NCBI GenBank assembly: GCA_964016885.1 | Contig: OZ024744.1 | Coordinates: forward strand, 66,154,001-66,218,000 | Origin: Eledone cirrhosa | Taxonomy: Eukaryota | DNA: 64,000 nt | Reading direction: 5' to 3' | Shown: positions 1 through 64,000 of the stretch, piece by piece | Layout of the letters: each line of letters begins with the position of its first letter | Numbering within the stretch: position 1 is the first letter of the stretch | The notes under the pieces: model-generated | The model's database searches: none | Told to the model about the DNA's origin: nothing | The model's input: only the letters and a program-made list of their open reading frames with translations | Position numbers and translations under genes: made by a program

Positions 1-3000
1 CAATCACCACCACCACTACCAACCATCAGCACAACCACAATCACCACCACCACTACCAACCATCACCACAACCACAATCAACACCACCACTACCAACCAT
101 CACCACAACCACAATCAACACCACCACTACCAACCACCAAAAGCACCACCACCACCACCACCACCACAACCACAATCACCACCACCACTACCAACCACCA
201 CCACAACCACAATCAACACCACCACTACCAACCACCAAAACCACCACCACCACAACCACAATCACCACCACCACTACCAACCACCACCACAACCACAATC
301 AACACCACCACTACCAACCACCAAAACCACCACCACCACCACCACCACCACAACCACAATCACAATCAACACCACCACTACCAACCACCAAAACCACCAC
401 CACCACAACCACAATCACCACCACCACTACCAACCATCAGCACAACCACAATCACCACCACCACTACCAACGATCACCACAACCACAATCAACACCACCA
501 CTACCAACCATCAGCACAACCACAATCACCACCACCACTACCAACCACCAAAACCACCACCACCCACCACACCACAAACACATCACCACCACCACTACCA
601 ACCCACCACCAACCACAATCAACACCACCACTACCAACCACCAAAACCACCACCACCACCACCACCACCACAACCACAATCACAATCAACACCACCACTA
701 CCAACCACCAAAACCACCACCACCACAACCACAATCACCACCACCACTACCAACCATCACCAACCAACCACAACACCACCACACAACCAACCACCACAAC
801 CACAATCAACACCACCACTACCAACCACCAAAACCACCACCACCACCACCACCACCACAACCACAATCACACCACCACAACCACCACCACCAACCACAAC
901 AACCACAACCACACACCACCACCACACCACCACACCACAACCACAACACCACCACTACCAACACCACCACCAACCACCAACCACCACCACCACAACCACC
1001 ACCACCACCACCACCACCACCACAACCACAATCAACACCACCACTACCAACCACCACCACAACCCAATCAACACCACCACTACCAACCACCACAACCACC
1101 ACCACACCACCACCACCACCACAACCACAACACAATCAACACCACCACTACCAACCACCAAAACCACACCACCACAACCACAATCACACACCACACCAAC
1201 CACCACCACCACCAACCACAATCAACACCACCACTACCAACCACCAAAACCACCACCACCACCCCACCACCACCACAACCACAATCACAATCAACACCAC
1301 CACTACCACCACCAAAACCACCACCACCACAACCACAATCAACACCACCACTACCAACCACCACCACAACCACAATCAACACCACCACTACCAACCACCA
1401 AAACCACCACCACCACCACCACCACAACCACAATCACAATCAACACCACCACTACCAACCACCAAAACCACCACCACCACAACCACAATCACCACCACCA
1501 CTACCAACCACCACCACAACCACAATCAACACCACCACTACCAACCACCAAAACCACCACCACCACAACCACAATCACCACCACCACTACCAACCACCAC
1601 CACAACCACAATCAACACCACCACTACCAACCACCAAAACCACCACCACCACCACCACCACCACAACCACAATCACAATCAACACCACCACTACCAACCA
1701 CCAAAACCACCACCACCACAACCACAATCAACACCAACACTACCAACCATCACCACAACCACAATCAACACCACCACTACCAACCACCACCACAACCACA
1801 ATCAACACCACCACTACCAACCACCAAAACCACCACCACCACCACCACCACCACAACCACAATCACAATCAACACCACCACTACCAACCACCAAAACCAC
1901 CACCACCACAACCACAATCAACACCAACACTACCAACCACCACCACAACCACAATCAACACCACCACTACCAACCACCAAAACCACCACCACCACAACCA
2001 CAATCAACACCAACACTACCAACCATCACCACAACCACAATCAACACCACCACTACCAACCACCACCACAACCACAATCAACACCACCACTACCAACCAC
2101 CAAAACCACCACCACCACCACCACCACCACAACCACAATCACAATCAACACCACCACTACCAACCACCAAAACCACCACCACCACAACCACAATCAACAC
2201 CAACACTACCAACCACCACCACAACCACAATCAACACCACCACTACCAACCACCAAAACCACCACCACCACAACCACAATCAACACCACCACTACCAACC
2301 ACCAAAACCACCACCACCACAACCACAATCAACACCAACACTACCAACCATCACCACAACCACAATCAACACCACCACTACCAACCACCACCACAACCAC
2401 AATCAACACCACCACTACCAACCACCAAAACCACCACCACCACCACCACCACCACAACCACAATCACAATCAACACCACCACTACCAACCACCAAAACCA
2501 CCACCACCACAACCACAATCACCACCACCACTACCAACCACCACCACAACCACAATCAACACCACCACTACCAACCACCAAAACCACCACCACCACAACC
2601 ACAATCACCACCAACACTACCAACCATCACCACAACCACAATCAACACCACCACTACCAACCACCAAAACCACCACCACCACCACCACAACCACAATCAC
2701 AATCAACACCACCACTACCAACCACCAAAACCACCACCACCACAACCACAATCAACACCACCACTACCAACCACCACCACAACCACAATCAACACCACCA
2801 CTACCAACCACCAAAACCACCACCACCACCACCACCACCACCACCACCACAACCACAATCACAATCAACACCACCACTACCAACCACCAAAACCACCACC
2901 ACCACCACCACCACAACCACAATCACAATCAACACCACCACTACCAACCACCAAAACCACCACCACCACAACCACAATCAACACCACCACTACCAACCAC

Positions 3001-5400
3001 CACCACAACCACAATCAACACCACCACTACCAACCACCAAAACCACCACCACCACCACCACCACCACCACCACAACCACAATCACAATCAACACCACCAC
3101 TACCAACCACCAAAACCACCACCACCACAACCACAATCACCACCACCACTACCAACCATCACCACAACCACAATCAACACCACCACTACCAACCACCAAA
3201 ACCACCACCACCACAACCACAATCAACACCACCACTACCAACCATCACCACAATCACAATCAACACCACCACTACCAACCACCAAAACCACCACCACCAC
3301 CACCACCACCACCACAACCACAATCACAATCAACACCACCACTACCAACCATCACCACAACCACAATCACCACCACCACTACCAACCACCACCACAACCA
3401 CAATCAACACCACCACTACCAACCATCACCACAACCACAATCACCACCACCACTACCAACCATCACCACAACCACAATCACCACCACCACTACCAACCAT
3501 CACCACAACCACAATCACCACCACCACTACCAACCACCACCACAACCACAATCAACACCACCACTACCAACCATCACCACAACCACAATCACCACCACCA
3601 CTACCAACCATCACCACAACCACAATCACCACCACCACTACCAACCATCACCACAACCACAATCACCACCACCACTACCAACCACCACCACAACCACAAT
3701 CAACACCACCACTACCAACCATCACCACAACCACAATCACCACCACCACTACCAACCATCACCACAACCACAATCACCACCACCACTACCAACCATCACC
3801 ACAACCACAATCACCACCACCACTACCAACCACCACCACAACCACAATCAACACCACCACTACCAACCACCACCACAACCACAATCAACACCACCACTAC
3901 CAACCACCAAAACCACCACCACCACCACCACCACCACCACAACCACAATCACAATCAACCACAATCACAATCAACACCACCACTACCAACCACCAAAACC
4001 ACCACCACCACAACCACAATCACCACCACCACTACCAACCATCACCACAACCACAATCAACACCACCACTACCAACCACCAAAACCACCACCACCACAAC
4101 CACAATCAACACCACCACTACCAACCATCACCACAATCACAATCAACACCACCACTACCAACCACCAAAACCACCACCACCACCACCACCACCACAACCA
4201 CAATCACAATCAACACCACCACTACCAACCACCAAAACCACCACCACCACAACCACAATCAACACCACCACTACCAACCATCACCACAATCACAATCAAC
4301 ACCACCACTACCAACCATCACCACAATCACAATCAACACCACCACTACCAACCATCACCACAATCACAATCAACACCACCACTACCAACCACCAAAACCA
4401 CCACCACCACCACCACAACCACAATCACAATCAACACCACCACTACCAACCACCAAAACCACCACCACCACCACCACAACCACAATCACAATCAACACCA
4501 CCACTACCAACCACCAAAACCACCACCACCACAACCACAATCAACACCACCACTACCAACCATCACCACAACCACAATCAACACCACCACTACCAACCAC
4601 CAAAACCACCACCACCACCACCACCACCACAACCACAATCACCACCACCACTACCAACCACCACCACAACCACAATCAACACCACCACTACCAACCACCA
4701 AAACCACCACCACCACCACCACAACCACAATCACAATCAACACCACCACTACCAACCACCTAAACCACCACCACCACCACCACAACCACAATCACAATCA
4801 ACACCACCACTACCAACCACCAAAACCACCACCACCACCACCACAACCACAATCACAATCAACACCACCACTACCAACCACCAAAACCACCACCACCACC
4901 ACCACAACCACAATCACAATCAACACCACCACTACCAACCACCAAAACCACCACCACCACCACCACCACCACAACCACAATCAACACCACCACTACCAAC
5001 CATCACCACAACCACAATCAACACCACCACTACCAACCACCAAAACCACCACCACCACCACCACCACCACAACCACAATCAACACCACCACTACCAACCA
5101 TCACCACAACCACAATCAACACCACCACTACCAACCACCAAAACCACCACCACCACCACCACCACCACCACAACCACAATCACCACCACCACTACCAACC
5201 ACCACCACAACCACAATCAACACCACCACTACCAACCACCAAAACCACAACCACCACCACCACCACCACCACCACCACCACTACCAACCACCAAAACCAC
5301 AACCACCACCACCACCACCACCACCACCACCACTACCAACCATCACCAAAACCACAATCACCAACACCACCACCACTACCAACAACAACAATAACCACAG
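1..5400. repeat. Complex (CCA/ACA)-rich satellite, 37/49-nt and longer unit variants
   Basis: Recurrent core AACCACAATCAACACCACCACTACCAACC; period 37 (3421->3458) and 49 (2221->2270); plus strand almost devoid of G; open at window start. Confidence 0.95.
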
Positions 5401-5673
5401 CCAAATCTCCCCCTCCCACACACACACACACTCCCACCATCCACAATCGTCATCATCACCATCATCATGATGGTGGTGGCCATCACTATCACCATCATTC
5501 ATCAACATCACTATCATCATCATCATCATCAATATCTCTGCCTCTCACCCACCTCCAAACCACATCTACACACTGGTATGGATTAGACAAGCCTGTTATA
5601 CATCATACCACAGCTTATTGATTCTTATCTGTGAAGCCCAATGTACTAAGATCTGTATTTAGCATTTCCTTCC

Positions 5674-5768
<95 letters not shown>

Positions 5769-5945
5769 TACACAATTATGTGTGTATATATATATATGTA
5801 TATAAATGTATATATGTATATACACACACATATATACATGTATATATACACACACACACACACACATATATATATACTTACATACACATGTATAACAATA
5901 TATATAGACACATACATACATACATATACACACATACACACACAC

Positions 5946-5978
<33 letters not shown>

Positions 5979-5990
5979 GACATACACACA
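5674..5990. repeat. (TA)n/(CA)n compound microsatellite
   Basis: Directly visible. Confidence 0.95.
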
Positions 5991-6693
5991 TGCAATAGTT
6001 TATAAAGTTAGAAGCCTATTGAAAGTTATCTGTTATTTGGTAGACTTATCTTCATGGCAATCTTTTTGATCTCTTTATTCAGTAACACAATATTTTATAC
6101 ATCAATTTTTAAAACTCATTTCAGATTCTGAAAGCAGATATGCTTAGCTTAATTTATTTCTGTTCCACAGTACTTGAGACAGTGTAGGTAACCTTAGAAA
6201 CATGTTTTTATTACTAGCGATAATTCATGAAACTGAAATATATAAATATGAAATGAAAAGGAAGTATCTATTTGAAAAATTCCCCAAAGTGGAATATTTA
6301 GAATGAATACTAAACAACAAGAAAGATGCTCTATTTGTTAGACAATGGATTATAATCCACTCCATTAACATGCCCACTCTAATATTACTGGCTTAGTTAT
6401 GTTTAATATTTAAAAAAAAAAAAAGTTGTTTTTCTAAATTCCTGTATATTTGTAACTGTAACACTCTTCCTTTATATATATATATATATGGCTGTTGGGT
6501 TTAATGAGTTCACTATTTCCCAACCATGTGACTCTGGGTTCAATCTTAGTGTGAGCTATCTCGGGCAAGTGTTTTTTACTTCTACTATAACCTTCTGTTG
6601 ACAGAAACTGCAGAAGCTCATCATGTATATACTCACACTCACACACACACATAGAAGCATATACGCATAGAAACATATACACACACACACACT

Positions 6694-6753
<60 letters not shown>

Positions 6754-6756
6754 CAT

Positions 6757-6955
6757 ATAACGAAGGAGGTGTAGTAAGGAACTAGATGGACCATAACGCA
6801 CCAGAGTACTCAATACTTAGGAGAGTAGAGTGGGTAATAGGAAAATGTTTAACCCCAACGGCAGAGCTCAAGCCGTTTCGACGGCTATTTCTGGAGTCCA
6901 GAAATAGCCGTCGAAACGGCTTGAGTTCTGCCGTCGGGGTCAAACATTTTCCTAT
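6757..6955 (-). mobile_element. Short fold-back element in (TA)n carrying the 3' half of a hammerhead (Penelope pLTR-like)
   Basis: 119-bp palindrome 6837-6955 centred on 6896 (3 mismatches); GAAAC-ggc..gcc-GTC motif; homologues at 33035-33193 and 34513-34680. Confidence 0.75.
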
Positions 6956-7084
6956 ATATATATATATATATGTAGCAATATCCATAGATGTGAAAAGGTA
7001 AAAAGAAAAACAGTGCTCAATATTCCATGTTCCTTTGTTCCACGTATGAACATACATATATAATATAACACACACACATGCATG

Positions 7085-7119
<35 letters not shown>

Positions 7120-7126
7120 TTTTTTT

Positions 7127-7390
7127 TTCTTCAACCTTACATTTTAGACTTAGCCCTGTTTAAAGGATTATTTGTCTAGTTAATTTCTACGGAGTAAGAG
7201 CAAAGACTAGATAAATTTTATCTGACTGTTCCTCATAAAGGAATATTGATAACATTTATCTGTTATTTCTTCAAAGTTACATTTTAAACTTAGCTCCATT
7301 TAAATGATTATTTATCTAATTGATTTTTACGGACTAAGAAGAAAAAATTGGATAAATTTTGTCTGATTATTCTTCGAACTTACAATTCTA
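7127..7390. repeat. Diverged tandem duplication, ~140-bp unit with internal hairpin
   Basis: ttcttcaa..ttacatttta at 7127 and 7267, partial third start at ~7370. Confidence 0.75.
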
Positions 7391-8419
7391 TATTTATATA
7401 TATATATATAAATATGTGTGTATGTATATGCACCTGTGTTCACGTTTATGTATGTATCTGTGTTTAAGCCCCATAACTTAGCAATTCAACAAAAGAGATT
7501 GATAAAACAAGTACCAGACATGAAAAACTAAGTACTGGTGTCATCGATATGATTGACTAATCAAGGCAGTGTCCCAGCATGACTGCAGTCTGATAACTGA
7601 AGCCAGTAAAAGTATAAAAGAATTGGTGGCTTTAAAATCAATCCTGGCTATTTCAATTGAAAAATGTGTTTGTTGGGATGACGAATAAACAGGTTTGGGG
7701 GGGAGCAGTGGGAGAAAGATCTATTGCAGAATTAGGTTACATCTCTTTCATCTTCCGAGTTCAAATTGTGCCAAGTTTGAATGTGAATTTCATCCTTCCC
7801 AAGGTCAGTAAAATAATTACCCATGAACTACAGGGATTGATCTAATCTGCTAATTGATTTAATCAACTGACTGAGTCCGTCGGGGCTGTGGGGAGGCCAG
7901 CACATGGGACCCCATTTGCTCACCATACAGAGAGATGGGGAGGGCCAGAGAAATGGAGGCGATGGCAGTGGGAGTTCGACTGACTGATTCTTGTAGCATT
8001 CATTTGCCATTGCCAAAGTTTGTTACTGGTTCGTAAACTGACATATTATGCTATAGTAAAATTGTAACACATGTTCGTTAGTATTTATATGTTTTCATTT
8101 GACTGACTGAGTTATTCAACTGTCTCCTTCCTCAAAATTTATGATCTTGTGCTAATTTTTATGGCCTTGTTAAAAAAACAACAATCCATAGGGTGTTTCA
8201 ATATATGTTTTCTGTGTTACTTTTATGGGTAAAACCAACTGGCAGGAAACTCAGGGTTAGACACCGAGCAAGACTTGGCTGGTCTCACTTGGAGATGATT
8301 GCTTCTGACAGGACCTGCTAGAAGGCATACTTGAGGGCTCAGTCCCCATGACTCTCCCAGGAATAAATGGGCAAAGAAGAGCAAGAAGAAGACTTATGTT
8401 ATAGCTAATGACATTGAAT

Positions 8420-8560
8420 TTGCAGGGTCGTTAGAACATCAGATAGAATGCTTGACTGTATTTGTTCTGGTTCCTTGAACTTTGAGTTCAAATCCTGCCA
8501 AGGTCAACTTTGCTTTTCATTCTTTCAAGGTAAAAATACCACTCCAGTACTGTGGTCAAT
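8420..8560 (+). mobile_element. tRNA-derived SINE fragment (Meta-domain-like family)
   Basis: gagttcaaatcctgccaaggtcaactttgcttttcat shared with many copies in the window. Confidence 0.75.
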
Positions 8561-8759
8561 TCTCTCTCTCTCTCTCCCTCTCTGGGTACTGCCAGTTTAA
8601 AATGATTTGCCAGTTCACTCTGTAAAGTGGCTTCTGCCTTTGTAATTGCTATCTCATGACAGCACCCTTACGACTCCATCATGTGTTACATACAGGTCCA
8701 TATGTTATAACTGTACACTGTAACATACCATTGACCCTTTGTGATCTTATATGTCTAAA

Positions 8760-9045
8760 AAAGTCTAAAGTCTGCTTTGAGCTCGGAGGCTCATCTGGCT
8801 GGTGCTTATCCCAGTTTCCATGGTGTGGAGTGACTGAGAGTACAAGACTCTCCCCTGGATAGGATGCCAGTCCATTACAGGGTTAAATTTTTGGTACTCA
8901 TTTTGTTTTCAGCAGAGTATACAAGAGCAACATGAAATAAAGTGTTTTGCTCAAGAACACAACATGAAACCCAGCCCAGGAATCAAACCCACACTATTAT
9001 GATTATAAGTCCAACAGCCTTACCACTATGCCATGTGCCTCTATG
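8760..9045 (-). mobile_element. Old CORE-type SINE
   Basis: Reverse complement of ggcacatggc head and tgttcttgagcaaaacactttatttca core; homologue at 42297-42580. Confidence 0.7.
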
Positions 9046-9300
9046 ATCTTATATGTAAGACTAAATAAATGTCCTCCTTCTGTTTGGAGTTAGTGCCTTT
9101 CAACTGTCATGGTTACCTACTTCATTCCACTTACTGGCAGCACATCACACTGCCCCACTTCCTTTTTTCATATTGACTAATCACAATCATTCATTACCAA
9201 ATATAATTTATGAAAAAGTGTTAGTGTTGGTAAGACCTCTTACATATAGCTCCTGACCAAGATTGAACCCCAGACAAGGATCTCCACCATCTCTATTGAA

Positions 9301-9722
9301 GGTGTCCTGGTGGCTGAGTTGGTTGGAGTGTTTGAGCTTGTAACTTACATGGTGTAGTTAGAGGTTCAATCTCTAGCTGAGATTGTTAGTGTGGTGCTAT
9401 AATAAAAATGCATCCAGTCCACTCAGTAAAGTGGTAGTGCTGGTGACACGATAAAATACACCCAGTACCTTCTGTAAAGCGGCAGTGCTAGTGACACGAG
9501 AAATGCTGCATTCAGTATAGTTTGTAAAGTGGCTGAAATTATGAAGAATGTCTCCAACTGTAGGAATATTAAAATGCCAAATATTGAACATAACGTACAA
9601 GATGGTTGTTCCATCCTGCCTTGTCTCAGACTGTCACAGCCTATCCAACCCATGTCAGAGAGAAAAGTGGATGTAAAATGATGATGATGTTGATGATGAT
9701 GAGGAGGATAATGATGATAATG
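9301..9722 (+). mobile_element. SINE with tRNA-like head, degenerate 48-bp internal repeats and RTE-type 3' tail
   Basis: A-box tggctgagttgg, B-box ggttcaatc, three gtaaagtgg units, ggatgtaaaa(tga)n tail. Confidence 0.65.
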
Positions 9723-9744
9723 ATTACTAAAAAAAAAGCATTAA

Positions 9745-9953
9745 CCCTTTAGCATTTACATCACTCTATATATACCATTGTATTTTCATGATAAAGGCTT
9801 TATCTCCCATAATTATCTCACATCGAATCTATGAGATTTTGACATTTATTTATTTTGAGAACAGTACCTGTATGAATGACCAGTTATGGTAAGTTTGAAT
9901 AGAAAGAGGTGAGAGAATTCTGGCCGGATATGGCTAGTTTAAATGCTAAAAGG
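9745..9953. mobile_element. piggyBac-type MITE
   Basis: TTAA target duplication both sides; TIR ccctttagcattta / taaatgctaaaagg; further copies at 31402, 41822 and 42922. Confidence 0.85.
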
Positions 9954-10044
9954 TTAAGGTTAGAAATGGGCTTCAGCCATTTTAACTGCTAAATGAGATC
10001 AAGTAATTCTAGTAGAAGAGAAAACAAACCAAAACATTCTTTAC

Positions 10045-10277
10045 CTTTGATAACTGGGAGGTGAGCCTGGCAGAGGTTGTGTGGAACGTATCTGTATAGC
10101 TGCACCCTGGACAGAATCTCCACTGGTTTGGATGGATCTCACTATTAAAAAGGCTTCTTGTTTCAGTTGACTGATGTGTGTCTTGCAGATGTCACATCGA
10201 TCACTCTGGGAATAGACACGCCGGAGATTCTCAGCAACCAACAGACTCTCTTCTATTCGTGCCGGAAGACCATGAAA
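10045..10277 (-). CDS. KIF26: Internal coding exon of kinesin-like protein KIF26 (kinesin-11 family), N-terminal pre-motor region
   Basis: Acceptor ttctttgttttgtatgtacatttcag| and donor tcaaag|gtaaag; 233 nt, phase 0 to phase 2, open: FHGLPARIEESLLVAENLRRVYSQSDRCDICKTHISQLKQEAFLIVRSIQ...; resembles, from recall, vertebrate KIF26B ...[21 protein letters not shown]. Confidence 0.85.
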
Positions 10278-10611
10278 CTGAAATGTACATACAAAACAAA
10301 GAACATATAATTATAAGTAAACTAGCATTAGCACCCATTAAAAATGGTAAGGGGTTTATAGTGAAAAAATATTTAATTTAATAATTCCTTGATAACAACA
10401 CCTAATTGCATTTTACATTCATTTAAATCAATTACAATCATCTTCCATATTTTTTAAAATTGTTATTAATGATAATAATGATTTCTTTATTAACCACAAA
10501 GGGTTTTCGAAATTACATTAACAACAACACAGGATGCTACAAATATGGGTTTCTGCATGCAAAAGAAAGAAACAAAAACAAAAGATGTTACAAAAAAAAT
10601 GGAAATAATAA

Positions 10612-12510
10612 TAATTGCTTCTACTTTAGGCACAAGGCCAGCAATTACCCAGTGTATTACTGGTACTTTATTTTATCTACCCCGTAAGGATGAAAGGTAA
10701 AGTTAACCTCAGCGGGATTTGAACTCAGACCATAAAGGGCCGTAACTCTATACTGCAAAGCATGGCGTTCAACCCTCTAACAATACTGCCAATCCACATA
10801 ATGATAATAATAATAATGGTTTCTTATATATGCACAAGGCCAGCAATTTGAAAGGGAGGGGAAAGTCAATTAAATCGACCCCAATGCGTGACTGGTACTT
10901 TATTTTATCCATCCTGTAAAGATGAAAGGCAAAGATAACCTCAACGGGATTTGAACGCAGAACGTAAAGGGCCTTAGTTCTATGGCACAAAGCATAGTGT
11001 CTGACGTTCCAAACCACCGCCCTAATAATAATAATCTAAACTATAATAAAGTAAGGAGCGCGGGACTGCGTACGGTTTATAATTTTTTATCCCCTTAGTA
11101 AAATAAGTTGGATTACTTTGAATAAATAATTGCTTCTACTTTTGGCACAAGGCTAGCAATTACCCAGTACATTACTGGTACTTTATTTTGTCGACCCCGT
11201 AAGGATGAAAGGCAAAGTTGAATCGGTGGGATTTGAACTCAGAATAAATAATGAATGAATATTACATAATTTATCTACTAAATTTCGTGGCTGTTCATTA
11301 AATATATTTTATTACTTATTTAAAGATTCACTTCTTTAAAATTTTCAAATGTCAACACTTCCGGTTAGCGATCGTTTAAATAAATATTCATATATTTCTG
11401 TCACTAATTTTCTCCTAATGCAGTTTATATATAATATCGTCTATTTTTACGTTACTGATTACATAAAACTGTAACATAGTTTTCGTTCAATTTCTGTGGA
11501 TATTGTCAATTACGATTTTATTTGATGTATCATATCTACATGTATATATACTTGCCTATAATATCAATATACACACTACACATGCTAGTAGATAACCATC
11601 CTAAGGCTGGTTAAACTATAATAAGGATAATGATTGTTTCTACTTTAGGCACAAGGCCAGCAATTACTCAGTTCATTACTGGTACTTTATTTTATCGACC
11701 CCATAAGGATGAAAGGCAAAGTCAACCTCGGCAGGATTTGAACGCAGATCGTAAAGGGACGTAACTAAGGATAATAATGATAATAATAATGGTTTCTTAT
11801 ATATGGGCAAACATTTGGGGGGAGGGGAAAGTCGATTAAATCGACCCCAGTTCATGACTGGTACTTTATTTTATCGATCCCGTAAGGATGAAAAGCAAAG
11901 TTAACCTCGGCGGGATTTGAACTCAGATCATAAGGGGTCGTAACTCTATGCTGCAAAGCAAGGCGTCTGACCCTCTACTGATACTGCCAAGGCACGTGAC
12001 CAGCAATTTGATAGGAGGATGTCAATTAAATTGACCCCAGTGTATGACTGGTACTATTTTATCGATCCCATACGTATGAAAGGCAAAGTACACCTTGGAG
12101 GGAATTGAACTCAGAATGTAAAGGGACGTAACTCTGTGCTACAAAGCATAGTGTCCGACGGTCTACCGATACTGCCAATCTGACGATAATATTAATAATG
12201 ATTTCTACTTTAGGCACAAGGCCAGTAATTTAAGGGAAGGAGAAAGTTGATTAAATCGACCATAGTACTTAACTGGTACTTTATTTATTGACCGCAGAAG
12301 GATGACAGACAGAGTTGACCTCGGTGGGATTTGAACTCAGAATGTAAAGAAGCAGATAAAACACCACAATGACATTTTATATCAATTCTGCCAATCTACT
12401 ATAAGTACTTGACTGACACAGTGGTACTTGACTAGTACTTTATTTTATCAAGCTTCAAAAGATTAAAAATAAAGTTGATCTAAGCAGGTTTGAAACTCAC
12501 AACATAATTC
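10612..12510 (-). mobile_element. Cluster of ~8 same-orientation tRNA-derived SINEs (Meta-domain-like)
   Basis: Repeated ggcacaaggccagcaatt...ctggtactttattttatcgaccccgtaaggatgaaaggcaaagttaacctcggcgggatttgaactcaga separated by (taa)n tails. Confidence 0.9.
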
Positions 12511-13094
12511 TACAACCATTTTTCAGTACTGTATATATGTGTATATGTGTATATGTATATGTGTGTGCGTGTATGTTGTGTGTATATGTATGTGTATAAT
12601 TGTGTGTGTCTGTGTGTGTGTGTGCATGTCCATACATTTATATGTATGAGTATAAAAATATAAACACACAAACACAGACACACTTACAAAAATACACACT
12701 GAGAGACATACATTCACACAAACACACATACATCTGCACAAACACAAACATACACATACACATACACTCATACACAGCTTAGCAAATGGAATGCCAGCTG
12801 TTTTGCAATAGTTTTTCACCATCCCCTTCCTTCATTTTACACACACACACACACACACGCATATCCCCCCCCCCCCACACACACACACACTCACACATTG
12901 TGTAATGGACGGACAGAAGTCACTGGAATTTATATAGAGATTGATATGGGTTAGATAGGTCTATATATGTAGCACATTCTTTCTCCTTATAATTCTATGA
13001 TATCACTAATATCTGAGATATGAGCTCACCAATTATACCGTAGATACCTTTCACTGTTAACGCTCTAACGAAATAAACTCTATTTCAATTAATT

Positions 13095-13220
13095 AATTGT
13101 TTCTACGTTAGACACAAGGCCAGCAATTACCCAGTGTATTACTGGTACTTTATTTTATAAGTTAACCTCGGCTGGATTTGAACTCAGAATGGCAAGGGCC
13201 GTAACTCTATGCGCCAAATA
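13095..13220 (-). mobile_element. Meta-domain-like SINE, internally deleted
   Basis: Same family motifs as 10612-12510. Confidence 0.8.
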
Positions 13221-13371
13221 TTTCAATTAATTATTTAATTAATTAATGAAGAATTTTAAGGAATTTACTAAAATCATTAATTATTTCATTACTAAAATAG
13301 AAACTTAACATAGGATTCACATATAAAATTATATTGAGGATTTACTAAATTCATTAATAATTTCATTATTG

Positions 13372-13790
13372 TGGTGGATTGGCAGTATTGGTAGAGGGTC
13401 AGACGCCATGCTTTGATGCATAGAGTTACGGCCCTTGCCATTCTGAGTTCAAATCCTGCCAAGGTTAACTTTGCCTTTCATCCTTACGGGGTCGATAAAA
13501 TAAAGTACCAGTAATACACTTGGTAATTGCTGGCCTTGTGCCAAAAGTAGAAACAATTGTTAAGATTGTACCTTAATAGGGCAGCAGATTGGCAGTATCG
13601 GTAGGGCGTTGGACAACGTGCTTTTCAGTATAGAGTTATGGCCCTTTATGATCTGAGTTCAAATCCCGCTGAGGTTAACTTTACAAGGTCGATAAAATAA
13701 AGTACCAGTCACTCACTGGGGTCGATTTAATCGACTTTCCCCTCCACCCAAATTGTTGGCTTTGTGCCTATATAAGAAACCATTATTAAG
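13372..13790 (+). mobile_element. Two tandem Meta-domain-like SINEs
   Basis: ggcagtattggtagag head, gagttcaaatcc B-box, tttcatccttacggggtcgataaaataaagtaccag domain. Confidence 0.9.
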
Positions 13791-13961
13791 ATTGTAACTT
13801 GACATATGGTTCTTATGTAAAATTATACTGAAAAATTTTAATTTAAATAGGAATCCTTTAAAGTGGGTAGTTTTGTTTTGTAGAGCTAATGTCAGTTTTC
13901 GATGGGTTGTAAGTATTTTAATAGCGCTCCTCATGTATTTACATCGCATCACAAAAATACC

Positions 13962-14523
13962 TAGCCTACACTGTAAAGTGGTAATGTAGGTGTCACGACA
14001 AAAAGCACCCAGTCTACACTGTAAAGTGGTCGTGTAAGTGTCACTACAAAAAGCATCCAGCTCACACTGTAAAGTGGTCGTGTAAGTGTCACTACAAAAA
14101 GCATCCAGCTCACACTGTAAAGTGGCCGTGTAGGTGTCACAACAAAAAGCACCCAGCCGACACTGTAAAGTGGTCGTGTAGGTGTCATGACAAAATCACC
14201 CAGCTCACACTGTAAAGTGGTCGTGTAGGTGTCACGACAAAAAGCACCCAGCTCACACTGTAAAGTGGCCATGTAGGTGTCACTACAAAAAGCACCCAGC
14301 CCTCACTGTAAAGTGGTCATGTAGGTGCCATGACAAAAAACACCCAGCCCACACTGTAAAGTGGTTGGCATTAGGAAGGGCATCCAGCCATAGAAACCTA
14401 GCCAGAAACAGTCCTATATGAGCAAGACATGGTCACCTAACTTGCCTCTAATGGGACAACCAGTCTAAGCCATGCTAGTATGGAAAATGGATGTTAAATG
14501 ATGATGATGATGATGATGATGAC
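13962..14523 (+). mobile_element. RTE-tailed SINE segment with 48-bp tandem array (~8.5 copies)
   Basis: Unit aaaagcacccagcYcacactgtaaagtggtcgtgtaggtgtcacNac, period 48 (14003->14051); then ggcattaggaagggcatccag and (tga)n tail. Confidence 0.9.
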
Positions 14524-14933
14524 ATACAAATGCAGTAATCTATCATCTATAGATCATCCACATTCAATACCCTCATGTCTCACTACCACATATCATCCAT
14601 GTTTCTTCTGTCAGATGGATCTTCATACATAATTTGACTCTCACAATTCTCTGATGTCTTGTATTCCATTACTGGTATCAATATCACCTACCAATAAATG
14701 TAATTACACACTCTCTAGCTCTACACCTCAACACAGAAGTGAACCTAAACATCGAGTGGTCACCCGGGTGAACCTGCAGTAACTCCAAGTTACACTCCCT
14801 AGATATATATATATATATGTAGATCCCGAGTAAAATCAGGAGTAACCATGATAAATGATGATTTCATATGAATGAAACAGTTCAAGTCCCATAAAAGCCA
14901 TTTCTATATTAAATTTTCGTTTTATATATACAG

Positions 14934-15004
<71 letters not shown>

Positions 15005-15330
15005 ATTTGTTTGCAAGGTATATTATAACAATATGACCCTCCCCAAATATAACATTACAATACCATGGGAGGAAACATAATAGTACCACTGAGGATGTCA
15101 CAGGTGTGTGATGAAGGAACTTTCATAGATTATATGTATATATATTTATATTTTTAACTGTTGGTCAATCAATGATAAACATTGATTGCCAGTTAAATTA
15201 ACAATAGGGATACAAAATATACAGAAGCGAAAATCAATACAAACCAAACAGTGAGTGTGTTTTATTATATATTTCTGGCAATATTAAAACAATACGACCC
15301 TCCCCAAATATAACATTATATATATATATA
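15005..15330. mobile_element. 261-bp terminally redundant element in (TA)n
   Basis: gaccctccccaaatataacatta at 15035 and 15296; related copy 21340-21445. Confidence 0.65.
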
Positions 15331-15489
15331 TATATTCATATGCTGATCCCGAGTTGAAACAGTTCTTGTCATCCCCTTCTCTCTCACTCTTTCTCTATCT
15401 CTCACTCTATATATATATATATATATAGAAAGAGAGAGAGGAGGAGGAGAGAGAGAGAGAGGGAGAGAGAGTAGGGAGATAGAGAGGTT

Positions 15490-15580
15490 CATATAGAAAA
15501 GGCTTCTACATGACTAGAACTGTTTCATTCGTATGCAATCATCAGGAATGTGGTTACCCTTGACTCAACTCGGGATCAAC
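15490..15580 (-). ncRNA. Hammerhead-like core, family D (stem I unresolved)
   Basis: Minus strand CTGATGA ttgcatacgaat GAAAC agttcta GTC; relatives at 14850, 23856, 29788, 30415. Confidence 0.45.
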
Positions 15581-15721
15581 ATATATATGTAGAGGTTCTA
15601 TTTAAATTGTTGGGATACAACAACCAAATATTTTTATAACTGATATAAAGCACTCAACAAATTATTGGAGTAAAAATACAATATATTAACAAATGGAAAC
15701 TATATTTATAAAACCATATTT

Positions 15722-15782
15722 ATTTTATTATATATATTTCAAGGGTACCAAAAGACTTTGGTATGCTTTCTTCAGATAAAAT
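15722..15782 (-). ncRNA. Type I hammerhead ribozyme motif, family A
   Basis: attttat CTGAAGA aagcataccaaagtcttttggtaccctt GAAA tatata TA ataaaat; 7-bp stem I. Confidence 0.7.
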
Positions 15783-16186
15783 ACAAAGTTTGTTTTATAA
15801 ATAGAGACATACCCAGGAAAATCATACCTTATCGGTTGGATATTCTCTGGATAGATAGATAGATGAACCAACAAACCTATATATATGCAGAGGTTATATT
15901 TAATTTGTTGAGATTCAACAAGCTTAAACATTTTTATAACTTCTATCTTTCTCCTTTCTTTTTTCTTTTTTTCTTTTTTTCTCTCTCTCTTACTTATCAT
16001 CTTCTTCCAACAGTTTAATTTAAATAAACCGTTATCTTTTCAACCTTTCGGACACTCATTTGCATAGTCACTCCTAACTTTATATTACCCTCAATAAATG
16101 TACTATCTCTACTATCCAGGAAGCTACAACCGTTAAGGTTGTCTTTTTTCCAGATATGTCAATATTTATTTATAAAACAAATCTAT

Positions 16187-16250
16187 ATTTTATCTGATGA
16201 AAGCACACCATAATTTGCCTTGGTTGCCCTTGAAATATGTATAATAAAAT
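16187..16250 (+). ncRNA. Type I hammerhead ribozyme motif, family A
   Basis: attttat CTGATGA aagcacacca..tggttgccctt GAAA tatgta TA ataaaat. Confidence 0.7.
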
Positions 16251-16450
16251 AAATATGGTTTTATAAATATAGTTTCCATTTATTAATATATTGTATATAT
16301 ATATATATTTATTAAAATAACAGATTAGAGTTTAAGCAAAGAATCGCTGCTTTCACACTTAATGGGATATTCTGAAACTATATATATGTCCGAAGGCTCT
16401 GATACCATCAACACCATAAGCACAGAGCTGGCATATCTAAGAACTGACTA

Positions 16451-16506
16451 ACTGCCTGATGAGGTCACAGCCATTCAATGGCTATCATCGAAATATATAT
16501 AGCAGT
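16451..16506 (+). ncRNA. Type I hammerhead ribozyme motif, family B
   Basis: actgc CTGATGA ggtcac-agccat tca atggct-atcatc GAAA tatata TA gcagt, then aataaa; stem I actgc/gcagt. Confidence 0.8.
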
Positions 16507-16754
16507 AAATAAAGGATTATGATTTCATGCAATTGACTTGTTTCGTCACTATATATATGATTATTTTCGAAATATATATATATATAAAGAATTAGTATAT
16601 CTACCAACATATATATACAGATGCATACCTATGCTAGCAAATATATAGGTTTTGTCTTAGTAACTTTGTGGTTCAATGCAAGGGATGCAGAACAATTATA
16701 TGAAAGACGTAAAATAAGAAAATTATAAAAATTAACTTACTTACTAAAATTTCA

Positions 16755-16838
16755 CTCCAACTAATTAGTTTCTGAAAGGGAATAAACATGGTTTCCGATT
16801 GGAACAACATGGAGAAAAATCCTTTCGTCATCAGGGAG
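16755..16838 (-). ncRNA. Type I hammerhead ribozyme motif, family C
   Basis: ctcc CTGATGA cgaaagg..long stem II..cctttca GAAAC taatta GTT ggag. Confidence 0.75.
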
Positions 16839-17627
16839 GTCTATTCTCAGCTAAGTTCCCAGGCAATGCGTGGACACAGGGAACTTATACAAAAATAATT
16901 CAGTGGATGGAAAAAAGCAAGCGAGGACTAAATTCCAGGACATTGAAAAAATCACTGCCTACTTGGTCGGTGGCAAATTCAAAAGAATCAATCACGTGAC
17001 ATCGAGGTTAATCAGTGAGGAGCGGGGTGCTAATAAGACAGTTGCCTGACTATTACCATAGTAGTAGTTTTGGCAAATTTTTGCTCAACAAAATAATTTG
17101 GAGATAATTATAAAGAATTAGTATATCTACCAACATATATATACAGATGCATACCTATGCTAGCAAATATATAGGTTTTGTTTTAGTAACTTTGTGGTTC
17201 AATGCAAGGGGATTTTATTTTACGTCTTTCATATAATTGTTCTGCATCCCCTTGCATTGAACCACAAAATTACTAAGACAAAACCTATATATTTGCTAGC
17301 ATAGGTATGCATCTGTATATATATGTTGGTAGATATACTAATTCTTTATAATTATCTCCAAATTATTTTGTTGAGCAAAAATTTGCCAAAACTACTACTA
17401 TGGTTCATAGTAATAGTCAGGCAACTGTCTCATTAGCACCCCACTCCTCACTGATTAACCTCGATGTCACGTGATTGATTCTTTTGAATTTGCCACCGAC
17501 CAAGTAGGCAGTGATTTTTTCAATGTCCTGGAATTTAGTTCTTGCTTGCTTTTTTCCATCCACTGAATTATTTTTGTATAAGTTCCCTGTGTCCACGCAT
17601 TGCCTGGGAACTTAACTGAGAATAGAC

Positions 17628-17711
17628 CTCCCTGATGACGAAAGGATTTTTCTCCATGTTGTTCTGATCGGAAACCATGTTTATTCCCTTTCAGAAACTA
17701 ATTAGTTGGAG
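17628..17711 (+). ncRNA. Type I hammerhead ribozyme motif, family C
   Basis: Same as 16755-16838; palindromic stem III AACTAATTAGTT; stem I ctcc/ggag. Confidence 0.75.
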
Positions 17712-17760
17712 TGAAATTTTAGTAAGTAAGTTAATTTTTATAATTTTCTTATTTTACGTC

Positions 17761-17805
<45 letters not shown>

Positions 17806-17809
<4 letters not shown>

Positions 17810-18002
17810 ATGTGGGAAAATAATTCAAACTCAATTTTTAAAAAATCAAGACAGATTTATCAGCATATTTTGTGAAATCCAGGGAGAAACCAATAGAGTC
17901 TTAACTCTGAATAAAATAAAGTAAAATAAAGTTTAAATACTCATCCTTCAATTTGGAAAAACTACAAATGCTCTATATAGTCTTAAAAAGACTATATAGA
18001 GC

Positions 18003-18054
<52 letters not shown>

Positions 18055-18241
18055 GCTCTATATAGTCTTTTTAAGACTATATAGAGCATTTGTAGTTTTT
18101 CCAAATTGAAGGATGAGTATTTAAACTTTATTTTATTCAGAGTTAAGACTCTATTGGTTTCTCCCTGGATTTCACAAAATATGCTGATAAATCTGTCTTG
18201 ATTTTTTTAAAATTGAGTTTGAATTATTTTCCCACATCTTA
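17806..18241. repeat. ~200-bp-arm inverted repeat centred on (TA)n with nested hairpins
   Basis: Arms 17806-18005 and 18051-18241; each contains hairpin aatgctctatatagtctt-NN-aagactatatagagcatt. Confidence 0.9.
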
Positions 18242-18330
18242 CGTTAATTATTTTTCCATTTTGACGTTAAAGTGACTTATATATTATGAAATACTGTTGG
18301 CTTCATGCTCACAATAATTTTTATACTTTC

Positions 18331-18365
<35 letters not shown>

Positions 18366-18368
<3 letters not shown>

Positions 18369-18692
18369 CACATGGCTTAGTGGTTAGCCTTGCAATCGAA
18401 AGGTTGTGAGTTCAATTCTCAGATCGGGTGATGTGTTGTTTCCTTGAGCAAGACACTTTATTTCACATTGCTCCAATTTACTCAGCTGTAGAAATGAGAT
18501 GATAGGGACTGGGGTCCATATAATTCCACTGCAAAGTGGTCGTGGAGGTGCCACATCAAAAAAGCACCCAGCACTCACTGTAAATGAGGTTGGTGTTAGG
18601 AAGGGCATCCAGCTGTAGAAATCAAGCCAGAATCAGTTCCCGACGCACCCTTGCAAGCAGGGAAAAAGCGGACGTAAAATGAAGTGATGATG
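18366..18692 (+). mobile_element. CORE-type SINE with RTE 3' tail (young family)
   Basis: ggcacatggcttagtggttag head, ttgagcaagacactttatttcac core, gcaagcagggaaaaagcggacgtaaaatga tail shared with RTE LINE. Confidence 0.9.
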
Positions 18693-19019
18693 ATACTCCT
18701 TTTACATCTATGTCCAACATATACTAAACTCATATACAGTATATCTATACTTCGAGCACCCACAGACCATCTTCTACATTCAATGATGCCCCATGTCTCA
18801 CTACCATGTAGCATCCATCACACCTCTTTCTAAAGATACATTATATACTCTGCTTTATGCAGAGAGCAACAAGTCTTTTTATTTACCCCCCCCCCCCCCC
18901 CACTCTCTTTCATTCCACACCTAACTCTACTATCGCTACAATCACCCAATAAAGAATTATTTGTATACTAGAAGAAATAGCGACAAAAACTACTGCAACA
19001 TTAAGAAGAAGAACAACTG

Positions 19020-19049
19020 CTGCTGCTGCTGTTGCTGTTACTACTACTT

Positions 19050-19092
<43 letters not shown>

Positions 19093-19595
19093 CAAAAATA
19101 ACAAGAACAACTACGAAAGACAACATCAATTACTACTACTATTACCACCTCCACCGCCAACAACAACAACAACAACAACAATAAAAATGACAACAGCAAC
19201 AACAACTGCAATTACAACAAGAACATCTACAAGTGCAATAAAAACAACAACTACTACTACTACTACAACTACAAGGACAACTACAAAAAGGTACAATGAA
19301 AACAACTGCAACAACAACAACAACAACAACAATAGAAATGACAACAAGAATGAAAAATGCAACAAATACAACAACAACAACAACAAAAATGACACATACA
19401 AAAACAATGACAAATGTAATGACAACAACAACAACAACAACAACAACAAATGCAACAGCATAAATACAACAACAACAACAACAAAAACAACAACAACTAC
19501 TACTACAAAAAGTACAACAAAAACAATGACAACTGCAACAGCAACAACAAATATAACAGTAGCAGCAACAACAACAAGCCCAACAACAACAACCC
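19020..19595. repeat. (GCT)/(ACT)/(AAC)n degenerate trinucleotide repeat
   Basis: Directly visible. Confidence 0.9.
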
Positions 19596-19737
19596 CAACA
19601 CTCTCCTTTCTGATAATCATTCAATCAACTAAAAGTTAATGCATGTTTACTTAAGAAAACAAAATCCTGTTAAAAGCTAAGCACAGGAAGTTTGTACCCT
19701 GTGGATTTTTCTACGGCAAGATTTAAAATGTAAGAAT

Positions 19738-20401
<664 letters not shown>

Positions 20402-20759
20402 AACGTGAGCGATGCTTTGCTTCAAGTCTTGTTGAACCCCCCCCCCCCCCCGAAAAAAAGAACAAACAAACAAAACACCCTCCCCATCCAAGAAAAAAAA
20501 AAACCTAACCCAACCAAAAAGCCAAAAAGCCCCAAAATAAAAAAAATAAAACAGGATGTTCTGCTGAGATGAAAGGTTGTGTGGGTTTAATTTCAAATAG
20601 TAAATAAATCAATAGATCAATATTTGAAGAAGTTCATTTAGAATAAAATACACTGGTAACATTTATTTCATTGGAAGAAGTAGAAAAAAAATAATAATAG
20701 ATAAAAAAAAAAAAAAAAGTTCTTAAGAATAGTATAAAGTATTGTGTGATAAATATATA

Positions 20760-20885
20760 AATAATTGTTTCTACTTTTGGCACAAGGCCAGCAATTATCC
20801 CAGTGTATTACTGGTACTTTATTTTATCGACCCTGTAAGGATGAAAGGCAAAGTTATCCTCGGCGGGATTTGAACTCAGATCTTA
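20760..20885 (-). mobile_element. Meta-domain-like SINE 3' part
   Basis: Family motifs as 10612-12510. Confidence 0.85.
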
Positions 20886-21616
20886 GAAATGTCACTCAAT
20901 TTTACATGTGCTTCCATTCTGGATAATTGTTCTCCACATGGATGGTAGTAATGGCGGTGATGTTGTTGTTGGTGCTGGTGTTGTTGTTCGTGGTGGTGGT
21001 GGTGGGGGGGGGGCTCACGGTCATTACAGTTAAGTGTTGTAGGATTAAAACAAATATTTTAAATAGAAGCAACAAAAGAAAAGGAACATAAGTGAAAAGT
21101 GTGTGTGTGTGTACATATATATATATATATATAAAAGGTAAACAGAAATAACAACACAATCGGTACACAGTATATGGAAGGTATACATTTTTATTTTTAT
21201 TTATTTATTTATTTCTTCTTGTCTCTGTCTCTGCACATGCATTTGCGTGTGTGGGTTCGCGTTTGAGTGTATGTGTTTTTGTATTCTATCTTTGTTCACT
21301 AGTGTCAGTTTATATGTGTTTGTTGTTATTGTAGCACTGATGGAGATATAAAAGATACAGAAGCGAAAACCAACCAAACAGTGAGTGTGTTCTGTTATTA
21401 TTTCTGGCAATATTATAACAATATGACCCTCCCCAAATATAACAATATATATATATATCAATTTGAAAAAGTGCCCAGGATGGCTAAGATCATACAATGA
21501 ATAAAAATGGTGGGCAAAGACAATAGGAAAATGGATGAAATACAGTACAGTCCCTTCTTCTCAGTCGACCACTGGAGGACTTTGTGGTATCAATGCTTTT
21601 ATATAAATATATATAT

Positions 21617-21785
21617 GTAGGTTGGTGTAAATGGTAGCATACTTGTCTAGTAAACAAGAGGTGTGGGTTCAGGCCACAAGTGTTTTGATAGCCATTTGCT
21701 TTCCATTCAAGGGATTTATATGCCCTGTTATTAGACTATTTGACTATTTTCTGTAAATAAAAAAAAAGCTTCAAATTCAATTCAC
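21617..21785 (+). pseudogene. tRNA-Thr(AGT)-derived pseudogene or SINE head
   Basis: A-box tggtgtaaatgg, anticodon arm cttgt-ctAGTaa-acaag (21642-21658), degenerate B-box ggttcaggcc; acceptor stem does not pair; A-rich tail. Confidence 0.6.
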
Positions 21786-22242
21786 ATATATATATGTACT
21801 GTGTAGTTTGCTTTGTTATTTCTGTTTACTTTTAACATACATACACATATGATGGCTGCCTCCTTGTTATCGAGTATGGCCATTGCACGATATTATATTA
21901 TTAATAATTATCAATTAATTCTATTGTACAATGCCTGTGTGTGAAGATTTTTTTTAAAGTGAGGAAAGACTGTGCACTGAGCCAATCCCACTCTCTGAGC
22001 GACAGTAGCTATAACCCAAACAGAAGAAAAAATCAACATCATCAGTAACTACTGAGCCGCAGGTTTTATGTTGGAGTTATCCCAGTTTCCTGAGTTGCCT
22101 TCTCCTAGAAGAATGCCCTGATAAAGGTTAGGGGCCCTTCACTCCCAGTGGTTTAACCGTGTGATTGGGTATCCAGCCCGATTATTTCTATGTCCCCCAC
22201 GAATATATATACATATGTATAGATGTATATATATATATACTT

Positions 22243-22585
22243 CATCATCATCATCATCATTTCATTTTATGTCCACTTTTCCCTGCTTGCAAGGGTGGGA
22301 CGGGAACAGATTCTGGCTTGATTTCTACAGCTGGATGCTCTTCCTAACACCAACCTCATTTACAGTGAGTGCTGGGTGCTTTTTTGCCGTGGCACCTCCA
22401 TGACCACTTTGCAGTGGAACGATAGGGACCCCAGTCCCTATCATCTCATTTCTACAGCTGAGTAAACTGGAGCAATGTGAAATAAAGTGCCTTGCTCAAG
22501 GAAACACACATCACCCGGTCTGAGAATTGAACTCACAACCTTTCGATTGCAAGGCCAATGCTCTAACCACTAAGCCATGTGCCTC
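22243..22585 (-). mobile_element. CORE-type SINE with RTE tail, full length
   Basis: Reverse complement of the 18366-18692 family. Confidence 0.9.
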
Positions 22586-23199
22586 TGCTTATATATATAT
22601 ATATATACATATGTATATGTATATATATATACATATTTACAGATTTTTGGATGGCCGTTGACTCTTATGAGTTCTTCCACCCTTTGTCAGGTTTTGTTTT
22701 TTGCCCTGCAGGGTGTTGTCCAAAATCACCCTCCTCAACAAATAAACTTGGTGGGGTTGCTGGTTTAGTCGCCGAAGACCTGACCATGTGACAGGTTGTA
22801 CTGGGTTACATGTTACATACATACACACATAGATATATATCAGATCCCTGGCTTGCTTGGGAGATCAGTGGCTCCGCTTCAGTATGGACTTGGTCTATAT
22901 AAACACATCCAACCCTTCTTAGCAGGGAAGATGGATGTTAAAGCGACAATGACGATGATGATGATATCTAACCAAAAGTAATTTACATAGAGAATTCCTG
23001 CTCGTCAGCTGTCTACTAGGTATCTTTGTAGTTTCAGGTTCTTTGAAAGATATTATTACACTTCCCAAGGCACCACAAGTCTCTAATGAAAGAGAGTTAT
23101 TCAGGATAAAAATATAGCAGGATAAGACAATTACAATACAGAGTGGGTCTTTTCAACCCACTCAACATGGAAACATTAGACATATTATGTATATGCCCT

Positions 23200-23500
23200 C
23201 GAAAATGACTTGGGTTAATGTGCTGGGCTCACAATCATGGTCCTGAGTTTGATTCACAGACTGAACTAGACATTGTGTTCTTGAGCAAGACAATTTATTT
23301 CACATAACTCCAGTGCACTCAGGTGACAAAGTGAATTGTAATGGTAATCCAAGAAGCTGATCTTTTCATACTGAATCTCCCTGAGAACTACATTAATGGC
23401 ACATGTATCTGTGGAATGCTTAGCCACTTACATGATGAGTTCAAGAGCAAGCTGATCCATTGATTGAATCAACTGGAGCAGATGCCGTTGGAAATGATGG
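23200..23500 (+). mobile_element. Old CORE-type SINE
   Basis: ttgtgttcttgagcaagacaatttatttcac core preceded by B-box-like gagtttgattc. Confidence 0.6.
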
Positions 23501-23707
23501 CAGTTCAACAACAATAACAATGCACAAGAACACAGAACCATGGCCTCCAAGAGAAATTATGCAAGGCGGTACAAGACCCCTTTGGGGCTCGAAGCAGGCA
23601 AAGATTTTTCCCAAAATGGATGTTGCATGGTTGTTGTGGTGCCTTCTTAGCTCTTGAACCCTGGAACAAAGTACTGGCTGGACCCTGCATATATACATAT
23701 ATACATA

Positions 23708-23785
23708 CAGGGTGTCCCCAAAATGTATACACACTTGAACAGAATTCTAATCAAAGTATATATACATTTTTGGGGGGACACCTTG
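23708..23785. mobile_element. Tc1/mariner-type mini-MITE (78 bp)
   Basis: TA|cagggtgtccccaaaatgtata ... tatacatttttggggggacaccttg TIRs. Confidence 0.75.
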
Positions 23786-23807
23786 TGTGTATATATATAT
23801 ATATATA

Positions 23808-23985
23808 TTTAATAGAAAAAAAATGGCTTCTACAGGACTGTTTCATTCGGGCTTCCTGATGATTTCTCCCGAATGAAACAGTTCTAGTCCGGTAGAAGCC
23901 ATTTCTATATTAAATATTTATACTCTGCTATGTATTGAGTACCTTACTTACTGTGGTTACCCCCAATTGAACCCGGGATAAACTT
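23808..23985 (+). mobile_element. Fold-back element, family D, with hammerhead-like core in the loop
   Basis: aaatggcttctac..tgtttcattcggg / cccgaatgaaaca..gtagaagccattt arms around CTGATGA (23856); flanked by (TA)n. Confidence 0.65.
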
Positions 23986-24234
23986 ATATATATATATAGG
24001 CCCTGCACAGAACACAAAGAGCCAGAACAAATCCTTCAAATGATCAATTTCACTAATTTATCAACTCCCAAACAGATGAAAATTCAAATTCAACCTTGAT
24101 GGGATTTGAACTCATAACCTAAATACCAGGAGGTATTTTTTTTTTCAATGTTGACAGCCTTAGAAGAACATCCTATACTGTGTTATTACCTAAGAGTTTT
24201 TGCGAGTGTGTTTGTGTGTGAGTGTGTGTGTGAG

Positions 24235-24278
<44 letters not shown>

Positions 24279-24549
24279 TGTGTGTATCAGTGAGAGAAGG
24301 AAATCGTATGTTAGTGAGAGAGTGGGAGAAAGAGTATATTAGTGAGAGAAACAAAAACGTAAGATTGATTTGAGTGTGTGGTGTGAGTGTGAGTGTAGAT
24401 TATATATACTTTTAGACCTAGGGAGCTGACATTTTTTGAAAAGTTATCAATATTTTCTAAATTACAATTATGCCTTTTTCCTGTGTCATACTGAGAAAAA
24501 AACAACAAAAAAAAACAAAACAATAACAACAACAATAAAATAATGATAA

Positions 24550-24665
24550 TAATAATTGTTTCTACTCTTGGCACAAGGCCAGAAATAACCCCAGTGCATT
24601 ACTGGTACTTTATTTTATTGACCCTGTAAGGATGAAAGGTAAAGTTAACCTCGGCGGGATTTAAA
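24550..24665 (-). mobile_element. Meta-domain-like SINE 3' part
   Basis: Family motifs. Confidence 0.8.
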
Positions 24666-24991
24666 TAATAATAATCTGCTGTTCAATATTTAACAGCCGC
24701 AACAAGATTGAGACAGCCTAAAGACATTTCTTAGAGTAATTCAAGCAAAAAATAAATAAAAAGAATAAACAGAAAAATAATAATATATATATATATATAT
24801 ATATATAAGGAGGGTGAGAGAGTGAGAGAGAGCGAGAGAGAGGAGTAAAAAAAAAACAGTTGAAATACAACATTGTTTACATCTCATTTGAAAAATCATA
24901 TCAGAGGGATTTTACTTCCTCAACGCAAGGAATTTAGTAAACGGCTACTCATTTGATGTTAGATACAATATCCAATGCCTTTCAAGTACCA

Positions 24992-25022
<31 letters not shown>

Positions 25023-25052
25023 GTGTGTATATATAAATATATATGTATATAT

Positions 25053-27287
25053 AACTAACCTAATTAAGCTTAGATTAGTTGTAGGCAAGAGACTACTGAT
25101 AATCATCTCTATCTATGCTCCCCAGGCAGGCCTAGGTAAAGAAGAGAAAGACTGCTTTTACGAGCAACTTTTACAGACAGCCTCGATGACAGAGGACAGA
25201 GACATCGTTATGCTAGCAGGGGACTTCAATGGACATGTTGGACAGCTCCAGGATGAATACACTGGGGTACATGGTGGGTATGGTTACGGCTCAAGAAATG
25301 AAGGAGTGAGGCTTCTTGAATTTTGTGATGCAAGTACACTGACCATTTGCAACACTAACTTCCAGAAGCCTACCAAGCACCTAATAACCTACAAATCAGG
25401 TGAGCACATAAACCAGATTGACGTCCTGCTAGTTAGACAGCAAGACAGACAGATGGTGTCAAATACTAAGGCATACCCCGGGGAAGAATGTACCCCACAG
25501 CATAGGTTAGTTGTTAATAACATCTCAGTAAGCATCAGAAAGAATGAGACATATAGGAAGGTGTGGAAAAGAAAGGTCGGGAAGCTAAAAGATCTTTCAT
25601 TAAAATATAAATTTAGCAAAGCCCTTCAAGATGTGTATGACGAAAAAGAAGAAGATTTAGAGTTGTATGACATAGATGATAACTGGAATTTCTTGCGTGA
25701 CAACTTACTGCAGGCTACTGAAGAAACTTGTGGTTGGGGCAGAGCTTCAACCAGACAGAGTGACCTGGTGGTGGAACAGCACAGTAGATAAGGCCATTAG
25801 AGACAAAAGACTGGTATGGAAAGCTTGGAAAAATGGTGGGAGTAGGGAAGGATACACAGCCGCTAGGAGAGAAGCTAGACGTCAGGTGTACTTAGCACGC
25901 AGAGAGGCTGAGAGTAGGAGGTTTGCCAATGTTCTGCAACGGGAAGATCAGAGATGTGCGGTGTTCCGCAATGCAAGGCAGTGTGTCAGTGCAAATCAGG
26001 ATGTTGTTAGAGATAAATGTGTCCGGAATGATGCCAGTGTACTTAGTCTCACGAATGATCAAAAAAAGGAGGCCTGGAAATGTCATTATGAGACTGATGA
26101 ATGTAGAGAACGAATGGGACAGAGAGGTATTACCCCCAGTAGACCTAACAGAGGGACCAGCTATTGAGATTGACGAATATAGGGTCAAAGAGGCGATTAA
26201 GGAAATGAAGAATGGTAAGGCTGCTGGACCATTGGGGATAGTTGCTGAGATGCTGAAGGCATCAGGAGAAGTAGGCACTAAACTAGTTGCATGCATCATT
26301 AATCAAGCTATTTATGGTGGTGTCATACCCAAAGACTGGTGCAACAGTATTCTCATAAATTGCTACAAAGGTAAAGGGGATGCTCTTGAGTGGAGCAATT
26401 ATAGGGGCATAAAGCTGATGGATCAGGTTATGAAAGTGGCAGAGAAAATATTAGCGCAACTGATTATAGAAAGGGTCAAATTAGGTTGAGATGCAGTTTG
26501 GTTTTGTGCCTTGGAAAAGTACAACAGATGCCCTCTTCTTAGTGAGGCAACTACAAGAGAGGTTTTTAGAATAAGCTACTATACGTAGCTTTTGTTGATC
26601 TAGAGAAGGCCGTTGATAGGGTACGCTGATCTGTCATCTGGTGGTCCCTAAGGAAACTAGGTGTAGAGGAATGGCTTGTGAGGACAGTGCAAGATATGTA
26701 CAGGGGTGCTGTCAATAATGTGAGAATAGGAATGGAGTTTAGTGAGGAATTCCAGATACAAGTAGGTGTACATCAGGGTTCGGTCCTCAGCCCGCTCTTG
26801 TTCATTATAGTCCTCCAAGCCATAACAGAGGAGTTTAAGACTGGATGCCCATGGGAACTTCTCTATGCTGACGATCTGGTTCTTATAGCAGAATCAGTAG
26901 AGGAGCTAGAGAATAAATTCTGGCTATGGAAACAGCAGTTGGAAGCAAGAGGACTGAGAGTGAACCTAGCTAAGACAGAAGTGTTGATGAGTAGAAAAGA
27001 ACACAATACTCTGTGATTCCATCAGGGAAATGGCCATGTTCGATATGTAGGAAAGGAACTGGCATAAATTCCATAAAATGTATGCAATGCAGATCTTTGG
27101 TACACGCGAGATGTAGTGGGATAGCAAGCAAACTAACAGCTATGGAAAACTACGTATGCACAGGGATGTACAGGGAAATTTGACAGTAGTAATTGCAGTG
27201 ATAGACACATTTTTCCAATGCAGGTGGGTTTTAGAGAAGTGGTTGATATCATCGGGTATTCCGAGGTCATAGTATCTAGAATAAGGA
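25053..27287 (+). mobile_element. RTE-clade LINE, 5'-truncated and frameshifted (AP endonuclease + reverse transcriptase)
   Basis: APE motifs IYAPQ, GDFNGHVG, QID, QHRLV; RT motifs GKAAGP, NYRGIKL, GVHQGSVLSPLLF, LLYADDLVL; several stops and frameshifts. Confidence 0.95.
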
Positions 27288-27636
27288 CGTGTAAGTGTCA
27301 CAACAAAAAGCACCCAGCTCATACTGTAAAGTGGTCATATAGGTGTCACTACAAAAAGCACCCAGCCCACACTGTAAAGTGGTCGTGTAGGTGTCACTAC
27401 AAAAAGCACCCAGCCTTCACTGTAAAGTGGTCGTGTAGGTGTCATGACAAAAAGCATCCAGCACACACTTTAAATGTGGTTGGCATTAGGAAGGACATCC
27501 AGCCATAGAAACCTAGCCAGAAACAGTCCTATATGAGCAAGACATGGTCACCTAACTTGCCTCTAATGGGACAACCAGTCTAAGCCATGTTAGTATGGAA
27601 AATGGATGTATGATGATGATGATGATGATGATGATG
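27288..27636 (+). mobile_element. RTE-tailed SINE segment with four 48-bp repeats
   Basis: Near-identical to 14270-14523. Confidence 0.9.
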
Positions 27637-28027
27637 ACATACAAATGCAGTAATCTATCATCTATAGATCATCCACATTCAATACCCTCATGTCTCACTA
27701 CCACATATCATCCATGTTTCTTCTGTCAGATGCATCTTCATACATAAATTGACTCTCACAATTCTCTGATGTCTTGTATTCCATTACTGGTATCAGTCAT
27801 TAGATTATGGTACTGCCTTTGAAGGGTTTAGTCAATTATAATATCAAACCCAGTATTTATTTTTTATGCTTATTACTTATTTTATCAAACGTTTTTTTTG
27901 TCAAATAGCTAGGTTACAAAACACAAACATAAATACAGACACACACACACATATCATCAACATCATCATCATTTGAAGTCAGTTTTTTACCACACTTGCA
28001 CACACACACACATACACACACACACAG

Positions 28028-28762
28028 AGGCAAACTAACGGCTAGGGAAAACTACGTATGCAGTAGGTGTACAGGGAAAGTTGGCAGTAGTAATCGCAGT
28101 GATAGACACGTTTTTCCAATGCGGTGGGTTTTAGAGAAGTGGTTGATAGCTTCCGGTACCTAGGTGATCAGATTAGCATGGGAGGGGGGTGTTCTGAGGC
28201 CATAATATCTAGAATAAGGACGGGTTGGAAGAAGTTTAGGGAGCTGCTTACTCTGTTGACATAGAAAGGTTTCTGTTTGCGTACAAAAGGCTGGTTATAC
28301 GATGCCTGTGTTAGATGTGCGATGCTGCATGGTAGTGAGACATGGGCAGCAACTGCGGAGGATATGCAACGGCTGGAGAGAAATGAAGCAAGTATGCTCC
28401 GTTGGATGTGCAATATCAATGTGCGTGAACGACCCAGCATGGATGTGTTGAGAGAGAAACTGGGTATAAGAGGGATAAGTTGTGTGCAGGAGAGAAGGCT
28501 GAGATGGTATGGACATGTGATGTGTACATGGAGGATGACCGCTGGGTAAAGAAGTGCCAAGAAATGCCAGTTGAAGGAAGACGTGGTAGAGGTAGACCAC
28601 AAAAAACATAGACGGAGGTGGTGAGAGCAGACGTCAGATCATTGAAGTTCACGGAGGAGATGACAAAGGACCGTGACAAGTGGAGAGATGCTGTGCTGAA
28701 TAGGACCGTCCAACCCTTGCACACAGGGAAAAGCGGACGTAAAATGATGATGATGATGATGA
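28028..28762 (+). mobile_element. RTE LINE 3' portion with intact 3' end
   Basis: FRYLGDQI, MLHGSETW, RLRWYGHV, GRGRPQKT; ends gggaaaagcggacgtaaaa(tga)n. Confidence 0.95.
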
Positions 28763-28844
28763 TATATACTATATATAAATATAAACATATGTATATAAAC
28801 ATTATTTATATATATATAAACATTTATATATATATATATATATA

Positions 28845-29180
28845 TGGAGGCACATGTCTTATTGGTTAGAGCATTGGCCTTGCAATCGAAAGGTTGTGAG
28901 TTCAATTCTCAGACCGGGTGATGTGTTGTTTCCTTGAGCAAGACACTTTATTTCACATTGCTACAGTTTACTCAGCTGTAGAAATGAGATGATAGGGACT
29001 GGGGTCCCTATTATTCCACTGTAAAGTGGTCGTGGAGGGGCCACAGCAAAAAAGCACCCAGCACTCACTGTAAATGAGATTGGTGTTAGGAAGGGCATCC
29101 AGCTGTAGAAATCAAGCTGAATCAGTTCGCGTCCCACCCTTGCAAGCAGGGAAAAGCGGACGTAAAATGATGATGATGAT
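28845..29180 (+). mobile_element. CORE-type SINE with RTE tail, full length
   Basis: Family of 18366-18692. Confidence 0.9.
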
Positions 29181-29439
29181 ATATATATGTGTAACAACAC
29201 TATTGATCACATGGGTTCAGATATATAGTAAATAAAAAATATAAAAAAACAGATGAAACAAAGGCAAAAAATATTAAACTACCTCAATTAGGTGTCATTT
29301 TAGACTGAATGTGTGTGCTGTGTGTTTGCATGGCATGTAGTGAATGAGTGAACTAAAATTTAAGAGATATTATATTCTATCTGAATGTATAAGATGGTAA
29401 TAATGAAATGAATATATATATATATGCCCACACCCTCTC

Positions 29440-29775
29440 CTACTGTAAAGTGGTCGTGTAGGTGTCACAACAAAAAAGCACCCAGCCCACACTATAGTGT
29501 GGTTGGGTAGGTATCACAACATAAAGCACCCAGCACTCACTGTAAAGTGGTTATGTAGGTGTCATGACAAAAAGCACCCAGCCCACACTGTAAAGTGGTT
29601 GTGTAGGAGACACAGCAAAAAGCACCCAGCCCACGCTGTAAAGGGGTCATATAGGTGCCATGACAAAAAGAGCCCAGACGACACTGTAAAGGGGTTACGT
29701 AGGAGTCACAACAAAAAGCACCCAGCCCACACTGTAAAGTGGTTGTGTAGGCATCACAACAAATAAAGCACCCAG
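29440..29775 (+). repeat. 48-bp SINE-derived tandem array (~7 copies)
   Basis: Same unit as 13962-14365. Confidence 0.9.
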
Positions 29776-29779
29776 TCCA

Positions 29780-29840
29780 GGAAAGCCCTGATGATTTCCT
29801 TCCAATGAAACAGTTCTAGTTCTGTAGAAGTCATTTCTAT
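29780..29840 (+). ncRNA. Hammerhead-like core, family D
   Basis: CTGATGA (29788) tttccttccaat GAAAC agttctagtt. Confidence 0.4.
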
Positions 29841-30102
29841 ATATATATATAAGCAAGAAAGTAAGTGTTGGTAAAATCCAGTACTTCAGTATGTGGATAG
29901 GGAGCACTCAACGAAGATATAAGTTCCAGAGTTATATATAAATCTTTGGAAGAAAACTTTGAGACTAGAAATATGTAGTAACTTAACCACTACCATGCTA
30001 GTCGATGCATTGATCTCCAACTATCAATCGACCCTCTGAAACGATCGTAAAACAATGAACTAACTACCTATGTCTGACTTCTGTTTATTTTTCATCGTTC
30101 TA

Positions 30103-30138
<36 letters not shown>

Positions 30139-30562
30139 ACACATATATAACACATATGCACAGATATATATATTTAAATAATTTTGAAAACCATACAATG
30201 CACTAGAAAATTAAAATTGCCAAGATAACAATAGAATCTTACCTTAGCAAATTTGACAATCCCAAATATTTTCAGGTTTAAAAACCCATTATCAAGGGAG
30301 GATCCCTATGAGAGATTTAAAGGGTCGATTGATCCTTTGTATCGTTTTCAAAATTTAAATTTGTGTCTCCTATTCAACAATGCTTCAAGCAAACTACAAC
30401 ACTTTGTTATATATGATTTCATGTGATTGAAACAGTTCTAGTCTTGTAGAAGTCATATCTATACAAAATACATGTGCCTTCTCTATTAATGTATTGACTA
30501 TCTTATTTAACTTGTTTCTTCCATTACATCAACCCCATATATGTTTGTATATATATATTATA

Positions 30563-30643
<81 letters not shown>

Positions 30644-30799
30644 ATATATATATATCTTGGCCATACTCGATAACGAGGAGGCAGCCATCCTATATGTATG
30701 TACATATGTATATATGCATGTATGTACATATATATATATAGATAGATAGATGTACATACACATATACACACACACACACACATATATACATGACAGCAC

Positions 30800-31010
30800 A
30801 CCATTCAGACGATGCCTGCAAGAGCAACTGCACAACAATATGCACACACTGATGCAGTTGCAATGCAAAACAAACTAATAATAGCATTATCATCCATAGC
30901 ATGCTTTCAACGCATGAGGCACCTGAGACAAATAATTGACATCGCATGGGAAGACAAGGTCAGGAACGCTCTCACCCTAAAGAAAGCCACTGATCCACAG
31001 TGTATCAGAG
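30800..31010 (+). mobile_element. Decayed RTE/BovB-like LINE 3' fragment
   Basis: MRHLRQIIDIAWEDKVRN resembles the RTE CLRRILxIxWxDxVxN motif. Confidence 0.55.
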
Positions 31011-31401
31011 ATATCGGTGTTGCAGAAAATTCGCTAACACGGGGGTCTTATCCAAAAAGTAAAAAAACCATAGTTGCCTAGACTGGATTTAGACTATTTG
31101 AGGCACTAGGTACTAAAAAGATTATGCACCTCTCTCTCCCCGACCATCACCATCACTAGCACTGCCTCCACCACCATCACCACCACCATATATAAAATCT
31201 GCTAAACAATTTTTTTTTTTTAGGGGAATAACAAATACATTTAACCTTTTTTGTTACAATATTTCAAATGATAAACACTGTACTCAAATAAATTAACAAA
31301 GAATTCAGAGATTTACAAAAATTATTTCATAAAGATAGTATTTGTAACATCACTTAATAGAGGGTTCTTATATAAAATTACATTGGACGATTTTAAGTTA
31401 A

Positions 31402-31610
31402 CCCTTTAGCATTTACATTACCCTATTTTAACTATTTATATTTTCATGGTAAAGGCTTTACCTCACATAATATTGAATCTATGAGATTTTGATATCATTT
31501 ATTTTGAGAACAATACCTTAACATCAGTATGAGTGGTTGGATACAGCTGGTTTGAACAGAAAGAAGTGGGAGAATTCTGGCCAGATACAGCTAGTTTAAA
31601 TGTTAAAGGG
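31402..31610. mobile_element. piggyBac-type MITE
   Basis: TTAA|ccctttagcattta ... taaatgttaaaggg|TTAA; homologous to 9745-9953. Confidence 0.85.
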
Positions 31611-31649
31611 TTAAAGAGGAACCCCTTAAAAAGAGGTAGTTTTGTTTTG

Positions 31650-31815
31650 CGAGTCCATTGCAAGGTTAAATTCCAGCTATTGCTGGTACTCATTTTCAGT
31701 TAAATATACTGGAGCAATGTGAAATAAAGTGTTTTGTTTGAGAACACAACACACAGCCTTATCCAGAAATCGAACCCACAACATTATAATTGTAAGTCCA
31801 ACACCCTTACCACTA
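31650..31815 (-). mobile_element. CORE-type SINE 5' part
   Basis: ctggagcaatgtgaaataaagtgttttg and gaaatcgaaccc reverse-complement motifs. Confidence 0.65.
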
Positions 31816-32366
31816 GAGTTAATTTGAATAAAATGGTGACCCTTCTTCCCTTGATGCCCTACTAAGCATGTGATTATTCTTTACTTAACAGTTAATCCAG
31901 CCCTGGTGGTTACTGAAATGACAGCTGGCTAGCAGTAGCAGATAGCATGGTAGACCTCCAACTGTGATCAACAACATGGTGGTTGGCTAATCAGTAACAT
32001 GAGCAGATTAAATATTGTCACCCATCTCTCATGACTGGACCACAACAGCTTAGGACAGAAGAAACCAGTGGGGGAGGGGGGGGGGGAGAGCTCTATTTTT
32101 CATACTATGATTCATGACTCATGACTTTGTGTTATGGATCTTCATCAATGGTTACTGTTGGATAGCCTAAGACGATGATTATGTGTGTTTATATACATAT
32201 CTATGTTTATACACACACATATGCACACACACACACTCACTCACTCACACACACACATATGCACACACACACACACACTCACACACATACATATATATAT
32301 CTATATATATCTATAGGAAAAGAGACAGGACCTCTATCTATCTATCTATCTATCTATCTATATATC

Positions 32367-33010
32367 CAGGCTTTGCTCTTCCTCTCAACCACATCATCTT
32401 CTGTATTCCCAAATCTTTGCTCCCAAATACAGGAAGTCCTCAACCAATTCTATCGGCTTCCCGCCTACATTAGTAATCTTCTCTGGCTTCTTAATATTCT
32501 CTACCAGATACTTCGTCTTAATCTCATTCATTCTCAGCCCCACTCTCATCGACACAGTCTCAACCTCCTGAATCAAATCCTCTGCCTCCTTCACTGTGTT
32601 TGACACCAAAACTATGTCGTCGGCAAATTCAGCATCCGATATCTTTATTGCCTTAACTCTCCTGCTCTGAGCCGGTGTTACAGTAAAGCCAAAGTCCTGG
32701 TGTTTCTCCAGCGCAAGGCGCATACAATAGTCCACTGCAATTATAAAAAGGTAGGGAGCCAATGTATCTCCCTGGAGCACTTCAGCCATAATCTCAAAGA
32801 ACTCTGTCATCCCATCAGGACTTGGGCTTTGGTGTTGGTGTCGAGCAGTGATATCAGGTCCACTATCTTCTTGGGGATTCCATAAGCCTGTAAGATCTTC
32901 ATCAAGCAGTGATGGGCCACAGAATCAAAGGCCTTCCTGAAGTCAATGAAAACCATGACTGCAGGAAGGCACTTTGCTCTAGCTCCCTCTAATATCCTCC
33001 TCAGCATCAT
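32367..33010 (-). mobile_element. LINE reverse-transcriptase fragment (RTE-group, distinct from the 25-kb family)
   Basis: FIDFRKAFDSV, VLQGDTLAPYLF, EFADDIVL, FLYLG. Confidence 0.9.
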
Positions 33011-33034
33011 ATATATATATATATATATATATAT

Positions 33035-33193
33035 CAGATAGGGTGTGGTAAAAAACAAGGTGGACCATAACCCACTAGAGTACTCGATACTTGGGGTAGT
33101 AGAACCATGGCGGCTGAGCTCCAGCAGTTTTGGAAGCTAGATCTAGCTGTCAAAACGGCCGGAGTTCAACCGTTGGGGTCCTGAATCTTTTCA
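33035..33193. mobile_element. Diverged copy of the 6757-6955 fold-back family
   Basis: ggaccataac..agagtactc..atactt shared; hairpin centre agctagatctagct. Confidence 0.65.
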
Positions 33194-33225
33194 TATATAT
33201 ATGCATGTGTGCATGCCTGAATGTA

Positions 33226-33271
<46 letters not shown>

Positions 33272-33299
33272 AAGAGAAAGAGAAAGAGAAAGAGAGATA

Positions 33300-33550
33300 A
33301 TAGAAGAATTGAAGTCAGTGTTGCAGCATATGTACAAACTTTATTGGTAAATTACAATTGTTTCAATATTGGAACAATTGTAATATACCAATAAAGTTTG
33401 TTCGCTGACTTTGATTATCCTTAATCTATTTACACTCAGCAAACTACAGCTGCCTTAACTCTAGAATACAACCCAAACAAGATGGACTTTGTAACAGCAT
33501 TGAGTGCTTCTAATGGGACACAGTCTGTAACAGTAGTTACATACCTAACA
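33300..33550. mobile_element. Fold-back element, family F
   Basis: 34-bp arms 33334-33367/33368-33401 containing GAAACAATTGTA..AATAAA; tail gcaaactacag..acccaa..acagcattgag shared with 35210-35290. Confidence 0.7.
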
Positions 33551-33574
33551 TGTATAATAATAATAGTAATAATA

Positions 33575-34092
33575 TATGAAATACCAACAGAAAAAAGATG
33601 GTACAAATACACACCAGAAAAAGTATCAGAGAATGACAAAGCAACCATTCTCTGGGATGTGCCAATACATACAGACAGAGAGATCAAAGACAACTGACTA
33701 GATATTATAGTCAAAGACCACAAAGAAAAAAATGCCTTCTAATAGATATATCTATCCCCACAGATGACAAAATATCTTCCAATGAAATAGAGATACTCTC
33801 CAAATATAAAGATCTAGAGATAGAAATCACTCGAATGTGGAAAAATGAAAGCAGAAACAATATCTATAATAATAGGTGCTCTGGGAATGATAAAAAAACA
33901 CAGACAAATACATAACCAAAACCTTACAAATATATACTGCATACTAACTTACAAATATATACTGCATACAAAAGATAGCACTACTAGGCACTGCACACAT
34001 AAGAAAAGTACTACCATTACAATAGAAACAACACCAGCAAAAACTACACTGCTCATAACCAAGTGCACAGAGCTGTGCTCGGTAAAGCAGTA
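33575..34092 (+). mobile_element. R4/Dong-type non-LTR retrotransposon 3' fragment (RLE endonuclease region)
   Basis: WYKYTPEKVSENDKATILWDVPIHTDR..DIIVKD..LIDISIP..KYKDLEIEITRMW..IIIGALG; (TAA)-rich flanks. Confidence 0.85.
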
Positions 34093-34104
34093 ATGATGCA
34101 TAAT

Positions 34105-34295
34105 AAAAATAATTGTTTCTACTTTTGGCACAAGGCCAGCAATTATCTCAGTGCATTACTGGTACTTTATTTTATCAAACCCGTAAGGATGAAAGGCAAA
34201 GTTAACCTCGGCGGGATTTGAACTCAGACTGAAAAGGGACGTAACTCTATGCTGCAAAGCATGGTGTCTGACACTCTACCGATACTTCCAAACCA
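34105..34295 (-). mobile_element. Meta-domain-like SINE
   Basis: Family motifs. Confidence 0.85.
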
Positions 34296-34344
34296 ATAAT
34301 AAGGAGTAGGAACGAGGTATCAAAATATCATCATTATGTTTATT

Positions 34345-34424
34345 CACGTGACACATGTTTCACAATTGAACAATTCAAAGTAAAATTAGTATCGACTCTG
34401 GAATTGATAGCTCATCAGACTCGC
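34345..34424 (-). ncRNA. Hammerhead motif, family E (weak stem I)
   Basis: CTGATGA gctatcaattc..gaattg.. GAAAC atgt GTC acgtg aataaa. Confidence 0.55.
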
Positions 34425-34480
34425 AGTTTCCTTAATGACAGGCTGCAACTGGTGAACCGATAGTAACCTAAAGTTACACA

Positions 34481-34512
<32 letters not shown>

Positions 34513-34517
<5 letters not shown>

Positions 34518-34680
34518 ATGTATGACCCCGACGGCAGAGCTCAAGCCGTTTCGACGGCTATTTCGAAATGGCTTGAGCTCTGCCGTCATACATTTTCCTA
34601 TTACCCACTCTACCACCCTAAGTATTGAGTAATCTGGTGCTTTATGGTCCAGCTGGTTCCTTACCACAACTCCTTCATTA
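34513..34680 (+). mobile_element. Copy of the 6757-6955 fold-back family
   Basis: gaccccgacggcagagctcaagccgtttcgacggctatttc then inverted arm and shared tail. Confidence 0.8.
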
Positions 34681-34959
34681 TATATATTTATAGGGAGAGT
34701 ACTATTCAGCTCAATTTGGGGGGCTATTAGCCAGACCAACTAAAATAATTCAGTTTTAACTCTTATAATTTCTTCTTTATGATAATATGTTAAATTACAC
34801 CTCTGAGTTTGATAATTTATCTGTATATTTTATCTTTTCATTGAGATGTCTAAGTATTATAGATAAATAATTTTTTAATTGATACATATATATATATATA
34901 TGTATCTCTGCAAGATATATATATATATATATATATGTATCTCTGCAAGAGAGAGAGAG

Positions 34960-35330
34960 AGAGTGTGAAAAAGAATTGCAGCTGTTTTTGAAACTTTATT
35001 ATATATTACAATTGTTTCTATATCGAGCAGCTCTGGTTTGACCATGCGAATGGATCCCAACTCTTAATCAACACTTCTTCAGATATGAGAGTTTACATGT
35101 GTGGTCATATCCATTGATTAAAAGTTGGGATCTGATCGATATAGAAACAATTGTTATATGCAATAAAGTTTCACAAAAAGCTACAATTCTTATCGTCATT
35201 CTATATATACACTCTGCAAACTACAGTCGCCTTAAACCTGGAACGCAACCCAACAAGAAACAGACCCCCTCATACAGCATTGAGTTTTTCAACCAGCATC
35301 ACTGCTAGTAAGCACAAGTTACTCATATAA
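34960..35330. mobile_element. Fold-back element, family F, with hammerhead core on the minus arm (35003-35086)
   Basis: Minus: atat CTGAAGA ..~57 nt.. GAAAC aatt GTA atat ataataaa; inverted partner arm 35113-35190. Confidence 0.65.
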
Positions 35331-35333
35331 TAA

Positions 35334-35366
<33 letters not shown>

Positions 35367-35426
35367 TAATCGACCATATTGTCCTATGCACAAACACATA
35401 TACGCATATGTACACACACACACAAT

Positions 35427-35465
<39 letters not shown>

Positions 35466-36009
35466 ATAGACATTAATATTCTACCCATTTAGAACTCAAT
35501 GTAGATTGGATGTATTGTATTGAGGCTAACACTACAGAGTTGCTTAACTACTATTGATTAGTCAATATATCAATAATATCGTTTATTTTTGCCTTTTGAA
35601 ACAATTGTAAAACAATGGATTAATTAAGTACTAAACCATGTCTTATTTGTTTTCATTGTTCATTCATATATCATCATGAGAGCTTGGATGAACTGAGAGA
35701 GCAACTGGTTTTCCGAGTTATCAGAACAGACAAGGTGTGCAAGAGATAAGACTGCATTGGTTTGACCATGTGATGCAGATGGATGATTATATTTATATAT
35801 ATATATATATATACATATTTATATATATATGACAAGTAAGTATATTTTGAAACAGTGAGCAGGTTTGAAATTAGAAAATAGAATAGCTTTCACCGTATTT
35901 TTTGACTAAAGAAATTTAAGCCTGATAATGGGGTTTAGAACCCTCAGATAAATGGAAAAAGATGAGTATTGACGTACATGGTGTGTATATATATATATAT
36001 ATACATACA

Positions 36010-36310
36010 TCATCATCATAGTTTAATGTCCATTTTCCATGCTAGCATGGATTAGACAGATTGTCCCTTTTGAGGCAAGTCGGGTCAGGTGACTGTGTCA
36101 TGCTCACACAGAACTGTTTCTGGCTTGGTTTCTACAATGTGTGCTGGATGCTTTTTGTTGTGATACCTACACAACTACTTTACATTGTTGACAGGGGGAT
36201 TTTTGTGTTGTGTCATCTACATGACCAATTTATAGTGTAAATTGGGTGCTTTTTGTGTTGTGACACCTACACGACCACTTTACAGTGTGGGCTGGATGTT
36301 TTTGTGATAC
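36010..36310 (-). mobile_element. Old RTE-tailed SINE with degenerate 48-bp repeats
   Basis: catcatc..tttaatgtccattttccatgctagcatgg tail; tgtgacacctacacgaccactttacagtgtgggctgg units. Confidence 0.75.
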
Positions 36311-36769
36311 CAATACAACTCATGTGCATGGGAAGGTGTGTCTTCTGTGTTACTGCATTACACCAAAGATCTTATTCCTGTGTCATTGTCTTTGAGAGGT
36401 GCAATTGGGCAAGGCCAGCTTTTATCACCTCATCCCAGGTCTTTCTGGGTCTTCCTACTCCACAGCTTTCACCAACTTTGATTACCTTGCACCTTTTTTT
36501 ATACAGCTATCATCCTTCAAATGCATCACATGGCCATAACAATGCAATCTCCTCTGCTGCACACTGCATCTGATCCCTCCTATGCCTAAGTTCTCTCTCA
36601 TTTCAATTACGCTTTGCTGTTCATGTATATTACTATTACACATCCATTAGAACATGCAAGCTTCATTTGTTTGCAATCTTCGCTGGTTCTCTGCACACAA
36701 TGCCTATGCCTTAACACCATGCAACATTGCTGTTCGTATACATATATATTTGTTTGTGTGTGTATATAT

Positions 36770-37779
36770 GACTCCGTCACTTCTCGCTTTTTTCCAAACC
36801 CACCCATTACTGCTTTTAAGTGCGACCGAAACCTCCACGACCTCCTGGTTCGCAGTTCCTTTTCGTCCTCTCCCACGACTCCACCCAGCTCTCATCCTTG
36901 TTCCCATTCCCGCTGCACTTGTCCCTTTATTTCCACCCTCACCACTCTTACAGGCCCTAACGGGTCTTTCTGTATCCACCATTCCTTCACCTGCACATCC
37001 ACCCACGTTGCCTCTGCCCTCCGGTGTTCCCTTTGTGGGTCTTTATATATCAGACAAATGGGACGCCGTATGGCGCACTGTTTTGCCAAACATTTGAGGG
37101 ACATATGACTCGGTTTGAATACTCCTGTCACCCGTCATTTCTGTTCTGGTCATTCTTCCCTACATGTTTCAGTACTGGGTGTCCTTTTACATCATGGAAC
37201 ACAGGCCTCGCGCACCAGGACTGAACAAAGTCTGATTCACCGTCTTGGGTGCTATTCCCCTCTTGGACTCAACTCACCTCCCCAATTTCTCTAATACCCC
37301 GTCCATTATCACACCCTAGATTCCTATCGCTTTCTCTTTGCTCATAGCTTCGTACTTACATGCACACACTCTTTTACTCACATATACACACACATCTCTT
37401 CTTAGCTTTGTACACACACACACAGACACTCATGCTCAAGTATAGCTCTTTTTACAAAACGTTTTTTTTTCCATTTCAGGTAGATGCGCGCCATCATCCA
37501 CTTTTCTAAAAAAACAAATCATACACAAAATGCCAGCACCAACAGTTTTGCAAGAGATGTCAACATGAATGGACCTATTATTTTTATCTAAAAACATTTT
37601 TTCCAATTCCATCCCGCCCGTCCCCTTAATCTATTTTATTTCTCATTCTTTCTTCTGATGAAGGACTAGAAGGACTAGCATCCGAAACGTTAAGACCCTC
37701 TTCCTGCTATATCAAGCGTTAACCTAATATATACCTTCCATATACTGTACTGATTGTGTTGTTATTTCTGTTTACCTTT

Positions 37780-37780
<1 letters not shown>
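36770..37780 (+). mobile_element. Penelope-like element 3' portion (GIY-YIG endonuclease + pLTR)
   Basis: NLHDLLVRS, C-x2-C linker, FTCTSTHV..LRCSLCGSLYIRQMGRRM..F.KHLRDI..PVTRHF..EQSLIHRLG..PLGLN; 3' region carries a hammerhead and ends in (TA)n. Confidence 0.9.
37651..37695 (+). ncRNA. Minimal type I hammerhead in Penelope pLTR, family G
   Basis: tctt CTGATGA agga..tcc GAAAC GTT aaga; palindromic AACGTT stem III. Confidence 0.75.
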
Positions 37781-37833
<53 letters not shown>

Positions 37834-37864
37834 CATATATATATTTCTGTGTGTGTGTATGTAA

Positions 37865-38170
37865 AGGTGCATGGCTTAGGGGTTAGAGAGTTTGTTGTGA
37901 GTTTGATTCCCGCATTGTGTCCTTGATCAAAACACTTTATTTCTTATTGCACTAGTTCACTCAGTTGATTATCTATGTTACTGGTGCCAAGCTGTAGTGG
38001 CTTTTGCTGTTCCTTTGGACAACATTGGTGGTATGGAGAGGGGAGACCAGTATGTATGGGTGACTGCTGGTCTTTCACCAAAACAACCATGCCCAGGCTT
38101 GTGCCTCAGAGGGGAACTTTCTAGGTGCAAATCCCATGGTCATTCATGACTGAAGGGTGTCTTTACACCT
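37865..38170 (+). mobile_element. Old CORE-type SINE
   Basis: ggtgcatggcttag head, ttgtgtccttgatcaaaacactttatt core. Confidence 0.7.
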
Positions 38171-38184
38171 TATATATACATGAT

Positions 38185-38335
38185 TAAGGCAGCGAATTGG
38201 GAGAGTCATTAGAACATCGGATAGAATGTTTTCCGGCTCTCTGCTCTCTGAGTTCAAATCCCGCCAAGGTTAACTTTACCTTTCATCCTTTCAAGGTCAA
38301 TAGAAAAAGTACCAGTCTAGTATTGGGGTCGATTC
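38185..38335 (+). mobile_element. Meta-domain-like SINE
   Basis: gagttcaaatcccgccaaggttaactttacctttcatcc. Confidence 0.75.
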
Positions 38336-39685
38336 TTCTTCTCTTTGGAAGAAATCTGCTGTACACAGGCCTAGAGATGGATGGGCTCTGCCAGGCTTAA
38401 AATGCCCAAGAAACGGCTTATGTCGATATGACACCCTTATGACCCTGTCAGGAGTTACAGGACCACACACATATTATATATGCATGATTGCACTGAAATT
38501 ATTTTTTCTATGCTACTCTGAGTTTTGCGTGTGTCCCCAAATGTAGATTATCAAAAGAGAATAATCTTAGTGCCACAAGAGTTGATACACTCTACTCCTG
38601 TATTGAGTGCATTTCCTTCATTTATATACTCACACACACACACATACGTACACGTACATACTCATACACATACAATCATTTATATTAATACACATTTATA
38701 TAACCTAACACATACAAACTCAGACATCTAGACACACATTAATGAATATGTGTGTGTCTGTGTGTGTGTTCGTATTTATGCGTATGTGTGTGTGTGTGTG
38801 AGCATGCATGTGTGTGTATCCGTGTATGTGTGTGTGTGTGTGTTTGTATTTATGTGTATGTGCATGTGAGTGTGAGTGTGTGTGTGTGTGTATATGCATG
38901 CATGTGTGCGTGTGAATGTACATACATGTGTGTATCCATTTATGCGTTTGTTTGTATGTATGTGTGTGTGTGTGTCCGTGTATGTGTGCACGTGTGTGTT
39001 TATGCGTGCGTGTATGTGTGTGAGATGGTGCTCCAGAGAGAGAGAGAGAGAGAAAGAAGCTACATAGTCATTCATTATAAAGAGCTTTATCTTCTTTTCA
39101 ATTGTTTAAGGAAAGCAATTGAAAAGAATGCAATTTAGAGTGAATTAGAAATATGGATGAAACATTTAAAATCTTTAGCTGTTATATTGTATATTTAGAG
39201 AGAAGTTAATAGGCATTTTGACTTTACTCACTTGAAAACACTTCAACCTGTACTGGATTGTAACCACTTAGGAAAATATCCAGCTGCCAAAATGTTAACA
39301 GGTTTGTGCATGTAGTAAGTACAAGCAGCATTAATCAAATGCCACTTATATAAAATAAATACGGTAAATATATATGTGCGCACGCGTGTGTGTGTATAGA
39401 TATGTATATTTATATATATATATATATATATATACTAATATGTATATATATATATATACTAATATATTTATATATATTTATATATATACTAATATGTGTA
39501 TTTATATATATACTAATATATATATTTATATATATACTAATATGTGTATATATATATATATACATATATATTTATATATTAATATATATTTATATATTAA
39601 TATATAAGCAAAGAGAGATTTAATTTATATATTAATATGTGTATATATATATATATTAATGTGTATATATAAATATATTAATGTG

Positions 39686-39771
<86 letters not shown>

Positions 39772-40239
39772 TAAATATATATTTATATATATATGTGTGT
39801 GTGTGCATATATGTATGTATTAGCAAACAAATAGAAAATGGCGACATATAAGATTAATGAGAGTGTCAGCTCAGAATATCTTCTGAAGTGCAACATGAAT
39901 TTCTTCCCTTTTCATCATCATGATTGTTATCATCATCATCATTGTCATCAATCAACATTATCATCATCATCATCACCATCACCATCTTAATCATCATCAC
40001 CATTATTATCGTCTTCATCATCATCAACATTTCAAAATCATTTTTTACCATGCTGGCATGGGAAGAATCTGTGTAGATTTGCTATATAGCATATCGGCAG
40101 ATAACACAACAATCTTACATTGCTTTCTAGTCGGAGAATCTAAAAAAACTCAAGATCTGATACACAACATTTACCTAACTAATTTTCTGCAGTCATGAGT
40201 AACTTCCTGTGACATAACTAATTAACATATTTCTATCTA

Positions 40240-40420
40240 GCTTTCATAGTTCTTCTGTCGATACCACAGATGTACTTGGACCCAATACTACCAAGTTCCT
40301 CCGCAAGATTGGAACATCAGCGGCTCAGCCTGTCCGAGAAAGGATTCCCATGAGGTGGAGTAGTTGTTGCAGTGGGTGTCACTGGCCATTGTCCATGGGA
40401 ATATTTTTGTGGTCTTGTCT
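40240..40420 (+). mobile_element. Decayed CRE-type LINE 3' fragment
   Basis: TDVLGPNTTKFLRKIG..LLQWVSLAIVHGNIF resembles the C-terminus of the 61.6-62.5 kb element. Confidence 0.55.
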
Positions 40421-41024
40421 GTGTGGCACAGCTTCAATACTCCCACCCCCTAGCTCCAGAGCCCATCACACTCCCCCTTCTCTACCCCCTCCTCATTCTT
40501 CTATGGCACTAGAGCTCTTGCCTTTTCCTTTTCTTTTCCGTTTTCATAACCACAAAAGATACTTCAATATTCTATGTAAATCTATTTTGTGTAGTGAGTA
40601 CTGTTCTGCCTTAGAACTCATTATCAACTTACAACATCACATGTTTGTTCATTTTGAGCACAATGTCACACTTGATATATACTTCTTGATCTTGTCTTCT
40701 ATTCTAGCTTTAATATCATATATCAAAATTTATATTATGAATTTGTATTTCTAAAACCAATGTATCATACATTCTACTGCAACCACTTCATTCATAATAT
40801 GAACTTTGGTAATTAAATCGGAAAGAACTTCAATGGTTTGTTAAAGTTATATGAAAATGAGTCAATTGTAAGGACTAACAAGATCATGTTATGATGAGAG
40901 GAAACTACGGGTTTGCTTCTTCTCCATATGAAAAATTGACTACACGAGAGCTTATATACAGAGTGTGATGCTACATGTTAGTGAAATAAAGGGCAATATA
41001 CATGGAATATTCATGTAAAGATTT

Positions 41025-41820
41025 CTGAGTTCAAATCCCACCGAGGTTAACCTTGCCTTTCATCCTTACGGGGGTCGATAAAATAAAGTACCAGTAATAC
41101 ACTGGGATAATTGTTAGCCTTGTGCCAAAAGTAGAAACAATTATTATGTAGAGGATGGATTGGCAGAATCTGTAGAGCTTTGCAGCATATAGCTTTATCT
41201 CTTTATGTTCTGAGTTCAACTTCCATTGAGGTAGGCTTTGACTTCCATCCTTATGGAGTCAATAAAATAAAGCACCAGTAGCACAATGGGGTTAATTTTA
41301 TCGGCCTTTCTCTCTGCATTCAAATTGTTAGCTTTGTGCCAAAAGTAGGAATGATTATTGTGTAGAGGGCAGTGGAGTGGCAGAATTGTCAGAAACATTA
41401 AACAAATGCTTAGCTATATTTGTTCCAAGTTCAAATTTTTTGAGTTCAAATCCCACTGAGGTCAACTTTATCTTTCATCTTTCTGAGGTCGATAAAATAT
41501 AGTATCAGTCAATTACTGGGATTGATATAATTGACTTTCCCTTCTTCCTGAAATTGCTGGCCTTGTACCAAAATTAGAAATCATAATTATATAGTTCATG
41601 AGGGTGGTGGAATGGCAGAATCATTAGAGTGTCAGACGAAATGCTTTGTGGCTTTTAGTTGCAAATTTCTACGCTCTGAGTTCATATCCCACTGAGGTCA
41701 ACTTTGCTTTTCATCCTTCCAGAGTTAATAAAATAAAGCACCAGTTAAGTACTGGGGTAAATATATTCGATTTTTTTTTCTTTCCCCACATATTGCTGGC
41801 TTGATTAGAAACAATTATTA
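41025..41820 (+). mobile_element. Cluster of four tandem Meta-domain-like SINEs
   Basis: Repeated gagttcaaatccc..tttcatcc..ataaaataaag.accag..gaaacaattatt. Confidence 0.85.
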
Positions 41821-41821
41821 T

Positions 41822-42028
41822 GTAGCATTTACACTACTCTATATAGACTGTTGTATTTTTGTGATAAAGGCTTTATCTTACATTATTATATCACATAATA
41901 TTGAATCTATGAGATGTTGATATTATTTATTTTGAGACAATACCTTAACATAAGTATGAGCGGCTGATTACAGCTGGTTTGAAAAGAATTCTGGCCGGAT
42001 ATGGCTGGTTTAAATGTTAAAGGTTTAA
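41822..42028. mobile_element. piggyBac-type MITE (left end eroded)
   Basis: tagcatttac..gataaaggctttatct..ctggccggatatggctggtttaaatgttaaagg. Confidence 0.75.
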
Positions 42029-42296
42029 GACTTGACACATAGAAGAATATTTTATTAGAAAACCAATTGAAAAGCAATGAAACTTAAAATGTAGAAGAGG
42101 TAAGGTAAAGGTACTTTAACACCTGATGGAGTTATAGGAGTACCTTCTTGACATATGGCATGTCTTGGGCATTTTACTCTTGGCAGACACCATCCCTCTC
42201 CAGGCTGGAACACAGCGCTGATTTCTTTTTCGTTTCTACCACTGCCCATCCCCTCAATCTTTCTATTTCTTCTTTAATTTCTCATTCTATTTTGTG

Positions 42297-42580
42297 GAGG
42301 TGCATGGCCTAGTGGTAAGGGTGTTGGACTTATGATCATAATATTGAGGGTTCGATTCCTGGGTTGGGTTACATGTTGTGTTCTTCAGCAAAACATTTCA
42401 TTTCACATTGCTCCAGTATATTCAGCTGAAAAATGAGTACCAGCAATAACTGAGGGTTTAACTCTGCAATGGACTGGTGTCCTGTCCAGGGGGGAGTCTT
42501 GTACTTTTGTTCACTTTATGCCATGAAACCGGGATAAACACTGGCCTAACAAGATTTTTGGCTTTAGACAGACTTTAAGA
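42297..42580 (+). mobile_element. CORE-type SINE
   Basis: A-box tggcctagtgg, B-box ggttcgattcc, core ttgtgttcttcagcaaaacatttcatttcacattgctccag. Confidence 0.8.
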
Positions 42581-42921
42581 CTTTTTTCCTATTATATATT
42601 TCTACATTGTACTGTTGTTTGCTTTGTTAATTATGTTTGTCTTTTGCATATATATATATATATATTCCACAAAATGGCTAATTAAACACACATGTGCTTC
42701 CTTCTCTCCCCCCTTTCCCAATTTGAGGAAGAATTAATCCCAGTACTAGATGGACTGACACCTTATTTATCAACCTCAAAAGGATGACTGGTAAATTTGA
42801 CCATAGTTGGATTTGAACTCTGAGCACAGTGAACCGAAACAAATATGGTGTAGCTAATATTACTTTAAAACATTTTAAGGCTAACATTTCTAAAAACAAT
42901 CTGTAAACTTGATATACTTAA

Positions 42922-43421
42922 CACTTCAGTTTTTAAACTGGTTGTATCCGGCCAGAATTCTCTCACCTCTTTCGGTTCAAAGCGGCTGTAACCAGCTGCT
43001 CATACTGATGTTACGGTATTGTTCTCAAAACGAATAACATCAAAATCTCAGAGATTCAATATTATGTGAGATAATTATCTGAGATAAAGTGTTTACATGA
43101 AAATACAATAGTATATATAGAGTAATCATCATCATCATCATCATCATTTTACGTCCGCTTTTCCCTGCTTGCAAGGGTGGGACGGGAACTGATTCTGGCT
43201 TGATTTCTACAGTTGGTTGCCCTTCCTAACTCCAACCTCATTTACAGTGAGTGCTGGGTGCTTTTTTGCCATAGCACCTCCACGACCACTTTGCAGTGGA
43301 ATGATATGGACCCCAGTCCCTATCATCTCATTTCTACAGCTGAGTAAACTGGAGCAATGTGAAATAAAGTGTCTTGCTCAAGGAAACAACACATCACTCA
43401 GTCTGTGTAAATGCTAAAGGG
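42922..43421. mobile_element. piggyBac-type MITE interrupted by a 5'-truncated CORE SINE (43125-43400, minus)
   Basis: TTAA at 42918 and 43422; taaatgctaaaggg terminus; nested SINE. Confidence 0.8.
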
Positions 43422-44189
43422 TTAAAGACTGCATATTTGATACAGTTGTACCATTCACCCCTAGTACAGTCAGTGCACCTTTCCAGACACACACACACAC
43501 ATAAATATGCATATTGAGGGAGCAGCTTTCCTTTCAAATCTCCAGCCAAATCTTTTGTCACCATTGGTTGACATTAAAATGGCATCAACAGAAGCTGAGG
43601 ATTTGGGGTCTAATTCAGATATATGTGAAAAAGGCAGCCAAAGAAACATGAGTACCTAAATGACAAAATAGTTAATGTAATAAATATCTGTATTCCACAA
43701 CTCATCCCATGGATTGAGTGCTCCCCTAGCTTTAGATATTCCTTATCAAATTACACTATATATAAACACACACACACACACATGAGGTATGTGTGTGTGT
43801 GTGTTTCAGAAAGCTTCAATGTGATAACACAGAAGCTGGTAGGAATTAGTCACAGTTGGCATACCTCTGATCATATGTCAGCTCAATCAGGGTTGACCCG
43901 GGGCTAAATAACAAGAGCAATAGACATATATGGAGACGAGAGAGAGAGGTTCAGTGAGAAAGAGAAGAGAAGAGAAAACTTATCTAAGCAATATACACAC
44001 CTAGTTGTATTGTATTTATAATAATGAATTAACAATGAAATTAGATTGATTCAAGTTGAATTGGATACGTACATACAAGTGTATGTGTGTATGGATGTGT
44101 GTATGTATGCACGTGTATGAATGTTTATGTATATATAGCTCTATCTATATATCTATCTATCTATCTATAAATAAAGAAACATATCTATC

Positions 44190-44231
<42 letters not shown>

Positions 44232-44297
44232 AATTACCAACAAATTGAATATCCCTTTTGCTTATATATATATATATGTATACATATATATATAAAC

Positions 44298-44328
<31 letters not shown>

Positions 44329-44330
44329 CA

Positions 44331-44366
<36 letters not shown>

Positions 44367-44429
44367 GTATACATATATATATAAACATATATATATACAT
44401 ATATATATATATACATATATATATATACA

Positions 44430-44492
<63 letters not shown>
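44190..44492. repeat. (TA)n microsatellite
   Basis: Directly visible. Confidence 0.95.
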
Positions 44493-44496
<4 letters not shown>

Positions 44497-45016
44497 AACC
44501 TAACCCTTGTTCACAGTCCAGAAATCATTCTCACCAACCACCACCCCACACATATACAAAGGGTCACACACACACACACACACACACACGCATACATGCA
44601 CATCTACATACACAGACACATACACGCACACACAGATACACACACACACACACACCCTCTCTCTCTCAGAAATTCATCCCTGTACACAACATAATACACA
44701 TTTGCTGGAAAAGCAGACAAGACCCAACATCACAACATCGCATTTCTCTCTCTCCCTCTCTCTTCTCTCAGTCTCTTCTTTCTCGCCCCCTCCCCCCCTC
44801 TCTCTCTCTTTCAAGGTTACACATTATTACTAAAGCTATTTGCAGCATGCATGCTAGTCAAACACACAAGTAACATCTATTGCCTTAGGTTAAACACGAC
44901 ACCAACTCCTCTATATTGGATATTTTCCTCATCTACTGCTTGTCTCGTTCCCTCAATGCCTGCATCTATACATAATACATCTCTCTCCTTTTATTATCAT
45001 CTTTTAGCCTTTTATG

Positions 45017-45047
45017 GAAAGAAAAGAAAGAAAAGAAAGAAGAAAAG

Positions 45048-45078
<31 letters not shown>

Positions 45079-45169
45079 GAAAAGAAAAGAAAAGAAAAGA
45101 AAAGAAAAGAAAAGAAAAGAAAAGAAAAGAAAAGAAAAGAAAAGAAAAGAAAAGAAAAGAAAAGAAAAG

Positions 45170-45200
<31 letters not shown>

Positions 45201-45230
45201 GAAAAGAAAAAATAGAAAGAAAGAAAGAAG
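45017..45230. repeat. (GAAAA)n pentanucleotide repeat
   Basis: Directly visible. Confidence 0.95.
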
Positions 45231-45534
45231 CAAAAGACCTTTATTTTTATTTTGTTTTGTTTTTGTTTTTGTTTTATTTATTTTTTTTAAATTTTATTTT
45301 TGTTTTATTTATTTCTCATTGGTGACCTTTTCCTTTTCCTTTTCGTTTGGTCGTGGTCGTAGCTAATACTAATATAGCTTTATTAGTAGCTTGTACACAC
45401 AACATATCGACAGATGTTACGGTGTGTGGAACAGCTAGCATCATCTATCTGTACTGTTTGCCTGCAGGGGAACAATCAATGTGGGGGCCAATCTTGGCTG
45501 CATTTGTCATCTTAACATAGATAGCACTTTCCCT

Positions 45535-45689
45535 GTCTCTCTCTCTCTCTCTCTCACTCTCTCTAGCTCTCTCTCTTCTCTCCCTTTATCTTTACTTCTT
45601 TATCTCTGTTTATCCCCTCGCCACCCCCCTTCTCTCTCTCTTGTTCTTTCTCCTTCCTTCTCTCTATATACCCCTCACACACACACACA

Positions 45690-45724
<35 letters not shown>

Positions 45725-45858
45725 TATATATATATATACTTCTCTCTATCTATCTACCCCTTTCTGTCTTTATATCTAGCTCTCTTTCTTTATCTCTATT
45801 TATCTACTTTCACCCTCTCTCTATCTATCTCTTTATCTATATCAATCTATCTACCTAC

Positions 45859-45935
<77 letters not shown>

Positions 45936-46090
45936 CCACCTCCTCTCTCTCTATATCTATCTATCTAACTATCTTTCTACCACTCTTCTCCTTTTCTCTC
46001 TCTATATATCTATCTATCTACCTATCATTCTACCTCTCCTCCCTCTCCCACACCATCTCTATCTCTCTATCTTTCTATCAATCCATCTAT
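45535..46090. repeat. (CT)/(CTAT)-rich polypyrimidine tract
   Basis: Directly visible. Confidence 0.9.
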
Positions 46091-46724
46091 TTCCCTTTCC
46101 TTCTTCAAGATTCTCATCTTTGTCCGACTTCAGAATGGATCAGCTGAATCACATGCATGGTGTGTGTGTGTGTGCGTGTGTGTCTGTGTGTGTGCATGCA
46201 AGATTCTATCTGTTTCTTTCACGTGAAGTGTGTATGTATGTTTGCATGTGTGGGTGTGTATATATATATATACATGTATGCATATGTATATATGTGCATA
46301 CACAAACACGCACACACCTATATAATGTTAGAGACATAGGTAGCTACATGCACAGACACACACACACAGACAAGTACACACACACATATTATGTTAGGGA
46401 CATAGATAGCCACTTGCACACAGACACACACACACACACACCCACATTATTTTACCCTCCCCCCATGCACACAAACATGCACCCGCAGATATAATATTAA
46501 AGACATAGATAGATACTTGCACACACATACCCCCTCACACACACTCCCCACCCCCCACACTCACACATCCCCACCCGATGCACATAATGCTGGCCCCTGT
46601 ATAAAATGATACTCAATGATTTTTTTTTATATTGTTCCTGATCCTCATTACTTTGCATTCTTGATCCCTGGAATCAGCTGGATTAAGGTTGACCTAGGGT
46701 TAAACAACAGCTAAATGTCCTATA

Positions 46725-46726
<2 letters not shown>

Positions 46727-46808
<82 letters not shown>

Positions 46809-47003
46809 AGAGAGAGAGAGAGAGAAGAGGAGAGAAAGAGAGAGAGAAGGTGAGGGGTGGGAGAAGGAGGAGAGAGGGAGTGAGAGAAACAAAGGGGAGA
46901 TGAGAGAGAGAGAGAGAGAGAGGAGAAAAGTAAAAGAGAAAGAAGGTGAGAGAGAGAGAGAAAGAGAAAGAAGGCGAGAGAGAAGGAGGAGAGAGAGATA
47001 GAG

Positions 47004-47055
<52 letters not shown>
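46727..47055. repeat. (GA)n polypurine tract
   Basis: Directly visible. Confidence 0.95.
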
Positions 47056-47324
47056 GAGAGTGGTGGGTGTGTGGTTCTGCATTGTCTGTAAGTCTGTAAG
47101 AAATAACACTGAAGAGACAGACAGAACATGACACCATGTCATAGAAATGACCAAAGAAAGATTTGTCATCCGTAGACATAATCCAATGTTTAAGGCTCGT
47201 TATGCGATCATTTTGTACATTGGCATCATTAGGAAGCTCAATCATGTTGGTACCCAAATCTGTTGCAGCTTCCAGACATATTTAATCAAATTCATTCCCC
47301 ATCACTTAATTCTTAACATTAAGT

Positions 47325-47485
47325 CAACCCGAGTGCATTACTGGATTTTTATTTTATCGAACCCTATGAGGATGAAAGGCAAAGCTAACCTTGGTGGGAT
47401 TTGAACTCAGAATGAAAAGGGCCATAAATCTATGCTTCAAAGCAAGGTGTCTGACCCTCTACCGGTACTGCCAATCTGCTGTCCT
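47325..47485 (-). mobile_element. Meta-domain-like SINE
   Basis: Family motifs. Confidence 0.8.
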
Positions 47486-47504
47486 GCCATATGATAATAA
47501 TGAT

Positions 47505-48440
47505 GCTGTTCAGATTTGCGCCTGGTAAAAGTACTACAGATTCCCTCTTCCTTGTGAGGCTACTGCCGGAGAAGCAGCTAGCTTCTATTGGCGTGTTAAC
47601 ATGGAGAAAACTTTTGACAGGGTCCCCTGATCTACAATCTAATCAACACTAAGGAAACTAGGGGTAGATGAGTGACTTGTGAGGGTGGTATAGGCCATAA
47701 ACAGAGGTGCAGTCAGCAAGGTTAAAATTAATAATGGGTATAGTGAGGAGTTTTGTGTGCAAGTGGAAGTTCACCAGGGCTCCATTCTTAGCCCACTCCT
47801 ATTTATTATCGTCCTCAAGGCTATAACAAGAGTTTAAAAATGCTGCCCATGGGAACTCATGTATGCTGATGATCTAACTTTCATAGCTGAATCTGTTGCA
47901 AAATTAGGGAAAAAAATTCCTAACCTGGAAGCATAACCTGGAATCAAAAGGTCTTAAAGTCAACTTGGCAAAGACCAAAGTACCAGTAAGTAGTAAAGAA
48001 AACAAAACCTTGACTCCTTCTGGGAAATGGCTTTGCTCAGTGTGTAGGAAAGTGGTTGGTAGAAATTCCATTATTTGTTCCAAAGGCATGCTATGGGTAC
48101 ACAAGAGATGTAGTGGGACCTACGAAGATTGACAAGAAATGAAGCTTGCATGCTCTGAAGGATGTGTAATAATAATATACATGAACGACAATGCATAAAC
48201 TGAAAGAGAAACTGGGCATAAAAGGGGTCAGATGAAGTGCGGAGGAGAGGAGATTCTGGTGGAATAGACATGTGATGTGTATGGAAGAGGACAACTATAT
48301 AAAAAGATGCAGGGCACTTGAAATGGTAGGTCACTATGGAAGAGGAAAACTCATGTAATTATGGGATGAAGTGATAAAAGCTGACCTCACATGATTAAAC
48401 CTCTCAAAGTTTGGACATAGGATCGATATCTCTGGTGTTA
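47505..48440 (+). mobile_element. Older decayed RTE LINE (RT and 3' region)
   Basis: VHQGSILSPLLFIIV, CPWELMYADDL homologous to 26490-27120. Confidence 0.85.
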
Positions 48441-48699
48441 AGCATAAGATCCACCTTCCAATGTGCACCCTTCACTCCCTCGCCCTTCCATATCCTCACG
48501 TCTTAACACTCCACCCTTCATCAGCTAAGTACTCCACATTAGACCTACCTCTTTAAACCCCATCCTGTATACATGCACCACACCCTCCTCCAACCTACCA
48601 CTTTCCATATCAGATACACCTTTCTTGCCCAACCCATGCATGCAAGCATGGAAAGCTGGACTTGTTTCCCAACAATGCTGTTGAAATGGCTAAAAACTT

Positions 48700-49050
48700 C
48701 CAGTCCTCCCTGTAAGGTGGTCATGTGATGACAAAACACAAGCCCCTAGTCCACCATGCATGATGATCATGCTGGTGATATGACAAAAGAGTACCCAGTC
48801 CATCTTGTAAGGTTGTTGTGCTAGTGACACAACAAATAAGCATCCAGTTCATCCTGTAAAGTGAACATGTTGGTGATATGACAAAAAACACCCAGTTCAC
48901 CCTGCAAATATTGTTGGCACTAGGAAGGGCATCCAGCCATAAAAACCAAGCCAGATACAGATCTGTATGAGCAAAACATGGTCACCTGATCTGACTTGTC
49001 TCACAACAGGACAAACTTAACCAACCCACGGTAGCATGGAAAAATGAATG
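48700..49050 (+). mobile_element. Old RTE-tailed SINE with degenerate 48-bp repeats
   Basis: tgtaaRgtg..tgacaaaa..cccag units then ggcactaggaagggcatccagcc tail. Confidence 0.75.
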
Positions 49051-49140
49051 TTTTATATATATATATAAGCAATGAGTTATTCAAACAGAACTCAAAACGT
49101 TAAGTTATAGTTTTGAATATGTCACTATCTATAAAACAAC

Positions 49141-49197
49141 TTTTATCTGATGAGAGCATACCAAAATTTTGGTACCCTTGAAATATATATAATAAAA
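49141..49197 (+). ncRNA. Type I hammerhead motif, family A
   Basis: ttttat CTGATGA gagcataccaaaattttggtaccctt GAAA tatata TA ataaaa. Confidence 0.7.
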
Positions 49198-49198
49198 T

Positions 49199-49241
<43 letters not shown>

Positions 49242-49278
49242 GAAAATCCGAAGGCAAGGTAAAATTCCAATCATTTAA

Positions 49279-49352
49279 TCACGACACATGTTTCAATAAG
49301 AGATAGATCGATTGTGAAGCCATGATCGATTATCACTGATCTCATCAGGTGA
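49279..49352 (-). ncRNA. Type I hammerhead motif, family E
   Basis: tcac CTGATGA ..gata atcgat..atcgat c tatc.. GAAAC atgt GTC gtga, overlapping attaaa. Confidence 0.75.
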
Positions 49353-49398
49353 AAATGAATTGTCTTCAAATTCTTGATATGAGGGAGAAAAAATAACG

Positions 49399-49483
49399 AC
49401 ACATTACCCGGTCTGAGAATTGAACTCACAACCTTTCGACTGCAAGCAAGGCCAATGGTCTAACCACTAAGCCATGTGCCTCC

Positions 49484-49520
<37 letters not shown>

Positions 49521-49800
49521 TCATCATCATCATTTCATTTTACGTCCGCTTTTTCCCTGCTTGCAAGGGTGGGACGGGAACTGATGCTGGCTTGATTTCT
49601 ACAGCTGGATGCCCTTCCTAACACCAACCTCATTTACAGTGAGTGCTGGGTGCTTTTTTGCCGTGGCACATCCATGACCACTTTGCAGTGGAATGATAGG
49701 GACCCCAGTCTCTATCATCTCATTTCTACAGCTGAGTAAACTGGAGCAATGTGAAATAAAGTGTCTTGCTCAAGGAAACAACACATCACCCAGTCTGAGA
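49399..49800 (-). mobile_element. CORE SINE in permuted order (body 49517-49800, head 49399-49483)
   Basis: Both ends share the 20-nt acacatYacccRgtctgaga. Confidence 0.8.
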
Positions 49801-49818
49801 TATATATATATATATATA

Positions 49819-50160
49819 TGGAGGCACATGGCTTAGTGGTTAGAGCATTGGCCTTGCAATCGAAAGGTTGTGAGTTCAATTCTCAAACCAGGAGATGTGT
49901 TGTTTCCTTGAGCAAGACACTTTATTTCACATTGCTCCAGTTTACTCAACTGTAGAAATGAGATGATAGGGACTGGGGTCCATATCATTCCACTGCAAAG
50001 TGGTCGTGCAGGTGCCACGGCAAAAAAGCATCCAGCACTCACTGTAAATGAGGTTGGTGTTAGGAAGGGCATCCGGCTGTAGAAATCAAGCCAGAATCAG
50101 TTCCCGTCCCACCCTTGCAAGCAAGGAAAAAGCGGTCGTAAAATGAAATGATGATGATGA
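49819..50160 (+). mobile_element. CORE-type SINE with RTE tail, full length
   Basis: Family of 18366-18692. Confidence 0.9.
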
Positions 50161-50375
50161 AAATGATATATATATATATATATATATATGACCGGGTGAT
50201 ATATATATATATATATATTTCCCGTCCCACCCCTGCAAGCATGGAGAAGTGAACATAAAATGAAGTGCTGATATATGTATATATACCCATTCTAGAAAAT
50301 GGATGTTAAATGATGATGATGATGACATATATATACATATGTATATGCATATATATATATATATAAATATATATA

Positions 50376-50772
50376 TGCGACGGCTGGAGAGAAATGAAGC
50401 AAGTATGCTCTGTTGGATGTGCAATGTCAATGTGCGTGAACGACCAAGCATAGACGAGTTGAGAAAGAAACTGGCTATAAGAGGGATAAGTTGTGGTGTG
50501 CAGGAGACAAGGCTGAGATGGTATGGACATGTGATGTACATGGAGGATGACCGCTGGGAAAAGAAGTGCCAGGAAATCCCAGTAGAAGGAAGATGCAGTA
50601 GAGTTAGACGACAAAAAACATGGGCGGAGGTGGTGAGAACAGACCTCAGATCGCTGAAACTCACGGTGGAGATGACAAAGGGCCGTGACAAGTGGAGAGA
50701 TGCTGTGCTGAATAGAACATGTCCAACCCTTGCAAGCAGGGAAAAGCGGACGTAAAATGATGATGATGATGA
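50376..50772 (+). mobile_element. RTE LINE 3' end
   Basis: RRLERNEASML..RLRWYGHV..; (tga)n tail. Confidence 0.95.
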
Positions 50773-50909
50773 TATATATATGAGTTACTGTGTTTATGTT
50801 GTCATTTACATTGTGAAAAATGCACACACATACACAAACACATATGTGCATGCACATAACATATACATATATATATATATACATACATACACATATTTAT
50901 ACACACATA

Positions 50910-51125
50910 TGCAAGAGATGTCAACATGAATGGACCTGTTATTTTTATCTAAAGATATTTTTTCCAATTCCAACCTGCCCGTCCCCTCACTTTCTCATTC
51001 TTTCTTCTGATGAAGGACTAATGTCCGAAACTTTAAGACCCTCTTCCTGCTATATCAAGCATTAGCCTAATATATCCCTTCTATATACTGAACCAATTGT
51101 GTTGTTATTTCTGTTTACCTTATAC
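50910..51125 (+). mobile_element. Solo Penelope pLTR (family G) with hammerhead at 51003-51038
   Basis: Close match to 37550-37780; tctt CTGATGA a ggac taat gtcc GAAAC ttt aaga. Confidence 0.85.
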
Positions 51126-51136
51126 AAATATATATA

Positions 51137-51720
51137 TACATAGGCCAGACCAAAAACAGCCTCCGCCAACACATGACTGTCCATAGATCCCAAATTAAAA
51201 TACAGGAATACAGGAAAATACCACTGAGTGAACACATTGATACCTGTGCCACCCCAAATCCTCCCAACTTTAGAATCTTTCCCCTCTACAAATGTAAAGA
51301 TAATGCCACCCACACCCAGCGCATCAGCAAGGAATCTCACTTTATTAACAAATACGGACCCCGTCTAAACACTTCTCCCTAAGACGAACCCACAACATAC
51401 ACACGTCCACATACATACCTACATCAACATACATCCTACATATATTTCTATCCATAAGTATCCCATACGGCAGGGCCTAATGGATTCCCTTGCAGCACGT
51501 ACAATCTGGACACACTCACACTCACACACACCTTGGTGTTATGACAATACTATATATACATCATTTCACCTCTTTTATTATTGAACATTCACGTGACTTC
51601 TACCGACCAATCAAAATTATAGTGCTTATTCACGTGACATTCAACAACCAACCAAATCACGAACGCTCTATCTCAAAATTATTTTTGAAAAGCATTTGAA
51701 ATGCGCAACTGGTAAAAAAC
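51137..51720 (+). mobile_element. Penelope-like element GIY-YIG C-terminus and 3' UTR (second family)
   Basis: YIGQTKNSLRQHMTVHRSQI..PLSEHIDTC..RISKESHFINKYGPRLN, stop at 51382. Confidence 0.85.
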
Positions 51721-51881
51721 TTAAAACTGACACTGAATACTAACCATTACTTATTACTCATTTATACTTATTCCTAATTAAACTATTTTTCACTGGAAAA
51801 ATAGTTTTTCTTTTCCTTTTTACTAATATATATTTATATATATATATATTGGGATCTATGAACAATTAATTATTTTCAAAA

Positions 51882-51912
<31 letters not shown>

Positions 51913-51919
51913 GCATATA

Positions 51920-53545
51920 TACGTTGAACAACGCACCTCACAGTCTGTGGCCTACTCCAATGTCACGGAACACCCGCCACCCTCCTCAGGGTCGAACAAC
52001 GCACCATCTGCACCCTACAGACCCACACTACCCCGGCCTTAACTCCCCACCCTTATTCCTTTAGCCTTCGACCCCCCCCCCCCACACACACATATCTCCC
52101 ACTAACACCACTAACACACTCCTCCTTTTCACCGCCCACCCCACAACTAAAAATACTAACACCCCCATCCCACACCCGACCACCCTTCCCCAACTAACAA
52201 TACTAACATCCTTTCTTCTTGCCCCCTCCCCTTATCACGCACACACCCACCGTACATATATATACACGCACTCACACTACTACCACCACTAACCCTCACC
52301 CACACATCCACTCCCACCACCCCGCAACTAACGCCACTAACCCCCCCGACCCCACACACACCCACTTACACCACCCACTCCACACACCCTACCACCCGCA
52401 TTCCACCCTTTCCCCACCACCAGTATACTAACACCCACTAACACCCCCTTCATCACACACACACTCATCCAAACACGCACACACACACCAGTACACTACA
52501 CTCCCTCCACCGGCCCCCATACCTTTCTCTCCCCCTCCCTCTCCCCTCTCCACCCACACACACACATCCCACTAACACCTCTACTAATACACCCCCTCCC
52601 ACTCCACCTTTCACACCTACCCATCCTCTCCCCTGTCCACCGCACCTCTGCACACACTGACACACCGACTTTCTCCACCTGCCATTCTCCCCTACTGCTA
52701 CTATGCCCTGAATCTCTGACCATCTCTCCGCACACACAGACACACAACCCTCCTCCTGCCTTGACCCTCTGACCACTTCCTGTTGCGCGCGCACCCCACA
52801 TCTCCCCTCTTCCGACCAACCCAACCACGGATTACACACATTGGACATCGCTCCCACGAATCAACCTCCATCACAAGGAAATTATCCGGCATCCCACCAC
52901 ACCCTCTACGGAACTACCTTAGGAACTTACCCACGGACATACACTCACAAAAAAATTTTTTTCTCACACGCCACCTACATCCACAATATGTATAAACCCA
53001 CACGCACGTGCGTACCACCACATATTTACACACTCAGCCTCCGGAATCCTCTCCCCCACCCCTCTGACCCCTCCCCATCCACACACACACACCGACCTAC
53101 ACCCCACCCCCACACATCTTTTCCTGAACATGCAACCCCCGTTCTTCCCCCAACTCTCACATTCACATACACACACACGTACGTACACCTACACACCACC
53201 TTCAGCCCTCCCCACCTCCCTCTCCCCACTCCACCCGCCACCACCCCTACACGCCCCACACCCTTCCACCACTTGTTTAACTTCATGTTTATTTTAATTT
53301 TTATTATGCTTTTATATTTATTTTCATTTGTACCGTTTCCTCTCACCCCCTTTTTCTAAATATCCCTCCCCCACTCCCTCTACACACCCTTGGAACTCTC
53401 TTCCCACACACTTTTCGCCTGAAGAAGGGCTTATGGACGAAACGTCGTTCCCCACCGCCACCCCACTCTCAAGAGCGTGAAACTAATAAACCTTTGTTCG
53501 TACTGCCTCTCTGTTTTGTTCCCGTTCAATTTTTCACTATATATA
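51920..53545 (+). mobile_element. C/A-skewed segment ending in a degenerate hammerhead and AATAAA (probable Penelope-like 3' region)
   Basis: CTGAAGA (53419) agggcttatggac GAAAC GTC; aataaa 53485; bounded by (TA)n. Confidence 0.55.
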
Positions 53546-53589
53546 TATATACATATATATATATATACATTCATATATATATATACATA

Positions 53590-53749
53590 TCATCATCATC
53601 ATCATCATCGTTTAACGTCCATCTTCCACGCTTGCATGGGTTTGGACGGGAATTTTCCCACTTGAGGCAAGATTGGTTGTCTTGCTCGTATAGGACTGTC
53701 TGGCGGGTTTTCTACAGCTGGATGCCCTTCCTAACACCAACCACGTTTA

Positions 53750-53750
<1 letters not shown>
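53590..53750 (-). mobile_element. RTE-tailed SINE 3' fragment
   Basis: (cat)n, tttaacgtccatcttcc, ggatgcccttcctaacacc. Confidence 0.8.
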
Positions 53751-54112
<362 letters not shown>

Positions 54113-54113
54113 T

Positions 54114-54656
54114 ATTGAGATGAGCGGAACAAGTAAACTTTAAACAATCTTTTAAATAAATAAAAAAATACAATTTAAATATTCACCTATCCAAAATGCA
54201 TTTACCGACGGTTTCGCCTCACAAAAGATTGGAAAACCAAAGGACTTCCAATTGAAAGATCGGCTCTTCAGAAAGCTATTTCCATTCTATAGGTCGTAAA
54301 GTCTCACAGTTTGTAAATATATCGCTTACTGCCAGCTAGCGTAAGGGCAGGTCGTTAAAATGACCCACACATAAGCTGGTCATTAGTAAAAGCGGGAATA
54401 TTATAGACGTGTTGTTTGCCACGCTATTAAAAATAGCAGCAAAGTACAACGCTTTTTTCTCTACACACATGGGAGAATATACATAAAATGAGATTAATAT
54501 CCCCACAGGTACTAAGTACCTACGGAAATATATAGGGTGTCTATAATACATTTGTTGTTCAATGGTATTAATTTGAGATACCAGAACTATAAAATTGAGA
54601 TGAGCGGAACAAGTAGACTTTAAACAATCTTTTAAATAAATTTAAATATGATTTAA

Positions 54657-54660
<4 letters not shown>
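54114..54660 (-). mobile_element. 480-bp terminally redundant element with hammerhead core (54202-54276)
   Basis: attgagatgagcggaacaagta..tttaaataaat at 54114 and 54594; minus CTGAAGA gcc..attggaa..ttccaat..ggc GAAAC c GTC. Confidence 0.75.
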
Positions 54661-54687
<27 letters not shown>

Positions 54688-54719
54688 TAGTTATGTAATA
54701 AACACCATAAGGCAATTAT

Positions 54720-54777
54720 TCCATTTACCAGTGGTTTCTTAAAATCAAAAGATTTTGATTACAATCATCAGAATGAA
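54720..54777 (-). ncRNA. Type I hammerhead ribozyme, family J
   Basis: ttcatt CTGATGA ttgtaatcaaaa tc ttttgattttaa GAAAC cactg GTA aatgga. Confidence 0.8.
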
Positions 54778-54824
54778 GAAATCCTGGTCTGTTTATTGAA
54801 TTTGGATTTAAAAAAACAAAAATG

Positions 54825-54894
<70 letters not shown>

Positions 54895-54899
54895 TATAT

Positions 54900-55150
54900 C
54901 ATCATCATCATCATCATCATTTAATGTCCATCTTCCATGCTAGCTTGGGTTAGATGGTCTTGTTCCATTTGATGCGGGAATGGTTGGGAGACCGTGTCTT
55001 GTTCATATGGAAGTGTCTTAGGCAGGTTTTTTACAGATGGATGCCCTTCCTAACACCAACCACATTTACAGTGTGGACTGGGAGCCTTTTTACCGTGTCT
55101 CCTACACGGCCACCTTACAGTGTGGACTGTTGTGTCATCGACACAGTGGG
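54900..55150 (-). mobile_element. RTE-tailed SINE 3' fragment
   Basis: (cat)n tail, ggatgcccttcctaacaccaacc, 48-bp-unit remnants. Confidence 0.75.
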
Positions 55151-55267
55151 CAGAATGGGAAAGAGAGGATGGGGCAGGGTGTGTGGGGAGGGGTGTACAT
55201 TGGGTTAAGAGGTGCCGACTGACTGTAGGTTTGTATGGAATAGTAGTCAGATCTTCTGTATAATATA

Positions 55268-56693
55268 TATATGATGAATCAAGTTATGAAAGTGGCAAAA
55301 AGGATATTAGCACAACTAATTAGAGAAAGGGTCAAACTAGATGAGATGCAATTTGGTTTTGTGCCTGGGAAAAGTACAACAGATGCCCTCTTCTTGGTGA
55401 GACAATTACAAGAGAGGTTCTTAGAGAAGAATAAGTCACTATACTTAGCTTTTGCTGACCTAGAGAAGGCCTTTGATAGGGTACCCCGTTCTGTCATCTG
55501 GTGGTCCCTAAGGAAACTAGGTATTGAGGAATGGCTTGTGAGGACAGTGCAAGCTATGTACAGGGGTGCTGTCAATAATGTGAGAATAGGAATGGAGTTT
55601 AGTGAGGAATTCCAGATACAAGTAGGTGTACATCAGGGTTCGGTCCTCAGCCCGCTCTTGTTCATTATAGTCCTCCAAGCCATAACAGAGGAGTTTAAGA
55701 CTGGCTGCCCATGGGAACTTCTCTATGCTGACGATCTGGTTCTTATAGCAGAATCAGTAGAGGAGCTAGAGAATAAATTCTGGCTATGGAAACGGCAGTT
55801 GGAAGCAAGAGGACTGAGAGTAAATCTAGCTAAGACAAAAGGGTTGATGAGTAGAAAAGAGGACAAAACTCTGATTCCATCAGAGAAATGGCCATGTTCG
55901 AAATGCAGAAAAGGAACTGGCATAAATTCTATAAAATGTACACAAGAGATGTAGTGGGATAACAGGCAAACCAACAGGTAGGGGGAAATATATATGCAGA
56001 AGATGTACAGGGAAATTAGACAGTAGAAGTCACATTGATAGACACATTTTTCAAATGCAGGCAGGTGCTAGAGAAGTGGTGGATAGCTTCCGGTACCTAG
56101 ATCAGATTAGCATGGGAGGGGGCTGTTCCAAGACCATAGTATCTAGAATAAGGACAAGTTGGAAGAAGTTTAGGGAGCTGCTTCCTCTGCTGAGGAAGAA
56201 GGGTTTCTCCTTGCATATGAAAGGCCGGTTATATGATGCCTGTGTGAGGAGCGCGATGCTGCGTGGTAGTGAGACATGGACAGCAACTGCAGAGGATATG
56301 CGACGGCTGGAGAGAAATGAGGCAAGCATGCTCCGTTGGATGTGCAATGTCAATGTGCGTGAAAGACCCAGCATGGATGTGTTGAGAGAGAAACTGTGTT
56401 TGAGAGGGATAGAATGTAGTGTGTGAGAGGGGAGACTGAGGTGGTATGGACATGTGATGCGCATGGAGGATAACCGATGGGTGAAAAAGTTCCAGGAAAT
56501 GCCAGTTGAAGGAAGACGTGGTAGAGGTAGACCACAAAAAACATGGGCGGAGGTGGTGAGAACAGACCTCAGATCACTGAAGCTCATGGTGGAGATGACG
56601 AAGGACCGTGACAAGTGGATAGATGCTGTGCTGAATAAGACCCATCCCACCCTTGCAAGCAGGGTAAAGCGGATGTAAAATGATGATGATGAT
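55268..56693 (+). mobile_element. RTE LINE, 5'-truncated (RT to 3' end)
   Basis: QFGFVPGKSTTDA, DLEKAFDRVP, GVHQGSVLSP, LLYADD; same family as 25053-28762; (tga)n tail. Confidence 0.95.
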
Positions 56694-56705
56694 ATTTATA
56701 TATTT

Positions 56706-56918
56706 GAAGTATTTCCGTAAGAAAGGTAAATGAAAAGAGAGTGCTCTATGTAGGCTACAGGGCTTTTTAGTTATGTAATAAACAACATAAGATAATTATT
56801 TCATTTAAATAAAATTCATTCTGATGATTGAAGGCAGATGTCTGTGCTAAGTTCGTCTGTCTTCATGAAACCTTTGGTAAATGAAATAATTATCTTATGT
56901 TGTTTATTACATAACTAA
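56706..56918 (+). mobile_element. Fold-back family J element
   Basis: Inverted tail 56706-56806 pairs with 56878-56918; distal part is the reverse complement of 60930-60990. Confidence 0.8.
56815..56885 (+). ncRNA. Type I hammerhead ribozyme, family J (alternative stem II)
   Basis: ttcatt CTGATGA t tgaaggcagatg [13-nt loop] cgtctgtcttca t GAAAC ctttg GTA aatgaa; 6-bp stem I, 12-bp stem II, ACC/GGT stem III. Confidence 0.85.
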
Positions 56919-57444
56919 TATATTTATATATGCATGTGTATGCACACACTCTCACATACATAAGTTTTTCCCACACAATAGACATTTATAAAACCTATGT
57001 TGAAAATACACTTGGGATCTATAAACAATTAATTATTTTCGACATTTTTTTTTTTACTTTTTTAAATTCCATTCCAGTTTCTCAACATTCTATTTGTTTT
57101 CCAATCGGGTTTGTAATGTAAATAAAACAAGATTAAAACAAAATGGTTGCTGTAGATTAGTGTTACACAATTGATAGTTTTTTGGTGAATGTATTGTTTT
57201 GATTGTAACTAAGCAACTAAGGGACACATGACAGAATATTCAACAGTAAGAAGTTTTTATTTTTGAGTAATATCATCATCATCATCATCATCATCAACAT
57301 CATCATAATCATCATCATCATTATCATTATCATTATTATCAACATCATCATTGTCGTGATTGACCAATGCCTTTTCAGTGAAAATTGAAAGAGAGAAACT
57401 GTGTGGACGGTCATCATATATATTTATATACATATATATACAAA

Positions 57445-57955
57445 GGTCAGTCACAAAAAAGATAGATGGCATAACAGACTTGACTATTGGGGTCGAAGCT
57501 CAAACTGTATTCTCACCAACACCGCCATGGGTGCTACAGTATCTACATGATGTGGAATATATTCCATCAGCATTGTCCAAATAATGTTGGCATCACCTTT
57601 AAGGTACACCCAAGGCTTGGACCCTGTGCTATCTGCCCACAACAAAAATCAAATTCGCATCTCATAACATCAATATGGCAGAATTATTTCACTTCAATTG
57701 CCCCTGCTCTCTTTAACATTACGGCAAAACACATTAAGATGGAAACAGAACCCCACAACATTCAAGAAGCCTTTGGACAAATTCCCTTCAAGAAATTCCA
57801 GATAAACCTTCTACACCCGGATATGTCTCCGTAAACAATAACTCTCTACTTGAGTGGGCCATGGTGCCCAAATCCTGATTTGTAAGACTTCGCCAGTTGG
57901 TGCTATTAAGTTAGACATGGCCTGGGCCAATACTGGCCGAAACCTATCAAAGTTA
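57445..57955 (+). mobile_element. CR1-group LINE 3' fragment
   Basis: KKIDGI..LYS..RH..IYMMWNI..HPRLG..F...APALFN...FKKPLDKF..IPDKP..PGY..NNSL pattern. Confidence 0.7.
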
Positions 57956-58414
57956 TATGAAAAAATAAGTAAGTGACATAGTCACTACTTTAAAAATGAT
58001 AGCGCAAGCTCTTCAAAATGTTTTTAATTAAACATACGGTATATTGCCAAATATACTATACATTCATTCATATATATATATATATATGTGCGTGCGTGTG
58101 TGTGTTGTGTGTGTGTCTGTGTCTACACTCACAGTATGATTATGTCCTGTAACTTAACACTTCAATGAAAAAGTGGTCAATAAAATAAGTAAGGACCAAA
58201 TGTGAACAAAAAAAAAAAAAGAACTGAGGGTGATGTCAACTAAATTACGTGAATGCAGTATTATAACAGTATTATAATATTATGCAGGGGGGGGGGGGGG
58301 ACACATAATGGTTGTGAGTATCTCTCTCTCTCTCTCTCTTTATATATATATATTATTATATATATATTATATATTATATATATATTATATATATATATGT
58401 AATATATATATATA

Positions 58415-58796
58415 TCTATATATATAAAACTGATGTTGTCTGTGTCCTCATTTTTGAAAAGTCTATACAAATCCACATTTCTACTCCGATTGACTTCAAA
58501 CTTTAAACACTTCCTTGGAGTCGACTGAAGCACTGCAGTACAATGCAACAAAACATCATAACTTCTGGAGTTCGCAATCGATTTTCACAAACCTTGACAC
58601 ATGGGCTACGTTTTTTCTACAGATGAATGTGAATTGGCACATATTGAGTAGAGGACCCCTGCGGCAGGAACCCCTTTTGGGAAAAAAGCCGATGATTTTG
58701 TAATAGTATAGTTTTCGAAGCAGCACTGAAGTATTGACATAAATGGTATACATAACTGCTATTTAATACCCGAGCAACGCCGGGTACCTCTGCTAG
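58415..58796 (+). mobile_element. Non-autonomous Helitron
   Basis: 5' A|TCtatatatataaaa; 3' hairpin tacccg-agcaacgc-cgggta then CTAG|T. Confidence 0.85.
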
Positions 58797-58890
58797 TGTA
58801 TATATATATAATATATATATATATATGTTATATATATATATTATATATATATATTTTATATATAGATATATAATATATATTATATATATA

Positions 58891-59272
58891 TAAAATAACA
58901 GGAGGCTGGATTGGTGCTGTAATTCCTTAAAAGGGCGGCCGACAGGGGTAAAAGCTGCTAAATGTTCGGTTGCCCTCATGTCTCTGATTTTCAGCCCCAT
59001 GGATTTTGTCTATTATATTCCTTTGTTATATTTCGAATACCTGATGATGTCACCGGATTCACACTGAACCCGGTCATTGAAATGATCATAGTATAATAAA
59101 CTTTTTAAGGAATTACACCTGTCCAGCCTTCTGTTATTTTATAATAATTAACTCCGTACTCGCACCACCAAATACACAAACGAAGTTGGATTACTTTGAA
59201 TGCTCTCCATTACATCGAGGGTGACCATACAGAATGACCAGTTCTATCCAGTGGTGAACCAACAAACATAAT

Positions 59273-59275
<3 letters not shown>
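58891..59275 (+). mobile_element. Hammerhead-bearing element (family K) with 5' inverted copy of its post-AATAAA tail
   Basis: 58891-58933 is the imperfect reverse complement of 59102-59142; (TA)n flanks. Confidence 0.75.
59037..59094 (+). ncRNA. Type I hammerhead ribozyme, family K
   Basis: atac CTGATGA tgtc accgg a ttca cac tgaa c ccggt catt GAAA tgatca TA gtat aataaa; palindromic ATGATCAT stem III. Confidence 0.85.
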
Positions 59276-59330
<55 letters not shown>

Positions 59331-59334
59331 TATA

Positions 59335-60242
59335 TTAGCAGCAGTACCCTGCGTTGCATGGGTAGGTAAAATAATATGTGCTTTGATGAAAAGGTGTTGA
59401 TCTTAGCGACTGCGAGTTTCTTGAAAATTGGTCGTAAGGTGTAGCAAACGGCGAAATGTTGAGTGAAATCGTATGGAATATGTGAGAGGTGGAAAAAATC
59501 GTATTTTGAACATTTAAACGGGTGCCACGCCGTTCCTGAACAAAAAATGCAAAGTGTAGCGCTACTATAAGATGTGCAATGATAGGTTCTATCGTAGTAT
59601 AAAAGTTGAACAAAATAAATTGATTTATGTGTGAGGTAGAGCCGAAGTTTCGAATTTGAACGAAATCGGTTCAAAAATGTGGGAGCTAGAGCCGAAAAGG
59701 TGGTATTTTCGAATATTTAAGCGGCTGCCACGCCGTTCCTGAACAAAAATTCCAAAATCTAAAGCCACTTTAAGACGTGAAATAATCAGATCCAGCGTAG
59801 TGTAAAATTTAAACAAAGTAGGCTGATTAATGTGGGAGCTAGAGCCGAAAAAGTGGAAATTTGAGTCTAAAAGTTGTATTTTTGAATATTTAAGCGACTG
59901 CCACGCCGTCCCTGAACAACAAATGCAAAATATAAAGCCATTACAGGATGTGCAATGATAAATTCTACTTTGCTTTAAAATTTGAACGAAATCGGTGGCA
60001 AAATGCGGGAGCTAGAGCCAAAAATCTTATTTTTCGATACCTAAAATAAGTGACCCCCCACTATCGATTTTTATCTGCAGAATGACCCCGGAATAAAAAA
60101 AAAAAACGATACGCTGATATATAGAAAACACTCCCCGATGACTAATCTATGAGCCTGTAAAGTTTCATGAAAATCGGTCATAAGATGTAGACCCCTATAG
60201 GTAATACACAGACACACACATTTAATTTTATATATATACAGA
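59335..60242 (-). mobile_element. Non-autonomous Helitron with internal subrepeats
   Basis: Minus 5' TCtgtatatatataaaatt; 3' hairpin taccc-atgcaacgca-gggta then ctaa; tgccacgccgtYcctgaacaa repeated three times. Confidence 0.75.
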
Positions 60243-60394
60243 TAAATAATATATATATATAAGATAAAAATACTTGAGTGCATTAGAGTTAAACACATTC
60301 GTCGTATTAGAGAAATGACAGTATAAGATATAGCTTAATGTTATCAAACAGAGCCGAAAAATTATATAATATATATTATATATCTGTATATATA

Positions 60395-60645
60395 CATCTT
60401 ACGACCGATTTTCATGAAACTTTACAGTCTCATAGATCAGTCATCGGAGAGTGTTTCCTATATATCAGCGTATCGTTTTTTATTTATTCCGGGATCATTC
60501 TGCAGATAAAAATCGATAGGGGGGGCTTTTTTTTTGTATAGAAAAATAAGATTTTGGGCTCTAGCTCCCGCATTTTGCCACCGATTTCGTTCAAATTTTA
60601 AAGCAAAATAGAATTTATCATTGCACATCCTGTAATTGCATTTTA
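60395..60645 (+). mobile_element. Partial inverted copy of the adjacent Helitron 5' region
   Basis: Reverse complement of ~59940-60190. Confidence 0.8.
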
Positions 60646-60699
60646 TATTATATATATATATTATATATTGTTATGTAATAAACAACATAAGGCAATTAT

Positions 60700-60757
60700 T
60701 CCATTTACCAGTGGTTTCGTAAAAGCAAAACATTTTGCTTTCAATCATCAGAATGAA
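60700..60757 (-). ncRNA. Type I hammerhead ribozyme, family J
   Basis: Reverse complement of 60838-60895. Confidence 0.85.
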
Positions 60758-60837
60758 AAAATCCTGGTCTGTTTATTGAATTTGATTTTAAAATTTTGTT
60801 TTTAAAATCCAAATTCAATAAAGAGACCAGGATTTTT

Positions 60838-60895
60838 TTCATTCTGATGATTGAAAGCAAAATGTTTTGCTTTTACGAAACCACTGGTAAATGGA
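60838..60895 (+). ncRNA. Type I hammerhead ribozyme, family J
   Basis: ttcatt CTGATGA ttgaaagcaaaa tg ttttgcttttac GAAAC cactg GTA aatgga. Confidence 0.85.
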
Positions 60896-61144
60896 ATAAT
60901 TGCCTTATGTTGTTTATTACATAACTATTAAGCTCTGTTACCTACATAGAGCACTCTTTTTTCCTGGACTTTTCCGACGGAATTACTTCATTTACACATA
61001 TATTATATATATATATATTATATATATATATTATATATTATATATATAATATATATATAATATATATTATATATATATAATATATCTGTATATATATATA
61101 TATAATATATATATGTATATATATAGGCACATAAACAGTGATGA

Positions 61145-61512
61145 TGATATCATCATCATCACCGTTTTATGTCTATTCTTCCACTTTAGCATGGGTTAGA
61201 CAAATTGTCCTGTTGTGGGCAGCGTCCGGTCAGCTGACCTTGCCTTGCTCATACGGGAATTGATTCTGGCTTGATTTCTCCAGCTGGATGCCCTTCCTAA
61301 CACCAACCTCATTTACAGTGAGTGCTGGGTGCTTTTTTTTTCCGTGGCACCTACACGTCCACTTTGCAGTGGAATGATAGGGACCCCAGTCTCTATCATC
61401 TCATTTCTACAGCTGAGTAAACTGGAGCAATGTGAAATAAAGTGTCTTGCTCATCATCCGGTCTGAGAATTAAACTCACAACCCAATGCTCTAACTACTA
61501 AGCCATGTGCCT
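61145..61512 (-). mobile_element. CORE-type SINE with RTE tail
   Basis: Family of 22243-22585 with deletions. Confidence 0.85.
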
Positions 61513-61611
61513 ATATATATATATAATATATATATATATATATGTACATATATATATAATAATGTAAATATGTACAAAACACAACACATATATATATATC
61601 TTCAAAACACA

Positions 61612-62490
61612 ACAGAACCCTCTGTGTTCAGAGAACATGGGCCCGCCTGTGAGACGTGGGACTTAGCCCAGTAGATGTCCCTCATCCTTCTCCCCCTGTT
61701 GACGTCAAGTCCCCCCAACGCACTTGGAATGCCGTCCAGTGCAGCCTGACCTCAGACAGGCTCACGCGTCAGCTCGACCAGCATCGCCTTGCTTGTTTTC
61801 GTGCAGCCTCCAAACCCCACAGTGGTGCCTGGCTCCACGCCCTGCTTCCTTCTCCACTGGCACACACCTAGACAACCATAGCCTGCGAATCGGCGTTTCC
61901 CTGAGGCTCGGCCTCCAGATCTGCCAGCCACACCAATGTCGCTGCAGTTCCACCGGGGACTCTTTCAGCCTCCACCTGCTTTCCTGTCTCCACAGTGCCG
62001 GCCGCATTCCACGCCATGCTGCCCTCAATGAGGTCATTAAACATGGCTTGGATGCTGCAGGCTTCCCTTCCCAGCTCGAGCTGGTGGGGTTAGATCGAGG
62101 GGACGGCAAAAGGCGAGATGGCATGACCATCTTCCCGTTCCGTGGTGGCAAACCCCTCGTCTGGGATGCCACTTGCACCGACACTTTCTGCAGCCGCAAC
62201 CTGGTGCAGTCTGCGACTGACCCAGGTTCTGCTGCACATTCAGCTGAGGGGGCCAAACTCCTCAAATACCAGTCGCTCTCCGACAGGTTTGCAGTCGAAT
62301 CCCTGGCAGTGGAGACTTCTGGTGCCCTCGGCCCCAGGGCTACCTCCTTATTCACCACCATAGGCACTGAGCTCGGCAGCTGCAGGTGTGAGCCCCGCGA
62401 GTTGGAGTGGCTTTTCCAGCGCGTCGCCCTTGCCGTCCTCCGGGGAAACGCCTTCTCCATTCTGACCGCCGGGGCTGTGGGTGGGCCCCA
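61612..62490 (+). mobile_element. CRE-clade non-LTR retrotransposon 3' part (Zn knuckle + RLE endonuclease)
   Basis: PHSGAWL, LRLGLQICQPHQCRC..HLLSC..RHAALNEVI..DGKRRDG..LVWDATC..KLLKY..LAVETSGALG..FQRVALAVLRGNA; one frameshift near 61850. Confidence 0.9.
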
Positions 62491-62577
62491 TCGCGTACCG
62501 TTGCAGTTGTTGTATACAGATATTAACTCATCAATCCCATTGTCCTAATATATGTACATATATATATAATATATATT

Positions 62578-62640
62578 CTCTTTTACTCTTTTACCTGTTA
62601 CAGCCATCTGGCTGAGGCCATGCTGGGGCACCGCCTTTTA
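62578..62640 (-). mobile_element. SINE 3' end fragment
   Basis: Minus ggcggtgccccagcatggcc..gtaaaagagtaaaag; similar to 7565-7620. Confidence 0.6.
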
Positions 62641-62705
62641 CTGCATATATATATATATATATGAATGATGATGAAATGAAATGATATATCAATATATATA
62701 TATAC

Positions 62706-62737
<32 letters not shown>

Positions 62738-62759
62738 ATACATATATAGTCACATGCAT

Positions 62760-64000
62760 GCAAATGTATATTAATTCACTTTCTCACCAATTGCTCAGGT
62801 TTGCTTCCTGCCAAACTCTCTTTGGGGTCTCAGGATACACAATATTTGTGCATCCATCCCACACAGCCTCAGATATTTCGCAGAGCCATCACCAGTTTTT
62901 GTGACATGAAATGGAGACTGCTGCAAGACGTAGCAGATACAAAGTCTAAAAAGAGAACAAGCCTTTCAATGGGTTCTCCAAGTTCGGATTTTCTGTGTGA
63001 AACATACTTATAAATTTAGTTCGTACAAACAGGTCCAGAAGCAATTTCACACATTATTTTTGAACAGACAAATCTTCCTTCAAAGACAATATACAAAACT
63101 GTGTATAAACGTTTGAGACATATGGGAAAGGGAGAACTTTAATACAATGTCTGAGGTCTGTCTTATCCATTCTGAAATACCCAGGAAGCATACTCATAAA
63201 GTTATTCACATGGTCTGAAAGTCTGTTGAATAGAGCCCAAAACCAATCCCTGGATCTCTCTACAAAATCCTGCAGAGAGGTTGTGAAAGAGGATTTTAGG
63301 AAATACCCCAACAGAATACAGATTAAACAAAAGCTAACTGGATTGATAAGACCAAGAGCAGACCAACATTCTTTATCCTTTCATCTAAACTCTCATTTAG
63401 TCTTGAAAAATATGGTTTAGTAAGTGGAAAAATTGTTATGCAATATGTGTGAGTGTGTGCAAATGTTCGATTGTTTATGAGTAAGTCAGGTCAATTGTTA
63501 ATATAATGTAAAGTGTGGAGGAAGAAATAAAAAAAGAAAGGTGCCATACATAGTGCTAGTATGGAAAAATTATGGTGGATGTAGTGCTTCTGTTAGTGAT
63601 GACAGGATAATGTGGGCTGTGGTTTTTGCATAGCGAAAGTAGGTAGCTCTTGAGAGCTCTAGGTAGCTCTTAAAGACCTCATTTTTTAAGTTCAGGTATT
63701 TGTTTGCGACATCAATCCCTGTGAGATCCCGAATTCGTCAGTGATGTAGACAGCACATTTCTTTGATCTGTTAATATATGGTATGGACGTTTCCAGAATA
63801 CTATTGTGTTGGGCATACCTTTGTCTTTTAATTGCCAGACTTGCTTTTCTAGGGCCATGGTGGTCATCATCCCAGGGTGTCTAAAGGTAACTGGTGCAAC
63901 CTTGACCTCATATAGTATGGACTTAATGTTACAGTTCTGTTACAGAGGGTGTTCTTCCTTTATTCAGCAAGAGCATCATAATTCTCCTTTGAGTTTGTTT
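62760..64000 (-). other. Complex sequence, possibly a heavily decayed retroelement
   Basis: Broken minus-strand reading frames, no splice-supported exon and no motif I can assign. Confidence 0.25.

Follow-up and report, generated by a model that had tools for sequence, protein, structure and literature searches.

The closest described relatives of the element analysed here are the Penelope-like elements (PLEs) of the Hydra clade, which, in the accessible text of the defining study (Craig et al. 2021, PMC8557442), carry the protein motifs DKT, RWK, CxCX5C, CxxC and CxH without CX2-5CxxC, have a C-terminal GIY-YIG endonuclease, and insert into (TA)n as inverted 5'-truncated copies with a tail. 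For a second relative, Poseidon of Anolis carolinensis (PAc), two internal reverse transcriptase (RT) start sites that bound the tail have been shown in vitro; both strands of an AT-rich target are cut and extended, and a hammerhead ribozyme lies within the pseudo-LTR, while the inverted junction is not modelled in the accessible text (Frangieh et al. 2024, PMC11167929). Self-priming, on the other hand, has been proposed for Penelope on the basis of palindromes at head-to-head junctions (Arkhipova et al. 2013, PMC3846280). Both the formation of inverted PLE ends and the role of the hammerhead are stated as open in the available parts of the two more recent papers (PMC8557442, PMC11167929).

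An inverted insertion at 6757-6955 of the window, that is, of the whole 64,000-nucleotide stretch analysed, shares with these systems the inverted truncated copy, the tail, the AT-rich target, the two sites bounding the tail and the hammerhead in a pseudo-LTR. Its family serves as a genome-scale test of how such ends arise, and favours twin initiation over self-priming. In other words, we consider it probable that the insertion comprises two separate cDNAs, each started at its own internal RNA site from one strand of a nicked (TA)n target, run off at the RNA 5' end and joined head to head.

The insertion and its parent element

A 119-bp palindrome occupies 6837-6955, with 59-bp arms about a centre at 6896 and three mismatches (6866/6926, 6857/6935 and 6851/6941), every one a transition, just as the preliminary description of this DNA had claimed. 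It is prolonged by an unpaired extension of 80 nt (6757-6836) and flanked left and right by (TA)n. With the G of the GAAA motif numbered 0 and negative numbers lying upstream, its parts are as follows.

6700-6756, no strand: (TA)n target, left flank; the right flank follows 6955, and no target duplication is readable
6757-6895, minus strand: arm with the tail, spanning -16 to +122 of the element as aligned by BLAST with natural long copies
6757-6836, minus strand: 80-nt 'tail' between the 3' end sites +42 and +122, both of which are internal in tandem full-length units
6857-6879, minus strand: matching hammerhead half of the tail arm, with the triplet C mutated at 6857
6895-6955, plus strand: tail-less arm, positions -18 to +42, starting where 5' ends of the family are most frequent
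6902-6910, plus strand: 3' strand of the true hammerhead stem II; the partner strand and the U3-A8 core are lost from this copy
6913-6935, plus strand: GAAA, stem III and the GUC triplet, with cleavage predicted at 6935/6936; an end peak lies at the equivalent subfamily B site
6936-6955, plus strand: stem I 3' strand, up to the short 3' end site

GAAA, stem III and the triplet had been noted on each arm, and are indeed there but for the one mutated base on the minus strand; the arm had accordingly been read as the 3' half of a Penelope-type hammerhead, and this reading stands. An inverted 5' end with a tail, also recognised at the outset, is known Penelope architecture. The copy is assigned to subfamily A and, to judge from sequence, is a 5'-truncated inverted insertion of a Hydra-clade PLE in (TA)n.

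The parent was found by walking upstream from tail-anchored copies, unbroken ones included. It consists of tandem 3,542-bp units with a single open ORF of ~720 aa, the tail end running on into the ORF leader. By motif reading, RT motifs stand at 252 and 347 and a GIY-YIG-type motif at 589 of 718 aa, while Pfam and PDB sequence searches with the ORF returned nothing. One ORF with RT and GIY-YIG, tandem units, an inverted 5'-truncated copy and an optional tail are together the features of an endonuclease-bearing (EN+) PLE. DKT, CxCX5C, CxxC and CxH are all present and CX2-5CxxC is absent, and these motifs, which match the clade definition, place the parent putatively in the Hydra clade, as does its insertion into (TA)n. 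It departs from the clade, as far as the accessible text goes (PMC8557442), in having RWR for RWK, a unit of 3.5 kb where the listed families are mostly below 3 kb, a tail of 80 nt against 30-40, and a U3-A8 hammerhead with a long loop II, whereas every hammerhead in File S2 of that study has the canonical C3-G8 core that is a described feature of the clade. A Naiad assignment was ruled out, the endonuclease being C-terminal. The short copies are inverted pairs, or solos without a core, rather than the tandem hammerhead units of non-LTR retrozymes, and the palindrome stands at one end only with variable junctions, which is not the arrangement of a MITE. Among 8,000 scored candidates, 2,219 are relatives of the parent protein, with DKT and CxCX5C in 112 of the best 120 homologues (P0001-P0120); the Hydra clade, as gauged by such motifs, appears to extend in public assemblies far beyond the 27 families that the accessible text named in 2021 (PMC8557442). 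At one locus (G000:C1:91473240-91493735, L290-L292) five near-identical tandem 3,542-bp units are closed by an inverted truncated copy, an arrangement compatible with a template that was multimeric or circular, or with a duplication in the recent past. Three units of one tandem array are 2-5 substitutions and one indel apart.

The family is abundant. In the 3.0-Gb genome the 199-bp unit has 3,968 first-look candidates, the best 30 of which have common outer ends and differing centres, and the tail 28-mer has 38,283 exact copies. Thousands of near-200-bp copies with common outer ends would be expected if a single palindromic master, a MITE- or SINE-like unit, had been amplified whole. Such a history is nonetheless highly improbable: 30 of 33 junctions in an unbiased set are distinct, the copies form a continuous size series from short ones to full-length ORF copies, and there are no terminal inverted repeats at both ends.

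The U3-A8 hammerhead

Unbroken copies contain a predicted type I hammerhead with a U3-A8 core in place of C3-G8. Three helices surround this core, with the pairs G10.1-C11.1 and A15.1-U16.1 and an NUH cleavage triplet. Intact cores have U3 in 61 and A8 in all 63 loci, C3-G8 in none, and any of A, G, U or C at position 7, counts that are to be read with the fact that most of these loci were fetched with U3-A8-like queries. The preliminary description had made CTGANGA upstream of the hairpin in non-palindromic copies a test of its reading; in the letter that test went against it, since no C3-G8 core was found, yet the predicted ribozyme is present as U3-A8. In other words, unbroken copies lack CTGANGA because their core is a variant, and not because the ribozyme is absent. 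The motif does occur 35 times upstream of the 3' half, but the 30 matches viewed are junction filler or flank. Two loci, L143 and L319, have C3 opposite A8, that is, a mismatched core.

Support for the fold comes from 19 copies of three related subfamilies, in which the helices are paired in 95.5% of cells, against at most 52% in slid controls, and three stem II pairs are changed on both sides. The three-way junction is the minimum-energy fold in subfamilies A, B and C. The probability of the G10.1-C11.1 pair is 0.62 in B versus 0.14 and 0.10 in the other two, and the folding z-score of the ribozyme is -0.21 in B and -3.58 in A. Stem II itself extends from -53 to -3 with a loop of ~33 nt, its partner strand lying 45-53 nt upstream and being lost in palindromic copies. 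The central hairpin of the palindrome, which had been taken for stem II, therefore only mirrors loop II on its 3' side.

The U3-A8 core has precedent in the Cercyon PLEs of Schistosoma mansoni (PMC4209133, accessible text). The minimal U3-A8 hammerheads of Cercyon resemble the present ones in core covariation, in their location within a PLE pseudo-LTR, in a bulge at the base of stem II and in dual motifs on opposite strands; those motifs are, however, minimal and of dimer type, whereas stem III here has 5-6 bp and a palindromic loop (Cervera and de la Pena 2014, PMC4209133, accessible text). No report of activity of the U3-A8 form was found in the accessible text of that paper. The predicted ribozyme is thus a new variant for the Hydra clade, U3-A8 itself being already known elsewhere. 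Searches for CTGANGA only will overlook it, despite the 2,917 exact copies of its 23-mer core in this genome.

Arm ends and the probable joining of two cDNAs

The arms were read in the first 96 tail copies in genome order, of 100 listed. An inverted arm adjoins the tail copy in 76 of the 96 and ends at +42/43 in 64 of those 76. The turning points are non-random, as had been claimed, with 102 of 152 paired arm 5' ends lying at -11 to -25; genome-wide there are 13,377 exact double-arm junctions (both arms past -11, within 30 nt) and none in the reversed control. Among 75 pairs, as measured with an aligner that runs a few bases too far, the tail-less arm extends beyond the tail arm by more than 5 nt in 19 and falls short of it by more than 5 nt in 14, the other 42 agreeing within 5 nt, and a stricter caller applied to 33 pairs gave 12 versus 14, with 7 equal. 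The 19:14 asymmetry is balanced (p 0.49). Since the tail-less arm is often the longer and the tail arm is often the longer, neither can be a copy of the other. Moreover, the presence of two fixed 3' sites 80 nt apart makes it likely that two cDNAs were primed separately and then joined, and as the arms are mostly of one haplotype (at least 3 mismatches in 8 of 33 pairs, against 19.8 at random), both were likely copied from a single RNA, or from RNA of a single source locus. There are also pairs in which both arms have the tail, both have the short end, or the haplotypes differ (L014, L058, L153, L193). In long copies the asymmetry extends to kilobases, the tail-less arm of L124 measuring 2.7 kb and its tail arm 0.5 kb. 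Solo copies end at either 3' site and are truncated in the same 5' zone as the pairs.

The original proposal was that the growing cDNA folds back on the hairpin of stem II and there primes its own second strand, and the clustering of turns beside stem II, the common haplotype of most arms and the published self-priming proposal (PMC3846280, accessible text) all accord with this. The exact signature, a mirror arm running into the native loop, was however matched once genome-wide, and a turn on the distal loop II hairpin 21 times, against the 13,377 junctions; most arms stop short of the stem II 5' strand. Any form of snap-back predicts an inverted arm that is a subset of the tail arm, contrary to the 19 versus 14 observed, and gives no reason either for solo copies truncated in the same zone or for a stop at +42. 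The proposal is refuted for the bulk of copies, and as a general account is scarcely credible.

A less specific version has one cDNA fold back wherever 1-4 nt are self-complementary, the longer inverted arms arising afterwards through asymmetric deletion at the palindrome centre. Palindrome centres are unstable, junction overlaps of 1-4 nt are common, and junctions at the self-complementarity of stem III account for 16 of 50 listed short palindromes (by eye); this minority of short palindromes could be true fold-backs. As a general explanation it is very unlikely, in that the asymmetry is balanced and may span kilobases, and in that it leaves out the tail-less solos and the four pairs named above. 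Some fillers, in L263, L427 and others, are copied from nearby element sequence, much as end joining makes templated insertions or as a template jump made more than once would.

For twin initiation, by analogy with the Anolis Poseidon enzyme, both strands of the nicked (TA)n target would prime, at RNA sites 80 nt apart; each cDNA would likely run off the RNA 5' end, and the two would join head to head by template jump or microhomology with anything from no filler to a few bases. The RNA would start at -18, and +23 would be the end of a cleaved RNA in subfamily B. In LINE-1 twin priming, too, both target strands prime and a 5' inversion results, the inverted piece there lying upstream without overlap, whereas here both cDNAs would copy the same stretch from fixed sites and so give a palindrome. 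The arm ends fit two RT start sites bounding the tail, as shown for PAc, better than they fit the self-priming model, which works on an antisense template (PMC3846280, accessible text); the arm lengths and 3' ends counted here speak for two cDNAs, each made on a sense template.

The position at which the RNA would start is indicated by the ends at -17/-18. In a tally of 410 arms, of mixed sampling and with a few duplicate rows, the modal 5' ends are -18 (46) and -17 (43), then -14 (32) and -12 (31); native ends also form a shoulder from -19 to -25. Subfamily C turns at the same position despite a different loop II, mostly with 0-1 filler base (771 junctions, 50 listed). A five-base initiator-like motif in this zone, the initiator pattern being YYANWYY, is conserved in A, B and C; a TATA-like stretch lies ~30 nt upstream of -18 in A and B, and none was found when it was looked for in C. 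Of the 29 informative arms ending at -18, 16 have an untemplated G on the 5' side, compared with 29 of 119 arms ending at other positions (p 0.003), although C is nearly as frequent next to -18 (12/29) and T is excluded there by definition. By eye, 65 distinct solo loci comprise 31 direct or T, 16 native-like, 11 G, 4 C and 3 A, such that G stands at 11 of 18 non-T solo junctions (20 if two native variants are included; p 0.014-0.04). Untemplated G in L1 and SVA insertions has been attributed to cap copying (PMC3287187, accessible text), and an internal promoter inside the pseudo-LTR is known in Drosophila Penelope. On this basis we lean towards -18 as the putative transcription start of the element RNA. 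Short copies may be re-transcribed from such an internal promoter.

The contending view retains two cDNAs and makes -18 an early RT stop rather than an RNA start, caused by a protein on loop II of the priming pseudo-LTR or by low processivity ~60 nt after initiation. Several features point that way, namely the shoulder reaching -25, the small hairpin in loop II that overlaps the -18 zone, the similar ends of family D 50-60 nt from its short start (by eye), and the ORF-leader copies: among 27 of these only 2-3 begin within -15 to -21 and 19 run on beyond -100, which weakens the reading of a monomeric mRNA, as the simple model predicts more starts near -18. Nevertheless, an early stop appears rather unlikely, given that tail-primed arms halt at the same place after 140 nt, that in the 60756 family (two copies) ~130 nt separate the turn from the start, that subfamily C junctions are sharp, being blunt or one-base, and that there is both an untemplated G excess and a conserved initiator-like motif. 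The zone is passed by 20 of 23 ORF-derived copies, against 10 of 63 tail-primed arms, and is therefore no fixed structural block. Two further readings were dropped: a fixed ruler of ~60 nt, which fits family D but neither the tail arms nor the 60756 family, and a splice site at -18, the arms retaining the candidate acceptor bases.

The second set of ends lies at +23, the first base after the GUC triplet. Two young subfamily B haplotypes gave 1,503 pattern matches for arm ends at +5 to +26. When 100 of these were inspected by eye and 17 indel-shifted rows dropped, 40 of 83 ended at +23, with 4 more that are ambiguous and blunt, and no other position from +5 to +26 had more than 5 ends among the matches listed; a scripted check of the first 30 rows placed 14 of 27 at +23. 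Of the 50 short palindromes listed, 24 have both of their arms ending at +23/24. Had synthesis halted at the foot of stem III, ends at +22 would be expected instead. The peak is weak in subfamily A (3/17, and about 6/60 by eye), where the reference is substituted at +20 and five calls at '+21' truly lie further upstream, and in family D the equivalent cut site has no peak (2/21). Its weakness in A and absence in D show that the method does not itself create the peak, and equally that the peak is not general. The ends at +23 in subfamily B are very probably the 5' ends left by cleavage at the U3-A8 hammerhead, a reading drawn from the position of copy ends. We infer from this that the cut RNA serves as a template in vivo, where the cut would separate both start sites from the upstream ORF. 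The copy ends are thus indirect in vivo support for U3-A8 cutting at the canonical site. By comparison, with PAc no RNA reads ended at the ribozyme site and cleavage was dispensable in vitro (PMC11167929, accessible text).

In the literature searched, which includes few subscription papers, we found no account of copies ending at the cut site or at an RNA start; within it the mapping of ends is new, the inverted architecture and the U3-A8 variant being separately known. It is also a cheap method for any high-copy family. A combined and bolder reading can be offered tentatively. Tens of thousands of these insertions would form a fossil map of germ-line RNA at single-nucleotide resolution; the promoter would start transcription in loop II, leaving the 5' ribozyme disarmed and the 3' one whole; the U3-A8 ribozyme would cut in vivo, detaching the ORF from the two priming sites and so restraining full-length transposition; and every inverted Penelope end would reflect twin initiation on one RNA.

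Other inverted copies in the window

Four further inverted copies, described earlier as folding back at or beside a hammerhead core, bear on how general the turn is.

23808-23983, plus strand: family D, another Penelope-type family; canonical C3-G8 core at 23856-23862 and an inverted short arm
33035-33193, minus strand: diverged subfamily C copy, an inverted pair with an internal deletion in the tail arm
33334-33510, plus strand: family F, older; minimal canonical hammerhead with a long loop II, the copy turning in the stem II 3' strand
34510-34681, plus strand: same-family copy, asymmetric; the tail arm begins at -2 and the tail-less inverted arm runs to -12

The homologues at 34513 and 33035 are real but are not folded back at the same place, as had been thought: the arms of the 6757-6955 copy reach -16 and -18 and those of the 34513 copy -2 and -12 (BLAST to long copies). 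What looked like a different central hairpin at 33035 mirrors sequence that belongs to the diverged subfamily itself. Inspection by eye of 30 loci each shows that family D does end at or just 5' of its core, an extra G being noted there, but with no clustering at stem II, while family F, instead of turning at or beside its core, has ends that are spread out. The family at 60756, known from two window copies (a tail query gave no matches), turns ~45 nt upstream of its core. There is, then, no general turn at stem II across these three families.

Between 15775 and 60844 lie twenty CTGANGA...GAAA core-like matches that show some stem II pairing, many of them in pairs or in repeated families, and on these matches several other Penelope-type families are putatively present in the window. 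An Rfam scan of the window gave 260 matches, and the 150 listed include no hammerhead family, only microsatellite-driven miRNA-like noise. A long inverted pair at 16697-17769 has 363-nt arms of 98% identity, each with a whole core, about a 347-nt centre that, by eye, apparently holds the inverted left flank and the inverted 3' end of the element. At 17922-18135 there is a perfect palindrome with 107-bp arms, centred on a (TA)n run and with an 18-bp hairpin in each arm, and at 49521-50160 an inverted pair with 280-nt arms (95%) without a visible core. The fragments at 32500-33010 and 33470-34070 we take, by eye, to be like coding sequence for a non-LTR reverse transcriptase and restriction-like endonuclease. 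Finally, positions 1-5700 have a strong strand skew, with a GC skew near -1, and are probably a simple satellite.
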